DNA of 63,218 nt, the filler included. It is 5 parts of 5 records of this genome, joined end to end, with 100 filler letters (N's around TTAATTAATTAA, not from the genome) between each part and the next. Parts side by side here need not be neighbours in the genome. Positions count along the whole stretch, not along the records: positions 1 to 12,917 come from SRR31156797_9741; 4 more parts are not named here. One strand, 5' to 3'. Within the stretch, counting starts at the first letter, position 1; the number at the start of each line of letters is the position of its first letter. Both the position numbers and the translations under genes were made by a program. Shown here one piece after another: positions 1-63,218 of this stretch. Under the pieces are notes generated by a model. That model was given only the letters and a program-made list of their open reading frames with translations. It was not told the origin of the DNA and searched no databases.

Positions 1-321
1 CAGGTTTTTGCCGATGTCGTGGAGGTCGCCCTTTACCGTACCGATGATCACGGAAGCGGCAGATCCACTATCGCTTTCGGAAAGCAGGGGTTTGAGAATC
101 TCCACACAGGCCCCCATGGCCTGGGCAGCCATGAGCACCTCGGGGATGAACATCTCACCGGATTCCATACGCTCGCCCACAATATCCATACCTGCGATGA
201 GCCCTCGGTTGAGGATTTCATCGGCAGGTACATCGGCGCCTAACGCTGCGTTTACCAGGTCAGTGAGTTTGGGGGCATCGCAGGCCACCAAGGCATCAGT
301 CATTGCATTAAATTCTGTCAT
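1..321 (-). CDS. Corrinoid (cobalamin-binding) protein of a methylamine methyltransferase system, MttC/MtbC-like; 3' end runs off the window
   Basis: Not in the ORF track. Manual translation from ATG 321 gives MTEFNAMTDALVACDAPKLTDLVNAALGADVPADEILNRGLIAGMDIVGERMESGEMFIPEVLMAAQAM...VIIGTVKGDLHDIGKNL, i.e. the B12 cap domain plus the DxHxxG motif. A GGAAGGAA RBS lies upstream. Confidence 0.95.
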   Translation of the reverse strand, partial: MTEFNAMTDALVACDAPKLTDLVNAALGADVPADEILNRGLIAGMDIVGERMESGEMFIPEVLMAAQAMGACVEILKPLLSESDSGSAASVIIGTVKGDLHDIGKNL

Positions 322-370
322 TTTGTTTCCTTCCTTTCTATTATCATTCAACGAATTTCAACATTTATTT

Positions 371-1783
371 TCAATTGTTTTCAGGTACCATATATGACCT
401 GAGCACAGGTATCTTACTGGCCAGGTAGTAGGCGGATGCGGTCGTAATTACAGACCAACCAGTGGCTGTGCAGATATAAAATACTTTTTGTTTGGGAATG
501 ATGTTCACCGAATCATAGCACATGACATAGGAGATCACCCCAAGGGCAAAGCAGGCAAGGGAGATAAGGTTGAATCCACCGGTATAATAATACCTGCGGT
601 TGCCTTCAACCATGTAGGCATCCCTCATGGATATTTTCTGGTGCCGGACCAAAAAATAATCCGTAAGAATAAGGGCCAGGATGGGTCCCACAATCACCCC
701 CACAACCCCCAGAAAGGTATTGTAGTATTTCCATATACCGCCCCAGAACAGCAGGACCAGGATAAAGGAGGCCCAGCCCAGGCAGACCCATTTGAATTCT
801 GCTGTGGGCTTAAGGATCTTTGAGCTAACCGTCACACTATAAAGGTCAATGGCTGTTGTGGTGACATTGGCAATGGCCACCACAAAAACAGACATGAGCC
901 CCAGGTACGCTCCCCCGAGGCTGATGAGCCATTCGGTTGGATCCAGGCTGACTGCGCCGGTCTTGGCGGCCATGACCAGGCCGGTCATGCCCCCCAGGAT
1001 GACAAAACCTCCCATGATGATGCTGAACCCAAGTACATGGCTCCAGTATGATATCCTTTCTGATTTGGCAAATCTGGGGATCACCCCCAGCACGGATATC
1101 CATGCCAGTACATAGGCCAGGTTCCACTCCACGGCAATGGTATAGGGTGCTATATAGGATGCCGCATCAATGGGCTTCAGGTTATTCAGCCCGTTCCAGG
1201 TCATATTCTTGAGCAGGAGGACCATCATGATACCCCCCACGGCCAGGAGGCTGGGCACCATGATACGGGTGGCCCATTTCACCACTATGGGTCCCCTGAT
1301 GGCCAGGGCTGTGCCGATGACCACGCAGGTGGATCCCAGCCAAGGGATCCAGTCTTGCGAGATGTCAAGGCCCCCGGCCGCCAGGATCTTTATGAATGAA
1401 TTGGCATATAATTGGGCATTAATGGCCGAATACCCCCATCCGGAAATAAAGATAAGCAGGGTCATGATGACCATGCCGGTCTCCCCGAAAATTGCCCTCA
1501 TAAAAAAAAACACATCCATGCCGTGGCGGCATGAGATGATGGTCAGGGTATAGGCAAAGAGCCCGCCCAGGACATATACAAACAGGGTTGAAAAAACCAA
1601 TTGCTTGAAACTAAGCATAGAGGCCAACCATCCGCCCTGGACATAGCACCAGGAGGCAATGGCATATCCGCCGGTGAGCCATACCATGTCCCAGAAGGAA
1701 TAGATGCGTTCCCCCGGGGTGTTCAGGGTGGGGATGGTGCCGAAAAACGCCTCGCTCATTGCTTTTTGATTTACATTACTCAT
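371..1783 (-). CDS. NCS1 (purine-cytosine permease) family transporter
   Basis: About 12 hydrophobic segments and NCS1-like motifs (WCYVQGG, DYFLVR, YYYTGGFN). Start moved to ATG 1783, which follows a GGAG RBS. Confidence 0.8.
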   Translation of the reverse strand: MSNVNQKAMSEAFFGTIPTLNTPGERIYSFWDMVWLTGGYAIASWCYVQGGWLASMLSFKQLVFSTLFVYVLGGLFAYTLTIISCRHGMDVFFFMRAIFGETGMVIMTLLIFISGWGYSAINAQLYANSFIKILAAGGLDISQDWIPWLGSTCVVIGTALAIRGPIVVKWATRIMVPSLLAVGGIMMVLLLKNMTWNGLNNLKPIDAASYIAPYTIAVEWNLAYVLAWISVLGVIPRFAKSERISYWSHVLGFSIIMGGFVILGGMTGLVMAAKTGAVSLDPTEWLISLGGAYLGLMSVFVVAIANVTTTAIDLYSVTVSSKILKPTAEFKWVCLGWASFILVLLFWGGIWKYYNTFLGVVGVIVGPILALILTDYFLVRHQKISMRDAYMVEGNRRYYYTGGFNLISLACFALGVISYVMCYDSVNIIPKQKVFYICTATGWSVITTASAYYLASKIPVLRSYMVPENN

Positions 1784-1821
1784 AGATAAAAACTCCGACA
1801 AATCATTATAGTGATCCGGTC

Positions 1822-2055
1822 TTAAAAACTTCCCCCGAAAAGGATCAGTCCAGCCATGAGGCAGGCCAGTCCTACAGCAAAGAAGATATCTGCTTTGTTG
1901 AATCTTTTAACCCTTTTGTAATCCGGGCATTCAATAATTCTTATACGCCGCAGGATCTCTTTTTCCAGGGTTTCCCGATAATTTTCACTAAGGATCTGCT
2001 CTGTTTCACCTGCCGGATCTGGTTCCGCCGTCATCAGGTTCTGGTCAACGGTCAT
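1822..2055 (-). CDS. Small membrane protein with a single C-terminal TM helix, putative permease partner
   Basis: 77-aa ORF in the operon orientation, with a GAAAGGAAG RBS, a charged N-terminus and a hydrophobic C-terminus (IFFAVGLACLMAGLILFGG). Confidence 0.65.
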   Translation of the reverse strand: MTVDQNLMTAEPDPAGETEQILSENYRETLEKEILRRIRIIECPDYKRVKRFNKADIFFAVGLACLMAGLILFGGSF

Positions 2056-2117
2056 ACATTCTTCCTTTCGACGCCTGCAGCCATCCGTATAAAGGCCAGG
2101 CGCAGGCGGTTTTGGGT

Positions 2118-3482
2118 TCAGACACTGTCTTTTAAAGCATCCCGGCGTTTATCTTCCACATGCACCCTGTACCAATAAAGGGGAACGGCAATCAGGGTGG
2201 CTCCAACCCCGTACATGATATTTTTCATGCCATAGGGAATAGTGCCCACAATGAGCAGGGAAAGATAGAAGAAAGCAGCCACCACACTCAGGCCGCAGAT
2301 GATGGCCGGGGTTTTATAGGGTCTGGGCATGTCAGGAAAATCCAGGCGCATGACCGGAACGGCAAGGCCGGCAAAAAAGACCATTAAAAAGTAGGAGATT
2401 CCACCGGCAACCACCATAAAGGTGGGCTGTTCCCCGCCTGTGGTGATGAGGAATACAAAATTAACAATATAGATGGATGCAACCGCGGTAAAGGGGACCT
2501 GGTTTCTATTGAGCTTTCCAAAGCACCTTGGCATGAGCCCGCTCTGGGAGGCTTCATACAGCACCCGTGATGCCGGCAAAAAGCAGGCATTGGTGCCGAT
2601 GATCAGGCCCAGGATGAGGAAGACGCCAAACACTTTTGTAAATATCGGGCCATACACCGCATCGGCCAGGGGCAGCAAGGGGGTGTATGGGTCGTTGAGC
2701 ACCACATCCAGGGGGAGGTACCAGGTCATGGCACTGCAGATGGCCAGGGTCATGATCACCATGACAAAGGCAGAGGAACCCAGGGCCTTTTTGGTATCTT
2801 TTTCCGGATTTTTGTATTCTGCGATGAGGGTGAGAACCGCTTCCATGGAAGCGGCAGACCAGCCAACCAGAAAACATGAACTCAAAAAGATGGCAAAGGG
2901 ACTGCCGCTGCCGGCATTGATCTGGACGGCTGAAAAATCAGGGAACAGGGCAGGCAGCTTAAAGAAGGCCCCTATAATCACCATGAGGGTCAGCCCAAAA
3001 AGAATAAACATCAGACTCTGGATTTTTTCGATGATATCCACGCTGATCAGGTTGATCCCAAATACTAAAGTCAGGATAACAATGGCCACATAATTTAAAT
3101 AGGCGTCGGGAAAGGGTATAAAATACTGGATAAAGTAACTTGCAAAGGCTGCAATGGCTCCCACGGCAAGGCCCCAGCCCGTTACATATCCCCATTGGGA
3201 GATCACGGCAAAAATGGGATGCCGTTTCTTAAAGCCTTCAATAATGCAGGTGGCCAGCCCCCCTGCCTTGTCCGGAAACATGAGCAGGATTTCCAGGGAG
3301 GCATAACTGATGGCGGCAATGGCAAGTACCGTACACAGCCAGGACAGGGGAGCCCATACTCCCACTTTTTCCACCGCAGGACCGCTCAGATAGGTCCAGT
3401 CCAGGATACCGCTTAAAATAATGGTCAGGCCCAGTTTCCAGGTTGCACTTCGTTTCAATTGGGTCGTACTTATATCACTCAT
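2118..3482 (-). CDS. APC-family amino acid/amine permease
   Basis: 454 aa with about 12 TMs and APC signatures (FPDKAGG, AEYKNPEKD, ASRVLY, MPRPYK). Confidence 0.88.
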   Translation of the reverse strand: MSDISTTQLKRSATWKLGLTIILSGILDWTYLSGPAVEKVGVWAPLSWLCTVLAIAAISYASLEILLMFPDKAGGLATCIIEGFKKRHPIFAVISQWGYVTGWGLAVGAIAAFASYFIQYFIPFPDAYLNYVAIVILTLVFGINLISVDIIEKIQSLMFILFGLTLMVIIGAFFKLPALFPDFSAVQINAGSGSPFAIFLSSCFLVGWSAASMEAVLTLIAEYKNPEKDTKKALGSSAFVMVIMTLAICSAMTWYLPLDVVLNDPYTPLLPLADAVYGPIFTKVFGVFLILGLIIGTNACFLPASRVLYEASQSGLMPRCFGKLNRNQVPFTAVASIYIVNFVFLITTGGEQPTFMVVAGGISYFLMVFFAGLAVPVMRLDFPDMPRPYKTPAIICGLSVVAAFFYLSLLIVGTIPYGMKNIMYGVGATLIAVPLYWYRVHVEDKRRDALKDSV

Positions 3483-3556
3483 AACTCATTCCTGTATATG
3501 TTTTAGGATCTACCCCTCCTTGGGGAACCCCGTGAAGGGGCAGACCTGTTCAGGGG

Positions 3557-5017
3557 TTATTCCATACTTTTCAATAGTTTATCAAACTCCTGGGCCAATC
3601 CCGGCTCAAGGGGATCGGGCCTATAGTTTTCATACAGATCCACGGCCTTTTCCAAAGCCTGCTGCCGGATATCTTTGGCGCCCTCAGATTCCCATTTTTC
3701 CCGGTTCATCCGTGTCAGCAGATCCGGCTGGATCTGTTCCTTGCGCATATATTTCAAGGTATGGGGATCTGCAAGGAAGTGTCCGCCCACCCCTGTTTTT
3801 TCAATCACCTCAAGTGCGATGGTTTCATCCGTCACCTCTACGCCCTGCACCGTCCGTCTGATCATCCTGATCAAGTCGTGGTCCAGGAGAAGCTGGGGAA
3901 AACTGAATCCCATTCCCATGTCAAGCATACCGGCACCGTAAATGATGTTGGCACCTGCCAACGCCGCCATTAGTCCGGTTATTGTCTTTTCATGGCCTGC
4001 CTGGGCATCACTGATTTTGGCGTCTGCCTACAATCCACCGACCAGAGAGGGCACATTGTAGAATTTGGCCATCTGTGCCAGAGAGGCATTCAAAAGACCG
4101 AATTCAGGTGCGCCCACTGTGGCTGCACTATATCTCATATCAAAGGTTGTGGTGGAAGACCCGTAATAAAACTGGGTGCCAGGCGCTGCCAATTGGGTGA
4201 GGACCAGACCGGCCAGAACTTCGGCATTATGCAATGCCACGGTTCCGGCAAGGGACATGGGGCTTGTGGCCCCGGCCATGGCCATACTCAGGACACAGAC
4301 AGGAATACCATACTGGGCCGCAAGAACGATGACTTCAGTGGCTTCCGGGGGGAGGCGCAAAGGAGACACCGGGCAGACCCCAAAAGAAAAAATAGGCCTT
4401 TCTTTTAACTCTTTTGTACCGCCTGCCACCATCTCCGCCATTTTAATCTGGACAGAAGCCATTTCCCTGCCCTGACCGTCTGCCCAGAAATGTTTGGATG
4501 AGTTCTTGAACCCTGCGGCTGTGGCATAAAGATCCACCAGATGTTCGGGTACATCATGGGGAGCCAGAACCGCCAGGTTCATGTCCAGGTGTTCCAGGGC
4601 ATCGCAGACCCGCATGGCGTTTTCAAGATCAGCCAGGGTGGACTGGCGTATTTCTCCGGTATAAATATCCTCCATTTGAAGGCCCACGCCAAAGGGGATA
4701 AAACTGATCCTGTTTTCCCCGGCCAAAAAATCATTCTTGGGGTTCCTGGCCTTAAAAGCCACATGGGGCGGGGTCTTTTTAGTACAATCTTCAACCACAT
4801 GGGGGGGGATGAATACTTTTTTGCTTGCCTCTTCTACCCTGCAGCCGCCGTCAGCATATATGCCCCGGGCGTCGTCATCCAGTATTTCCACACCCACGTG
4901 CTGAAGGATATAGAGGCTGGCATTGTGCATCCGCTCTATTTCCTCCTGGGTGTACATGGAGATACTGCATCCAAGCTGCTGGGAAAAGGCATTCTCCAGC
5001 CTGTTACTGCCGATCAT
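3557..5017 (-). CDS. mttB: Pyrrolysine-containing trimethylamine:corrinoid methyltransferase (in-frame TAG at 4028-4030), 486 aa
   Basis: ORFs 4028-5017 and 3557-3970 are in the same frame, separated by one TAG plus 19 sense codons. Read-through gives [43 protein letters not shown], matching the Pyl context of methanogen MttB. Confidence 0.93.
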
Positions 5018-5064
5018 TGATCTCCTCCTTTTTTATGATTAATGAATACAGTGATTGTCACGGG

Positions 5065-6531
5065 TTATGCCACGGCCCGGTCCAGAAGCTCCTTGTCGGC
5101 CGCTGCCATGATGCCGTCCAGTTCCTGTGATGCCTCCGAAGACAACTGGGGCGGCTGGTGGTTTTCCAATATCCATCTGGCCTTTTCCACAGAGGCCTCT
5201 ATGATATCCCTGAACCGCTTTTTTGGGGCGTCCCACTGGTAGCGGATATTATTTTGCCAATAATTGCGGAGATTCATGGCCGACCAAGAGCTGGCAATAT
5301 AGGAACCGCCGGTTCCCACGCCGATGATTTCTTCCACAGCCGCATCAAGGTTGTCAAAATCAAGCCCCTGGGCGATAGCAGCGATTTCACCGTTTATGTA
5401 ATCATCAATGACAAAACGCTGGGGGTAACAGAGGGTATCGTTATCAGTGAGGCCGAAATTCAGGATCATATCCGGACCGGTAAAATAGCAGAGCAGTGCG
5501 TCGATGGAGAGATCATGCCCCATTTCCAGGCAGTTCAAAGGTATGTTTTCATCCACTCCCCCGTATCCACTTACCGACGGCATGCCGTAAAAATGGGCCA
5601 GCTGGGTGGGGCAGGTATTGAGCAGGGGCTGGTTGGGGGTGGAGGACAGACAGGCGCCAGTATAGGGATTCATTGATGTGGAAAACAGGGCATAGTAGAC
5701 CCCGGTTCCCGGGTACATCAACTGGATCAGGCAGTTAAGACTGAGGATCTCGGCATTGCCTAGTGCGATGTAGCCTGACTGGGATGAAGGCGCAGTGCCG
5801 CCTACCAGGGGCATGGTGGCAATGCCCAGGGGGAGACCTGCTTCGGCAAATATCATGGCACTGTCAATGGTGTCCTTTTTCTGGACCAGGGGAGAAACCG
5901 GGCAGGCCAGGTAGCTCACCGGAGGATGGGCCCTCATATATTCCTCTGAGCCTGACACCACCTTTGCCATTTCAACGATATACCGGGCCTGCCTAGGATC
6001 TGCGCAATTGATTATTTCCACATGCTTGCCCGTATTCCGAAAGGCAGCTTCTGCCTCATGGAGGTTGATGGTCTGCTTGGGCTTGTCCACGGCGGAAAGA
6101 ATGGTCCAGTAAATATTATTGCTGTCAAAATAATCTGCCAGCCTGGCCATGTCACCCACATCCTTTTTGGTGGCATCCCTGGGTTCTCCGGTTTTCAGGT
6201 CCATAATCCGAGATGCGCACCCAGAGGTGCTGGTATAGGTTGTACCGTCACCAAATTCAAGGTCATAGGCTTCTCCGCCCCGGCCGCCCTTAATATAGGT
6301 TTTGGGATTTTTCTTTAAGCATTCCCATATAAGGTCTTCTGATATTTTTACATTCTGCTTTTCAAAATCCACCTGGGCCCCGGCCCGGGCAAACACATTG
6401 AGGTATTCTTCCGAAGGCAGATGAATTCCGGTTACGGATAATATCCTCATACTGGCCTGATGGAGCTTTTCAATCTGGGATTTACTGAGAAGATTAATAC
6501 GGTTTTCCGGATTGATTTTTAATCGTTTCAT
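5065..6531 (-). CDS. Non-pyrrolysine MttB-superfamily (trimethylamine/quaternary amine) corrinoid methyltransferase
   Basis: 488 aa with MttB motifs (LHQASMRILSVTG, CPVSPL, PLVGGTAP, GNAEIL). Gly aligns to the Pyl position (PSVSGYG-G-VD). Confidence 0.88.
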   Translation of the reverse strand: MKRLKINPENRINLLSKSQIEKLHQASMRILSVTGIHLPSEEYLNVFARAGAQVDFEKQNVKISEDLIWECLKKNPKTYIKGGRGGEAYDLEFGDGTTYTSTSGCASRIMDLKTGEPRDATKKDVGDMARLADYFDSNNIYWTILSAVDKPKQTINLHEAEAAFRNTGKHVEIINCADPRQARYIVEMAKVVSGSEEYMRAHPPVSYLACPVSPLVQKKDTIDSAMIFAEAGLPLGIATMPLVGGTAPSSQSGYIALGNAEILSLNCLIQLMYPGTGVYYALFSTSMNPYTGACLSSTPNQPLLNTCPTQLAHFYGMPSVSGYGGVDENIPLNCLEMGHDLSIDALLCYFTGPDMILNFGLTDNDTLCYPQRFVIDDYINGEIAAIAQGLDFDNLDAAVEEIIGVGTGGSYIASSWSAMNLRNYWQNNIRYQWDAPKKRFRDIIEASVEKARWILENHQPPQLSSEASQELDGIMAAADKELLDRAVA

Positions 6532-6607
6532 TTCGATTTCCTTTTGGGTTTGGCATTGTCAAATTTTCAGGTATTGAATTATAATTCATGCATTGATCAG
6601 TCTAATT

Positions 6608-6624
6608 TGCACTAAGTGTGCCAA
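6608..6624 (-). promoter_or_regulatory. Sigma54 (-24/-12) promoter for the mttB operon
   Basis: Minus strand TTGGCACACTTAGTGCA has exact GG-N10-GC spacing, lies about 77 nt upstream of the first mttB start, and sits next to a divergent bEBP gene. Confidence 0.85.
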
Positions 6625-6651
6625 TCATATTGGTTCTTATTTTTATAATAT

Positions 6652-6664
6652 TATCAAGTAGTTA
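6652..6664. promoter_or_regulatory. IHF binding site
   Basis: TATCAAGTAGTTA matches WATCAANNNNTTR exactly. It has an AT-rich flank and lies between the sigma54 promoter and the candidate UAS. Confidence 0.7.
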
Positions 6665-6720
6665 TAACTACAACATCTGTAGAATTATTGCTATTTCCCA
6701 GTCTGGATCATGAAGAAGGT

Positions 6721-6732
6721 GCGAAATATCGC
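6721..6732. promoter_or_regulatory. Candidate upstream activator sequence for the bEBP
   Basis: Palindrome GCGA-AATA-TCGC about 100 nt upstream of the -24 element, a typical UAS distance. Confidence 0.4.
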
Positions 6733-6807
6733 CCCTTAGAATAAACATGCGGTGTCAATGCCTAAATTATGCCATTGAGTACTATTGGGCAGTGTTATCA
6801 TTTTAGT

Positions 6808-6836
6808 TTGACTTAAAACGACAGGAGGGGTACAAC
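6808..6836 (+). promoter_or_regulatory. Putative sigma70 promoter of the regulator gene
   Basis: TTGACT-17 nt-TACAAC about 100 nt upstream of ATG 6934. Confidence 0.45.
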
Positions 6837-6852
6837 CGATACGTCCTATTGA

Positions 6853-6896
6853 GGTGTGAAATAAAGCACCTATTTAATTTGCGGGTGTGAAATAAA
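6853..6896 (+). repeat. 13-nt direct repeat GGTGTGAAATAAA x2, each copy forming a hairpin
   Basis: Copies at 6853-6865 and 6884-6896, closed by AGGTG/CACCT and GGGT/ACCC stems. Confidence 0.7.
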
Positions 6897-6933
6897 ACCC
6901 CGGGTCCCCTACCTGGTTTGTGAAGAGAGTTCG

Positions 6934-9900
6934 ATGGAAATAAATAGTTTTAAACTCATAAAAACAATTCTGACACGGCATTCGTTTCAATTTTCAATTG
7001 GATACAAACTGCCCCAGAAAAAAAAATTTCTGGTAAAAACCATCCAAAAGAAAAAAGCACCGTTAACTATAAAGGAAAATCTCCTCAATGAAATCAAGGC
7101 GTCTGACAGCCATAAGATTAAAGACATTCTCTGCCCGGCCGCCATCCTGGAAAATGCAGAGGTTATAGGTGCCGCATACAAAGAGGCCCATCTGGTCCCT
7201 TTGTCCCTTGAGCTTGAAAAGGGAAGCCAGCCTTTGCTTTCTGCTTTGGAAACCGGGTTCAGGATTTCAAAAATTTTATCAAAGCTGCACAGCCAGGGGT
7301 TTATATTCCATGACCTATCTCCGGATACCATCTGGATTGACCCGGAGGGAGAGCTGTTAAAACTCATGGATGGCGGCAGGGCCTCTGACCGACCATATTC
7401 ACCGGATCAAAACCAAACAAACCGGATTTCATATTGGATGTACAAATCTCCGGAACAGGCCGGCCGGCTTCAAGCCCGGATTGATAGAAGAACGGATTTC
7501 TATTCCCTGGGTGCAGTCCTGTTTTGCCTCATTTCAGGAGCCCCCCCTTTCAACGGCAAGGATGCCCTGGAATTAATCCACAACCACATGGCCCGTCAGA
7601 CACCTGATTTAAAAACACTTTGCCCTTCAACCCCGGACATGGTGATCAGGATTATCGCCAAGCTCATGGAAAAAGCCCCGGACAACCGGTATCAGAGTGC
7701 GGACAGCATCATGGTGGACCTGAAGCGCTGCCTGACTGCCCTGGAAAAATCGGACAAGATTCCCTGCTTCAGGCTTGATGTGCTCAAAACCTCTCATTTA
7801 TTTGAATACCCTAAAACTTTATTTGGACGGGACCACCACCTTAATCAGCTCCTTTTATCCTTTGACAGGAGATCCGGGAAAGACTGCGGCCTGGCAATGG
7901 TCTCCGGGGGATCTGGTGTGGGAAAAACCGCCCTGGTAAAGGCCTTTGAAAAAAAACTGGATCAAGATCAGGGATATTTTGTGAGCAGCAAATGCGGAAC
8001 CACCACCTCATCAATCCCCTACAGCGGGATCATCGGTGCCCTTGAAAAAATCGCCCGCCGCATTCTCATGGAAACCGATGAATCATATATGGCCCTGGCC
8101 CAGGCCCTTACCGAATCCCTTGGGAAAAACATCGGGGTCATCACTCATTTTATTCCACAGTTCAGGCCTGTCCTTGGTGAGGTTTTTCCGGTTTCAGATG
8201 TCCAGGTACTTGAATCCAGGAACCGGCTTCACCAGTGCATCCAAAAAATCATCCGGGTGATCTGCAGGCACAAGGCCTTCCTGGTCCTGTTTATCGATGA
8301 TCTGCAATGGGTGGATCAGGCATCCCTGGATTTGATGCGCAGCATCCTCAACAGCCGGATAGACGGCCTGTTCTTCATCGGGGCCTACCGGGAAAATGAA
8401 GTTCCTTCCACCCATATTCTTAAGCAGACACTGGCCCAGATAAAAGGTTTCCGCCCCTCGGTTGATACCCTGGCACTCCAGAACCTGGACCATAAAGATA
8501 TAGAAGATATTCTCAAGGCCGCCCTTAAGCTGGAGGAAAAGGATATTGTATCCCTGGCAGGAATCACCCACAGAAAAACCAACGGCACCCCCCTGGTTGT
8601 AAAAGAATTTATTGATCTGCTGGTCAGGGAAAATCATATCTTTCTGAACAATAGAATGGCCTGGGAATTTAATCCGGACAAAATTGAGGCCCTGGGCATT
8701 AACAAAGACCTTGACCTCCTGGCCTGCCAGAAGCTGAGACGGCTGCCCAAAGAGGTCCGGCATACGGTTTCCATTGCCGCAGCCATTGGAAATACCTTTG
8801 ACCTAAAAGAACTGGCCGTCTATGAGGGCACCGGCCTGGACACCATCCAGCAACACCTTCGAACCGCCTGCAGAAAAAATGTACTGGTATCCTTGGGTAA
8901 AGGCCGATACCGGTTTGACCACGACCGGCTCCAGGAAAATGCCTATCGAATGATTCCTGAAGGATCCAGAACAAGGGTCCATATCCGCCTGGGCAACTTC
9001 CTTGCCAAGGATATGCCCCATGACAATAACCGGATTTTTCAGCACATTACCCATCTGAATACCGCCCACCACCTGGCCAGCAATGACCTGGAAAAAGGAG
9101 AATTGGCCAAATTGAATCTCGATGCCGGCATCCAGGCCAAAAAGGTGGCGGCCTTTACCGAGGCCTTCCGGTATTTTTCCATCGGCATTGAGGTGCTGGG
9201 GGATCTGGGCTGGGCAGATCACTATGACCTGTCCATGGATCTGAGTTACCAGGGGGCCGTGGCCGCCTATTTAAGCGGAAGCTTTGAAGATTCCGGCAAA
9301 TTATCCAGGTCCATCATAGAAAACGGAAACACCCAGACCGATAAAATCAGGGGATACGAGGTCCAGGTGGAATCTGCGATTTTTATGAACAAAACGGACC
9401 AGGCCCTTTCCATACTGCTGGAAGCCTTAGGCATGCTTGGTATTTACCTTTCCCTGAACACAACCAAGTCCCAGGCCAGGAAAGAAATTGTAAAACTAAA
9501 ACCTGTTGCCCAACAGCTTTTGAAAGCCCCCTGCGTTCAGGCAGATCCATCCGCGGATATAACCCACCAGACCATCATGCGCCTGCTTCTTCACGGCGCC
9601 AGGGCCACTGGGTGGATTGATTACCCATTGTACTGGAGCATGGTGGGGAAAATGTTGAAAATCACCCAGGCCAGGGGCTTTTTTGAGGAGTCTGTATTCG
9701 GTCTGGTTGCGGCCGGCGGTACCTTCTGTCATCTTTTGGAAGAGTATGAACTGGGTATCAGTCTTGCCGAATACGGATATGATTATATGCGCCGGTATAA
9801 CATTAAAACATGGGACATAGACGCACAGGTATACCTGCATGAAGAGATCACCTGCCTGAAAGAGCATCCGGATGTGGCCGTGAAACAGCTCACCGCCCTG

Positions 9901-12357
9901 TATTACTTGGCCATTGAAACCGGCAATATTTCCATGGCCGTTGAAAGCGCCCACGCTGCCTGTCTAATCGGCTTATTCGGAAACATGAGCTTAATGGAAT
10001 TGGAGCAACTGAGCATTAAATTCGATGAAATGCTCTCGGTCTCCTTTCCGGGGATCAAGCCCCTGCAGTCCAACCTGAAATTGATTAACAAAATCCTCCA
10101 GGCCCTCTTGGCTGACAGCCCCGGGGAATTCATTGGCAGAACCCTGGAGGCCGAGGCCGGCCATATCAATAAAGAGCTGACCCTTAACCTCAGTCTGTTT
10201 TTAAATACCCTGTTCACCAACGAGGCTGCCGCCCTGGAAGATGCTGCACACCTCCTTCCCTACGGGTGCAGTTTTGTCATGATACCAACCCGGTTTTATC
10301 TCCTCCTTTCTTTGCTGAACAAAAAAGACAAGGATGATCAAGATAAAAAAAATATCCTCCAACTGAGAGAGGAATTCAAAAATAGAGCACAGGCCTCTGA
10401 AAACAACTATGCCCACAGGTATCATTTGGTCAGAGCAGAAGAGTGCCGGCTGGGAAAAAAATGGGATCAGGCCATGATCCATTATGACCAGGCGGTTTCC
10501 CTTGCCCGGAAAAACAGATTTACCCTGGATGAGGCCATGACCCTTGAACTGACCGCCCGCTTTTTTGATCATATGGGGGTCGGTCAGGTGGCCAGGATCC
10601 ATTTAGCAACAGCCCACAGGATTTACCAAAAATGGGGAAGCCGGGCCAAAACCAGCCACATGGAAAAGAGTCATCCTTTTTTATCCGGTGATGAGACAAG
10701 GCCGATCCCCTTGACAGGCCGGGGCAGTGTGACGGCCGGCCATCCTTCCGGTCAGGCCAGTATTATGGACATGGGCAGTATCAACCAGGCCGTGGTCACC
10801 CTGGTCAGCGCCGTGGACGGCATCACCCTGCTTCAGGAACTCATGGGCATACTGCTCCAGAATTCCGGTGCTCAGCAGGGGTATCTGCTACTCAACCGGG
10901 ACAACAATATTGTGGTTGAATGCCAGGCATCAATCCAGGAACCGCTCCAGACCCTCCCCCCTGGCACCCATATAGAAAAATATGAATTCATGTCTCACAG
11001 TATTGCCCGTTATGTGTGCCGAACCAATAAAAAATTTTTGAGCGGCAACCTGATGGAAGATGTGCAGTTCGGCCAGACTGCATATGTCAGGCAGACACAG
11101 CTGAAATCAGTGCTGTGCATGCCGGTGGCCTATCAGAATGAGACCGTGGCCTTTCTCTATCTTGAAAACCGGCATATCAAACATACTTTCAGCGAAAAAC
11201 ACTTTCCAGTCATTCAGCTTTTGGCCAACCAGATAGCAGCAGCCATTGAACGGACTCGTCTCCACCGGGAACTGGTTCAGGAAATTGAAAACCGGAAGGC
11301 CAAGGAAAACGAACTCCGCACCGCCCTTAAACGGTTGAACCAGTTAAAAAAATCCCTGAATGAAGAAAATGAATACCTTAAGGAAGAGATCCGGAACAAC
11401 CATGGATTCAAGGACATTGTGGGGAAAAGTCCGGCATTGAAAAAAACCCTCTTCCTAGTTGAGCAGGTAGTGGCCTTTGATACCACGACATTGATTCTCG
11501 GAGAGTCGGGCACCGGTAAAGAACTCATTGCTAGAAGCATTCACGAACTGGGCCCCAGGAAGGATCATCCCATTATAAAAGTCAATTGTGCGGCATTGCC
11601 GGCACCATTGATTGAAAGCGAATTGTTCGGATTTGAAAAAGGCGCTTTTACCGGTGCGGTGAAATCTAAAAAGGGCCGTTTTGCTCTTGCCGACGGCGGC
11701 ACCCTGTTTCTGGACGAAATCGGGGACATGCCCATGGAAGTCCAGGTAAAACTTTTGCGGGTACTTCAGGAGGGCACCTTTGAACCCCTTGGGTCGGATA
11801 AGCAGATCAAGGTAGACGTCCGGGTAGTTGCAGCTACCAACAGGGATCTGGAAAAGGCCATCGCAGAAGGGGAATTCAGGGAAGACCTCTATTACCGGCT
11901 CAGTATTTTCCCCATCCATGTGCCCCCACTAAGGGAACGTAAGGAGGACATCCCCCTGCTGGTGAACCATTTTATTGACAAGAAAAACAAGGCGATGAAC
12001 AAAAATATAACCAAGATCTCCAGCCAGACCATTAACGCATTGACCAGCTATGACTGGCCGGGCAACATCAGGGAACTTGAAAATACAATTGAGCGTGCCA
12101 TCATCCTTTCTCCGGGCTCAACCCTGATAATGGACAGCAGTTTCACCACCGGCACAGGCCCGTGCAAACCAATGGGGCATACAGATCTTGATACAATTAT
12201 CCGCCAGCATATCATTGATGTACTAAATTTGTGCAATTGGCGGGTAAAAGGCAAGGAAAATGCCGCTGAAAAACTAGGCCTGAATCCAAGCACCCTCCGT
12301 TCCAAAATGAAAAAACTGGAAATTCGGCCAAAAGATCACTGCTACAAAATAAAGTAA
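6934..12357 (+). CDS. Giant sigma54-dependent activator: degenerate Ser/Thr kinase + P-loop NTPase + helical/TPR-like region + GAF + AAA+ sigma54 activator + HTH
   Basis: Kinase-like motifs (HDLSPDTI, YKSPEQAG, TDFYSLG, RYQSA), Walker A GGSGVGKT and Walker B LFIDDLQW, GAF (KSVLCMP...LYLEN), GESGTGKE, GAFTGA, LFLDEIG, WPGNIRELEN and a C-terminal HTH (LGLNPSTLRSKMKKL). Confidence 0.93.
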   Translation: MEINSFKLIKTILTRHSFQFSIGYKLPQKKKFLVKTIQKKKAPLTIKENLLNEIKASDSHKIKDILCPAAILENAEVIGAAYKEAHLVPLSLELEKGSQPLLSALETGFRISKILSKLHSQGFIFHDLSPDTIWIDPEGELLKLMDGGRASDRPYSPDQNQTNRISYWMYKSPEQAGRLQARIDRRTDFYSLGAVLFCLISGAPPFNGKDALELIHNHMARQTPDLKTLCPSTPDMVIRIIAKLMEKAPDNRYQSADSIMVDLKRCLTALEKSDKIPCFRLDVLKTSHLFEYPKTLFGRDHHLNQLLLSFDRRSGKDCGLAMVSGGSGVGKTALVKAFEKKLDQDQGYFVSSKCGTTTSSIPYSGIIGALEKIARRILMETDESYMALAQALTESLGKNIGVITHFIPQFRPVLGEVFPVSDVQVLESRNRLHQCIQKIIRVICRHKAFLVLFIDDLQWVDQASLDLMRSILNSRIDGLFFIGAYRENEVPSTHILKQTLAQIKGFRPSVDTLALQNLDHKDIEDILKAALKLEEKDIVSLAGITHRKTNGTPLVVKEFIDLLVRENHIFLNNRMAWEFNPDKIEALGINKDLDLLACQKLRRLPKEVRHTVSIAAAIGNTFDLKELAVYEGTGLDTIQQHLRTACRKNVLVSLGKGRYRFDHDRLQENAYRMIPEGSRTRVHIRLGNFLAKDMPHDNNRIFQHITHLNTAHHLASNDLEKGELAKLNLDAGIQAKKVAAFTEAFRYFSIGIEVLGDLGWADHYDLSMDLSYQGAVAAYLSGSFEDSGKLSRSIIENGNTQTDKIRGYEVQVESAIFMNKTDQALSILLEALGMLGIYLSLNTTKSQARKEIVKLKPVAQQLLKAPCVQADPSADITHQTIMRLLLHGARATGWIDYPLYWSMVGKMLKITQARGFFEESVFGLVAAGGTFCHLLEEYELGISLAEYGYDYMRRYNIKTWDIDAQVYLHEEITCLKEHPDVAVKQLTALYYLAIETGNISMAVESAHAACLIGLFGNMSLMELEQLSIKFDEMLSVSFPGIKPLQSNLKLINKILQALLADSPGEFIGRTLEAEAGHINKELTLNLSLFLNTLFTNEAAALEDAAHLLPYGCSFVMIPTRFYLLLSLLNKKDKDDQDKKNILQLREEFKNRAQASENNYAHRYHLVRAEECRLGKKWDQAMIHYDQAVSLARKNRFTLDEAMTLELTARFFDHMGVGQVARIHLATAHRIYQKWGSRAKTSHMEKSHPFLSGDETRPIPLTGRGSVTAGHPSGQASIMDMGSINQAVVTLVSAVDGITLLQELMGILLQNSGAQQGYLLLNRDNNIVVECQASIQEPLQTLPPGTHIEKYEFMSHSIARYVCRTNKKFLSGNLMEDVQFGQTAYVRQTQLKSVLCMPVAYQNETVAFLYLENRHIKHTFSEKHFPVIQLLANQIAAAIERTRLHRELVQEIENRKAKENELRTALKRLNQLKKSLNEENEYLKEEIRNNHGFKDIVGKSPALKKTLFLVEQVVAFDTTTLILGESGTGKELIARSIHELGPRKDHPIIKVNCAALPAPLIESELFGFEKGAFTGAVKSKKGRFALADGGTLFLDEIGDMPMEVQVKLLRVLQEGTFEPLGSDKQIKVDVRVVAATNRDLEKAIAEGEFREDLYYRLSIFPIHVPPLRERKEDIPLLVNHFIDKKNKAMNKNITKISSQTINALTSYDWPGNIRELENTIERAIILSPGSTLIMDSSFTTGTGPCKPMGHTDLDTIIRQHIIDVLNLCNWRVKGKENAAEKLGLNPSTLRSKMKKLEIRPKDHCYKIK

Positions 12358-12917
12358 TACAGGCATAGGTGAGCTTTGAATTCAAAAAATGGCCATCTAA
12401 ACGGCTCAGATATTCTGGAGTTCAAAGTTCATAAATGGGATTGAGTTTGGCGTAGAAACCGATCCTAAAATTTTTTTGGATAAAAGTGAGGAATAATCCA
12501 CTGTCAAGTCAATTTCCACTCAGGAGATATGAGTAATAGGAAAGCGTTCAATCATGGTATCTATGCTCTGTCTTTGAATTTCATTCGAGGAGTTGACTTC
12601 TTTTGCGAATAGTTGCACGAATCCTCCCATAATTTTTGATAGTTCAAACGAAGAGAACTATCCTTAGATAGAGAGTCTTCACAAACCCCGCTCCCCAAAA
12701 ATTAAAAAAGGCCAAAGACCCAGCCGCAAAAAACAGACCTGTCAGGTTGACAAATCTTTGTACCGTACTGGTACAGAAAGCAGGGAGAACGTTCAAAACC
12801 GCCTCGGTGCCCAGGCGGCGGTGTGGGGGGGGATGCCGAACCGGCGTGAGCTCTGAATGATCGCAGGACCGCAGATCATCAGAGTGCCCGCTGTATTTCC
12901 GGTCAGGACGACCGGAA

Positions 12918-13017
12918 NNNNNNNNNNNNNNNNNNNNNNNNNNNNNNNNNNNNNNNNNNNNTTAATTAATTAANNNNNNNNNNNNNNNNNNNNNNNNNNN
13001 NNNNNNNNNNNNNNNNN
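12918..13017. other. Artificial contig spacer
   Basis: 44 N + TTAATTAATTAA (stops in all six frames) + 44 N. Gene content and composition change abruptly across it. Confidence 0.98.
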
Positions 13018-13311
<294 letters not shown>

Positions 13312-13418
13312 CTAAATGTACCAACGCCTTGCCATCACAGCAAGGCATTGAAGCATAAACATGGACTCAAACACGCAATTTCTAACATATTCCTAACTTA
13401 GGTAGGAAAAATCGTATG

Positions 13419-16400
13419 TTATTGCCCGGTTAAGTTCGACTCACCTCGGAAAATAATACGATCATTGCCGCGATGAATACCAAATGTCACCACCGCAGAA
13501 GGATCTTCATCTTCATTGATACTGCCATCTTGGTTTTTCCACCAATTGTAACGTAGCCAAGGTTGTGCTTTTGACACCGAAGCGCTCGAACACCCTTGTT
13601 GAGAAACGGTGTTATCGTTGTCCAACCGCAGCCAAAAGCGTACTTGTTGACGAATATAGCCAACATCGGTTGTTGCTGGTTCAGCCGTAACCAATGAGCT
13701 AGCACCTTCAGAAACGGTCTCTTCACCAGATGCTCCAGCTAAACTCGCTTCCTGAACGATTGCAGCCCCATCAACCAACTCACGCCAAAGCACTTGCTGA
13801 CAGGTTTTATTGCCATCGGTAGAGAAGACAGAGTTAGAGTCGTCGGTATTCACAACGAACTGCGTGCCATTCCAATATTCAATTTGCAGCGGTACTCGAA
13901 TACTAGAAATTGTCGAAGTACCGCCAACATCAAACAATTTCATTCTTCCGTAACGAGAAGGCGGTTGGGTAGGGAAAAGTAAGCTACAACTCGACAATTC
14001 GCCATTGCCGTTAAACTCACTACTTTCATTTAGGCAGCTGGTTAGAACTTGCCCACGAGTTTCCACCGGATCCCCTCCCCCTTGAACAACAAAGCCAAAA
14101 CGGGTACTTGTTGAGAGTTCATCACCAATCAAATCTTCAGTGGGGATGTTAAATGGCCCATCCACTTCGGAAACATTTTTATTAGAACTGTTCAAGGTTA
14201 CATCACGATAAAAAACTGCACTTAAATCCGCCAAATGCCAGTTCGACTCCGAGCTGGAGGTGTCATACTGCCAGTTGTTATCGTTGCTAACTGAAAGTGC
14301 TAACCGGTCGCTGCCAATATCTTCATCTTGCAAGATATTCAGTGTGGCTCTTAACCCACCAGCAAACTTGTCGTAATTTTTAACTGAATTTTCCTTCGAG
14401 GTGCGAGGAAGAACCGTAAACTCAGCCAAATCATAAGGTTGAGAAAGATAAGAGATATTATTTTGCTCACTGACACTCCAATCCGACTGGGTTATTTCAA
14501 AATAGGCCGGATAAAAACGCCCTACCTCTCGATAGCCACGTTGGGTACATTCATACCAAGCTTGCAGACCAGAAACAGAGGAACAAGTAGCATTGTAACT
14601 TTCGGTCGCAGCCATCACTTTCAAGCTACCAACCTCATCCCAATACAAGTTCGTAAATAGGTACTCTGAATCGTTGTTTTCTCGCTCTTTTGATAATCCA
14701 TCATTAGAGGCCAACAATGCGGTTGAATTTGCGTTTGTCGGCGAAGCGACTTCACTAGATAGCTCGACACTATTTGCAAATAAGTGCTCTAAAAAGAAAT
14801 TGGTGGTGATGTTGGATGGGCTACACCAGCCACTGTTAGTCGCCACTTCACCCGTCACATCACTTTGGTATTTCAGTGGAATCACCTGAGCTGAGAATGT
14901 TTCACCAGCAGGAATAAATCCGTTGCCACCATTAACATTACCCGTTGCACTATCTAAGTTCGTATCACTGGTTGAGCATATCGCAAATGTCCATGGGCGG
15001 GAGTAAACCATGAATTGACCGGTTAGTTTACCGTTGCCATCAATTGGGCAATCATCCAAATCGCTACAATCGAAACTCTCGTCGGTAAGAGTCACAACCA
15101 TCTCTCCGGAATCTTCCAGCGTTAAAGCACGGCTATCTTCCGTTGAAACCCCGTCTTGCAAAACAGGAGAGAAACTCAATGCACCACTGCCGTTACTGGG
15201 TTGTTGCCACGACGAACTGACTGTCGGTTGCCCGTTATACCCGACATCCACTTGCTCTCCGCTACTGCACGCCAAAGCGGATACGGTTGTCGGTTGCTGT
15301 TTATTCGCAATAACATACTGGTCATCGACGGCAAATTTAAACGGAACAAATTCATAATTACCGGAGACGGAAGATACATCGGAATAACCATCTAAACTCG
15401 CATTAACCGCAACTGTCTGACTCTCACCATTGGTGGATAAGTCGATCGTTGCGGTGCCATTAGTGATAGAAACACTGGTCTCAACACCATTAACATTAAC
15501 CGTTGCGGTTCCATTAAAATCTGTCGCAACCGCTCCATTAGACATGACAGAAAGTGTAGGGGTTATTGTTTCACAAACCAAAGCGATGTCACTAATCGGG
15601 GTTAACTCTAATTGATAAGACGAGGTTTGATCCCTACTGCAATCGGTTACATTTGTTCCAATAACCAATGAATCATTACCACTAACAAAAACTTTACTTG
15701 CGGTTAAGCTGCCTTGAAACGTAAAACGGTCACCCTGAACAAACACACCATTCGCATAACCTACTGGATCTAGAAACAAGGCTGCATTTATGGTTACAGA
15801 GTTACTAGTGACCCTAAAATCCTGAGAGCCTAGATGTCCTAATAACCACAGATCATCAGGGTCTCCTGACTCATTAATTTTAATTCTATCTCCCTGAAAC
15901 AAAATAGTATTAAAGTGTAGTACAACCTCACCTAAGACACTAAGCTTGGCGTTATCGGCTGAAAATACAAGATTATTTACCCAATATTCTCCTTCAGATA
16001 AAATTATCTCACTGTTATTACGCCCTATTTCTATTTTCTTATAGTTCCCAGGCGGTAGTTGTTTCTTACAGCCATCCATACAGACTTCTTCAGGGCCATC
16101 TACTGAAAACGAAGACAACGATGCGGGAAACTGCTCATAGTTTAAGTTAGCATCGTATAAACAACTCTCAACCCCTCCGTTTCCATATATACACCCTGAG
16201 TTGTGGCCAGAAGCTAATATCTGAGAAAATGCCAACTCTCGCTTTGTTGATAAAGAAATAGTATTTCGATCACCATTTAATGAAAACGAACCATTTACCC
16301 GCCCATCAGCAGCAATATCATTTGATTGAAATGAATCAGGAAAATAAGCACAAAGGTCTAGCTCCACAACTTCTGGTTCTTCAGTAATATCCGCATCACA

Positions 16401-16832
16401 ATTAAGATTATAAATTGAATCATCACCAACAACGGGATAGCCTAGCCCAAACAATATAGAAACAATTGCGGAATCCAATCCAGATATAGATTCTTTCCTC
16501 TCCCATGGTCCACCACTAGTTACATTTTTTAAGTAATAATTCAAAGATCCAAACGAATAGCTTATGCGAACTCGATATAGACTTCCGAGTTCTAAATAAT
16601 CTTCATTAAAAATGTAGTAAAAACTACTGCTTCTATTTCCTGTGTACCATAGGTAATAATCCGGAAGTACCCAGCGATCAATTCTTAAAGATTGCTGTGT
16701 ATTTCCTTGACCAACAACATCAAACTGAATCACTGAACTAAAACTGCTAGGACGACAACTTTGTTGAGCAAATGCCGATGAAGCAAATAATGCTAATAAC
16801 AACAAAAATGTGTTAGCTATCTTTCTCATCAT
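13419..16832 (-). CDS. mshQ: MSHA biogenesis protein MshQ (large pilus-associated adhesin-like protein)
   Basis: Last msh gene before mreB. Has a signal peptide and the conserved C-terminus (GRFYP, RYGR, PWLRYNW, TFGIHRGNDRIIFRGE). Start overlaps the mshP stop (TGATG). Confidence 0.88.
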   Translation of the reverse strand: MMRKIANTFLLLLALFASSAFAQQSCRPSSFSSVIQFDVVGQGNTQQSLRIDRWVLPDYYLWYTGNRSSSFYYIFNEDYLELGSLYRVRISYSFGSLNYYLKNVTSGGPWERKESISGLDSAIVSILFGLGYPVVGDDSIYNLNCDADITEEPEVVELDLCAYFPDSFQSNDIAADGRVNGSFSLNGDRNTISLSTKRELAFSQILASGHNSGCIYGNGGVESCLYDANLNYEQFPASLSSFSVDGPEEVCMDGCKKQLPPGNYKKIEIGRNNSEIILSEGEYWVNNLVFSADNAKLSVLGEVVLHFNTILFQGDRIKINESGDPDDLWLLGHLGSQDFRVTSNSVTINAALFLDPVGYANGVFVQGDRFTFQGSLTASKVFVSGNDSLVIGTNVTDCSRDQTSSYQLELTPISDIALVCETITPTLSVMSNGAVATDFNGTATVNVNGVETSVSITNGTATIDLSTNGESQTVAVNASLDGYSDVSSVSGNYEFVPFKFAVDDQYVIANKQQPTTVSALACSSGEQVDVGYNGQPTVSSSWQQPSNGSGALSFSPVLQDGVSTEDSRALTLEDSGEMVVTLTDESFDCSDLDDCPIDGNGKLTGQFMVYSRPWTFAICSTSDTNLDSATGNVNGGNGFIPAGETFSAQVIPLKYQSDVTGEVATNSGWCSPSNITTNFFLEHLFANSVELSSEVASPTNANSTALLASNDGLSKERENNDSEYLFTNLYWDEVGSLKVMAATESYNATCSSVSGLQAWYECTQRGYREVGRFYPAYFEITQSDWSVSEQNNISYLSQPYDLAEFTVLPRTSKENSVKNYDKFAGGLRATLNILQDEDIGSDRLALSVSNDNNWQYDTSSSESNWHLADLSAVFYRDVTLNSSNKNVSEVDGPFNIPTEDLIGDELSTSTRFGFVVQGGGDPVETRGQVLTSCLNESSEFNGNGELSSCSLLFPTQPPSRYGRMKLFDVGGTSTISSIRVPLQIEYWNGTQFVVNTDDSNSVFSTDGNKTCQQVLWRELVDGAAIVQEASLAGASGEETVSEGASSLVTAEPATTDVGYIRQQVRFWLRLDNDNTVSQQGCSSASVSKAQPWLRYNWWKNQDGSINEDEDPSAVVTFGIHRGNDRIIFRGESNLTGQ

Positions 16833-17263
16833 CACTCCTTCACCCATACTTCTTGCCTGCGCGCCACCTGAAACTGACCACTACCACAAACGGCCGAACT
16901 TTGAACTTTATAATAACTTTCAGACTTCAGTGTCCCAATTCGATTACACGAAGTTGCGATTGAACAGCCTGGGAACTGGGTTTGTAACTGGTCGATCGCA
17001 CTGTTGACCGTTCCCCAGCTAGTGGTGCATACAGCGTCCACCTCGCTGCTATCCGAGTTAAGTGGATACAAATAAGTTAAAGCCAGTTCATTGGCAGAAT
17101 GAGTCGCAAACCAAGCTCTAGTGCCCAACAGCTCTTTCGCCAATGCGTCATTGTTAGACCACTCCATTCGAGACAGAGCCGTCGCTAAGAATCCCATCAC
17201 CACAATCACAAACACTGCGACGATATAAAGATTTCCGGTTTGCTTGCGAATCTTAGGGAACAT
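16832..17263 (-). CDS. mshP: MSHA minor pilin MshP
   Basis: KQTG-NLYIVAVFVIVVMG pilin-like N-terminus, ends ARRQEVWVKE, and synteny. Confidence 0.88.
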   Translation of the reverse strand: MFPKIRKQTGNLYIVAVFVIVVMGFLATALSRMEWSNNDALAKELLGTRAWFATHSANELALTYLYPLNSDSSEVDAVCTTSWGTVNSAIDQLQTQFPGCSIATSCNRIGTLKSESYYKVQSSAVCGSGQFQVARRQEVWVKE

Positions 17264-17975
17264 TGAGCACCTGTATATCGGTTTCAAAATGGCTTGATTC
17301 ACCATTTTGAGCAAAGGTCAGAGCCACATGCACCACCCCGCCACGCTGCAATGTCGGAGGAGAGTAACTGAACTCTCCAGAAGCAACACTATCGGCGACC
17401 TGAATACTATTACGAGTTATGCTATCTGCTGAAAAGTTCAAACAGTAGCTCACTAGCTGATTATAGATATATTGTCGATTAGAGACCGATTGACTGGTTA
17501 ACGGTGATGACAAATCTCGATTGTTAATATCATCTCCGGTATCGGGATCAGTAGTGACGTAAACATTGCCCTCTAAACTAATACCATTGTTAAAATCAGC
17601 TTGAGTTGTCGGGTTAATAATCATCTTTAAGTTATTGTAACTTGTCGGTGGATTATCATTACCAATCAGAAACTGCAAAGTACTATCGTCATAACCCGAG
17701 AGCACATAAAAGCCAGAATAAACAATCGGGTAAAATGAAACACACTGTTCAGAAGCTGAGCTGGTGACAGCAAAACTGTTAGGCACAGCATGACGAATTT
17801 CACGCGCCATTTTTTCCATAACAAATTTAGCTTGAGTCTGAATCTTCTGCCGAGCGACAGTATCTGCGTACCCTTTTGAGCCGAGTTCAATAAACCCGGC
17901 AATACCAAGCACCAGAATAGAGCCAACCACCATGGTCAGCACCATTTCAACCAGAGTAAATCCGCGTACTTTCAT
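17253..17975 (-). CDS. mshO: MSHA minor pilin MshO
   Basis: GFTLVEM prepilin motif, REIRHAVPNS, C-terminal VLNVP, and synteny. Confidence 0.9.
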   Translation of the reverse strand: MKVRGFTLVEMVLTMVVGSILVLGIAGFIELGSKGYADTVARQKIQTQAKFVMEKMAREIRHAVPNSFAVTSSASEQCVSFYPIVYSGFYVLSGYDDSTLQFLIGNDNPPTSYNNLKMIINPTTQADFNNGISLEGNVYVTTDPDTGDDINNRDLSSPLTSQSVSNRQYIYNQLVSYCLNFSADSITRNSIQVADSVASGEFSYSPPTLQRGGVVHVALTFAQNGESSHFETDIQVLNVP

Positions 17976-18559
17976 CAGTAGTTCCCTCTGAATCCAGTGA
18001 AATCGAACTCACCGTAGCGCCCTACATCAATCGAAACATCAATTCTCTTCATTGAAGTTACAGAAGGAGAAACAGAAAAATCACTCGCCACATAATCAGC
18101 AGAGATGGTAACAGTGAAGTGTGCGTATTGTTTTGATAGATCAACGGCTGAGTCATCGGTAAGAATGGTGGTTAGTGGGTAACCTGTGCCACCACAATCT
18201 GCGATCGTATCTGTGTACCAGCAACCGACATAATCATCCACATCATTAAACTGCGCAGGACTTGCCTCACCATCTCGACCAAGCGTGGTAGAACATGGGT
18301 TCGCTGAACCATTTCCATCAGGCTCACCACAACGAAATTCCCCGCCATCAAAATTGCTGTTGTGGTCAAAGCCTCTGGAAAGAATCTGACTCATTAAACT
18401 CTGCCCCAAATTAGCGGCTCGAACCTGATAATGAGGCGCCGCAGAGCGCTCGATTTGTGGATAAAGAAAACTGATCAGAGTCACCATGGCAAAGCCCATG
18501 ATCACCATTGCAATAATACTTTCAACCAGCGTAAAGCCCTGAGCTTTGCTTTTAACCAT
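17975..18559 (-). CDS. mshD: MSHA minor pilin MshD
   Basis: GFTLVE, FNDVDDY motif and terminal RGNY. Start at ATG 18559 overlaps the mshC stop. Confidence 0.9.
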   Translation of the reverse strand: MVKSKAQGFTLVESIIAMVIMGFAMVTLISFLYPQIERSAAPHYQVRAANLGQSLMSQILSRGFDHNSNFDGGEFRCGEPDGNGSANPCSTTLGRDGEASPAQFNDVDDYVGCWYTDTIADCGGTGYPLTTILTDDSAVDLSKQYAHFTVTISADYVASDFSVSPSVTSMKRIDVSIDVGRYGEFDFTGFRGNY

Positions 18560-19038
18560 TAGCACGCCCCCTGAGAGACATAGCCTTGAGAGTTTACACA
18601 AACTGAACTTTGGCTTCCCGGAGCTTCAATGTTAATAGTGACCCCGCTTGCGGCACTACCTAAGGGGTTACCAAGTAGGCTAAACTCAATCACCGACACT
18701 GAAGGTGAGGTCGAAAAGCTGAGCTCATTCCCCTGCAGAATATCACTACGATCGTTGCCCCCTAAGTTGCAGGCCTGATACGAACCCAAACAAGAGCCAC
18801 TGACGTACAAGGTATAATCGCTGTCGGTCGTGGTTGAGCTTAAGTTAGATTGCATTCGATCCAGCTGGATTTGACGAATAATAGAAATGGCTTGTTCACG
18901 GGCAGCATAAGCGGAAACGGAAGAGACACCGGAAAACCGGCTGGCGGCATAGATAGAGAGGATAGAGACCAAAAGGATCACGACAATCAGTTCAACTAAT
19001 GTAAAACCCTTTTGGTGCCTCTGCATTGATTTACTCAC
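18559..19038 (-). CDS. mshC: MSHA minor pilin MshC
   Basis: GFTLVELIVVI prepilin motif, C-terminal VCVNSQGYV, and synteny. Confidence 0.9.
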   Translation of the reverse strand: MSKSMQRHQKGFTLVELIVVILLVSILSIYAASRFSGVSSVSAYAAREQAISIIRQIQLDRMQSNLSSTTTDSDYTLYVSGSCLGSYQACNLGGNDRSDILQGNELSFSTSPSVSVIEFSLLGNPLGSAASGVTINIEAPGSQSSVCVNSQGYVSQGAC

Positions 19039-19052
19039 AATACCTAGAATAC

Positions 19053-19083
19053 TCTCGTTTCCACTTCACCAGTGGAAACGAGA
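19053..19083 (-). terminator. 13-bp hairpin between mshA and mshC (attenuator or mRNA-stabilising stem)
   Basis: TCTCGTTTCCACT-TCACC-AGTGGAAACGAGA perfect inverted repeat. No strong U-tract follows on the minus strand. Confidence 0.6.
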
Positions 19084-19108
19084 AAAGATACTAGATAATT
19101 GCTAATTA

Positions 19109-19609
19109 TTAGCAATTATCATCAACTACCGTTGTTGTAACTTCATCACCAGCATCATTTGACGTTGCAGCAACAAAGTTAACATAACAGTTAGTCGCTG
19201 CAATTTCAGCGTATGTCGGAGTATCTCCAAGTGCAGTTGAAGGGAAAGTCGCGGCTAGATTTGTACCAGCACCGTTAGTTGCGTGTACCCAGTCAGTACC
19301 ACCAAGCCCTGCAACAGCTGCAACAATACCTGCATCATTAGCCGTTGGGTATCCGTACAATACAGTGATATTACTAGCTAACGTTTTAACATCTCCATCA
19401 CCTGTAGATGTATCAAGCCCTTCAATTGCTGCTTTGCCGTATACAATACCAGAGGCCCCGTCCATTGCACCTTTCAACCCCTGAAGTGCAGAAACACGAG
19501 CGTCACCTTGAAGGTTTAAGAAACGGGGTGCTGCTGTCACGGCAAGGATACCTAGGATCACAATCACCACAACTAATTCGATAAGGGTGAAACCACCTTG
19601 TCTTTTCAT
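19109..19609 (-). CDS. mshA: MSHA major pilin MshA
   Basis: [41 protein letters not shown] motif and a C-terminal Cys pair. Confidence 0.95.
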
Positions 19610-19636
19610 AACGTACTCTCTATTTATATCTAAGGG

Positions 19637-20212
19637 CTAATTCAATGTGACCGCAACACGGCCGGTTTTAAGTTCATACACAAATTGATGAGCACTCCCC
19701 TGTTCCTGTTGAATATAAGTACAGGTTGAGTTCGCACCATCCGCTTGTGCGGAATATTGCACTTGTGGATCACTACTTACCTCACTTTCCGTTCCAACAG
19801 AAGGTGGTTGTTGCAATAAGTTTTCCATTAAATCAATACAGGACTGAACCGTGACGGTTTCAGAATAACCACTACCATCACTTTTCAATCCGATTGGATA
19901 ACCGTCTCGAAAACCCGTATCTGCGCCAGAACTGGTTTTTGAGCGCGTTAACCAAAACTCTATGCCGTCATAATCTACAGCATTATATTTCTCACTTCCC
20001 ATACTCACAGAGGGGCGAGATTGTGCTTCCCATTGGGTTCTGGTGGCCATGACACCGGAGGAGAACCCACTGGCAACACTTTGAACACTGACTTCTTTAG
20101 CATCATCGATAACACCAAACATTTTAGGTAACGACGCGGCCGCTAATAATCCAATAATCACGAGGACGATGATTAATTCTAGCAGAGAGAAGCCTAACTG
20201 CTTGTTATTCAT
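19637..20212 (-). CDS. mshB: MSHA pilin MshB
   Basis: GFSLLEL prepilin motif, located directly upstream of mshA. Confidence 0.85.
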   Translation of the reverse strand: MNNKQLGFSLLELIIVLVIIGLLAAASLPKMFGVIDDAKEVSVQSVASGFSSGVMATRTQWEAQSRPSVSMGSEKYNAVDYDGIEFWLTRSKTSSGADTGFRDGYPIGLKSDGSGYSETVTVQSCIDLMENLLQQPPSVGTESEVSSDPQVQYSAQADGANSTCTYIQQEQGSAHQFVYELKTGRVAVTLN

Positions 20213-20316
20213 TGGTAATCCATTAAAACTAGCATACCGACTATTATACGCTTATATCAACAGACAAAAAGCGAAACAACGTCATAAATCAGTGATTCGT
20301 CAGCTAATTGACAATT

Positions 20317-21537
20317 CTATCCTTTCATGGCGTCCATCATACTCCACATTGGTAAGAAGATGCCCAGAGCAAGAATCAATACCATACCGGCAACAATCAC
20401 CAATAAAATCGGTTCAATTCTGGCAGTCAGTGTTTTTAAGTCGTAATCCACTTCCCGATCATAAAAATCTGACACTTCTAATAGTAGCTCATCAATTCGA
20501 CCGGTTTCTTCCCCCACCGAAATCATCTGAATAACCAGCGGGGTAAAGATATTGGTATTAATTGCGGTCGCGGAAACACTGCTACCCGCTTCAATCGCCG
20601 CTTTCATTTCCAGCAGCCGAGCTTCAAGGAACTTGTTGTCTAACGCCTCTGCAGAAAGGGCTAAAGACTGATTTAAAGGCACACCTGAACTTAACATCAA
20701 AGAGAAGGTTCTCGAAAAGCGTGACAATTGGGCTCGATTCACGATATTGCCGACAATCGGCATGCGTAATCGAAATTTATCCCACTTTTCTCTACCCGCA
20801 GAAGTACTGACCCAAGCGCGAAAACCAAACATCATCGCGACCATTGCCACAAACATCAGTAGCCAGTAGTTAACAAAAAAGTCTGACATACCAATTAAGA
20901 TTCGGGTCGGTAAAGGTAAGTCCACGCCGAAACGATTAAACATAGTGGCAAACTGCGGTATCACTTTGACGTTAAGGACAAACAGCGCAATCACAATAAA
21001 AGAGATGACAAATGTTGGATAGCGCATCGCGGTTTTAATTCGCTTACGCGTTTCGACTTCTTGTTCGTAATAACTTGCCAGTTGCAACAAGGCTTGATCT
21101 AAGCGACCCGTGTTTTCACCCACATTGACCATAGAAACAAACAGCGGGCTAAAAACCTTGGAGTGCATCTGCATTGATGCCGACAATCCACGGCCATTGG
21201 TCACTTCGTTACAAATTTGCTCGAGAGCCTCTTTTAACTGCTTGTTTTCACAATTCTGAGCCAGACCTCGCATTGAACGCAGTAGAGGCACCCCGGCTTT
21301 GGTCAGGCTGTATAACTGGCGACAAAATATCACCAAAACTTCCAGAGGAAGCGCCGGAGTCAACAAAGCCTGCCAGTCGATATTAACCGAGCCACCTTTT
21401 TTACCCACGGATATAGAGGTTGGAATAACGCCTTTGCCCATCAATGATTCAGCGGCCAGCTCTTCTGTCGGCGCATCAATGGTGCCCGATGCTTTGCTGC
21501 CGTCTAAGTTGCGTCCGAGGTATTGGTACGTTGGCAT
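20317..21537 (-). CDS. mshG: MSHA inner-membrane platform protein MshG (GspF/PilC family)
   Basis: AGVPL, GENTGRLD, AMRYP, GEETGRID and EPILL motifs. Confidence 0.95.
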   Translation of the reverse strand: MPTYQYLGRNLDGSKASGTIDAPTEELAAESLMGKGVIPTSISVGKKGGSVNIDWQALLTPALPLEVLVIFCRQLYSLTKAGVPLLRSMRGLAQNCENKQLKEALEQICNEVTNGRGLSASMQMHSKVFSPLFVSMVNVGENTGRLDQALLQLASYYEQEVETRKRIKTAMRYPTFVISFIVIALFVLNVKVIPQFATMFNRFGVDLPLPTRILIGMSDFFVNYWLLMFVAMVAMMFGFRAWVSTSAGREKWDKFRLRMPIVGNIVNRAQLSRFSRTFSLMLSSGVPLNQSLALSAEALDNKFLEARLLEMKAAIEAGSSVSATAINTNIFTPLVIQMISVGEETGRIDELLLEVSDFYDREVDYDLKTLTARIEPILLVIVAGMVLILALGIFLPMWSMMDAMKG

Positions 21538-21545
21538 ACTATCCC

Positions 21546-23273
21546 TTACAGATAAATAGGCTCAGGCATTGAAGCGGAATCACCTTCACCTAATGCCATC
21601 ACTTCTTCAACACTCACAACACCTTGCATTGCAAGCTCCATCGCAGAAGCTAACAAAGGTTTATAATTTTCTGATGCGCGCGCGGCGTGGGCAAAACCAA
21701 TCGCGTCATTGGCTCTTAACGCATCCATCATGTGATGCTCCAACTCAAGCATTTCAAACACACCAATACGACCGCGGTAGCCGGTTAAGTTACAGTTCTG
21801 ACAACCGCGACCTTGAACAAATTGCGTCTCCACTTGGTTAGGGAAACGAACCGTGAGCCACTGTTTTTGCGCTTCATCTAGCTGATGATTGGTTTTGCAA
21901 TCAGGACACACTTTACGCACCAAACGCTGAGCAATAACGGCCCGAACAGCACTCGCCACCAAGTAGCCGGGAGCCCCCATATCAATTAAACGCAATGCAG
22001 TTTCAACCGCATCGTTGGTGTGCAATGTACTTAGCACCAAGTGGCCCGTCAGCGCGGCACGCAAGCCAATTTCCACCGTTTCCTGATCGCGCATTTCCCC
22101 GATAAGAATAATATCCGGGTCCTGACGTAAAAAGGTTCGAAGCAAAGTAGAAAAGTCTAAGCCTATACGGGAGTTCACCTGTACCTGGTTAACGCGAGAT
22201 AATCGATATTCAACGGGGTCTTCAGCTGTAATGATTTTTTTACCTACTTCATTCAGCTCACTCAGGGCACCATAGAGTGTGGTGGTTTTACCGGAGCCAG
22301 TCGGTCCAGTAACCAAAATCATACCATGTGGACGTTTTAGCTGGCGTCGGAAGCGTTGCAATAAAGCGTCAGGAATACCTGATTTGCTTAACTCACGAAT
22401 CCCTGAAGATTGGTTGAGCAAACGCATGACCACAGATTCACCATATTGCACCGGCATAGTAGACATACGAATGTCCACCGACTGACCTTTGGCTCGGATG
22501 TTAAAGCGACCATCCTGAGGTAACCGTTTTTCAGAAATATCGAGGTTTGCCATTAATTTAAGGCGCGATACCAGAGCCGACGATATCCCAACTTCATTAA
22601 GGATAGTTTCGTGCAGAACCCCATCAACACGTTGACGTATACGTAATAGATTCGAATCTGGTTCGATATGGATATCCGACGCACCAACTTGAATTGCATC
22701 TTCAAACAGGGAGTTAATCAGTTTTACAACCGTAACTTCTTCACTATCACCGTCATTGCTAATATCGAAATCAAAAGCGTCATTGACCTGATGCTCAGCT
22801 TGTAGCTGCTCTGCAAACGAGGCGATTTCTTTGGTTCTTCGATAATAGCGATCAAAACCATCGACCAGTTGCTTTTCAGGCGCAATCACAAACTCAAAAC
22901 TGAACTGCGGCAACTGGTTGAGCAAAGACTCCTGAGCAAACAAGTCAGCAGGGTCACTCATCGCTACTCGAATCGTATCGCCAGTGCGTCCGATCACTAA
23001 CGCTCGAAGACGACGGGCATGCACTTCCGAAAGAAGTTGAACAGCGTCAATATCCACCGTCGCTCGGCTTAAATCGATCAGTGGCAAAGCCAGTTGCTGA
23101 GATAAGAACGTCAGCATCTGCTGCTCACTCAGAAAGCCCAGTTCAATAAGGGTATCACCTAACTTGCGACCGGTATTTTTCTGCGCTGAAAGAGCCTGAC
23201 CTAGCTGTTCATCCGTTACAATACCCTCTTCAACCAGCAAGTCACCCAGTCTTTTTCTTAGTTTAATTGCCAC
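21546..23273 (-). CDS. mshE: MSHA extension ATPase MshE with a c-di-GMP-binding MshEN domain
   Basis: Tandem RLGDLLVEEG / KLGDTLIELG motifs, GPTGSGKT, LRQDPD and Zn-binding CxxC pairs. Start at GTG 23273. Confidence 0.95.
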   Translation of the reverse strand: MAIKLRKRLGDLLVEEGIVTDEQLGQALSAQKNTGRKLGDTLIELGFLSEQQMLTFLSQQLALPLIDLSRATVDIDAVQLLSEVHARRLRALVIGRTGDTIRVAMSDPADLFAQESLLNQLPQFSFEFVIAPEKQLVDGFDRYYRRTKEIASFAEQLQAEHQVNDAFDFDISNDGDSEEVTVVKLINSLFEDAIQVGASDIHIEPDSNLLRIRQRVDGVLHETILNEVGISSALVSRLKLMANLDISEKRLPQDGRFNIRAKGQSVDIRMSTMPVQYGESVVMRLLNQSSGIRELSKSGIPDALLQRFRRQLKRPHGMILVTGPTGSGKTTTLYGALSELNEVGKKIITAEDPVEYRLSRVNQVQVNSRIGLDFSTLLRTFLRQDPDIILIGEMRDQETVEIGLRAALTGHLVLSTLHTNDAVETALRLIDMGAPGYLVASAVRAVIAQRLVRKVCPDCKTNHQLDEAQKQWLTVRFPNQVETQFVQGRGCQNCNLTGYRGRIGVFEMLELEHHMMDALRANDAIGFAHAARASENYKPLLASAMELAMQGVVSVEEVMALGEGDSASMPEPIYL

Positions 23274-24366
23274 TGTTGTTGGTCTCCTGTAACTGTTCAA
23301 GCACTTTAAGGCGGTCACGAATGAATGCTTGTGACTGGCTTGAAACACCAACCTTAGTTAATGCATTTTGATAAGAGTTCTTTGCTTCATCGAACATTAA
23401 GGTACGCTCTTGTTGGATGGCTAATCCTAACCACCAGCGAGCATTAGCCGACTCTTTTTCGGTGAGCTGTTGATAGCTTTCCAATGCGATTTCATTCTGC
23501 TTACTTTTTTGGGCTAACGCGGCACGCAGTGACAAATACTCTGCCGTGACAGCCGGTGGCAAATGCACTAAAGGCGATAACGCGGCTTCCGACTGATTTT
23601 CTTTAACTAAAAATTTCGCTAAAGCGATACGCAGAGACTCACCATCAAGGTTGAGTTCAATACCTCGTTGAAGCAGTTCAAACGTTTTACGAACCTCGCC
23701 TTTGCCGTAATACAGTGCGGCGAGCTTTTTTCGCACCTCTTCATTGTCTGGCGTGTAACGCAAAGCTTCTCGATACGCATTGACCGCATTTTGGAAGTCA
23801 TTCGCTTCCATCGCTTTGTTTGCTCGGGAGATTGCTTTTTCAGCCAGCTTTTCAGGACTCATTTCAACTTGTTCAACGACCACGGTACCTGACGTGGATG
23901 TTTCAACGTTGCTCTTGGCTACTGGTACGGTGGTATTACTCGCCAACAGTAAAGGTTTAGGTTGGGAAACTTTCTTTTCTGTGACCGCAGGAGCAGCAGG
24001 TTGAGCAGGAATAACATCCTGTTCCACCACCTTATCCTCATTGGTCTCTATCGGAGCAGAATGATAAACAGTGACCGCTAACTGGTTAGTTTTTTGCGTA
24101 GGTGAAGGTTGCTGGACCTCAACAGGTTGTGAAACAGCCAATGCCTCCACTTCTAACGACTGAACGATCGGTTGTTGGTTTTGGATGACCGCTGCTTGCT
24201 GAGACACCGCCCAGCCACCAACCGCTAAACTCAGACCAAACCCTGCTGCAACCCAAACCCATACCGGGCGTGACTTAACCGGAGCCACCTGAGCTTTTTC
24301 AATCTGTTCAAGTGATGATTTCTGCGTATTAGCAAGCTGCGATAACGCTTTGTTCATAACACTCAT
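23263..24366 (-). CDS. mshN: MSHA biogenesis protein MshN (TPR)
   Basis: MSVMNKAL start, TM helix, low-complexity linker, C-terminal TPRs, and synteny. Confidence 0.88.
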   Translation of the reverse strand: MSVMNKALSQLANTQKSSLEQIEKAQVAPVKSRPVWVWVAAGFGLSLAVGGWAVSQQAAVIQNQQPIVQSLEVEALAVSQPVEVQQPSPTQKTNQLAVTVYHSAPIETNEDKVVEQDVIPAQPAAPAVTEKKVSQPKPLLLASNTTVPVAKSNVETSTSGTVVVEQVEMSPEKLAEKAISRANKAMEANDFQNAVNAYREALRYTPDNEEVRKKLAALYYGKGEVRKTFELLQRGIELNLDGESLRIALAKFLVKENQSEAALSPLVHLPPAVTAEYLSLRAALAQKSKQNEIALESYQQLTEKESANARWWLGLAIQQERTLMFDEAKNSYQNALTKVGVSSQSQAFIRDRLKVLEQLQETNNSGN

Positions 24367-25208
24367 CAATGACTCCATCCCCAAATAACTGGGGCTTTAT
24401 GTTTAGGTTTACAGGTATCGTATGTATCGTGGATAGCCGAATATAAATGCTGATTTTTTACCCATTGAGCCCGTTCATAAAAAGCAAGCAATAGTGTTTT
24501 ATGACATACCTGATTAATTAAACGCGGCGTTCCCATACACGCTTTCCATATCGCTTTTTTCTGGCTCAGGCTAAACAGTTTTCCTTCAAAGCCAGACTTC
24601 GCCAGTCGATTATCGATGTATGCCACTGTTTCTGATAAATCCAATGCTCTTAACGTCGCATTAAAAGTAATCCTCTGACGAAACTGTCTTAAATGATGCT
24701 GAGACAAACGTTCGTCGAGCTCAGGTTGCCCAATCAATACTAGCTGTAGCAACTTCGTTTGCTCTGTTTCTAAATTTCCAAATAGGCGCAGCACTTCGAG
24801 AGCCTCATCTGACAAAGCCTGCGCTTCATCAAGTAGTACAACCACTCGTTTACCACTGTGATGATGCTCTATCAAGCGGGCTTGAATCGCTTCGACTAAG
24901 CCCAGTTCTGATGTCGACTCTATACTTAACTCGGTAGCAATAGCTCGTCGTAAATCATCACCATTTAACGCAGGATTCGGTAGATATATCAGTTCCACAT
25001 AATCACTTAAATGCGTTAGCAACATGCGACAAACCATGGTTTTACCTGTTCCTACTTCACCAGTGACCTTAATGACGCCCTCCCCCATTTGAAGAGCAGC
25101 ACTGACGGTTTGAATGGCTTCATAATGAGGGTCCAAGCCTAAAAACAACCCAGTGTCAGGCGTTAAATGAAAAGGCTGTTGAGTAAAACCAAAATGCTCT
25201 AAATACAT
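24366..25208 (-). CDS. mshM: MSHA biogenesis ATPase MshM (ExeA family)
   Basis: MYLEHFG...PF, GEVGTGKT, LLDEAQ and GQPEL. Confidence 0.93.
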   Translation of the reverse strand: MYLEHFGFTQQPFHLTPDTGLFLGLDPHYEAIQTVSAALQMGEGVIKVTGEVGTGKTMVCRMLLTHLSDYVELIYLPNPALNGDDLRRAIATELSIESTSELGLVEAIQARLIEHHHSGKRVVVLLDEAQALSDEALEVLRLFGNLETEQTKLLQLVLIGQPELDERLSQHHLRQFRQRITFNATLRALDLSETVAYIDNRLAKSGFEGKLFSLSQKKAIWKACMGTPRLINQVCHKTLLLAFYERAQWVKNQHLYSAIHDTYDTCKPKHKAPVIWGWSH

Positions 25209-25213
25209 AGTCC

Positions 25214-26878
25214 TTACTCAGAATCCGGGAACCACTCCTGCAGTAGATCGCGTGAACGTTCCAACTCTTTTTGCCAAGTGTTCACACCTACCACAGTCGG
25301 TTTAAGCAGAATGACCAGTTCTGTTTTCTGCGTTGCTTGTGATGTATTGCGGAAAGCATGACCTAACAGTGGAATATCGCCCAAGAAAGGGACTTTCGAT
25401 GTCTGGTTTATGGTATTGCTTTTCATCAAGCCACCGATAACCACCACATCACCATCGTTGGCATGAATGACAGAGTCTGACTCTCTTATTGAACTCTTCG
25501 CTAAAGGCAGTGAGAACTCTTTATCGTTATAGACGAAAATCTTATTTTCTTCTTCAACATCGATAACCGCAGGATGAACATGCAATAGCACCTTCCCTTT
25601 GTCATCGATTTGCGGAGTGACATCTAATGTAATCCCCGAGAAAAATTGGGTGAGTTCAACATCCGTCGACGATTCTGAGTTGTCTCCATCACCAGTATCA
25701 CTGGATAGCGAAGTAATGTAATAAGCTTCAGAGCCCACTTTAATCATCGCTTTCTGATTGTTGACGGCAGTGACTCGAGGACTTGAAAGTACATTGAGAT
25801 CACCTTGGGTCGCCATGAAACTCAGTACCGCTTCAAAGCTACCACTCGACATAACGATGTTGGTTTGTCCGCCCAGTAAGGTGCCAATAGTGCCTAAACC
25901 AGGCAAAGCTGATACCGCACTACCGAGCGTAGAAGCCGTGCTATCTAAAGCGGTGTCACCCGCACCAATCGCATACTGGGTACCGTTTGAGCTAAACATC
26001 TTGTTCCAGTTAATCCCTTGCTGGAAACCGTCATTCAGTGTCACCTCAAGAATTTTGGCTTCCATAATGACCTGACGTTGAATTCTGTCTTGTGATATAC
26101 CTAAGAACCGTCTTACTTCGCGGATTTCATCCGGATAAGCACGTAAAGAAATTACACTGGCTTGGGGCATAACCACAACACTTTGACCTCTACCAGAGCC
26201 AATTAATCGGCTAACAGCGGTCTGTAGTTGCGGCCAAAAATTGCTTTCATTCTCTGTCGAGATCGTTGTTCCACCAGAAATGGTTGAACGATTGCTGGTG
26301 TCGTTGTTACCGCTGTCATTAGAGCTGCTCGATGATGAGTTGTTATTAGAGCCGGAGTTCGAGCTGCCGGTCGTGCCTGTGACCACTGAAGTTAATGAGC
26401 GTCCGCTACGTTTCAAACTTAAAAAGTCCACTGGAATCGTCACCGTACGCAACCCAGCCGGATAAACTTGAATAACCTTACCGACTTTCTCTATTTGATA
26501 ACCATACAGATCACGAACGACATCTAGTGCTTCATCTAATGTCACTTCAGATAGGTTAACGGTCACTCGTCCTTCTACGGACGGGTGAATAGCCACACTG
26601 TACTCGGTTCCTTTCACTAAGCTGGCGAAGAACGCTTTCGCTTCCACACCATTCGCCTGAATTCGAAAACGCTTCAAGTTACGCTCTGACGCTGATATTA
26701 CCCCTTCCATTTCAGGCATAAGGTCTGCTTCTACCGACGCTGGTAAGTTGTCTAAGTTTCGACTGTTGGCTTCATTAATTGCCTGATTGAGCGACTGCTT
26801 AACTTCAACTGGATCTCGGTGTCCCATTGAACACCCCACCAGACTGACCAGCATTACGCCTATAACCACTTTACGCAT
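25214..26878 (-). CDS. mshL: MSHA secretin MshL
   Basis: Lipobox LVGC and secretin motifs (QVIMEAKILEV, LSSPR, IGGL, KVPFLGDIPLLG). Confidence 0.95.
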   Translation of the reverse strand: MRKVVIGVMLVSLVGCSMGHRDPVEVKQSLNQAINEANSRNLDNLPASVEADLMPEMEGVISASERNLKRFRIQANGVEAKAFFASLVKGTEYSVAIHPSVEGRVTVNLSEVTLDEALDVVRDLYGYQIEKVGKVIQVYPAGLRTVTIPVDFLSLKRSGRSLTSVVTGTTGSSNSGSNNNSSSSSSNDSGNNDTSNRSTISGGTTISTENESNFWPQLQTAVSRLIGSGRGQSVVVMPQASVISLRAYPDEIREVRRFLGISQDRIQRQVIMEAKILEVTLNDGFQQGINWNKMFSSNGTQYAIGAGDTALDSTASTLGSAVSALPGLGTIGTLLGGQTNIVMSSGSFEAVLSFMATQGDLNVLSSPRVTAVNNQKAMIKVGSEAYYITSLSSDTGDGDNSESSTDVELTQFFSGITLDVTPQIDDKGKVLLHVHPAVIDVEEENKIFVYNDKEFSLPLAKSSIRESDSVIHANDGDVVVIGGLMKSNTINQTSKVPFLGDIPLLGHAFRNTSQATQKTELVILLKPTVVGVNTWQKELERSRDLLQEWFPDSE

Positions 26879-26892
26879 ATGAATCCTTAACC

Positions 26893-27219
26893 TTATTCTT
26901 TAATGTCCAGAGAGAACAACTCGAGCGTCCAACTCTTTTTACCGCGCTTAAGTTCTACCTGAGTCGGGGTTATTTGTGTCACACGATACCCTGCCACTTT
27001 TTCACCGCCGCTAACAACCTGATCATTCAATATTGCAAAGCACTCATCATTACCTTGGCAAACAATGCTTTGTAGCTCCGGCACCGGAACTTGTCGCGCT
27101 TTTTTAACCTGTTGTTTCTTTGTCCAACCAATTGGGGCTGTTGGATCTTGTTCTTGAGCTGATGAAACAGGCATGACGATGATCGCTAATAACACCAACC
27201 ACCAATGTTTGTTAACCAC
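26893..27219 (-). CDS. mshK: MSHA biogenesis protein MshK
   Basis: Signal peptide, QDPTAP motif and synteny. Start taken at the GTG overlapping the end of mshJ. Confidence 0.85.
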   Translation of the reverse strand: MVNKHWWLVLLAIIVMPVSSAQEQDPTAPIGWTKKQQVKKARQVPVPELQSIVCQGNDECFAILNDQVVSGGEKVAGYRVTQITPTQVELKRGKKSWTLELFSLDIKE

Positions 27220-27853
27220 CAATAAACTCCTCTCGAGTTCCAAGCGTATACACTTCCAGTGTCAAACGAGCATTCGGGTAGCTTTCAACTTGATACTGAA
27301 AACTGCGCCAGTAGTATTTAACCGGTAAGTTTTCCAAAGCTTGCAGATAATCCCTGATTGCAAAATAAGTACCAGTCAGCTCAATCCGAACCGGATGTAA
27401 GAAAAATTGCGCTTGTTCACCGGTCTCATTTATTGGACTTGAAGGCAACGACTCTAAACTGACTAACTTGAGTTTGGCACTGTGGCTGAGCACGCTTTGC
27501 AGTAAATCAGCCATCTGAGACGGTGACACAAGATTGCTGATCACATCTGAAAGCTGCTTCGAAAGCTCTTGGCTCTGATCGAGCAGTAGAGCGAACTCTT
27601 TGTTGATCTCTTGGTTCGGGTCCATAGCCAGCTCCCTTTCCAGGATGACGATTTCATTCTGCATGCGCTGATTCGTTAACTGAGTTGAAGATAACTTTTC
27701 CTGCGTCGCTTTTTTTTGACTCAACACTGGATCAAGCAGTAATGTCTGCATCGCTAAAACAATCACGATGACACCACATACTGTAATCAACCATTTTTCT
27801 CTAGGTGCTCGCTGAGAAAACTGCTCACCCCAAAGTTTCCAGCGCTCATTCAT
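27212..27853 (-). CDS. mshJ: MSHA biogenesis protein MshJ (GspM/PilO-like)
   Basis: PREKWLI plus TM, coiled coil, YLQALE...YYW, and synteny. Confidence 0.9.
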   Translation of the reverse strand: MNERWKLWGEQFSQRAPREKWLITVCGVIVIVLAMQTLLLDPVLSQKKATQEKLSSTQLTNQRMQNEIVILERELAMDPNQEINKEFALLLDQSQELSKQLSDVISNLVSPSQMADLLQSVLSHSAKLKLVSLESLPSSPINETGEQAQFFLHPVRIELTGTYFAIRDYLQALENLPVKYYWRSFQYQVESYPNARLTLEVYTLGTREEFIGG

Positions 27854-29300
27854 TCTCTTCAGTGCCTCGTTTAGATTTCAACTCAAAGGTGACAATATCT
27901 TGTTCGTTCCTGCCGATACTTAACTGCTCAAAAGTCCGCCCCATCAGGCTAACTTCTTGCTTAAACTGAGTAATCCAACTCGGGACGACACTGGCATCTC
28001 TGGCTAACCCTGTCACATCTAAAGCGCTTTCATTCACTTTAACTGTGCTTAGACTGATGTCTGAACGGGCGAGCTTTGACAAACTGGTCATAACGCCTGA
28101 ATAACCCATTTGTTGAGAAACATCATATTGAGCTAAAGCAGCCAATGATGCTTGCTTAGCCACATTTTCTCGCTTTAAACGTTCAACAGCGGCAATTTTT
28201 TCAGCCGCGGGCAAGTGTTTCGCCTTTTTCTGTTTTAAATCCGTAACTTGATCTGTGAGAGTACTGCTTCTCTGACTTGCTAACTTCGCTTGCTGGCTCA
28301 ACTCAACAGATTGATACTGGAACAGTGCAAACAGCAATAACATCACAACAGCAGCACCTCCCCACACGGCTGCAACCGTATTGAGAGTCAATATTTCTTT
28401 CTTCGGCTTTAGCTGCTGCTGATAAAAATTGATCGCATCTTGTGGAACTTGATGAGCAAATTGGGCAAGAACCTTACCCGAAACCTGCAAAGGATCATTT
28501 TCCATCAATGGCAGCACTTTTACGCTCAAACGATCGTTCAGTTCCTGAACGAGCTCTAGCTGCTGCTCTTCATCACAACAAACTTTAAGTTGATGCAGTG
28601 ACGTGGTTTTAAACTGGGAGGAGAGATAATCAATCGAACGCTGCAACTCCAGAGCCAATCCATCAAGTTGCAAAGCAGTACTTGCTACACCCGTTATCGG
28701 CGCAACGACCCCACGAAGCGTTCGTTGGAAAATACAACGTTCATCGACAAACGCATCTAACTTAAAGTGACTACCTTTACTGCGTTGAACTAACAGGAAG
28801 TTTTTCAGTTCACCACTGGTTCTGCCCCATACTTCTTGTTCTGGAGTAACGCTCTCTAGTTCGCAGCCCAATGAAGATAATAGGTTGCGTACCTCTATGA
28901 CCTGCTTTTTATTGATCACATAAGCTTGGACTTTGTTACTGCCTTCTAGCTGGTAAGCATCGGCCAGAACATCTGCTGCCTTTTCAGTAATTAGGTCCTT
29001 AAGTAAAAAAGGTAACGCACTCTGCCACTCTTCTTCAGGAATCGCAGGTTTATCGATTTGGTAACTTTGATACAGCTGAGAATGAAGAACAATGTGAACA
29101 TTCAACCCTTTTCCACCAGCGGAACTAATGGCATTAATAAGAGCTTGTGGCCAAGGTTGATTGGCCAGAGGGTAATGTTCAGGCAAAGATAGGGCTTCTG
29201 ATGAAGAAAAATAGATTTCATCAGGCTGGATGACAGCATATACAGCTTGCTGCTTAGATTTACCGCGAGAAAAACGTTTTAAAAAATCACTAATTTTCAT
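27846..29300 (-). CDS. mshI: MSHA biogenesis protein MshI
   Basis: LALELQRSIDY and INFY motifs (PilM/PilN-like); first gene after csrD. Confidence 0.9.
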   Translation of the reverse strand: MKISDFLKRFSRGKSKQQAVYAVIQPDEIYFSSSEALSLPEHYPLANQPWPQALINAISSAGGKGLNVHIVLHSQLYQSYQIDKPAIPEEEWQSALPFLLKDLITEKAADVLADAYQLEGSNKVQAYVINKKQVIEVRNLLSSLGCELESVTPEQEVWGRTSGELKNFLLVQRSKGSHFKLDAFVDERCIFQRTLRGVVAPITGVASTALQLDGLALELQRSIDYLSSQFKTTSLHQLKVCCDEEQQLELVQELNDRLSVKVLPLMENDPLQVSGKVLAQFAHQVPQDAINFYQQQLKPKKEILTLNTVAAVWGGAAVVMLLLFALFQYQSVELSQQAKLASQRSSTLTDQVTDLKQKKAKHLPAAEKIAAVERLKRENVAKQASLAALAQYDVSQQMGYSGVMTSLSKLARSDISLSTVKVNESALDVTGLARDASVVPSWITQFKQEVSLMGRTFEQLSIGRNEQDIVTFELKSKRGTEENE

Positions 29301-29306
29301 TTGCCA

Positions 29307-31301
29307 CTACTTTGTGCGCCAGCGATTTCTTTTACCTGGCTTAATTTGCCTTTCGATGACAGCAGTCCGGCTTGGGTTCAATGGCTGTTCGCTTTCAAAT
29401 AGACGACCTTGAGCACCATCAACTCCTAGAGCCTGTAATACCTGCCATTCGTCTTGATTTTCAACACCCACAGCAATGACTTGTGTCTGTGAACCTTTAC
29501 ATACACCCAACAAACTTCTCACGATCAACTGGTTCTCATGTCGCTTATCAATCTGTTTAATTAGACTTCTATGCAATTTAAGATAGTTGACCTTTAAGTC
29601 TTTGATATAGTGCGTTGCTACGATAGTTCGTCCTGCTTGGCCGACAATGACCTGACAGCCAAGTCCTGAAATGGTTCTTAGCACCGGTCGCATATAGTCT
29701 AGATGTTGTACTAAATGTCCTTCAGAGAACTCAAACGATAGCTGACTACGTTGATTAAACGTCAATTGCATCAGTTCATTTCTAAACCAACGGAAATAAT
29801 GCTTATCAGCAAACGGAACTACGTACAGATTAACAGATAAAGGGCTAGCATTAACTGAGGATTTAATGATTTTTAACGTTCGCTTCATCACCGCCCTATC
29901 TAGCACGGCTTCATAACCCACAGTTTCAATCGCTGAAGTGAATCGGGAAGCCTTTAAAATCCCTTTCTCAGGATCATGAATTCTTGCGAACAACTCATTA
30001 TGCAGCAATTTTAAATTATTCGATTTATCGTTCAAATAGCACGGCTGTCGGAATAGGATGATATTGTCATCAGTCAGGAACCTGTCAAACAGAGTCCGCC
30101 ACCTTACACTGCCTCTGTCATCCTCCGTGGTTGCGACTTTCTCAAATCGATTCCAAGCATTAACCCCTTGTAATTGAGCGCTTTTTAGTGCTGTTTCAAC
30201 TTCATCGATAATTCTGCCACGTCGTTCACCTTCTTTATACATGCTGACACCAATATGAAACCAGTTATCTTCATTAAGCGGTGCGGGAGGGTTCAAACGT
30301 TCGATAAACTTAAGGCATTGAGAAGCGACATGCGCCACATCTTTTGAAGTTTGATGGGGCATAAACAAAGCAAAAACGGATTCATAGTAGCGCGACAAAA
30401 TGACATCCGGATAACGAGCAATAACGTTAGTAATACATTGGCCGACTTCAACAACAAAATCGTCAACGACTCTTTTATCGTTTTCTTCTCGAACGGAGTC
30501 AAAATCATCAAGCCGAAGCATCAAAACTCCGCCCTGAGCACCGCTCTCTGACAACACAGATTCTAACTTACTATCAAAAAGTACCCTATTTGCCGTACCC
30601 GTTAGTTGATCGAGGAAGGTTTGCGTACGGATAAAGGTATCAAACCGGCTTCGCTCTTGACGCGCATCTTTTAACTCTTCAATCAGCACGTCTAAAGCTT
30701 CACTTGCTGTATATGGCCACTCTCTCTCATCGCCTTTTGCATACTGCTCAACACGACCAGCAAGAATCATTCTTCCCCGTTCTTCAAGCAGTTCAGATCC
30801 CAGCAACTGCTCTCGAAGCCATTTAATGCTTCGCACTAGAGAAAAGACGATCAATAAAACCGCCAATGTAATCGACCACATAGCACCAATCGAGTAACTA
30901 AACCCTACATAAGGTGGAACCGCTTTAAAATGGATCGAATAGCCGGGTAAACGTTGAAGAGGAAAATCAGCTTGATAAAGCCGCTTAGGATCGACTTTAG
31001 ATGAGGTATCTTTGAATCGGTAGATCACGCCCGCCTGAGAGGAAAGCTCCATCTCGACAATATTACTGGCCTGCAGCATTTTAGGCATCCAACGTTGCAT
31101 TGAATACGCTGCATCAGGATCTTCCATTTCCTTATCAACCACTTCCACAATGCCATGCATGTAGTGATTGAGGTACTCTTGTCCTAAGCGCTGAAAAGAA
31201 AGTGTGCCACCCACAAACAAGATAAACATCGCACTAGTAACCATTAAAGTCACAAAAACGACTAAACGTGTACTTAGTTTAAGTGTTGGGGTATACCGCA
31301 T
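29307..31301 (-). CDS. csrD: RNase E specificity factor CsrD (MshH), degenerate GGDEF-EAL
   Basis: MRYTPTLKLSTRL start, two TMs, degenerate GGDEF (SRYYES) and EAL (ELFAR); canonical position between ssb and mshI. Confidence 0.93.
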   Translation of the reverse strand: MRYTPTLKLSTRLVVFVTLMVTSAMFILFVGGTLSFQRLGQEYLNHYMHGIVEVVDKEMEDPDAAYSMQRWMPKMLQASNIVEMELSSQAGVIYRFKDTSSKVDPKRLYQADFPLQRLPGYSIHFKAVPPYVGFSYSIGAMWSITLAVLLIVFSLVRSIKWLREQLLGSELLEERGRMILAGRVEQYAKGDEREWPYTASEALDVLIEELKDARQERSRFDTFIRTQTFLDQLTGTANRVLFDSKLESVLSESGAQGGVLMLRLDDFDSVREENDKRVVDDFVVEVGQCITNVIARYPDVILSRYYESVFALFMPHQTSKDVAHVASQCLKFIERLNPPAPLNEDNWFHIGVSMYKEGERRGRIIDEVETALKSAQLQGVNAWNRFEKVATTEDDRGSVRWRTLFDRFLTDDNIILFRQPCYLNDKSNNLKLLHNELFARIHDPEKGILKASRFTSAIETVGYEAVLDRAVMKRTLKIIKSSVNASPLSVNLYVVPFADKHYFRWFRNELMQLTFNQRSQLSFEFSEGHLVQHLDYMRPVLRTISGLGCQVIVGQAGRTIVATHYIKDLKVNYLKLHRSLIKQIDKRHENQLIVRSLLGVCKGSQTQVIAVGVENQDEWQVLQALGVDGAQGRLFESEQPLNPSRTAVIERQIKPGKRNRWRTK

Positions 31302-31380
31302 CGAAATTGAATTCCTTTTCAATTGCTTACTATAAATAAAGTCTATAGTAAAGTTTATGCAAACACTGTACTAAATATAT

Positions 31381-31410
31381 AAAAAAGCCGCGAAAATCGC
31401 GGCTTTTTTT
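31381..31410 (-). terminator. Intrinsic terminator after ssb (bidirectional form)
   Basis: AAAAAAGCCGCGA-AAA-TCGCGGCTTTTTTT. Confidence 0.85.
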
Positions 31411-31421
31411 CATTTCGTCGT

Positions 31422-31952
31422 TTAAAACGGGATGTCGTCGTCAAAATCCATCGGCGGCTCATTATATTGAGGCTGAGATTGCTGCGGTGCCTGCTGTTGA
31501 GGTGGCTGCTGTTGAGGACTTTGTCTCGCAGGTTGTTGTGGTTGTCCCCACCCACCTTGCTGTGGAGGTTGACCTTGGTTCATACCACCACCTTGTTGCT
31601 GGCGGCCGCCTAACATTTGCATTACACCATTAAAGCCCTGAACAACAACTTCTGTTGTATAACGTTCTTGACCACTTTGATCTTGCCATTTACGCGTTTG
31701 AAGTTGGCCTTCAATGTAAACTTGAGAACCTTTACGAAGGTATTCACCAGCTACTTCAGCTAGCTTGCCGAAAAGAGCAACACGGTGCCACTCTGTTTTC
31801 TCACGCTGTTCACCAGTCGCTTTGTCACGCCATGATTCCGACGTGGCTACAGTGATGTTTGCCACAGCACCGCCACTCGGCATATAACGCACTTCAGGAT
31901 CTTGCCCCAAGTTGCCGACCAAAATTACTTTATTCACGCCACGGGTTGCCAT
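31422..31952 (-). CDS. ssb: Single-stranded DNA-binding protein
   Basis: [16 protein letters not shown]...DFDDDIPF. Confidence 0.98.
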
Positions 31953-32226
31953 GATTCGCTCCGTCTTTAAATCATCAATTCTCGATATAGTCGGTTAGGA
32001 TAACACGAGTTTAATAGACCTCAAATGCTATCCCCAATTCTTCGTTCAAACTCATGCTAAATCGCTCTTCTAAATAGTGTTTTTCGGGAGGTCTCTTCTA
32101 TTTGCAACATGATAAAACTCTCATTTACTTAATTGATTGAAATATCACGCAAAGTCAGATTCCTAACTCGCGTTAACGGTTGATTTTAGGCATGGTTGAA
32201 TTCTAACCATTGGGTGATAAGGAAAT

Positions 32227-32877
32227 GTGATGACAAAACACAACTACGCGAGAACGATTTATCTGCTTAGCATGAACACCGAGCAGGTCCCGCCTTTATT
32301 ACAACAAGCTTTAACCCTATTAGCACTCCCTGTTCCTCACATACATCCAGAAGACTTACTGCAAAACTACCAAACAGATAAGCACAAAATTCTGCTTATC
32401 GATTATCAAGAACATCAGCAGGTTCGCCAAAGCTTAGGGGCGCTAAAAATCACCAGTCCGCATTTTGAAACGATTCTATTTAACGTCGATAAACGACTGC
32501 ATACAGAAGAATTGCTGACATTCGGTAATTTAAAAGGTTTGTTTTATCAGACCGAGACGCCGGAGAGCATCTGTGAAGGGTTAGGTGAAATTATTAATGG
32601 TCAGAACTGGCTACCAAGACATGCATCAAGCCAACTACTGCATTACTATCGTTACCATTTTCAAGCGCACCATGCTCAAGCGTCGGTAGATCTCACTGCG
32701 CGCGAAATCCAAATTTTGCGTTGTTTGCAGACAGGGGCTTCCAACATGCAGATGGCAGAGAGTCTTTTCATCAGTGAATTCACCGTAAAATCACACCTTT
32801 ATCAGATCTTTAAGAAGCTTTCGGTAAAAAATCGAGTACAAGCGATTTCTTGGGCAAACCAAAATCTGCTGGCATAA
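32227..32877 (+). CDS. qstR: LuxR/CsgD-type regulator QstR (competence/T6SS regulator in Vibrio)
   Basis: REC-like N-terminus, WLPR motif and LuxR HTH (LTARE...TVKSHLYQIFKKL). The position between ssb and galU is the conserved qstR locus. Confidence 0.82.
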   Translation: MMTKHNYARTIYLLSMNTEQVPPLLQQALTLLALPVPHIHPEDLLQNYQTDKHKILLIDYQEHQQVRQSLGALKITSPHFETILFNVDKRLHTEELLTFGNLKGLFYQTETPESICEGLGEIINGQNWLPRHASSQLLHYYRYHFQAHHAQASVDLTAREIQILRCLQTGASNMQMAESLFISEFTVKSHLYQIFKKLSVKNRVQAISWANQNLLA

Positions 32878-33006
32878 CTGCGTTTTTCAGCACATTTTCC
32901 AAATGTTGACACAAAATGTGCTGAATCTCACGGATGTAACATGCTAAAGTTTATAGCAAAGTTCAGTTGGACTCAGACAAACAAAATAAACTAACAGGTT
33001 TAAACA

Positions 33007-33876
33007 ATGATCAAAAAATGCCTTTTCCCTGCAGCTGGTTACGGTACTCGCTTTTTGCCTGCAACGAAATCTATGCCAAAAGAAATGATGCCCGTTGTCA
33101 ACAAGCCCCTTATTGAATATGGCGTAGAAGAAGCTATCCAAGCCGGTATGAATGGTATGTGTATAGTAACGGGTCGAGGTAAGCACTCGATCATGGATCA
33201 CTTTGATATGAACTTCGAACTGGAACACCAGATTCAGGGAACCAACAAAGAAGATCTTCTGATTGATATTCGCAACGTCATTGAAACCGCAAATTTCACT
33301 TACATTCGTCAACGCGAAATGAAAGGCTTGGGCCATGCGATCTTAACCGGCAGAGAGCTAGTTGGTGATGAACCATTTGCAGTGGTACTGGCTGATGACT
33401 TGTGTGTTAACGAAGACCAAGGCGTACTAGCGCAAATGGTCGCTTTGTATAAACAGTTCCGTTGCTCTATCGTTGCGGTTCAGGAAGTGCCAGAAGACGA
33501 GACTCATAAATACGGTGTAATTTCTGGAGAGATGATCAAAGATGACCTTTTCCGTGTTGATGACATGGTAGAAAAACCAGAGGCGGGTACCGCGCCGAGT
33601 AATCTTGCTATCATTGGTCGCTACATTCTAACACCGGATATTTTTGAACTGATTGAGCAAACGGAACCAGGTAAAGGCGGCGAAATTCAAATTACCGACG
33701 CGCTATTAAAACAAGCAAAAGCAGGTTGTGTTTTAGCGTATAAATTCAAAGGTAAACGTTTTGACTGTGGTAGTGTCGAAGGTTATATCGAAGCGACAAA
33801 CTACTGTTATGAAAACCTATATCAGAAAAACGAACAACAAGTATCGCTAGCTAAACAATCCACTCTAAAGAGTTAA
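33007..33876 (+). CDS. galU: UTP-glucose-1-phosphate uridylyltransferase
   Basis: PAAGYGTRFLPATKSMPKEM, GLGHA, EKP and GEIQITDA. Confidence 0.97.
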   Translation: MIKKCLFPAAGYGTRFLPATKSMPKEMMPVVNKPLIEYGVEEAIQAGMNGMCIVTGRGKHSIMDHFDMNFELEHQIQGTNKEDLLIDIRNVIETANFTYIRQREMKGLGHAILTGRELVGDEPFAVVLADDLCVNEDQGVLAQMVALYKQFRCSIVAVQEVPEDETHKYGVISGEMIKDDLFRVDDMVEKPEAGTAPSNLAIIGRYILTPDIFELIEQTEPGKGGEIQITDALLKQAKAGCVLAYKFKGKRFDCGSVEGYIEATNYCYENLYQKNEQQVSLAKQSTLKS

Positions 33877-33895
33877 TTTCAAACGTGATTGAATT

Positions 33896-33924
33896 AAAGA
33901 GCCGCCACTGAAGCGGCTCTTTTT
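33896..33924 (+). terminator. Intrinsic terminator after galU
   Basis: AAAGAGCCGC-CACTGAA-GCGGCTCTTTTT. Confidence 0.85.
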
Positions 33925-33937
33925 ACTTTCCATTTAA

Positions 33938-33953
33938 CTGTTTTTTTATCCAG
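33938..33953. promoter_or_regulatory. LexA (SOS) box upstream of uvrA
   Basis: CTGTTTTTTTATCCAG fits CTG-N10-CAG and lies 75 nt upstream of uvrA. Confidence 0.8.
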
Positions 33954-34027
33954 TATTTCTTTGCACATTTCTCACACTATGTAATACTTGCTCGATTCGG
34001 TAATAGAACCTAGATAGAGCTAATCAA

Positions 34028-36850
34028 ATGGATAAAATCGAAGTACGTGGTGCTCGTACCCACAACCTGAAAAACATAAATCTAACGATTCCTCGAGATA
34101 AACTCATTGTCATTACTGGCCTCTCAGGCTCAGGAAAATCTTCTTTAGCATTTGATACTTTATACGCCGAAGGTCAGCGTCGTTACGTTGAATCTTTGTC
34201 GGCTTATGCTCGTCAATTTCTATCGTTAATGGAAAAACCGGATGTGGATCATATCGAAGGTCTTTCTCCGGCTATTTCTATCGAACAAAAATCCACGTCG
34301 CACAACCCTCGCTCAACAGTGGGGACCATTACAGAGGTCTACGACTACCTAAGACTGCTGTTTGCTCGCGTCGGTGAACCACGTTGTCCAGAACACAAAA
34401 CGCCTCTCGCAGCACAAACTATCAGCCAAATGGTAGACAAAGTTTTAGAACTTCCTGAAGGTTCAAAACTGATGTTACTGGCTCCCATTGTGAAAGAACG
34501 TAAAGGGGAACATGTCAAAACATTAGAGAACTTGTCCGCTCAAGGTTTCATTCGTGCCCGTATCGATGGTGATATTTGTGATTTATCCGATCCACCAGCA
34601 CTAGAACTGCATAAAAAACATACTATTGAAGTAGTTGTCGACCGATTCAAAGTCCGTGACGACCTTCAACAGCGTCTGGCCGAATCATTTGAAACCGCGC
34701 TCGAACTCTCTGGCGGTAACGTCGTCGTAGCACCAATGGATGGTGAGGGTGAAGAGCATGTCTTCTCAGCTAACTTTGCCTGCCCTCATTGTGGTTATAG
34801 CATGCGAGAGCTTGAGCCTCGATTATTCTCATTCAACAACCCCGCAGGGGCTTGCCAAACGTGTGACGGCCTCGGTGTGCAACAGTATTTCGACCAAAGC
34901 CGTGTTGTTCAGGATGAAAAGCTCAGCCTAGCTGAAGGGGCTATTCGCGGTTGGGATCAAAAGAACTACTACTATTTTCAGATGCTCACTTCTTTAGCGA
35001 AGCATTATGACTTTGATTTACACAAGCCTTTCAACAAATTAGGCAAAAAGATCCAAGAGATAATTCTTCATGGCTCAGGTCGTAATGAGATCGAATTTAA
35101 CTATATTAACGACCGCGGTGATATTCGCGTTAAACGCCATCCGTTCGAAGGAATTTTAAATAACCTAGAACGTCGTTACCGCGATACCGAATCAAACTCT
35201 GTTCGTGAAGAGCTGGTCAAATACATCTCAACCAAGCCTTGTAGTCACTGTGAGGGGACTCGTTTACGTCTTGAAGCGCGTAATGTATTCATTAATGACA
35301 CACCACTTCCTCAGGTGGTTGAACTCAGTATTGCTGACGCCCTTGATTTCTTCCAATCGCTAAAACTGGAAGGACAGAGAGCTCAGATCGCCGAAAAGAT
35401 CATGAAAGAAGTGAATGACCGACTGCAGTTTTTGGTCAATGTTGGTCTCAACTATCTTAATTTATCACGCAGTGCAGAAACGCTCTCTGGCGGAGAAGCA
35501 CAACGTATTCGTTTGGCGAGTCAAATAGGTGCAGGCTTAGTTGGTGTCATGTATGTGCTTGATGAACCTTCGATTGGTCTTCACCAACGTGATAATGAGC
35601 GCTTGTTAAAGACCCTTGAGCACTTGCGTGATTTAGGCAATACCGTTCTGGTGGTGGAACACGATGAAGACGCAATTCGTATGGCGGATCACGTGATTGA
35701 TATTGGTCCTGGCGCTGGTGTTCACGGCGGCACAGTCGTAGCGGAAGGCAACATCAATGATATTCTCGACAATCCGAACTCATTGACTGGTCAATATTTG
35801 AGTGGGGCAAAAGAAATTGCCGTACCTAAACAAAGAACACCAAGAGACGCGAAGAAAACGGTAGAACTTATCGGAGCAACTGGTAATAACCTGAAAAACG
35901 TCAACCTATCGATTCCAGTCGGACTACTCAGCTGTATTACCGGTGTATCAGGCTCAGGCAAATCAACATTAATCAACGATACGTTCTTCAATATTGCTCA
36001 CATCGCACTAAATGGGGCAACAACATCAACTCCAGCGCCATACAAGTCTATTAAAGGCTTAGAGCATTTTGATAAAGTGATCGATATCGATCAAAGCCCT
36101 ATTGGCAGAACACCTCGCTCTAACCCAGCGACTTACACTGGGATCTTTACTCCTATTCGAGAACTGTTTGCGGGCACTCAAGAGTCACGCTCACGTGGTT
36201 ACAAACCTGGAAGATTTAGTTTTAACGTCCGTGGTGGCCGCTGTGAAGCTTGCCAAGGTGATGGTGTCATCAAAGTAGAAATGCATTTCTTACCTGATGT
36301 CTATGTGCCTTGTGATGTGTGTAAGGGTAAGCGCTATAACCGTGAGACGTTAGAAGTTCGCTACAAAGGTAAAACCATTGACGAAGTTCTGGAAATGACG
36401 GTGGAAGATGCACACCAATTTTTCGAACCTGTGCCTGTAATTGCTCGTAAATTGCAAACATTGATGGACGTCGGTTTATCTTATATTCGACTTGGCCAAG
36501 CCGCCACGACCCTATCCGGTGGTGAAGCTCAACGGGTTAAGCTCTCCCGCGAACTTTCAAAACGAGATACAGGGAAAACACTGTATATTCTGGATGAGCC
36601 AACAACAGGTCTTCACTTCCATGATATTCAGCAATTGCTCAATGTCCTTCATCGTCTGCGTGATCATGGCAATACCGTTGTGGTTATCGAGCACAATCTT
36701 GATGTGATCAAAACCGCTGACTGGATTGTCGATTTAGGCCCTGAAGGTGGCCAGGGCGGTGGTGAAATTATTGCCGAAGGAACACCGGAAGAAGTAGCAA
36801 AAAGCAAACTTTCACACACAGCCCGATTCTTAAAACCTATACTCAAGTGA
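34028..36850 (+). CDS. uvrA: Excinuclease ABC subunit UvrA
   Basis: Two ABC ATPase modules ([24 protein letters not shown] x2) and zinc fingers. Confidence 0.99.
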
Positions 36851-36895
36851 CCTCAAGGTGCAGGGTTCAGAGCTTCATCAACGAGTTCAGGTCAA
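36838..36895. repeat. End of a Vibrio interspersed MITE-like repeat, truncated by the contig end
   Basis: TATACTCAAGTGACCTCAAGGTGCAGGGTTCAGAGC resembles, from memory, the TATACCCAAGTGACCTCAAGATGC terminus of multicopy Vibrionaceae intergenic repeats. The assembly breaks inside it. Confidence 0.6.
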
Positions 36896-36995
36896 NNNNN
36901 NNNNNNNNNNNNNNNNNNNNNNNNNNNNNNNNNNNNNNNTTAATTAATTAANNNNNNNNNNNNNNNNNNNNNNNNNNNNNNNNNNNNNNNNNNNN
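36896..36995. other. Artificial contig spacer
   Basis: 44 N + TTAATTAATTAA + 44 N. Confidence 0.98.
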
Positions 36996-36996
36996 A

Positions 36997-38307
36997 AATG
37001 CGGGTGATTTTGAGACGGTGCTGTGCCACAGAGACCGGAACAAACAATGGCCCGTGGTTATTGGAAGCGGCTTTGTTCATTTCGACGGAAATGGCCGACC
37101 CAAGCACTTTGAGTTTGTGTTCACGGATATTTCAAAACGCAAGAATCTGGAAGCCCAACTCATCCAGGTTCAGAAATTTGAAGCCATCGGTACGCTGGCA
37201 GGGGGCGTTGCCCACGATTTTAACAATCTGCTCATGGGCATTCAGGGCCGCACCTCACTGATTGCCATGGATCTGTCCCCTTCCCATCCCTACCTGGAAC
37301 ACACCGATGCCATTGAGACGCACATCCGAAGCGCAAAAATGCTTACGGATCAGCTATTGGGCCTTACCATGGGCGGCAAATACCAGGTAAGTCCCATGGA
37401 CATGAATGAATTGGTGCGCAAAATCGCGACCCTTTTCGGGAGAACCAAAAAAGACCTTCGGATTCACATGGATTTGGGCAAAGGGGACTTGGTGGTGGAG
37501 GCCGATCCCAGTCAGATGGAACAGGTGCTGCTGAATTTGTTGATCAACGCGTGGCAGGCCATGCCCGATGGTGGCGATATTTTTTTGGAAACCGGGAAAA
37601 CCGTCCCCCATGAGGTGTTATTTCATCTGCGCCGGGCTGAACCGGGAAGTTATGTAAGGATCAGGGTGAGGGATACGGGCATCGGCATGAACAGGGATAC
37701 CCGAAAACGGATTTTCGATCCCTTTTTCACGACCAAGGAAAAAAGCCGGGGAACCGGTTTGGGGCTTGCTTCCGCCTATGGCATCATCAAAAATCACGGC
37801 GGCGTGATTGCGGTGGAAAGTGAACCCGGTCGTGGGAGCACTTTCAATATTTTCCTGCCGGCATCCCAAAAGGAAGTGGCTTTGACGGTTTTAAGGGATG
37901 CAAAGCCCAACCGGGGTTCGGAGCGGGTTCTGCTGGTTGACGACGAAGACATCGTCATCGATGTGGCCCGGGCCATGCTGGAAAGACTGGGATATGACGT
38001 TATTGTGGCAAAAGGGGGAAGGGAGGCAGTTGAAACGGTCAAAAAAGCGGTAAACGAAATCGATCTGGTGATTTTGGACATGATCATGCCGGGTATGGAC
38101 GGCGGTAAGGCTTTCGGGCATATCCGCAAAATCGCGCCCGGAATGCGGGTGATGCTTTCCAGCGGCCATGCCTTAAGCGAACAAGCGAACAGGATTATGC
38201 GCAGTTCCCGTTGCGGGATTATTCAAAAGCCGTTTACCATCGAGGAACTTTCGGAAAAGGTGCGCGAAATGCTGGATGTGCCCATTTCAAAAGAAACAAA
38301 TGTCTAG
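36997..38307 (+). CDS. Hybrid PAS histidine kinase/response regulator (CckA-like), 5'-truncated
   Basis: Frame open from the contig start. PAS end (TDISKRK), H-box AHDFNNLL, N box, G boxes (DTGIG, PFFTTK, GTGLGL) and REC (LLVDD, DMIMP, KP). Confidence 0.92.
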   Translation, partial: NAGDFETVLCHRDRNKQWPVVIGSGFVHFDGNGRPKHFEFVFTDISKRKNLEAQLIQVQKFEAIGTLAGGVAHDFNNLLMGIQGRTSLIAMDLSPSHPYLEHTDAIETHIRSAKMLTDQLLGLTMGGKYQVSPMDMNELVRKIATLFGRTKKDLRIHMDLGKGDLVVEADPSQMEQVLLNLLINAWQAMPDGGDIFLETGKTVPHEVLFHLRRAEPGSYVRIRVRDTGIGMNRDTRKRIFDPFFTTKEKSRGTGLGLASAYGIIKNHGGVIAVESEPGRGSTFNIFLPASQKEVALTVLRDAKPNRGSERVLLVDDEDIVIDVARAMLERLGYDVIVAKGGREAVETVKKAVNEIDLVILDMIMPGMDGGKAFGHIRKIAPGMRVMLSSGHALSEQANRIMRSSRCGIIQKPFTIEELSEKVREMLDVPISKETNV

Positions 38308-38689
38308 CGCAAGGAATGAAATCATAAGAAAAAATCGGTTGATGGATATGCTCGCCGATGTGGATACCAAAATCAAGACCCTGGTGCTTTTCTTTGTCTT
38401 GTCGATACTGTCTGCCGGCGTGAACTTGGTGCTTTTGTACCATTATCCTTCGAAACAAATCATCCCCTTCGCCGCCCTTTTACTGGTATTCATGATCGTG
38501 ATTCAGTTCCCTCTCTGCGGTTGGCTCAGCTTCAGCGGTCCGCTGTCTCAGGTGATTCTGGAAGGCATCGGGGAGACAATGTACAAAAAGATCCTTGAAA
38601 AGCAAGTCAAGTCCAGCTGCAACAGTGGGAGGGTATATTTTCCATCCGGGTGGGTTGGATGTAGGGTAAAGATCGTCAGAATTGATTGA
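38300..38689 (+). CDS. Hypothetical 2-TM membrane protein, possibly a truncated sensor remnant
   Basis: ATG overlaps the kinase stop. Two hydrophobic segments are followed by a HAMP-start-like GPLSQV, then sequence with no recognisable motif. Confidence 0.4.
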   Translation: MSSARNEIIRKNRLMDMLADVDTKIKTLVLFFVLSILSAGVNLVLLYHYPSKQIIPFAALLLVFMIVIQFPLCGWLSFSGPLSQVILEGIGETMYKKILEKQVKSSCNSGRVYFPSGWVGCRVKIVRID

Positions 38690-38754
38690 CGGAATTCCCG
38701 AATCATGGGAGTGAGAGAAGAGGTTTTCTAGCCTTTTCGCCCTTGGGGGTCAAG

Positions 38755-39492
38755 ATGATGAAAAGCAAGAAAGAATACGAATATTGGAGCAAAAAGGCAC
38801 ATGATTTTGATGCTGCCACATCTCATGTGGTTGGAAAGAAAACGCAGCGGGCAACAAAACGATGGATCGGAAACCAGTTCAAAGCCAAGGATGAGGTGTT
38901 GGAATTGGGTTGCGGAACCGGCCATTTTTCGTTGGTCATTGCAGGCAAAGTCAGACATCTGACGGCCACGGATCGGTCTCTTGAAATGCTTGGGCTTGTC
39001 AAACGGAGACTGGACCCGTTGCGAAATGCGACGGTGAAGATGGAGAACTGTTATCACACCTCGTTTTCGGACGGCGTTTTCGATGTCGTTTTTTTGGGGA
39101 ATGTCATCCATATTCTCGGCCGTCCGATGGACGTTCTGAATGAAAGTTGCAGGGTCACCAAGCCTGGGGGAAGTATTGTGCTGGTGGATTCCACATCCCA
39201 TGGCATGGCTTTCCGGTCAAAGCTTGCCATGGGCATCCGTTATCTGAAGAAATTCGGAATACCGCCCAGGGAGAATCGGATCGTCAGCCCGCCGGAAATT
39301 GCCGGGTTGATGGAAAGGGCCGGATTCCTGGTGGAGGAATCAAAGCTCATTCGCAAGGAAACAAACGTTGTGTGTCTGAAAGGAAGGAGAGAAAACCATG
39401 AACAGACTGCCGGCAACAAGCATGGATTACAGCGGGCTTTACCAAATTCTCGCCGGATCCATAAAGGCAAAACTGATGATGACGGGGATTGA
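38755..39492 (+). CDS. Class I SAM-dependent methyltransferase (UbiE/Methyltransf_11-like)
   Basis: VLELGCGTG motif I, FDVV and RVTKPGG. Start set at ATG 38755. Confidence 0.88.
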   Translation: MMKSKKEYEYWSKKAHDFDAATSHVVGKKTQRATKRWIGNQFKAKDEVLELGCGTGHFSLVIAGKVRHLTATDRSLEMLGLVKRRLDPLRNATVKMENCYHTSFSDGVFDVVFLGNVIHILGRPMDVLNESCRVTKPGGSIVLVDSTSHGMAFRSKLAMGIRYLKKFGIPPRENRIVSPPEIAGLMERAGFLVEESKLIRKETNVVCLKGRRENHEQTAGNKHGLQRALPNSRRIHKGKTDDDGD

Positions 39493-40420
39493 ACTTAAGA
39501 TCTTTAACCTGCTGAAAGGGTTTCGTTCCGCCGGGGACGCAGCTCGGGAGATGGGAACCGATCCCGGAAATACGGAGCGTCTTTTGGATGCGCTGACCAC
39601 CAGTGACCTGGTTGAGAAGAAAAGCGGTCTTTATCGCAACCTTCCGGTCTCACAATCTTTTCTTACGGAAGATTCTCCCACCTACATCGGCGCCCTATTT
39701 CAAATGGTTGAAAACAGGAGCATTGAGCCGCTAAAAGATCTGACCAAACGCATCAGGAAGGGGCCGATTGGGGAAAGCTCCGAAAAAGATTTCGCTTCCC
39801 AGGAACTCTGGGCCGAACTCACCCGGACCAGCTCTGCCTGGCCCATGGGCGCGGTTGGTCTGAAGGTGGCGGAAATCCTTGAGGAACTGCCCGGTTTTGC
39901 GGGATTTGAGAAAATGCTGGATCTGGGGGGCGGCCACGGTATTTTCGCGCTCTATATCGTGAACCAACACCCCACCATGAAGGGAACTGTCTTTGACCGC
40001 CCCCCGGTGGTGGCGGTGGCCCGATCCTTCATTGAAAAGTACGGTATGGAAGACCGGGTGGATGTTGCAGCCGGAGATTACATGGCCGACGACATCGGGT
40101 CGGATCATGATCTCATATGGGCGAGCGCTACGCTCAATTTTGCCAAATGGGACCTGGATGTTTTAATCCGGAAAATTTATCAGGCTGTCAAGCCCGGGGG
40201 ATACTTTGTCAGTTTTCAGGACGGCATGACCCATGAACATACCAAGCCCGACACCATGCTGGGGCACCTGTCCGACCAGTTCAAAACAGGGGTCGATTTT
40301 TCCCTGGACCAGGGCGCGGTGGCGGAATCAACCCTTCGATGCGGCTTTCGGTGGGTGCGTTCACGCACCTTGGAAACGCCCATGGGGCCCATGGATATGG
40401 ATATTGCGCGAAAGCTGTAA
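39398..40420 (+). CDS. SAM-dependent O-methyltransferase (dimerisation domain + Methyltransf_2)
   Basis: N-terminal winged helix (GIELKIF...LLDAL), LDLGGGHG, GDY and KPGG. Confidence 0.9.
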   Translation: MNRLPATSMDYSGLYQILAGSIKAKLMMTGIELKIFNLLKGFRSAGDAAREMGTDPGNTERLLDALTTSDLVEKKSGLYRNLPVSQSFLTEDSPTYIGALFQMVENRSIEPLKDLTKRIRKGPIGESSEKDFASQELWAELTRTSSAWPMGAVGLKVAEILEELPGFAGFEKMLDLGGGHGIFALYIVNQHPTMKGTVFDRPPVVAVARSFIEKYGMEDRVDVAAGDYMADDIGSDHDLIWASATLNFAKWDLDVLIRKIYQAVKPGGYFVSFQDGMTHEHTKPDTMLGHLSDQFKTGVDFSLDQGAVAESTLRCGFRWVRSRTLETPMGPMDMDIARKL

Positions 40421-40510
40421 AGTTGAAGCAGCTTAGCCTTGAAGCCTCCGGTCTTTTCCAGAATGCGGACCCGGTGGCGAATAACCTGAAAAATACTTAT
40501 TTAGAAGTCT

Positions 40511-41503
40511 ATGGATAAGCACATCAGATACCGCCGTCAAAATGGTTTCAGCACGTCCTCCAAGAATTGTATTATTACGCCGAAGCTTGGGGATTTTGAG
40601 TTATGTTGGCATTTCACCGGGGATGTGGCTACCGGGAAGATGCGCAAAATAAAGATACGTTTCGGATTTGATCTGTGGATTGTCGATTGTCTTTTCGGTC
40701 GAGACGTGATTTTTTCATCGGACGATATTTCTCCGTCCCTTTCTTTCAACTTTTATTTGGCCGGAGCCTCAACGTCGACAATGGGACCGTCGAAAACCTC
40801 CTTTGAATTGAAGGGCGGCCAACAAGGGCTTTGGTATTCCTCCGAATCGAGTGGAAGCAATCGCATAGAATCCGGAATCCGGCTCCGTTTCGTTGCCATG
40901 GAACTCAGCCTTGACCGCTTATTCTCATACTTCGAAGATGATAGGCATCATTTGCCTATGGTTTTACGGAAAATCATAGAACGAAAGGGCGGCGATTGCG
41001 GTTTTTGTCATATCCAAAACATTACACCGGCCATGCAAATCGCACTGTATCAGATAGTGAACTGCCCTTACCGCGGCGCAGTCCGCAAACTCTTCTTTGA
41101 AAGCCGTGCCCTGGAGCTTATCGCCTACCAACTGAATCAAATTTCGGAAGCGGAACCGTCCGGAACAATACCCCGGATTATTAATCCCGACGACAGAAAA
41201 AATACCGAATTTGCGAAAAGTGTATTGTTGCGGGATATGGAAAATCCACCGAGTCTGAAAGAGCTTGCCTCGGCCGCCGGCATGTCTCATCCTAAATTGA
41301 ATCACTGCTTCCGGCGGGTATACGGCATGACCGCCTTCCAGTACCTGAGAGAGGCGCGGCTTAACCGGGCCAGGGAGATGTTGGAGAGACAGAGGTTAAG
41401 CGTCACCGAAACCGCCTACGCCGTCGGGTACGACAGTATCAGCCATTTTTCCCAGGCCTATAAAAAACATTTTGGGATATCGCCTGGTATCTACTTGAAA
41501 TAA
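40511..41503 (+). CDS. AraC-family regulator, PchR/YbtA-like
   Basis: CPY...KLFFESRALEL, PPSLKELA...KLNHCFRRVYG and YAVGY...HFS...KKHFGISP. Confidence 0.9.
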   Translation: MDKHIRYRRQNGFSTSSKNCIITPKLGDFELCWHFTGDVATGKMRKIKIRFGFDLWIVDCLFGRDVIFSSDDISPSLSFNFYLAGASTSTMGPSKTSFELKGGQQGLWYSSESSGSNRIESGIRLRFVAMELSLDRLFSYFEDDRHHLPMVLRKIIERKGGDCGFCHIQNITPAMQIALYQIVNCPYRGAVRKLFFESRALELIAYQLNQISEAEPSGTIPRIINPDDRKNTEFAKSVLLRDMENPPSLKELASAAGMSHPKLNHCFRRVYGMTAFQYLREARLNRAREMLERQRLSVTETAYAVGYDSISHFSQAYKKHFGISPGIYLK

Positions 41504-41836
41504 AAAGCAGTATAGTTTCCATCTTCCGACAGTTGTTTTCATGATTGTCCTGGTTTTGCGCCGATTTTTTTTCCGTCTCTTATTCCCCCCTTCAATTTCA
41601 GCAACCAAATGCGATTTGAATCCGAACATCAATTCCGTCGTTGGCTGCCGGGAGGGAAAATGGACCGGAAGCCTGCGCATCAGTCCCTGCCGATAAATGA
41701 ACAACGCCGGAAAAGACTCGAAAAGCCCTGATTTTCGCCGATCGACAAAGTTTATTCTCGAATCGATAGCCTCTTTTTTAACGGAATGCTATTAAAGGCA
41801 TCTATTTCGCTTAGAGAGCACAAATTATATTATAAA

Positions 41837-41854
41837 CTTAGATAATTATTTAAG
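41837..41854. promoter_or_regulatory. AT-rich palindromic operator upstream of the TonB receptor (Fur-like candidate)
   Basis: CTTAGATAATTATTTAAG is a near-perfect inverted repeat containing GATAAT, 43 nt before the start codon. Confidence 0.4.
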
Positions 41855-41896
41855 GTGTCGAATTGTCTTGCGATCATGAATATAGGAGGCGAAAAG

Positions 41897-43924
41897 ATGT
41901 TAGGTCTTAAGTGGCGGCAGGGTCTTTTGATGGGAATTCTGGTGTTCTTTTGTTTGTCGCAGGTTTGGGCCGAGGAACCCGTCGCTCTGGAGGGCATGAC
42001 CGTAACCGCCAATAAGGTGGAAGAAGACGTGCAGGAGGTTCCGGCCGGCACAACCGTTTTCAGTGGAAAAACGGTCGAAGATCTGCAAATTGAATCCATT
42101 TCGGATGTGGCGGACTATAGCCCCAATTTTATGGTGTATGAAATGGGGACATCAATGTCCGCTGCGCCTTCCATGCGGGGTCTGCTTGCGGACATCCATT
42201 CCCACTCCGTCACCGTGGGCATGTATGTGGACGGGGTTCCCATACTTGACGGTACGGGATATGTTCAGGAGATGATTGATATTGAAAGAATCGAAGTGCT
42301 TAGAGGACCTCAAGGCACCCTATACGGCAAGAGTGCGGAGGCGGGGATTGTAAACATCATAAGTCGTCGGCCCGGCAATACTTTTTCAGGCAACATTACC
42401 GGAGAGGCGGGCATTAACAATAAACGGAGGGTTGCCGTGAACCTTTCGGGCCCCATAAAAAAAGATACGCTGTATCTGGGGGTATCGGCGCTTCGTGATC
42501 AAAAAGACGGTTGGGTGGAGAGAATAACTTCCGGCTCAACCGTTGATGATGTGGCACGCAGTTATGGAACCGCGACCTTGAGATATACGCCAATGGAGGC
42601 ACTCGATATTGTCCTGAAGGGAACTTATCTAAAATTTGATGACGAACAGCCCCATATGAACCTGACGCCCATGTCCGCGGCCATGTACGGGCTTTCCGCG
42701 CCGGAGAACAGGAAAACGGATCCTACCTTTAAGGGGCATAACAAATCGGATATCGCTTCAGGATCCCTGAGAATCAACTGGGATCTTACGGAAAGCCTGA
42801 AGCTGACGTCAACCACCACCTACCGCAAGCTGGAGTTCAACATGGCTGCGGATTATGATTTTTATCGGCCCACATATCTCCATTGGTATAATAATGGGAA
42901 CCAGTCCGCTTTTTCCCAAGAAATCCGGGCCAGTCAATCCCTGGGGGCCGTCAAATGGGTCGCCGGCATCTACGGCGATAAAGACAAGCTTTTTTCCAAC
43001 AACCGTATTGATTCCGTTATCCCCGGCCAGGCCAGGGACACGCAGGATAATCTCAATGGAAAGTCGATTTCGGGTTTTGGCCATGCCAGTGTTCCCATTG
43101 GATACAACTTTTCCATCCTGGGCGGTCTTCGGTACGACTACCAGGAAAAAGACTTTGAATCTACGCAATTTGCCATTTCACTTGAGAATCACTGGGATGA
43201 ATTTTCCCCAAAAATCGGCGTTGAGTACCAAATCAATCCCACCTCAATGACCTATTTCACAGCTTCCAAGGGTTACCTTTCAGGCGGATTCAACCCCTAT
43301 GCCGATCAGGTGGAATATTTGACCTATGACGAAGAAAAACTCTGGTCCTATGAGATCGGAAACAAGAACACCTTTTTCAGCAACAGGCTGATTCTGGATT
43401 GTGCCGTCTATTACATGAATATTCACAATGTGCAGGTGCAGGAAAGGCTGACTGCCGCACGGACCTATACGACCAATGCCGCCAAGGCAACGGGTAAAGG
43501 TTTTGAAATTTCGCTTTCCGCCATCCCCTTAAGAGGGCTGACCCTTAAAACAGGATTCGGCTACAGCGACCTGGAGTTCGATGAATTCAAAGATGCCGCC
43601 GGTGATTACAAAGGAAACAAAAAACCTTACGCCCCTGAATATTCTTTTAATGTTGTCGCCCAGTACAGAAGCATGGCCGGTTTTTATTGCGAGGCGGCGG
43701 TTATCGGTTACGGGGCCATGTATACGGACAAGGCGAATGAATATGAACGGGATCCCTATCAACTGGTGAATGCAAAAATCGGTTATGAAACGGAAAGATT
43801 TGACGCTTATTTGTACGGGAAAAACATTTTCGACGCAACATATGATTCCGTTTACGGCGAAGGTTTTTACGTGAACTACAGCGAACCCGCCGAGGCGGGT
43901 GTGGCGTTGACATACCGATTTTAG
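41897..43924 (+). CDS. TonB-dependent outer-membrane receptor (FyuA/pesticin receptor-like)
   Basis: Signal peptide, TonB box (MTVTAN), plug motif IERIEVLRGPQGTLYG and terminal YRF. Start follows a GGAGG RBS. Confidence 0.93.
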   Translation: MLGLKWRQGLLMGILVFFCLSQVWAEEPVALEGMTVTANKVEEDVQEVPAGTTVFSGKTVEDLQIESISDVADYSPNFMVYEMGTSMSAAPSMRGLLADIHSHSVTVGMYVDGVPILDGTGYVQEMIDIERIEVLRGPQGTLYGKSAEAGIVNIISRRPGNTFSGNITGEAGINNKRRVAVNLSGPIKKDTLYLGVSALRDQKDGWVERITSGSTVDDVARSYGTATLRYTPMEALDIVLKGTYLKFDDEQPHMNLTPMSAAMYGLSAPENRKTDPTFKGHNKSDIASGSLRINWDLTESLKLTSTTTYRKLEFNMAADYDFYRPTYLHWYNNGNQSAFSQEIRASQSLGAVKWVAGIYGDKDKLFSNNRIDSVIPGQARDTQDNLNGKSISGFGHASVPIGYNFSILGGLRYDYQEKDFESTQFAISLENHWDEFSPKIGVEYQINPTSMTYFTASKGYLSGGFNPYADQVEYLTYDEEKLWSYEIGNKNTFFSNRLILDCAVYYMNIHNVQVQERLTAARTYTTNAAKATGKGFEISLSAIPLRGLTLKTGFGYSDLEFDEFKDAAGDYKGNKKPYAPEYSFNVVAQYRSMAGFYCEAAVIGYGAMYTDKANEYERDPYQLVNAKIGYETERFDAYLYGKNIFDATYDSVYGEGFYVNYSEPAEAGVALTYRF

Positions 43925-44037
43925 GGAACTGGAAAACAAGGTCTGTTCATCATTCACACGGATCATCCGGGGCGTTTGATAATGTCACGCGGGTTCCCTT
44001 CAGGCGTATCTTTCGTGTCAAGGAGAGGAGTATTTTT

Positions 44038-44859
44038 TTGGGCAATCTTTTACAAAAACCGAACCGCCAAAAGGCGACGTTTCTATTTGCAGCGATAATG
44101 CTGTGTTGTTTTACCCTGTTTGGCTCTCCATCGCATGCCCTTGCGGAAAAAAAACCCGCCGGCCCGGGAGGAGACGCCGTTCTGAAACCGATTTCAAAAA
44201 GCATGGATATTCAACGGAAAACCCAAAAGAGGGAGGCGGGATGGACACAAGAAAAAACCGAACTGCTCGCCATACTGTCGGAGCTTGGGGCAAGGAAGAA
44301 ATATCTTGAAAAAAATTTAAACAAAACCCAAAGCCTCCTTGCCCTTGAAACGGAAAAAAATGAGGCGTATCTGCGTAAACAACAGGAGACCGACCGCATT
44401 AAAGAGGGGTTGATGTCATATCTCGAATCGGTGGTGAAAAGTCTTAAGGCCCATATTCATTCCGACATGCCTTTTTTGATGGAGGAGCGGAAGGCAAGGA
44501 TCGCCTCGCTTGATAAGATGCTTGTTGATCCATCCGAATCGGCTGCGGAACAATTCAGGCGGGTGTTCGAGGCGCTCCAGATCGAGACGGAGTACGGCAG
44601 CACCGTTGAGGTTTTGCAAAAGGAGATTGACCTTGAGGGCGGGCCGGTGCTTGTGGATGTTTTCCGGTTGGGGCGTATTTCCCTGTTTTTCCTCTCCATT
44701 GACGGGAACAGGTCCGGCTGGTTTGATTGCGTGGATAAAAAATGGCGATGTTTCCCAAAAAAGATGAGGGATGCCATGGAAAAAGCGGTGGCCATGGCCA
44801 AACTGGAAAGAAGTGTGGATTTTGTAAAACTGCCCCTGGGGAGGATCGTAAAGCCATGA
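44038..44859 (+). CDS. DUF3450-family periplasmic protein (TtpB-like)
   Basis: Signal peptide, coiled coil, DMPFL..ER, EQFRRVFEALQIETEYG and FRLGR. The exact start is uncertain. Confidence 0.85.
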   Translation: MGNLLQKPNRQKATFLFAAIMLCCFTLFGSPSHALAEKKPAGPGGDAVLKPISKSMDIQRKTQKREAGWTQEKTELLAILSELGARKKYLEKNLNKTQSLLALETEKNEAYLRKQQETDRIKEGLMSYLESVVKSLKAHIHSDMPFLMEERKARIASLDKMLVDPSESAAEQFRRVFEALQIETEYGSTVEVLQKEIDLEGGPVLVDVFRLGRISLFFLSIDGNRSGWFDCVDKKWRCFPKKMRDAMEKAVAMAKLERSVDFVKLPLGRIVKP

Positions 44860-46241
44860 AAGTTTGTATTGCGTTGCTCATATTCGTTTTCTCTTTTTCC
44901 CTTCCACTTCATGCGATGGATATGAGAGAGGCATCCGTAATCGCACGCCGGGAGCTCAAACAGGCCATGGCAAGGGAACAGGAGAGAACGGTCCATATCA
45001 ACAAAAGTAAAGCGGATTTGACGGCGGAAATTTCAAGGATAAAATCGGAAAACGCAAAGTTGGAGCATGATATCGAGGTCGTTGAAAAAAAGATTGCCAT
45101 TTTACAGGAGTCCAATTCCGAACTCCTTGAAAAGACGTCCGACGACGCCTCTTCCATGGAAGAGCTTGCCGGCGCCGTCCGCATTGCCGGCGGCAATCTG
45201 AAGGCCGTTTTATCCGCATCCATGGCAACCGCATGGCGGCCCGGGCGTCTGGATCGCCTCGAACCTATCCTGAATGATAAACGTTTTCCGGGAATTGACG
45301 ATATGAAGGTCATTTCGGATCTCTTTTTGGAAGAGAGTGCTTTGTCCGGGGAAATTGAGTTGAAAGAGGGTCCTTTCATATCGGATTCAGGGGAACGTGA
45401 AACGGGTGAAATTTTGACCATGGGTGGCTTTACAGCCGCCTATCGCAAAGGGGGCAAAACCGGTTTTCTTAACTACTCGCCGGAGAGCCGGAAGTTCTAT
45501 GCTTTGTCGGCGCTGCCGTCCTGGCATATGCGCAAAAATTTAAACCGGTATATGGATGGTGATGGGGATGCCGTTTACATCGATATCTCCAGGGGCGGCG
45601 CCCTGCGGCAGGTGACCCACAAACAAAGTCTGGCGGATCAGGTCCGGTCCGGAGGGCTTCTGGTCTGGCCCATCCTGGCTATGGGCGTGCTGGCACTGTT
45701 CATTGCCGTTGAAAGGGTCTTTTTTCTGAGAAGGGTTCATGCGAATACGGATAAGGTGATGGGCAAGGTGAACCGCCTTGCGGCCCGGGGCAAATGGCAG
45801 GAATGCGACAAAATAGTTGGAAATGAGAAAAAAGTACCTGTTTTCAATGTTTTAAGGGCCGGACTCGGGGGGAGGTCCGAAGGCCGTGAAACCCTTGAGA
45901 GCATCCTTCAGGAGTCAATTTTAAAAGAATTGCCCAGGCTTGAACGGTTTCTCCCCATGCTGAACATCATGGGGGCCATCGCGCCTCTCATGGGATTGCT
46001 CGGCACGGTGACGGGCATGATCAGCACATTTCATGTGATTACCCTCTATGGCACGGGCGACCCCAAAATGATGTCCGGGGGAATTTCAACGGCGCTTGTG
46101 ACGACCATGCTGGGGCTTGCCGTCGCCATTCCCATCATGCTTACCTACACGTTTCTGTGCCGCAGGGTGGAACACGTCATCGGCGACATGGAGGAGAAGG
46201 CCGTGGCACTAACGAATATCATCTACAGGGAGGCCCGGTAG
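44856..46241 (+). CDS. TtpC-like large MotA/TolQ/ExbB protein
   Basis: ATGA overlap, signal peptide, periplasmic coiled coil, IDISRG and a C-terminal ExbB domain (APLMGLLGTVTGMI, GGISTALVTT). Confidence 0.9.
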   Translation: MKVCIALLIFVFSFSLPLHAMDMREASVIARRELKQAMAREQERTVHINKSKADLTAEISRIKSENAKLEHDIEVVEKKIAILQESNSELLEKTSDDASSMEELAGAVRIAGGNLKAVLSASMATAWRPGRLDRLEPILNDKRFPGIDDMKVISDLFLEESALSGEIELKEGPFISDSGERETGEILTMGGFTAAYRKGGKTGFLNYSPESRKFYALSALPSWHMRKNLNRYMDGDGDAVYIDISRGGALRQVTHKQSLADQVRSGGLLVWPILAMGVLALFIAVERVFFLRRVHANTDKVMGKVNRLAARGKWQECDKIVGNEKKVPVFNVLRAGLGGRSEGRETLESILQESILKELPRLERFLPMLNIMGAIAPLMGLLGTVTGMISTFHVITLYGTGDPKMMSGGISTALVTTMLGLAVAIPIMLTYTFLCRRVEHVIGDMEEKAVALTNIIYREAR

Positions 46242-46246
46242 AGACA

Positions 46247-46840
46247 ATGGATGCGGTGAGGCAGATCTTTAATTATCTGAGCCAGGGCGGCGCGGTCATG
46301 ATTCCTCTGGTTTTATGTTCCTGCGTCATGTGGACATTGATTCTGGAACGGGTGATTTATTTTTACCGTTTGGAAAGAAGGGATCTTCCATTTTACAGGA
46401 TGCTTCAAGCCTTCAAAGAGGGCGTCGTTCCGGATGCCCTTGACGGGATAAGAGTTTTCTTGGTGAGAAACATCCTTGAAAACAGGACGGGCGATCCGGA
46501 ACTGGACGGGCGACTCATCGAAGCGTGCGCCATGTCCATACGCCCCCGGCTTACCCGCTTTTTATCCGTTATCGCCGTGCTTGCCGCCGTCGCTCCGCTT
46601 TTCGGTCTTTTGGGTACGGTAACCGGAATGATTACGACCTTTAACGTGATTACCCTTTTCGGAACGGGGAACGCCAGGGCAATGGCCGGGGGCATATCCG
46701 AGGCCCTGGTTACGACCCAGAGCGGGCTCATGGTCTCCATCCCCGGCCTTTTCATGAGCGTGATGCTTTGGAGGAGAGCCTTCGGGGTGGAAAAACGTCT
46801 TCAGGAGGCGACAATGATGCTTAAAAGGAGCCTGAAATGA
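46247..46840 (+). CDS. exbB: ExbB (MotA/TolQ/ExbB proton channel)
   Basis: APLFGLLGTVTGMI and AGGISEALVTTQ. Confidence 0.9.
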   Translation: MDAVRQIFNYLSQGGAVMIPLVLCSCVMWTLILERVIYFYRLERRDLPFYRMLQAFKEGVVPDALDGIRVFLVRNILENRTGDPELDGRLIEACAMSIRPRLTRFLSVIAVLAAVAPLFGLLGTVTGMITTFNVITLFGTGNARAMAGGISEALVTTQSGLMVSIPGLFMSVMLWRRAFGVEKRLQEATMMLKRSLK

Positions 46841-47259
46841 TCAACGTCAGAGGTTCCGTTCGAATGAAACTCCGGGAGGCGGAGATCAATATGTCCCCGC
46901 TCATCGACCTGGTGTTTCTCCTGCTCATCTTTTTTATGGTAACCACGAGTTTTGTGAGGGAAACGGGGATCGACGTCCGGCGGCCGACCGCATCCACAGC
47001 GGCATTGGTGGAGAAAGGCAATATCCTCATTGCCGTTTCAAATGACGGTGAGATCTTTTTTGAGGGCAAAAAAATTGATGTCAGGAGTGTGCGCTCCCAT
47101 ATCGTTAGGGCCATTTCCCAGAATCCCGAGGGGGCCGTGGTGGTTGTGGCCGACAAGATAAGCTACACCGGAATGGTGATCCGGGTGATGGATCAGTGCC
47201 GTCTGGCCGGCGCCAAAAGGGTCAGCATTGCCGCTTCCAAGGATAGTGGAAAATCATGA
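46837..47259 (+). CDS. exbD: Biopolymer transport protein ExbD
   Basis: INMSPLIDLVFLLLIFFMVT. Confidence 0.93.
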   Translation: MINVRGSVRMKLREAEINMSPLIDLVFLLLIFFMVTTSFVRETGIDVRRPTASTAALVEKGNILIAVSNDGEIFFEGKKIDVRSVRSHIVRAISQNPEGAVVVVADKISYTGMVIRVMDQCRLAGAKRVSIAASKDSGKS

Positions 47260-47951
47260 GGGCGCCCCTTGTCTTTCGATCTTTTCTTGCATGGGGCTTT
47301 GCGGGGGCCCTTGCGGTCAATGGCGCCATGTTTTGTTTGCTTCCGGGGCTTGTGGGCGTCGAGGGCGAAAAAAACGACCTTGAAAGTCTGAATACCGTCC
47401 ACATGGCAAAGATGAAGCCGAAGCCCCCGGCGCCTAAGAAAAAAGAGGCGCCAAAAAAGAAAAAACCCGAAAAAAAACCTGAAAAGGTTTTTAAGATGAA
47501 CACTTCAAAACCCCGGAAGGCGAAGCCGAAACGTCTTAAGATGCCCATGCCGGCAATGGATCTTGATATCGACCCGCGCATTTCGGGAGGCATCCCCATG
47601 GTTGCACCCCCTTCGCCCGAGCCTGTTCTCGAACCCGGTCCCAATTTTGACGCCGTTATGGGGGAAGACGAGCTTGATACGATCCCCATTCCAAACTACA
47701 AGAGCGTCCCCAGATACCCATATCAGGCCAAGCGGATGGGCCTTGAGGGGGAGGTCAAAATAAAATTTCTGGTGGATAAGGAGGGGAGGGTCTCAAACGT
47801 TACGATCCTTTCGGCGGATCCTCCGGAAATTTTCAACCAAAGCGTGATCGATGCCGTATCCACATGGAAATATTCTCCGGGTGAACTGATGGGCAGACAG
47901 GTCGCCACCCTTGTTACCACAACTGTTTATTTCAAAATGGAGGGGCGATAA
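47256..47951 (+). CDS. tonB: Energy transducer TonB
   Basis: N-terminal TM, Lys/Pro-rich spacer and C-terminal domain (PRYP...GLEGEV...F.VD..G.V...WKY.P). Confidence 0.92.
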   Translation: MRAPLVFRSFLAWGFAGALAVNGAMFCLLPGLVGVEGEKNDLESLNTVHMAKMKPKPPAPKKKEAPKKKKPEKKPEKVFKMNTSKPRKAKPKRLKMPMPAMDLDIDPRISGGIPMVAPPSPEPVLEPGPNFDAVMGEDELDTIPIPNYKSVPRYPYQAKRMGLEGEVKIKFLVDKEGRVSNVTILSADPPEIFNQSVIDAVSTWKYSPGELMGRQVATLVTTTVYFKMEGR

Positions 47952-49148
47952 ATGACGGACATGTTGATAAAAAAGCGGGCGTGGTGCATTTCGTTTTTTC
48001 TGTTACTGTCCATGGCCGGCGTTGTTAACGCCTCTTCCGGTGAAGAAGACCTGAGTCGCAACGCACGGGTTGCCCTGGTGGAAGCCCGGAAACACATGGA
48101 GGCAAAACAGCATGCCGAAGCGCGAAAGGTTCTTCTGGGTTTTGTTGAAAAATGCCCTAGAGAAAATCATCATTACGTGGAATTTACACTGGCGGGGCTT
48201 TACTATGATGAGAATCGGCAACCGGAGGCCCTTGAGCATTACCGGAAGACCGTTGCGCTATGTCCCTCCTATGGTCCGGGGTGGCAGAATTTAGGGAAAA
48301 TCTGTTTTGACCATCGGAAATTTTCGGAAGCCGCCCGGGCCATGGAGAAAGCCTATGAAATCGGCGGGCGTAAAAAACCGATACTGCGGTTCCATGCCGC
48401 CGTGGCCCATATTTCCGCAAAGGCGCCGCGAAAAGCTTTTTCCCACATGCTGTTTCTCACATCGGGAAAGGCCGGAAAACCCGCCGTAAACTGGGTGAAG
48501 GTGCTTGCAAACCTATCCCTGGAACTGAAATGCCCCGCCAAGGCCCTTAAGACCATTTTAAGACTGATCAAGGCGCCGGCGCCCGATCCGGTGTTGTGGC
48601 GCCTTGCAGCCACCCTTTACCTGGAGCAGAAAAAATACCGGCGGGCCACCGAGTTTCTGGCGGCTTATGCGGTTTTGAAGCCGCTCTCCATCAGCGAAAT
48701 GAGGCTTATGGCCGATCTCTACAGCCAGTTGGATATCCCTTATGAGGCGGCCCGGTGGTATGAACGGGCCATCCGAAAAAGACCCGGAAAAGCACTGTAT
48801 AAACGGCTGGTCTCTTCATGGAGAGAGGCCTGTTGTCCGGACAGGGCCTTTTCCGCCGTGGAAAAGGGATTGCTGAAATATCCGGATTGCCACGGTCTCT
48901 GGAAGATGAAGGGATGGATTTGCTACGATGCCGGTGACTTTGAAAAGGCATCCGCCGCTTTTTCAAAGGCCAATGGGTTGAACGCAAAAGATATGAAGTC
49001 CCTGTTCATGTCGGGGCTTTGCGCCGGCAGGGCCGGACGAACGGATGTTGCCCTGAAGGCCTTGAAGGCTGTGGAGAAATGCCCCGAGTATAAGAACCGG
49101 GCACGGGCGTTGATGCGGGATTTGGCCCAAAATTCAAAACATTCATGA
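47952..49148 (+). CDS. Periplasmic TPR protein (TtpD-like)
   Basis: Signal peptide and multiple TPR-like repeats; last gene of the Ttp-type TonB cassette. Confidence 0.8.
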   Translation: MTDMLIKKRAWCISFFLLLSMAGVVNASSGEEDLSRNARVALVEARKHMEAKQHAEARKVLLGFVEKCPRENHHYVEFTLAGLYYDENRQPEALEHYRKTVALCPSYGPGWQNLGKICFDHRKFSEAARAMEKAYEIGGRKKPILRFHAAVAHISAKAPRKAFSHMLFLTSGKAGKPAVNWVKVLANLSLELKCPAKALKTILRLIKAPAPDPVLWRLAATLYLEQKKYRRATEFLAAYAVLKPLSISEMRLMADLYSQLDIPYEAARWYERAIRKRPGKALYKRLVSSWREACCPDRAFSAVEKGLLKYPDCHGLWKMKGWICYDAGDFEKASAAFSKANGLNAKDMKSLFMSGLCAGRAGRTDVALKALKAVEKCPEYKNRARALMRDLAQNSKHS

Positions 49149-49209
49149 GGCTTTCCATAATGGATGGTCGGCCCAATCCCTTTTGACAATTTTTAATAAG
49201 GAGGTGAAA

Positions 49210-49539
49210 TTGAAACATTGCATTAAAACAACATTTTTCTTGATTGCGGTTGTTTTTCTTCTCACGATCGCGTCCCAGGGTTTTGCCCATACCTTGTACA
49301 TGACGGTGTCCGACAACGAAGACGGCACCGTCACCGTCAGCGGCATGTTCTCAACAGGCGCTACGGCTGCGGGGCTCCCCCTCTATCTGGAGGACGGGCA
49401 GGGAAAAATCATAAAAAAGATGAAAATGGACGACGATGGGGAGACTACATTTAAAAAACCGGGATTGCCCTATACCATCTTTTTGGATGGCGGTCCCGGT
49501 CATACGGTGCGAGAGGAGGGACCCGTCGGGAAGAATTAA
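49210..49539 (+). CDS. Small secreted protein whose mature form is predicted to begin with His (metal-uptake accessory)
   Basis: AAGGAGG RBS and TTG start, signal peptide ending GFA-H, and a GGPGH motif. Confidence 0.7.
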   Translation: MKHCIKTTFFLIAVVFLLTIASQGFAHTLYMTVSDNEDGTVTVSGMFSTGATAAGLPLYLEDGQGKIIKKMKMDDDGETTFKKPGLPYTIFLDGGPGHTVREEGPVGKN

Positions 49540-49625
49540 TCCGAATAATCGATGATGCAGTATGCCGGACGGAATTTCGTGCGGCATACACTTAATTGAA
49601 AGCTAAACTCAAAAGGAGATTTGAA

Positions 49626-50519
49626 ATGAAAAAAATATTTACGGTAATGCCGGCGTTGATCCTGACTCTTTTATTTTCAACCAATGTTTTCGCCCACTCA
49701 CTGTGGGTGAATCTGAATGAATCCTTTACCCATCCCCCGGGGCACTTCATGGTCTCCCTGGGTTGGGGGCATGTCGTTCCCATGGATGATTTTCTGATGT
49801 CCGAAGCAGGGACCGTGGCCATTGAAAGCTACGATCTTGTGGGGCCGGACAACAGTATCTCCCCTATTCCCCTCCCTGTCCTTAAGAAGGAAAAAACCGT
49901 CAAGTCCAAAACGGGGATGGACATTTTACCGGGCAATCTCGGGATCAGAAAAATTTCTTTGACAAAAGATACCCAACCGGGGACCTATCAAGTTGTGGTG
50001 GCATCAAAGGCAAATTTTTTTACCGGATACGTTGACAAAAACGGCAAGGCGAAGATGACGACAAAGCCCATGGATGAAATCAGGGGCGCAAAGCGGTTCA
50101 ATTTCAGCGTTCGCTACAAGGCCGTCGGAAAAGCCTTCACGGGGATAAAAAAATGGACGAAGCCCATGCCTTCCGGCCATGATCTGGAACTCATGCCCAC
50201 CTGCGATTTAAGCGATGTCCACGTCGGTGATCTCATCACCTTTGAAGCTTCACTTAAGGGGAAAAAACTCAACTGCGACACGGACGGCATGAATTATCTT
50301 TTTGCCACCAGTAATACCTACGGCGGTCCGGACAAGTTCATGCTTGCATCATACATCATGGACGGGAAGGCCCAGATACGGGTCCCCACCGCGGGGGAGT
50401 GGGTGATCAGCGTTCTGGTGGGAAAGAAGGTGTCCCCTGAAAACGAGCTGAAGGATCTTGTGGGAAAATGTCAGTCCGTCTATTATAATTCGGCCATCAG
50501 CCTGACGGTGAAACCGTAG
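49626..50519 (+). CDS. DUF4198-family periplasmic protein (Ni/Co uptake associated)
   Basis: Signal peptide ending VFA-HSLW, GWGH, GHDLELMP and GKAQI...G.W motifs. Confidence 0.75.
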   Translation: MKKIFTVMPALILTLLFSTNVFAHSLWVNLNESFTHPPGHFMVSLGWGHVVPMDDFLMSEAGTVAIESYDLVGPDNSISPIPLPVLKKEKTVKSKTGMDILPGNLGIRKISLTKDTQPGTYQVVVASKANFFTGYVDKNGKAKMTTKPMDEIRGAKRFNFSVRYKAVGKAFTGIKKWTKPMPSGHDLELMPTCDLSDVHVGDLITFEASLKGKKLNCDTDGMNYLFATSNTYGGPDKFMLASYIMDGKAQIRVPTAGEWVISVLVGKKVSPENELKDLVGKCQSVYYNSAISLTVKP

Positions 50520-50543
50520 CGGTTATTTTTTTTACTTTTAGGA

Positions 50544-50665
50544 TGATGTGCTCGTAAAAAGTCTGATTTGAAAATTTCGTACTTATCATATTGGGTTATA
50601 TCGTTGAATGATGTGCTATATATGGTATTTAAAGATCCAGATTTTGACTTTTTACGGGGCCATCA
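50544..50665. mobile_element. 122-bp MITE-like element with 20-bp terminal inverted repeats
   Basis: Left end TGATGTGCTCGTAAAAAGTC (50544-50563) and right end GACTTTTTACGGGGCCATCA (50646-50665) match at 17/20 as inverted repeats. The core is AT-rich and non-coding. Confidence 0.7.
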
Positions 50666-50684
50666 ATATTTAGAAGGAGCCAAA

Positions 50685-51698
50685 ATGAAAAGATTGCCTG
50701 ACATTTCGATCCGGCTGGGTGCGCTCCATGAAATAATGGACTGTCGAGTAAAGATTCAAATGCTTTTGACTTCAATTGAGCTTGGTATTTTCGATTCTCT
50801 CTCATCTCAAAAATCTCGTGAGGAAATTGCAAATGAGCTTGAGACCAATACCGCGAATACGGGTTTTTTGCTTGACGGCCTGACTGCCGTGGGGCTGCTT
50901 GAAAAAGAGAAGGGGCTTTACCGAAACACAACGGAAACCGAGGCTGCGCTTAACCGCAAGAGTCCCGCTTACATTGGTGAAATGCTTGTGATGATGGATC
51001 AAATGAACGAGGACGTCATTACGCAAATGACGCAACGGGTTCAATTCGGTCCGCCTCCGGTCAGTTCCAATTTTGGAGCCGAAGAGATCTGGGTGCGTTA
51101 TGCCCGCTCCATGGCTAATTACCAGCGGGGCGGCATAGCTCAAAAAATGGCAGGTATCGTATCGAAAATCAAGGGATTCACATCATTTAAAAAAATGCTC
51201 GATCTGGGTGGTGGCCCAGGTTTGTATTGTATCGCCATGGTGGGCGAACATCCGACCATGCGCGGTGTTATCTTTGATCAGCCCGCGGTGGTAAAAGTGT
51301 CTGAAGAATTTATCGCCCAATACCGGATGCAGGACAGAATTACTGTTATGGGCGGTGATTATACAGCGGATTCCATCGGCGAAGGTTATGATTTGATTTG
51401 GGCCAGTGCTACCCTCAATTTTGTGCGACATGATCTGGCCTCCATGTTAAAAAAAATATTCGACGCTTTGGCCCCCGGCGGGGTTTTCATCAGTCTGGCC
51501 GAGGGCGCCACCCATGAACGCACTCAGCCTGTCCCATTTGTTTTGGGGAATTTGGCGTTCACGCTTTCGGGGCAGGACATGATGTTTAACAAGGGCGAAA
51601 TCGCTGTTGCCATGCATGAGTCCGGTTTTTCAACTGTTGAGAACCGGACCGTGGAAACGCCCATGTTGTCGATGGAACTGGATATTGCAAGGAAATGA
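50685..51698 (+). CDS. SAM-dependent O-methyltransferase, paralog of 39398-40420
   Basis: AAGGAG RBS and LDLGGGPG. Shares DLIWASATLNF, ETPM and DIARK with the upstream paralog. Confidence 0.9.
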   Translation: MKRLPDISIRLGALHEIMDCRVKIQMLLTSIELGIFDSLSSQKSREEIANELETNTANTGFLLDGLTAVGLLEKEKGLYRNTTETEAALNRKSPAYIGEMLVMMDQMNEDVITQMTQRVQFGPPPVSSNFGAEEIWVRYARSMANYQRGGIAQKMAGIVSKIKGFTSFKKMLDLGGGPGLYCIAMVGEHPTMRGVIFDQPAVVKVSEEFIAQYRMQDRITVMGGDYTADSIGEGYDLIWASATLNFVRHDLASMLKKIFDALAPGGVFISLAEGATHERTQPVPFVLGNLAFTLSGQDMMFNKGEIAVAMHESGFSTVENRTVETPMLSMELDIARK

Positions 51699-51834
51699 GA
51701 GCAAGGGCTCGTTTAGAAATAATTCCGTAGAATTTTCTCCCGGATTTGGTTGCCGCGATTGAGCGGTGGCCGAAGCCGGGATTGGAAAAAGTGGGTCATC
51801 GCGGATTAGCGTGATTTTGTCATGTTTGCTTTAT

Positions 51835-51884
51835 ATCCCGAAGGGATGTGAGCATATAGCCGGTGGTTAAAACCACCGGCTATA
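51835..51884. repeat. REP-like double palindrome at the contig end
   Basis: ATCCC-GAA-GGGAT followed by the 14-bp stem TATAGCCGGTGGTT-AA-AACCACCGGCTATA. Confidence 0.6.
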
Positions 51885-51889
51885 CGACT

Positions 51890-51989
51890 NNNNNNNNNNN
51901 NNNNNNNNNNNNNNNNNNNNNNNNNNNNNNNNNTTAATTAATTAANNNNNNNNNNNNNNNNNNNNNNNNNNNNNNNNNNNNNNNNNNNN
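51890..51989. other. Artificial contig spacer
   Basis: 44 N + TTAATTAATTAA + 44 N. Confidence 0.98.
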
Positions 51990-52124
51990 ATATGACTGTT
52001 AAAGAGCTGTTTCTCTACTCCAACACAAGGATAAAAGGCTGATTTTAAATACCGATTCTATCGCTTTGCTGTAATAACGCTTCCGGGTAGTGCAATCCCT
52101 CCAAAATTGTGATAAGGTCTTGCC

Positions 52125-53054
52125 ATGAATCTGGAAGTATTTGTACTGGGCACCGGAGGCATGATGCCCCTGCCGAATCGACACCTGACTTCGGTCCTTA
52201 TCAGGCGGGAAGGGGAACTATTCCTCTTTGATGCCGGCGAGGCGACACAGGTCAGTCTGCGAAAACTCAATCTGAAGTGGAAAAAGATTTCAGCCATTTT
52301 TATTTCTCATACCCATGCGGATCATGTCACAGGTCTACCGGGGATACTGATGCTCTCTTCCCAGGTGGACAGGGACGACCCTCTTTATATTTTCGGCCCT
52401 CCCAAAATCCGGGAGTATGTCGAATCCAGCCGCAAGGTTCTTGATATGTATATCAATTACGAAATTGTGATTGTCGAGATAAAAGAACCCGGGGTTATCT
52501 ATGAAGGGGAGGGTTTTTCGGTGCGGTGTTTCACTCTGCGCCATACAAAACCCTGTATAGGCTACTGTCTCGAAGAGAATGAGCGTCCGGGTATCTTTTT
52601 CCCCGAAAAGGCAACGGCTCTGGATGTTCCCAGGGGGCCCCTCTGGGCACAGCTGCAGCAGGGAGAACCGGTGGAAAACAACTCCGGAGAGGTCGTCAAA
52701 CCGGAACAGGTGATGGGAGAGCCGCGACCCGGTAGAAAATTCGGGTTTATTACCGATACGGGAATTGTTCCTGATGTGCATAAAAATGTGGAGGGTGCGG
52801 ACCTGCTTATCTGTGAGGGGATGTTTACCAGTGATCTGGCTGACAGTGCCAAAGAGAAAAAGCATCTGACAGCCGCTCAGGCCGGAGAAATTGCCAAAGC
52901 CGCCGGGGTCGGAAAACTAGGATTGATCCATTACAGCCCGAGGTATGCAAAAAGGGAACTGAATCAGCTTCTTGATGAGGCAAAAGAAGTCTTTCCTGAT
53001 ACTTTTCTGACGAAGGATGGTCAGGAAATCGAGTTGCCCAATAAGGATTCCTAG
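52125..53054 (+). CDS. rnz: Ribonuclease Z
   Basis: VLGTGG..P, FDAGEATQ, SHTHADH metallo-beta-lactamase motif, exosite (VPRGP...G), TDT and HYSPRY. Confidence 0.95.
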   Translation: MNLEVFVLGTGGMMPLPNRHLTSVLIRREGELFLFDAGEATQVSLRKLNLKWKKISAIFISHTHADHVTGLPGILMLSSQVDRDDPLYIFGPPKIREYVESSRKVLDMYINYEIVIVEIKEPGVIYEGEGFSVRCFTLRHTKPCIGYCLEENERPGIFFPEKATALDVPRGPLWAQLQQGEPVENNSGEVVKPEQVMGEPRPGRKFGFITDTGIVPDVHKNVEGADLLICEGMFTSDLADSAKEKKHLTAAQAGEIAKAAGVGKLGLIHYSPRYAKRELNQLLDEAKEVFPDTFLTKDGQEIELPNKDS

Positions 53055-53090
53055 GCCTTCGGTCGAGAACTTATCTGGACAGATAGAGGC

Positions 53091-54311
53091 TCAGCGGCCT
53101 TTCTGGGCAACGACCTGACGATATTTCCGGGGGGATATCCTGAAGAGGAGAATTCCTCCGTTCTTATCAGACTGGGCACGCTTCAGGGAGCTGGAGGCTT
53201 CGAGGAGAAGTCTGTCACCCTTCAGCAGACGGCCGCTCCTGGAGCTGACTCCGGCGCAGAATTTCTGATTTTCTACAAACCCCGCCTTTTCTATCTTCAA
53301 CTGAAATCCTTCAATTTCTGCTACACTCGATTCAATATCAGTATTGGGAATAATGACGGCGCAGCTGTTTTCCTTATAATCAAAGACGAGATCCTTATAG
53401 GGAAAAGATTCGTTAACAATCTTTATAAACTCTTTGGCTGTAGCAGATGTGAGTCCGAGGAAACTGAAGATCATTAAAACAAGATCCTGATCAAAAGAGG
53501 CTGAACGGATCAGCTCCTGATCCAGTTTATCATTCAGCAGGTCCTCTTTAATAAAACCGGTGATTTCCGAATAGATACAGTATCCGGATTTCTTTTCCTC
53601 TTGTATTTCCGGTTCGGGTACCGGCGGCGGATTATCAGCAGGAGGTTCAGGGGGCGTGACCGCTGACGGCACAGGTTCGGTTGAGGCTTTCACACCAGGA
53701 GTTGCGGACGGCTTATGGGCCGGAGGCTGGGAAGCTTCAGATTCTTCCTCGATTTTTCGGCTTCCGTTGTCAGAAAAAATCAGGGCAAAAATGGTAAATA
53801 CAAGAAGTGCTGCCACAATAAAAAAGAGGGTCAGACTGAGTTTATAATTCGCCGGGGTCATCGAGCGGCCGAAACCCGTTTCGATCTTGAGTGTTTCCGG
53901 AATATTGACAAGATTGAGATCACGTCTCTGGAAAATCTCACCTTCCGCATCATCGGTATAGGGGATCTCTCCTTTCCATTTCAAAGGATCCAGCAGTTCA
54001 GATTTAACAATTCCGTGAGAAGCGGTTTTCAGATAATAGATGCCATTTTCCCGTGAGTAGAGACTCAGGGAGAAGAGCGTCGGATATTTCCTGAAAAATG
54101 CAGCTGAAAGGGCTTTAAATTCCTCTGTTTCCGGTGTGTATCCCTTGTTGAGAGCAAGGGTTATATCGGCTGCAATCCGGTCGGCTGCGGAATCGGACTG
54201 AACGATGAGATCCGAGCCGTTATCTATATAAATAAGAATAGCGCCGAGTAAGGCGACAATCATTAAAAGGGACGAAAATATAATTATGAATCGATAGAAA
54301 TATTTATTCAT
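53091..54311 (-). CDS. Membrane protein: 2 TMs, Pro-rich linker and a degenerate GGDEF-like C-terminal domain
   Basis: Start reset to ATG 54311 to avoid overlap with the divergent gene. C-terminal YSEITG...L...ELIRS...DL.L and AGVSSRSGR resemble a GGDEF fold lacking the signature. Confidence 0.65.
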   Translation of the reverse strand: MNKYFYRFIIIFSSLLMIVALLGAILIYIDNGSDLIVQSDSAADRIAADITLALNKGYTPETEEFKALSAAFFRKYPTLFSLSLYSRENGIYYLKTASHGIVKSELLDPLKWKGEIPYTDDAEGEIFQRRDLNLVNIPETLKIETGFGRSMTPANYKLSLTLFFIVAALLVFTIFALIFSDNGSRKIEEESEASQPPAHKPSATPGVKASTEPVPSAVTPPEPPADNPPPVPEPEIQEEKKSGYCIYSEITGFIKEDLLNDKLDQELIRSASFDQDLVLMIFSFLGLTSATAKEFIKIVNESFPYKDLVFDYKENSCAVIIPNTDIESSVAEIEGFQLKIEKAGFVENQKFCAGVSSRSGRLLKGDRLLLEASSSLKRAQSDKNGGILLFRISPRKYRQVVAQKGR

Positions 54312-54392
54312 CTTAATATTATAACCGCATTTATGAGGTTTTGTGTACTCACTTTTTCCAAATTGATCTAAAATTAAGAGGGAGGTGGTTCC

Positions 54393-55223
54393 ATGAAGGT
54401 ACGAAAGCGCGTTTTGCCGGAAGGGTGGTATCCGGCGACAGAATATGAGGCTGCCCGACAGTTGGATTTGTGGAAATTGAGACCCGGGGGAGCGGGGACG
54501 GGACTGGCCGGTGTTGTTCCCCATGCGGGCTGGTATTTTTCAGGAATCCTCGCGGCCGATGTCATCCGTCAAATGAGTGGGGATGCTGATACGGTCGTTG
54601 TGGCGGGAGGACACCTGCCCCCTGGGGCACCTCTGACGCTTGCTCTTGAAGAGGGATTTCAGGTACCGGGAGATTTTCTGGAAGCAGACAGGATACTTGT
54701 GGAGCAGATTCGGAATGAGATGACAGCCGTTGCCGATAAATACCGGGACAATACCGTTGAAATCCAGCTGCCCTTTGTCAAACGGCGCTGGCCCCGGGCG
54801 AAGACGCTTTGGATCCGCGTTCCTCCCGATTCAACAGCCGTTGAACTGGCCGACCTGATCTTTGATTATGAGAGAAAATCAGATAAAAAAGTCGTCGTAA
54901 TCGGATCAACGGATCTGACCCATTATGGACCGAACTATGGTTTTTCACCCGCCGGTTCGGGTGCTGAGGCTCTGCATTGGGTGAAGGAAGTCAATGATGC
55001 GGGGATTCTCGATGCAATGACCCGGATGGATGTTGAATCCATTCTGAAACAGGGTAACGAAAATAAGGCTGCCTGTTCATCAGGAGCCGCCGCCTTTGCC
55101 GCCGCCTGGGCCTCCTTGAAAGGGGTTAGGAGGGGAAGGCGAGTTGATTACTACACCAGTGCCGATGTTATGCCGGGTGAATCCTTCGTCGGATACGGGG
55201 GAATACTTTACGAACCGGATTGA
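54393..55223 (+). CDS. AmmeMemoRadiSam system protein B (Memo-like)
   Basis: GWYP, VPHAGWYFSG, EIQLPF, STDLTHYG, AC..GA and VGYGG; GGAGG RBS. Confidence 0.9.
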   Translation: MKVRKRVLPEGWYPATEYEAARQLDLWKLRPGGAGTGLAGVVPHAGWYFSGILAADVIRQMSGDADTVVVAGGHLPPGAPLTLALEEGFQVPGDFLEADRILVEQIRNEMTAVADKYRDNTVEIQLPFVKRRWPRAKTLWIRVPPDSTAVELADLIFDYERKSDKKVVVIGSTDLTHYGPNYGFSPAGSGAEALHWVKEVNDAGILDAMTRMDVESILKQGNENKAACSSGAAAFAAAWASLKGVRRGRRVDYYTSADVMPGESFVGYGGILYEPD

Positions 55224-55244
55224 TAAGTCGGTAAGAATCTTTAT

Positions 55245-56906
55245 TCAGATGTAACGTTCCAACGCCTCCATCGTCCACTTATATGCCCTCTGCAGTATCT
55301 CTTTTGTATCCGCTCCGGTTTTGGATTGCTGCTTTCTGATGGACGCAGCGGCGGGAAGGAGGGTCAGCCAGAGGGACCGGTTATCGGGAGAAATCTGCTC
55401 AAAGTATCCGGCCAGGGGGTTGGAAGGTTCGGGAAGGGCTTTCAGCCGCGAGTGGTAGGAGCGAAGAAAAAGATTCCATTTTTCAGTAACCGGACCGGAA
55501 CCGAAGAAAGTCGTCGTTTTACCGGAATCAGAGTAGGAAGCCGGGGGAGAGGAAAACTCATTCTCCCGGGGAGTGTAGGGAGAGAGATTCCTTATCCTGA
55601 TGTTCTTCCCGGAAAAGGACGCCGTCAGCCGATTACGGTATTCATTCAGAGTATAGGTAGCATAGATTGTTTCACTCTCATTTCTGTGCTCCTCAATCTG
55701 TTTATTATGAAAAACAAAATCGTAGAAAAGAGATTCCGCACGGTTGGTTTTATTTGAAAATGAGTGAAAGTGGGGATAAATATAGGTTCCACGGGCATAG
55801 GATTTACCTGCAGGGTAGCAGAAATCGGCTCCAAGGATATCAATCTCCCGGGCTCCGAGATGTTCAGCCAGTGACATGGCCGCATGGGTCACATTTCCCC
55901 CGGAAGTATCGATGAAGGGAAAACTCCTCCAGTAACGGTTGATATAGATCGAAAAGGGATGGCCGCTGGTGAAAAAGAAGGGGGTATCGGTGATCCTTGT
56001 CAGACCGGGCGGTGAGGCGAGATCCAGAACAAGAGGGATAGAACGATCGAAACCGGACAGAAAGTGGTGGTAGGATATATGTTGACAATCGATGGATATG
56101 ACAATATCGGGCCTGATTCCCCGTTTCATCAGGGCGGGATACGTGGTATCTGTGGCTATCAGATAGGCACTTTCCCTGTCGAAAGAGTCCAGGCTGGATT
56201 CCAGTGAAGGTCCTGCCGCCGTGATGACAGCCCGTGAAATCGGATTTAAAATGGCCGTGACTTTTTCAGCCCTTTTCAGATTCGTCAGAGTATTGATAAA
56301 CCATTTTTTTCCAAATGAGGTCTGGACTGTGAAATCATCGGCCAGCGATCCCAGGGTTTCTTTTACCGTTGAGAAAATGCTGCTGAAGTAGTGATCATCA
56401 AGATCAATGCGGCTGCGCAAAGGTATAACCTGGATATCGCCGGTAAGGACAGGGAAACAGTGGGAAAGAAGATAATCCCTTACAGCCACCGGATCCGAAT
56501 CGATAAGGAAATGAACCCTGGGGTCCAGAATGATCTTACGCAGATCCCGGGAGTGGAGCTGAGCCTTCAGATAGCCGAGATTGCTGTCAATGATCAGAAT
56601 ATTATTAACACTCTCCCTTTTAAGGAAGGGTTCGATCTGATAGCCGCAGCCGAAGCCCAGAAAAATTATATAACCCCCGGAAGGATACTCCGCCGCAAAC
56701 TTCGACGCCTCTTTCAGAGGGTTGAATGTGGAATGGAGGGGGAAATCCCTCTCAGGTGTCCGGATAACGGGAACCGGCAGGCCATTGCGGGATTCCTTGA
56801 AATAAACATCCTCTGAAACCGGTGCGGATGAAAGTCGTGAAGAGAGCCGTGATTCCCTTGTAGAGAGGGCCAGCAGGTTGCGTGTGAGTCTTTCAGAATA
56901 GATCAA
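55245..56906 (-). CDS. Maf-like motility-associated factor / flagellin glycosyltransferase (MAF_flag10/DUF115)
   Basis: LHSTFNPLKEA, GFGCGY, WFIN..N, AAGPSL, PDIVISID, GGNV and LGADF motifs. Confidence 0.8.
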   Translation of the reverse strand: MIYSERLTRNLLALSTRESRLSSRLSSAPVSEDVYFKESRNGLPVPVIRTPERDFPLHSTFNPLKEASKFAAEYPSGGYIIFLGFGCGYQIEPFLKRESVNNILIIDSNLGYLKAQLHSRDLRKIILDPRVHFLIDSDPVAVRDYLLSHCFPVLTGDIQVIPLRSRIDLDDHYFSSIFSTVKETLGSLADDFTVQTSFGKKWFINTLTNLKRAEKVTAILNPISRAVITAAGPSLESSLDSFDRESAYLIATDTTYPALMKRGIRPDIVISIDCQHISYHHFLSGFDRSIPLVLDLASPPGLTRITDTPFFFTSGHPFSIYINRYWRSFPFIDTSGGNVTHAAMSLAEHLGAREIDILGADFCYPAGKSYARGTYIYPHFHSFSNKTNRAESLFYDFVFHNKQIEEHRNESETIYATYTLNEYRNRLTASFSGKNIRIRNLSPYTPRENEFSSPPASYSDSGKTTTFFGSGPVTEKWNLFLRSYHSRLKALPEPSNPLAGYFEQISPDNRSLWLTLLPAAASIRKQQSKTGADTKEILQRAYKWTMEALERYI

Positions 56907-57805
56907 AGCGCAATTTCCTCCCTGAAGTTGTGTAAAATCTCTTTCATGGTTGCCAAAAGATTTGTTGTTTCTGTATCCTTTTCTCCCTGTTCAAGGGAGG
57001 GCCATTCTTTTTTCAACCGGAGCAATGGGTAAGGAGCCAAATGCAGCATCATTTCTTCCAAAGGGTTATTCTGAAAAAAATCTTCTGTCCGGAAAGGCCG
57101 TTCAATAATAAAACTGTCTATCTCTTTAAGCCAGGCGGAAAGAACCAGGGCTGTAGTATTTTTCCGTTCTGAAAGATCCTTTCCGGGGAGGAGGGATTTA
57201 TACTCTATCTTTCCTTTGGAATAGGAGTTTATCATATCGGAAGCTTCATTGGTTGATAGATCGGGGATTTCTCCAAGAGAAATGCGGGTTGGTGTCAGCC
57301 TGAAAACTCTCGATTGTATCTTCCCCGAAAAACGCTTAATCCATCCGGAATAGGTTTTGAGAGGAGGTGCCTGTTCCTTTCCATCAGTCCCGGAGCGTTC
57401 GACCATGGTTCCCAGGAGGGGTGAGACGCGACTCGCTTCGGAGCGGAAGAGGGACATAAAAGCGTTGGGAAGGGTATGAGTCAGTATGTCCTGATGCAGA
57501 AAATCATAGCCCGCCAGAAAGAGGGGAGAAGATGATGTGAGTCTAAACGCCAGAAAGAGGGCGGAGATAGCCACTGTTCCCGCAGGCGGGATGGATGGGA
57601 TCTTATCGGAAAACTCTTTTAGAAGAGATTTTTCAATAAGACTATCCTGCGAAAAAAGGAGAACCGGACCATCGTAATTCCAGATACTCCGACATGCAGT
57701 CAGAGGCATGGCTATGGGGATGGCCCTTTCTGAAAGACTTCTGAGGTGATGGGTCGCATAAAAGCCAGGATCGGTCTGTACTATCATATCTGGAACAATG
57801 TCCGC
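56903..57805 (-). CDS. Second Maf-like protein, 5'-truncated
   Basis: PDMIVQTDPG, GTV..SA and LAGYDF resemble the Maf domain. The stop overlaps the next gene's start and the frame runs to the contig end. Confidence 0.65.
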   Translation of the reverse strand, partial: ADIVPDMIVQTDPGFYATHHLRSLSERAIPIAMPLTACRSIWNYDGPVLLFSQDSLIEKSLLKEFSDKIPSIPPAGTVAISALFLAFRLTSSSPLFLAGYDFLHQDILTHTLPNAFMSLFRSEASRVSPLLGTMVERSGTDGKEQAPPLKTYSGWIKRFSGKIQSRVFRLTPTRISLGEIPDLSTNEASDMINSYSKGKIEYKSLLPGKDLSERKNTTALVLSAWLKEIDSFIIERPFRTEDFFQNNPLEEMMLHLAPYPLLRLKKEWPSLEQGEKDTETTNLLATMKEILHNFREEIAL

Positions 57806-57905
57806 NNNNNNNNNNNNNNNNNNNNNNNNNNNNNNNNNNNNNNNNNNNNTTAATTAATTAANNNNNNNNNNNNNNNNNNNNNNNNNNNNNNNNNNNNNNN
57901 NNNNN
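57806..57905. other. Artificial contig spacer
   Basis: 44 N + TTAATTAATTAA + 44 N. Confidence 0.98.
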
Positions 57906-57907
57906 AA

Positions 57908-58519
57908 GAAAAGATCTCACTTGTAGGCAACATAATGATAGACTCTCTTGAAATGATGCGAAAAGAAATTCTACAGGAAAAAGCACCTGAAAAGTACAGC
58001 TTAACAAAAAAAGAATACGGTGTTGTAACTTTTCATCGACCTTCCAATGTTGATCATAAAGAAAAGCTGAAAAACATAATTCGGATTCTTGATAAAATAA
58101 ACGAGAAAATCCCCGTTGTCTTCCCAGTTCATCCTAGAACTCTAAAAAATATTAATAAGTTCGGACTTCAAGACCTATTTGAAAAAGCTGGATTTCTAAA
58201 ACTTGAACCACTAAACTACAAAACATTCATGAGCCTTGTCTTTGATTCAAAATTTGTTATCACTGATAGCGGTGGTATTCAAGAGGAAACAACGTATCTC
58301 GGAACCCCGTGTTTAACTGTTAGAGACAACACTGAAAGACCTGTTACTATTTGGGAAGGAACAAATATTCTTGTAAAAATCGAGGAAATCTATGAAAACT
58401 TCTTAAATATTGAAAATCAGAAATTCAAAAAAGGTAAAATCCCAAAGTTCTGGGATGGAAAAACTGCGAACCGAGTAAGGGATCAGTTACTCCTAATTAA
58501 TGAAAGAATGTTTTTATAA
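57908..58519 (+). CDS. wecB: UDP-N-acetylglucosamine 2-epimerase (non-hydrolysing), 5'-truncated
   Basis: VGNIMID, TFHRPSNVD, FPVHPRT, TDSGGIQEE, R.NTERP and WDG. Confidence 0.93.
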   Translation, partial: EKISLVGNIMIDSLEMMRKEILQEKAPEKYSLTKKEYGVVTFHRPSNVDHKEKLKNIIRILDKINEKIPVVFPVHPRTLKNINKFGLQDLFEKAGFLKLEPLNYKTFMSLVFDSKFVITDSGGIQEETTYLGTPCLTVRDNTERPVTIWEGTNILVKIEEIYENFLNIENQKFKKGKIPKFWDGKTANRVRDQLLLINERMFL

Positions 58520-59928
58520 AAACCTTTCTCCATTATCAGCAAGCTAACAGAATAAACTACAACTCCAATTATTACACCCAAAAGAAGTTGAAAATGAATT
58601 CCAGATATTATTTTCGACCTTGTAAACAAAAAAACTAATAGAAACATAACAAAACTATATAGCATGGGTTGAAAAACCATCTTTGTGAACTCTTTTATAC
58701 CAGAGTCTATCATTTTCTTTACCATAAAGGGATAGCTAAGAAACATAAATATAAACTGTGTCGCAAAAACAGACCATGCCAGAGGAATTAATCCAAAATA
58801 GGCAGCAACCGAAACAAAAATTGTTTTTATAACCAATTGTAGCACTGACCATTTAAATCCCACTTTCATTTTACCAGTTGGAACTTGCAGAATCGTTGTT
58901 GAATACCAGACACTTTTAAAAACTTCAGATATCGCAAGGATCTGAATAAGTGGAATTATCATTAACCATTTCTCACCATAGACTAATTTTACAAAAGGAT
59001 CTGCAACAGCTGAAATCCCAAAAAGAATAGGAAAAACTAGTAAAAAGTAGTACCTATTAATTTTGAAAAAAGTATTCCTCAATTGCCCCGCAGTATCCCG
59101 ACATTTACATAATAGAGGAATTGTAACTTTATGAATCATTGGATGAAGCTGCCCGACAGGCTTAACAACTAAGCTGTAGGTGATATTATAGTAACCTAAG
59201 GACTCCGTTCCTAGCAGTTTCCCAATAAGTATTTTCTCAACATTAGTTGAAAAATAACTCATTGTTTTTGACCCAAACCGGTATAGTCCAAAGGAAAAAT
59301 ATTTTTTAAATGTGTTTACGTCAAAAACGAACTCAATAGAAAACAAATTTCTTGAGAAAAATGCTGAAACCAACAGTCTTAAAAAAGCTCCTAATACTGT
59401 ACCGTATACTATTGAGTAAACCCCAAACCCATAAACAGCAAGCAGTATAACAAATACTTTTTCAGAAAACATGCATACTGTCTCAACAATTGATACCTGC
59501 TTAAAGGATAGATCGCGCCGAAGAAGTGCAATGAAAATTCCGCTAGGTGTAAACAGAAAAATCAATGACAGCACCTGCACCACTCGCTCCATTGAGGGTT
59601 CTTTGAAAAACAACGCAAATATCGGTGAAAAAATAAAACATAAAAACATGAGTAAAATACCTACACCAAAAGATAGCCAGAGAAAAGTCATTGTCTTTTC
59701 ATTATCCAGATTCTTCTCATGTAAAATAGCCTCAAAAAAACCAAAATCTGAAAAAAGTTTTGCAAAAGATATAACTATCATTGATAGACCAAATAGACCA
59801 AAATCATATGGCGACAGTATTCGAGCTAATATAATTGTCCCGATAAACTGCATTATTGATACTGAAACTGACGCAAAGCTATTCCATTTAATGCTTGAGA
59901 TAGCTTTCTTTTTTAGGTTTTTTTCCAT
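58483..59928 (-). CDS. Wzx/PST-family polysaccharide flippase
   Basis: LKKKAISSIKW, ILARILSP.DFG, IGKLLG..SLGYY and YGEKW motifs; about 12-14 TMs. Confidence 0.9.
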   Translation of the reverse strand: MEKNLKKKAISSIKWNSFASVSVSIMQFIGTIILARILSPYDFGLFGLSMIVISFAKLFSDFGFFEAILHEKNLDNEKTMTFLWLSFGVGILLMFLCFIFSPIFALFFKEPSMERVVQVLSLIFLFTPSGIFIALLRRDLSFKQVSIVETVCMFSEKVFVILLAVYGFGVYSIVYGTVLGAFLRLLVSAFFSRNLFSIEFVFDVNTFKKYFSFGLYRFGSKTMSYFSTNVEKILIGKLLGTESLGYYNITYSLVVKPVGQLHPMIHKVTIPLLCKCRDTAGQLRNTFFKINRYYFLLVFPILFGISAVADPFVKLVYGEKWLMIIPLIQILAISEVFKSVWYSTTILQVPTGKMKVGFKWSVLQLVIKTIFVSVAAYFGLIPLAWSVFATQFIFMFLSYPFMVKKMIDSGIKEFTKMVFQPMLYSFVMFLLVFLFTRSKIISGIHFQLLLGVIIGVVVYSVSLLIMEKGFYKNILSLIRSN

Positions 59929-59940
59929 TCAGAGGTTTGA

Positions 59941-61204
<1,264 letters not shown>

Positions 61205-61236
61205 TAAAACTGGACGCAAGAATTGACATTTATTAG

Positions 61237-62178
61237 CTAAGGTCTATTAGACTTTTTGAAAACAATATCTATCAACTTTTTATTAAAGATCTCCACGCCA
61301 TTCTGGTTCAAGTGATTTGAATCATAGAAATGTAAGGAGTCATCCAGATCTAACAGATAATTGAAATTATGATAAGCACCTTGTTTAGACATTATTTTAT
61401 CGAACTCTTTCATGTTTGTATAAGCCTTGTAAAGTGAACCTGTTACGGGAGCGTATACAAAAACGAGTCTAATCCCTCGTTCTCGGATCTTTTTAAGGCA
61501 TCTTTCAAAAGCAAGCATTTGTTCTTGCTTTGGGACCCATGTTTCTTCAGGCAACGCATCCTTTTTGTAAAATTTGATCTTTTTCTCTACATACCCACCT
61601 GAAACATATGTGTCTTCACCCCTCATTTTTGGTTCAACAAATGTAGTGTTCATGCCGAAAAGATCACGAATATAGCCGACAATTAAAGTGTTCCAGGTTT
61701 TTATGTGATTTATTTTCAAAGCCATTTCTAAAGAGCCTTTATCGTTTTTGTCATTTGCAATAATATCCATCGAAGACTCAACACCGTCACTAGAAAATCC
61801 GAATGGAAAGACTTCATAGATAATAGTTTGGGGGTTCAATGTTTCAAGATAGCGATCCAGTAGAACTTCTGTCTGAATAGGTGTCTGAGAACTTGACCCA
61901 AGATTAAAGACCTTAGTGTTGTCTGATATTTCATCTCTAAAAATTCTTGGGTCAAAACCACGATACGCATGAGAAGAACCAAGAATTAGGATGTCAACAT
62001 CCTTAGTTTTTTTAACTTCTTTAATTCTTGAGAACATATGCCCGTACGACCCGATCCTGTAGTTAATGTTCTGTTTTAGCCCAATAGGAACAATTGTATC
62101 CCACAGTAACATAGACACTATATAAAATATTATCAGGAACAATGAAAACTGTAGTATTGATCTTATAAAACTCTTCAT
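61237..62178 (-). CDS. Membrane-anchored SGNH/DltD-like O-acyltransferase partner
   Basis: N-terminal TM, ILGSSH block, FNLG and C-terminal FYDSNHLN (DxxH); directly downstream of an MBOAT. Confidence 0.72.
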   Translation of the reverse strand: MKSFIRSILQFSLFLIIFYIVSMLLWDTIVPIGLKQNINYRIGSYGHMFSRIKEVKKTKDVDILILGSSHAYRGFDPRIFRDEISDNTKVFNLGSSSQTPIQTEVLLDRYLETLNPQTIIYEVFPFGFSSDGVESSMDIIANDKNDKGSLEMALKINHIKTWNTLIVGYIRDLFGMNTTFVEPKMRGEDTYVSGGYVEKKIKFYKKDALPEETWVPKQEQMLAFERCLKKIRERGIRLVFVYAPVTGSLYKAYTNMKEFDKIMSKQGAYHNFNYLLDLDDSLHFYDSNHLNQNGVEIFNKKLIDIVFKKSNRP

Positions 62179-62194
62179 TTCTTATTCCCGAAAG

Positions 62195-63217
62195 TTAGAA
62201 CTGAAAATATATAAACGGGGTCTCTTCTGTCTGCATAAAGATCCCTATTAATAGCACTATAAACGCATAAGCAACCCATCTCATTATTTTAGACCGTTCA
62301 ATAAAACCTAATCTTGCAATTGCAAACTGCTGGTCTCGCCCGAACCATTCAACAGTGACAAACCCGGAAACCATAAGCATAACTCTCAATGCACCGAGTC
62401 TCCCTTTAAAAGAAGGTATGGAAAATAATGAAAAGGAAAATATCTCAGACAAATAACTAAATGCATGCTCAAGATTCTCAGCTCTAAAAAAGGTCCATGC
62501 GATCAAAGTAATTAAGAAAGTAGTGCCCATCTGAAACAATTCCTTCATACTTGGCAAGACCTTCCCTTTGGCAACAATATCAGTATTAACTCTATTCTTG
62601 TTTAGCAACATCAGAGGCAGAAAATAAACAGCATTAATGAAACCCCACATCAGAAAAGTCCAGTTCGCACCATGCCAAAAGCCACTAACCAGAAAAATAA
62701 TAAAAGTGTTCCTAACCTTCATGCTTGTTCCACCTTTGCTGCCACCCAGTGGAATATATACATAATCTCTAAACCATGTTGAAAGTGAAATATGCCATCT
62801 CCTCCAGAATTCCGCAATATCCCTGGAAAAATATGGAAAGGCAAAGTTCCTCATTAAATTAAATCCAAAAAGCCTTGATGTTCCAATAGCAATATCAGAG
62901 TATCCGGAGAAATCACAATAGATCTGAAAAGCAAAGAAAACAGCTCCCATAAGCAACGTACTACCAGAATAGTCAGAAGAATTGTTAAAAATCAGATTAG
63001 CGTATTCTGCACAGTTATCTGCAATAACCAGTTTCTTAAATAAACCCCATAATATTTGTCTCATACCATCAACGGCTTTAGGTCTATCAAAGATCCTTTT
63101 TTTATAAAATTGGGGTAATAGTTTTGTGGCTCTCTCAATTGGCCCTGCTACCAGTTGGGGAAAAAAACTAACGAAGGCAAAAAATGCAACAGGATCTTTC
63201 GTCGCATCCAGTTTTCT
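62195..63217 (-). CDS. MBOAT-family O-acyltransferase (AlgI/PatA/DltB-like), 5'-truncated
   Basis: FFPQLVAGPIER, GLFKKLVIAD, QIYCDFSGYSD, FWRRWHISLSTWFRDYVYIPLGG and SGFWHGA. Confidence 0.95.
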   Translation of the reverse strand, partial: RKLDATKDPVAFFAFVSFFPQLVAGPIERATKLLPQFYKKRIFDRPKAVDGMRQILWGLFKKLVIADNCAEYANLIFNNSSDYSGSTLLMGAVFFAFQIYCDFSGYSDIAIGTSRLFGFNLMRNFAFPYFSRDIAEFWRRWHISLSTWFRDYVYIPLGGSKGGTSMKVRNTFIIFLVSGFWHGANWTFLMWGFINAVYFLPLMLLNKNRVNTDIVAKGKVLPSMKELFQMGTTFLITLIAWTFFRAENLEHAFSYLSEIFSFSLFSIPSFKGRLGALRVMLMVSGFVTVEWFGRDQQFAIARLGFIERSKIMRWVAYAFIVLLIGIFMQTEETPFIYFQF

Positions 63218-63218
63218 A

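Follow-up and report, generated by a model that had tools for sequence, protein, structure and literature searches.

Does the TAG codon that interrupts an mttB reading frame in this DNA end the protein, or is it read as pyrrolysine (Pyl)? The frame lies on the minus strand at 3557..5017 of the window, by which we mean the whole stretch of 63,218 nucleotides that was analysed, and the question first requires that the true neighbours of the gene be defined. The contig carrying mttB ends at a spacer of the form N44-TTAATTAATTAA-N44 at 12918..13017, and three further copies of this spacer lie at 36896..36995, 51890..51989 and 57806..57905, indicating that the window consists of five joined contigs rather than a single molecule. 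These are contig A (1..12917, GC 0.497), which carries mttB, contig B (13018..36895, GC 0.442), contig C (36996..51889, GC 0.502), contig D (51990..57805, GC 0.486) and contig E (57906..63218, GC 0.355). Contig B derives from Vibrio, its UvrA being 95 to 96% identical to proteins of V. diazotrophicus and V. plantisponsor, and also encodes CsrD, MSHA pilus genes and ssb. The window is thus taxonomically mixed, and physical linkage to mttB is therefore limited to 1..12917. An alternative in which the genes at 13 to 37 kb (MSHA pilus, CsrD, ssb and uvrA) neighbour mttB, and a Vibrio would use Pyl, was considered and rejected, as N spacers intervene. When 10 proteins of the window were looked up as exact entries in a large protein collection, none was present.

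The mttB frame starts with an ATG at 5017, with AGGAGG eight bases upstream, and ends with a TAA at 3559..3557, giving 486 codons plus the TAA when one TAG is read through. This TAG (4028..4030, minus strand; codon 330) is the predicted pyrrolysine codon. No further stop or frameshift was found in the frame, and the TAG is followed by 156 codons without a stop up to the TAA. Under translation table 11, the gene falls apart into two ORFs, at 4028..5017 (329 aa) and 3557..3970 (137 aa). The first-pass annotation had described two ORFs that form one frame broken by TAG and had warned that standard callers would split such a gene; translation gave the same picture on both counts, and close relatives in public sets likewise appear as fragments of 327 to 329 aa.

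For searches, Pyl was entered as K in the read-through protein (P0001). This protein scored 607.6 bits against the NCBIfam equivalog TIGR02369 ('trimeth_pyl'; cut-off 525), aligning to model positions 2-469 of 469, and 336.8 bits against Pfam MTTB, which agrees with the Pyl-type identity proposed in the first-pass annotation. The best match in a search of solved structures was the MttB of Methanosarcina barkeri (7xcl and 7xcn, E 1.2e-105; 7xcm, E 1.9e-106). Alignment to Methanosarcina MttB had been recommended at the outset, and in the alignment with 7xcl, codon 330 falls on X334, the pyrrolysine of the M. barkeri enzyme. The active-site surroundings of that enzyme have been described as Gly110, Thr111, Met249, Pyl334 and Tyr364 (PMC9842639), and the window MttB has G110, V111, M245, O330 and Y360 in the corresponding columns (alignment read by eye). 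In that paper, full conservation is given for Gly110 and Tyr364 only, the Y364F variant is strongly impaired, and position 111, where the window protein differs, is assigned a main-chain role (PMC9842639). These results indicate that the gene at 5017..3557 is a bacterial mttB of the Pyl type. Its substrate would be trimethylamine (TMA), as suggested by the equivalog score.

The region that begins at the TAG was also recognized by the Rfam model PYLIS_3 (RF02510, mttB Pyl insertion region), which matched 3931..4030 on the minus strand with 88.3 bits (gathering 38; E 1.8e-17) over model positions 1-100 of 100, with four non-standard pairs flagged by cmscan. No RNA fold more stable than expected from composition was detected in the 100 bases 3' of the TAG: the minimum free energy was -27.3 kcal/mol versus -25.8 on average for shuffled sequences (z -0.47), and 69 of 200 shuffles folded at least as well. 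Because the fold was no better than that of the shuffles, the PYLIS_3 match probably reflects conserved coding sequence rather than an RNA element.

A stop codon in a metagenomic contig might simply be a sequencing or assembly error, an explanation to which we assign a negligible probability here. Its support is that the TAG is seen in contigs alone and that the run containing an identical contig (X1) is probably the source sample and hence not independent. Against it, an error would need to strike exactly the Pyl codon and to yield TAG, the stop occupies this column in relatives from other data sets as well, and the separate Logan assembly of X1 contains a 12604-base contig that is identical to window positions 1..12604. 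Run X2, which belongs to an independent study and contains 64% of the sampled words, yielded a 912-base Logan contig that covers 3237..4148, including the position of the TAG codon, with six differences at unspecified places within this span. No RNA data were listed among the runs matching the sequence.

We then asked how the TAG is distributed among homologs, using a set of 401 genomes, evenly drawn from a larger group, that belong to the order of G001; G001 itself was reached via a locus titled 'MAG: Desulfobacterales bacterium'. MttB matches at E <= 1e-60 were present in 185 of the 401 genomes, and a hand count among the 150 matches listed (258 more lay outside them) gave at least 60 genomes with a homolog having exactly one stop, a TAG. 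At 20 loci from 20 genomes (L017-L036), tblastn placed the single stop, a TAG, at query position 330 in every case. The mean identity to these 20 homologs was 50.1% after the TAG versus 43.4% before it, indicating that the downstream part is under at least as much constraint as the upstream part. Of the 120 matches listed from a large protein search, 31 had lengths of 303 to 329 aa and aligned with the query over its N-terminal 62 to 68%; five of them (P0005, P0006, P0015, P0022 and P0024; 327 to 329 aa) all end in GGL, one residue short of the TAG column. The closest relatives among the matches listed were two fragments with 91% and 90% identity, both among these five, and the best MttB identity in the 401 sampled genomes was 46 to 47%. 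A scan of genome contigs with MttB returned 11 distant loci (24 to 36% identity) and no Pyl-type relatives, and a scan of metagenome contigs returned no close relatives (21 loci, all 29 to 36%). Judged by these identities, the window MttB is a divergent branch of the known Pyl-type MttB proteins.

The same comparison bears on the proposal that the UAG is read without pyrrolysine, with a suppressor tRNA inserting a standard residue, or that two separately made pieces assemble. We consider this highly improbable. Nothing direct speaks for it, and the second ORF does have an ATG 20 codons past the TAG, at 3970. However, all 20 homologs retain TAG at the catalytic Pyl column, which is expected only if the meaning of UAG is specific, and ARAGORN found no tRNA, pylT included, in the whole window. 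A split protein would moreover be broken within the TIM barrel, whose extent in the M. barkeri enzyme is residues 82 to 395 (PMC9842639), and would lack a conserved segment of 15 residues.

On contig A, mttB is one of five genes that follow one another on the minus strand: a paralog of mttB, mttB itself, an APC-superfamily permease, an NCS1-family permease and a corrinoid protein, separated by gaps of 47, 74, 316 and 19 bases. These genes are probably co-transcribed. The paralog (5065..6531, 488 aa), the first gene of the apparent operon, matched Pfam MTTB with 176.5 bits and TIGR02369 with 315 bits, under the cut-off of 525. It has no in-frame TAG, the columns of Pyl and Tyr364 are occupied by Gly and Leu, respectively (alignment read by eye), and it shares 26.7% identity with the product of the Pyl-type mttB. 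No close ortholog of it was found at L017-L036, where identities reached 26 to 31% at most. On these sequence features, we classify it as a non-Pyl methyltransferase of the MttB superfamily. The APC permease (2118..3482, 454 aa; AA_permease_2, 112.5 bits) is a candidate amine importer that partially matched NF053774, a model of the TMAO permease, with 118 bits (cut-off 690), and the NCS1 permease (371..1801, 476 aa) matched Transp_cyt_pur with 56.2 bits and TIGR00800 with 55 bits, the latter below its cut-off. The corrinoid (B12-binding) protein is represented by its N-terminal 117 codons (1..351; B12-binding_2, 77.3 bits), being cut by the contig start; the Logan contig of X1 likewise stops at window base 1. 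Its best NCBIfam partial matches were MtbC, MtgC and TIGR02370 (pyl_corrinoid), all under cut-off because the gene is truncated at the contig end.

Upstream of the operon, the minus strand carries a -24/-12-like motif, TGGCAC-N5-GTGCA (TGGCACACTTAGTGCA), at 6608..6623, approximately 77 nt before the ATG at 6531; read from 6623 to 6608, it has one mismatch to the sigma-54 consensus. Motifs of this kind occur at chance frequency over the window (32 found versus 32.8 expected), and a sigma-54 promoter at this site is possible, with its position as the point in favour. A divergent gene on the plus strand (6934..12357) encodes a regulator of 1807 aa, in which Pfam identified protein kinase, AAA_16 (STAND-like), GAF, sigma-54 AAA+ and HTH_8 domains and which matched sigma-54 activators of the NifA/NorR type. 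A homolog of this regulator with 73% identity (P0245) and the MttB fragment with 91% identity (P0005) list the same longest contig, of 20828 bases, which suggests that the pairing of regulator and mttB may be conserved.

The regulator also informed the affiliation of the host. Its nearest named relatives were from 'MAG: Desulfobacterales bacterium' (66%) and Desulforhopalus singaporensis (55%), in line with the Desulfobacterales-like host named in the first-pass annotation. Searches with the regulator revealed no close genome in the order of G001 (37 of 401 genomes at E <= 1e-150, best identity 34%) or in the phylum of G001 (1 of 401 at E <= 1e-220, 32%). Because there was no close relative among the genomes searched, the host can be placed at the phylum or class level and not below it; by its protein relatives, the mttB contig is Desulfobacterota-like. 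Our literature search found no report joining pyrrolysine with Desulforhopalus.

Whether the host can decode UAG as pyrrolysine depends on machinery encoded outside the locus. No pyl family was found among the 4 + 46 + 1 ORFs of the window scanned with NCBIfam, of which those on the 12.9-kb contig alone are linked to mttB. Because pylT, pylS and pylBCD are absent from that contig, we infer Pyl decoding by the host rather than observe it. None of the five complete genes on contig A ends in TAG (three end in TAA and two in TGA), which would fit a Pyl decoder, although the sample is tiny. In the 401 sampled genomes, taken as a proxy for the host, the C-terminal domain of PylS (TIGR02367) was above cut-off in 57; the trait is also published for this group (PMC8318568), in which, contrary to the earlier statement, Pyl-using bacteria are not rare. 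When the 60 genomes with a listed one-TAG mttB were cross-tabulated by hand, 53 had PylS above cut-off. Two of the other seven, G139 and G038, have PylB above cut-off, so that PylS or PylB is present in 55 of 60; the co-occurrence is strong, not perfect. Neither PylS nor PylD was found in G328, G366, G033, G079 and G158, and PylB was not found in the first three of these (G079 and G158 were outside the PylB search). A TAG-containing mttB is consequently no guarantee of the machinery, since no Pyl gene was found in G328, one contig of which measures at least 4.8 Mb.

These five exceptions, three of them also without PylB, together with the lack of a pyl gene linked to mttB, are the points in favour of a relic gene, whose host would lack the Pyl machinery, through loss or from the outset, and would make a truncated, inactive product of 329 residues. 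We regard a relic as improbable, although less so than a UAG read without pyrrolysine. The 156 codons past the TAG form an intact frame and show higher conservation than the part before it, mttB sits within an intact apparent operon with a corrinoid protein, and most comparable genomes (the 55 of 60 given above) have PylS or PylB. In addition, four of the five exception genomes have their matches on numbered contigs of multi-contig assemblies. The best explanation as a whole, which we hold with high confidence, is that mttB is functional in an uncultured bacterium of the Desulfobacterota (Desulfobacterales-like in NCBI's usage) and that its UAG 330 is read as pyrrolysine.

If the gene is functional in this way, one or both permeases would import the amine, and a tRNA-Pyl/PylS system encoded elsewhere in the genome would translate the UAG at codon 330 as pyrrolysine, producing a TIM-barrel enzyme of 486 residues. 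The Pyl imine would bind trimethylamine and hand one methyl group to a Co(I) corrinoid protein, the putative product of the gene that starts at 351 on the same strand. As there is no CoM methylase context, the methyl group would presumably pass to tetrahydrofolate and not to coenzyme M (following PMC8318568); by analogy with published Desulfobacterales genomes, it may then be oxidized with sulfate as the electron acceptor (PMC8318568). Transcription of the operon would probably start from a sigma-54 promoter and be controlled by the adjoining 1807-aa activator. A more far-reaching proposal is that the locus encodes a so far undescribed two-enzyme amine module, in which the divergent paralog and the Pyl-type MttB share one corrinoid protein and two unrelated permeases and are jointly induced through sigma-54 by an amine-sensing kinase/STAND/GAF activator of 1807 aa. 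We consider this proposal rather unlikely; if it were true, a single operon would serve a quaternary or other methylated amine besides TMA.

Pyl-type mttB in sulfate-reducing Desulfobacterales is already described and common. What this locus adds is a divergent branch and a new gene neighbourhood, with a co-located non-Pyl paralog and a giant sigma-54 regulator; it adds no new principle. TMA use by sulfate reducers is under-annotated because gene callers cut the gene, the relatives being stored as 327 to 329-aa fragments. Competition for TMA between Pyl-using sulfate reducers and methylotrophic methanogens has been proposed for anoxic sediments (PMC8318568), and spotting TAG-containing mttB genes alters how metagenomes are read for the turnover of methane precursors.

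Compared with M. barkeri MttB (7XCL, 7XCM, 7XCN), the window protein aligns over residues 9-479 of 486, has the equivalents of Gly110, Met249 and Tyr364, and is likewise encoded near a putative corrinoid partner gene. It differs in its bacterial host, in the replacement of Thr111 by Val and in having no CoM methylase context. The non-Pyl paralog at 5065..6531 resembles MtgB of Desulfitobacterium hafniense (2QNE) and the glycine betaine methyltransferase 9YCE in its predicted MTTB fold, the absence of TAG and its putatively corrinoid-dependent context; it is distant from both MtgB (144 bits) and MttB (160 bits).

Bacterial parallels are also known. In marine Desulfobacterales MAGs, the machineries for Pyl and Sec are both complete, and the TMA methyltransferase gene has its amber codon at position 327 of 485 (Kivenson, Paul and Valentine 2021, PMC8318568); a Pyl-containing TMA methyltransferase has also been reported for the delta-symbiont of Olavius algarvensis (Zhang and Gladyshev 2007, PMC1976440). 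The window MttB shares with these enzymes the host at the phylum level and the type of enzyme, and its amber codon, at 330 of 486, falls at the equivalent position. As in the Desulfobacterales loci of PMC8318568, transport genes are near, and a putative cognate corrinoid gene lies within a few genes of mttB. Unlike those MAGs, the host is represented here by the 12.9-kb contig alone, and its Pyl genes are out of view. The transporters also differ, with APC and NCS1 permeases here and ABC-type ectoine/hydroxyectoine permeases in the loci described there, and the window mttB differs further in being accompanied by a distinct non-Pyl paralog and by a giant sigma-54 activator.

The five contigs of the window are joined by spacers of the form N44-TTAATTAATTAA-N44 at positions 12918-13017, 36896-36995, 51890-51989 and 57806-57905, and genes facing each other across one of these spacers do not adjoin in any genome. 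GC content across the five contigs ranges from 0.355 to 0.502. The source of the contig at 13018-36895 is a Vibrio: its UvrA shares 95 to 96% identity with those of V. diazotrophicus and V. plantisponsor, its CsrD scores 814.8 bits, and it also carries an MSHA pilus operon, ssb and galU. Because this contig is Vibrio, Vibrio and Desulfobacterota-like DNA are mixed in one record, which must be either metagenomic or a bin with contamination.

On the contig at 36996-51889, the stretch 38276-40420 encodes a DUF2080 transposase-associated protein and, after it, two ORFs resembling SAM methyltransferases; one of these weakly matches CpaM, a corrinoid protein-associated methyltransferase, with 54.6 bits where the cut-off is 180. 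The contig with a GC content of 0.355 contains, at 59941-61155, an ORF with collagen-like Gly-X-Y repeats that weakly matches the Scl and Lcl adhesin models; flippase and DltB-like genes adjoin it in what is a low-GC polysaccharide locus.

On the contig carrying the pyrrolysine (Pyl)-type trimethylamine methyltransferase gene mttB (1-12917), summed contig depth in run X1, which is probably the source sample, was very high over positions 1-431 and 11200-12917, reaching 1465 compared with 22.8 elsewhere. These stretches cover the B12-binding domain, the sigma-54 AAA+ domain and the final 400 bases. The ends of the contig lie in sequence common to many other organisms, or in repeats, and this accounts for the breaks in the assembly at those points. 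Beside the mttB cluster, a regulator of 1807 aa (6934-12357, plus strand) unites Ser/Thr kinase and AAA_16/STAND-like NTPase domains with GAF, the sigma-54 AAA+ domain and HTH_8; its homologs form a small clade (55 to 73% identity) with members in a Desulfobacterales MAG and in Desulforhopalus singaporensis. The intergenic region that separates this gene from the mttB cluster contains two copies of the motif TTATTTCACACC, approximately 30 bases apart, at 6850-6900 (minus strand reading); the motif may be an activator binding site.

Among the sampled genomes, G328 (5.3 Mb, with one contig of at least 4.8 Mb) encodes three mttB homologs, located near 3.30, 4.08 and 4.82 Mb on contig C1 and each containing one TAG. 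Searches of G328 for PylS (E <= 1e-20), PylB and PylD returned nothing above the cut-offs; either its pyl genes are divergent or missing from the searched data, or its mttB genes persist without the machinery.

In 5 of the 20 loci around one-TAG mttB genes from other genomes (L019, L022, L024, L028 and L034), within flanks of only ~1.5 kb, a stop-free second MttB-family gene adjoins the Pyl-type gene. These neighbours share 29 to 38% identity with P0001, the product of the window's Pyl-type gene. Matches of the loci to P0002, the window's own non-Pyl paralog (5065-6531, minus strand), reach only 26 to 31% identity. Tandem pairs of Pyl and non-Pyl genes seem to be recurrent, yet non-orthologous.
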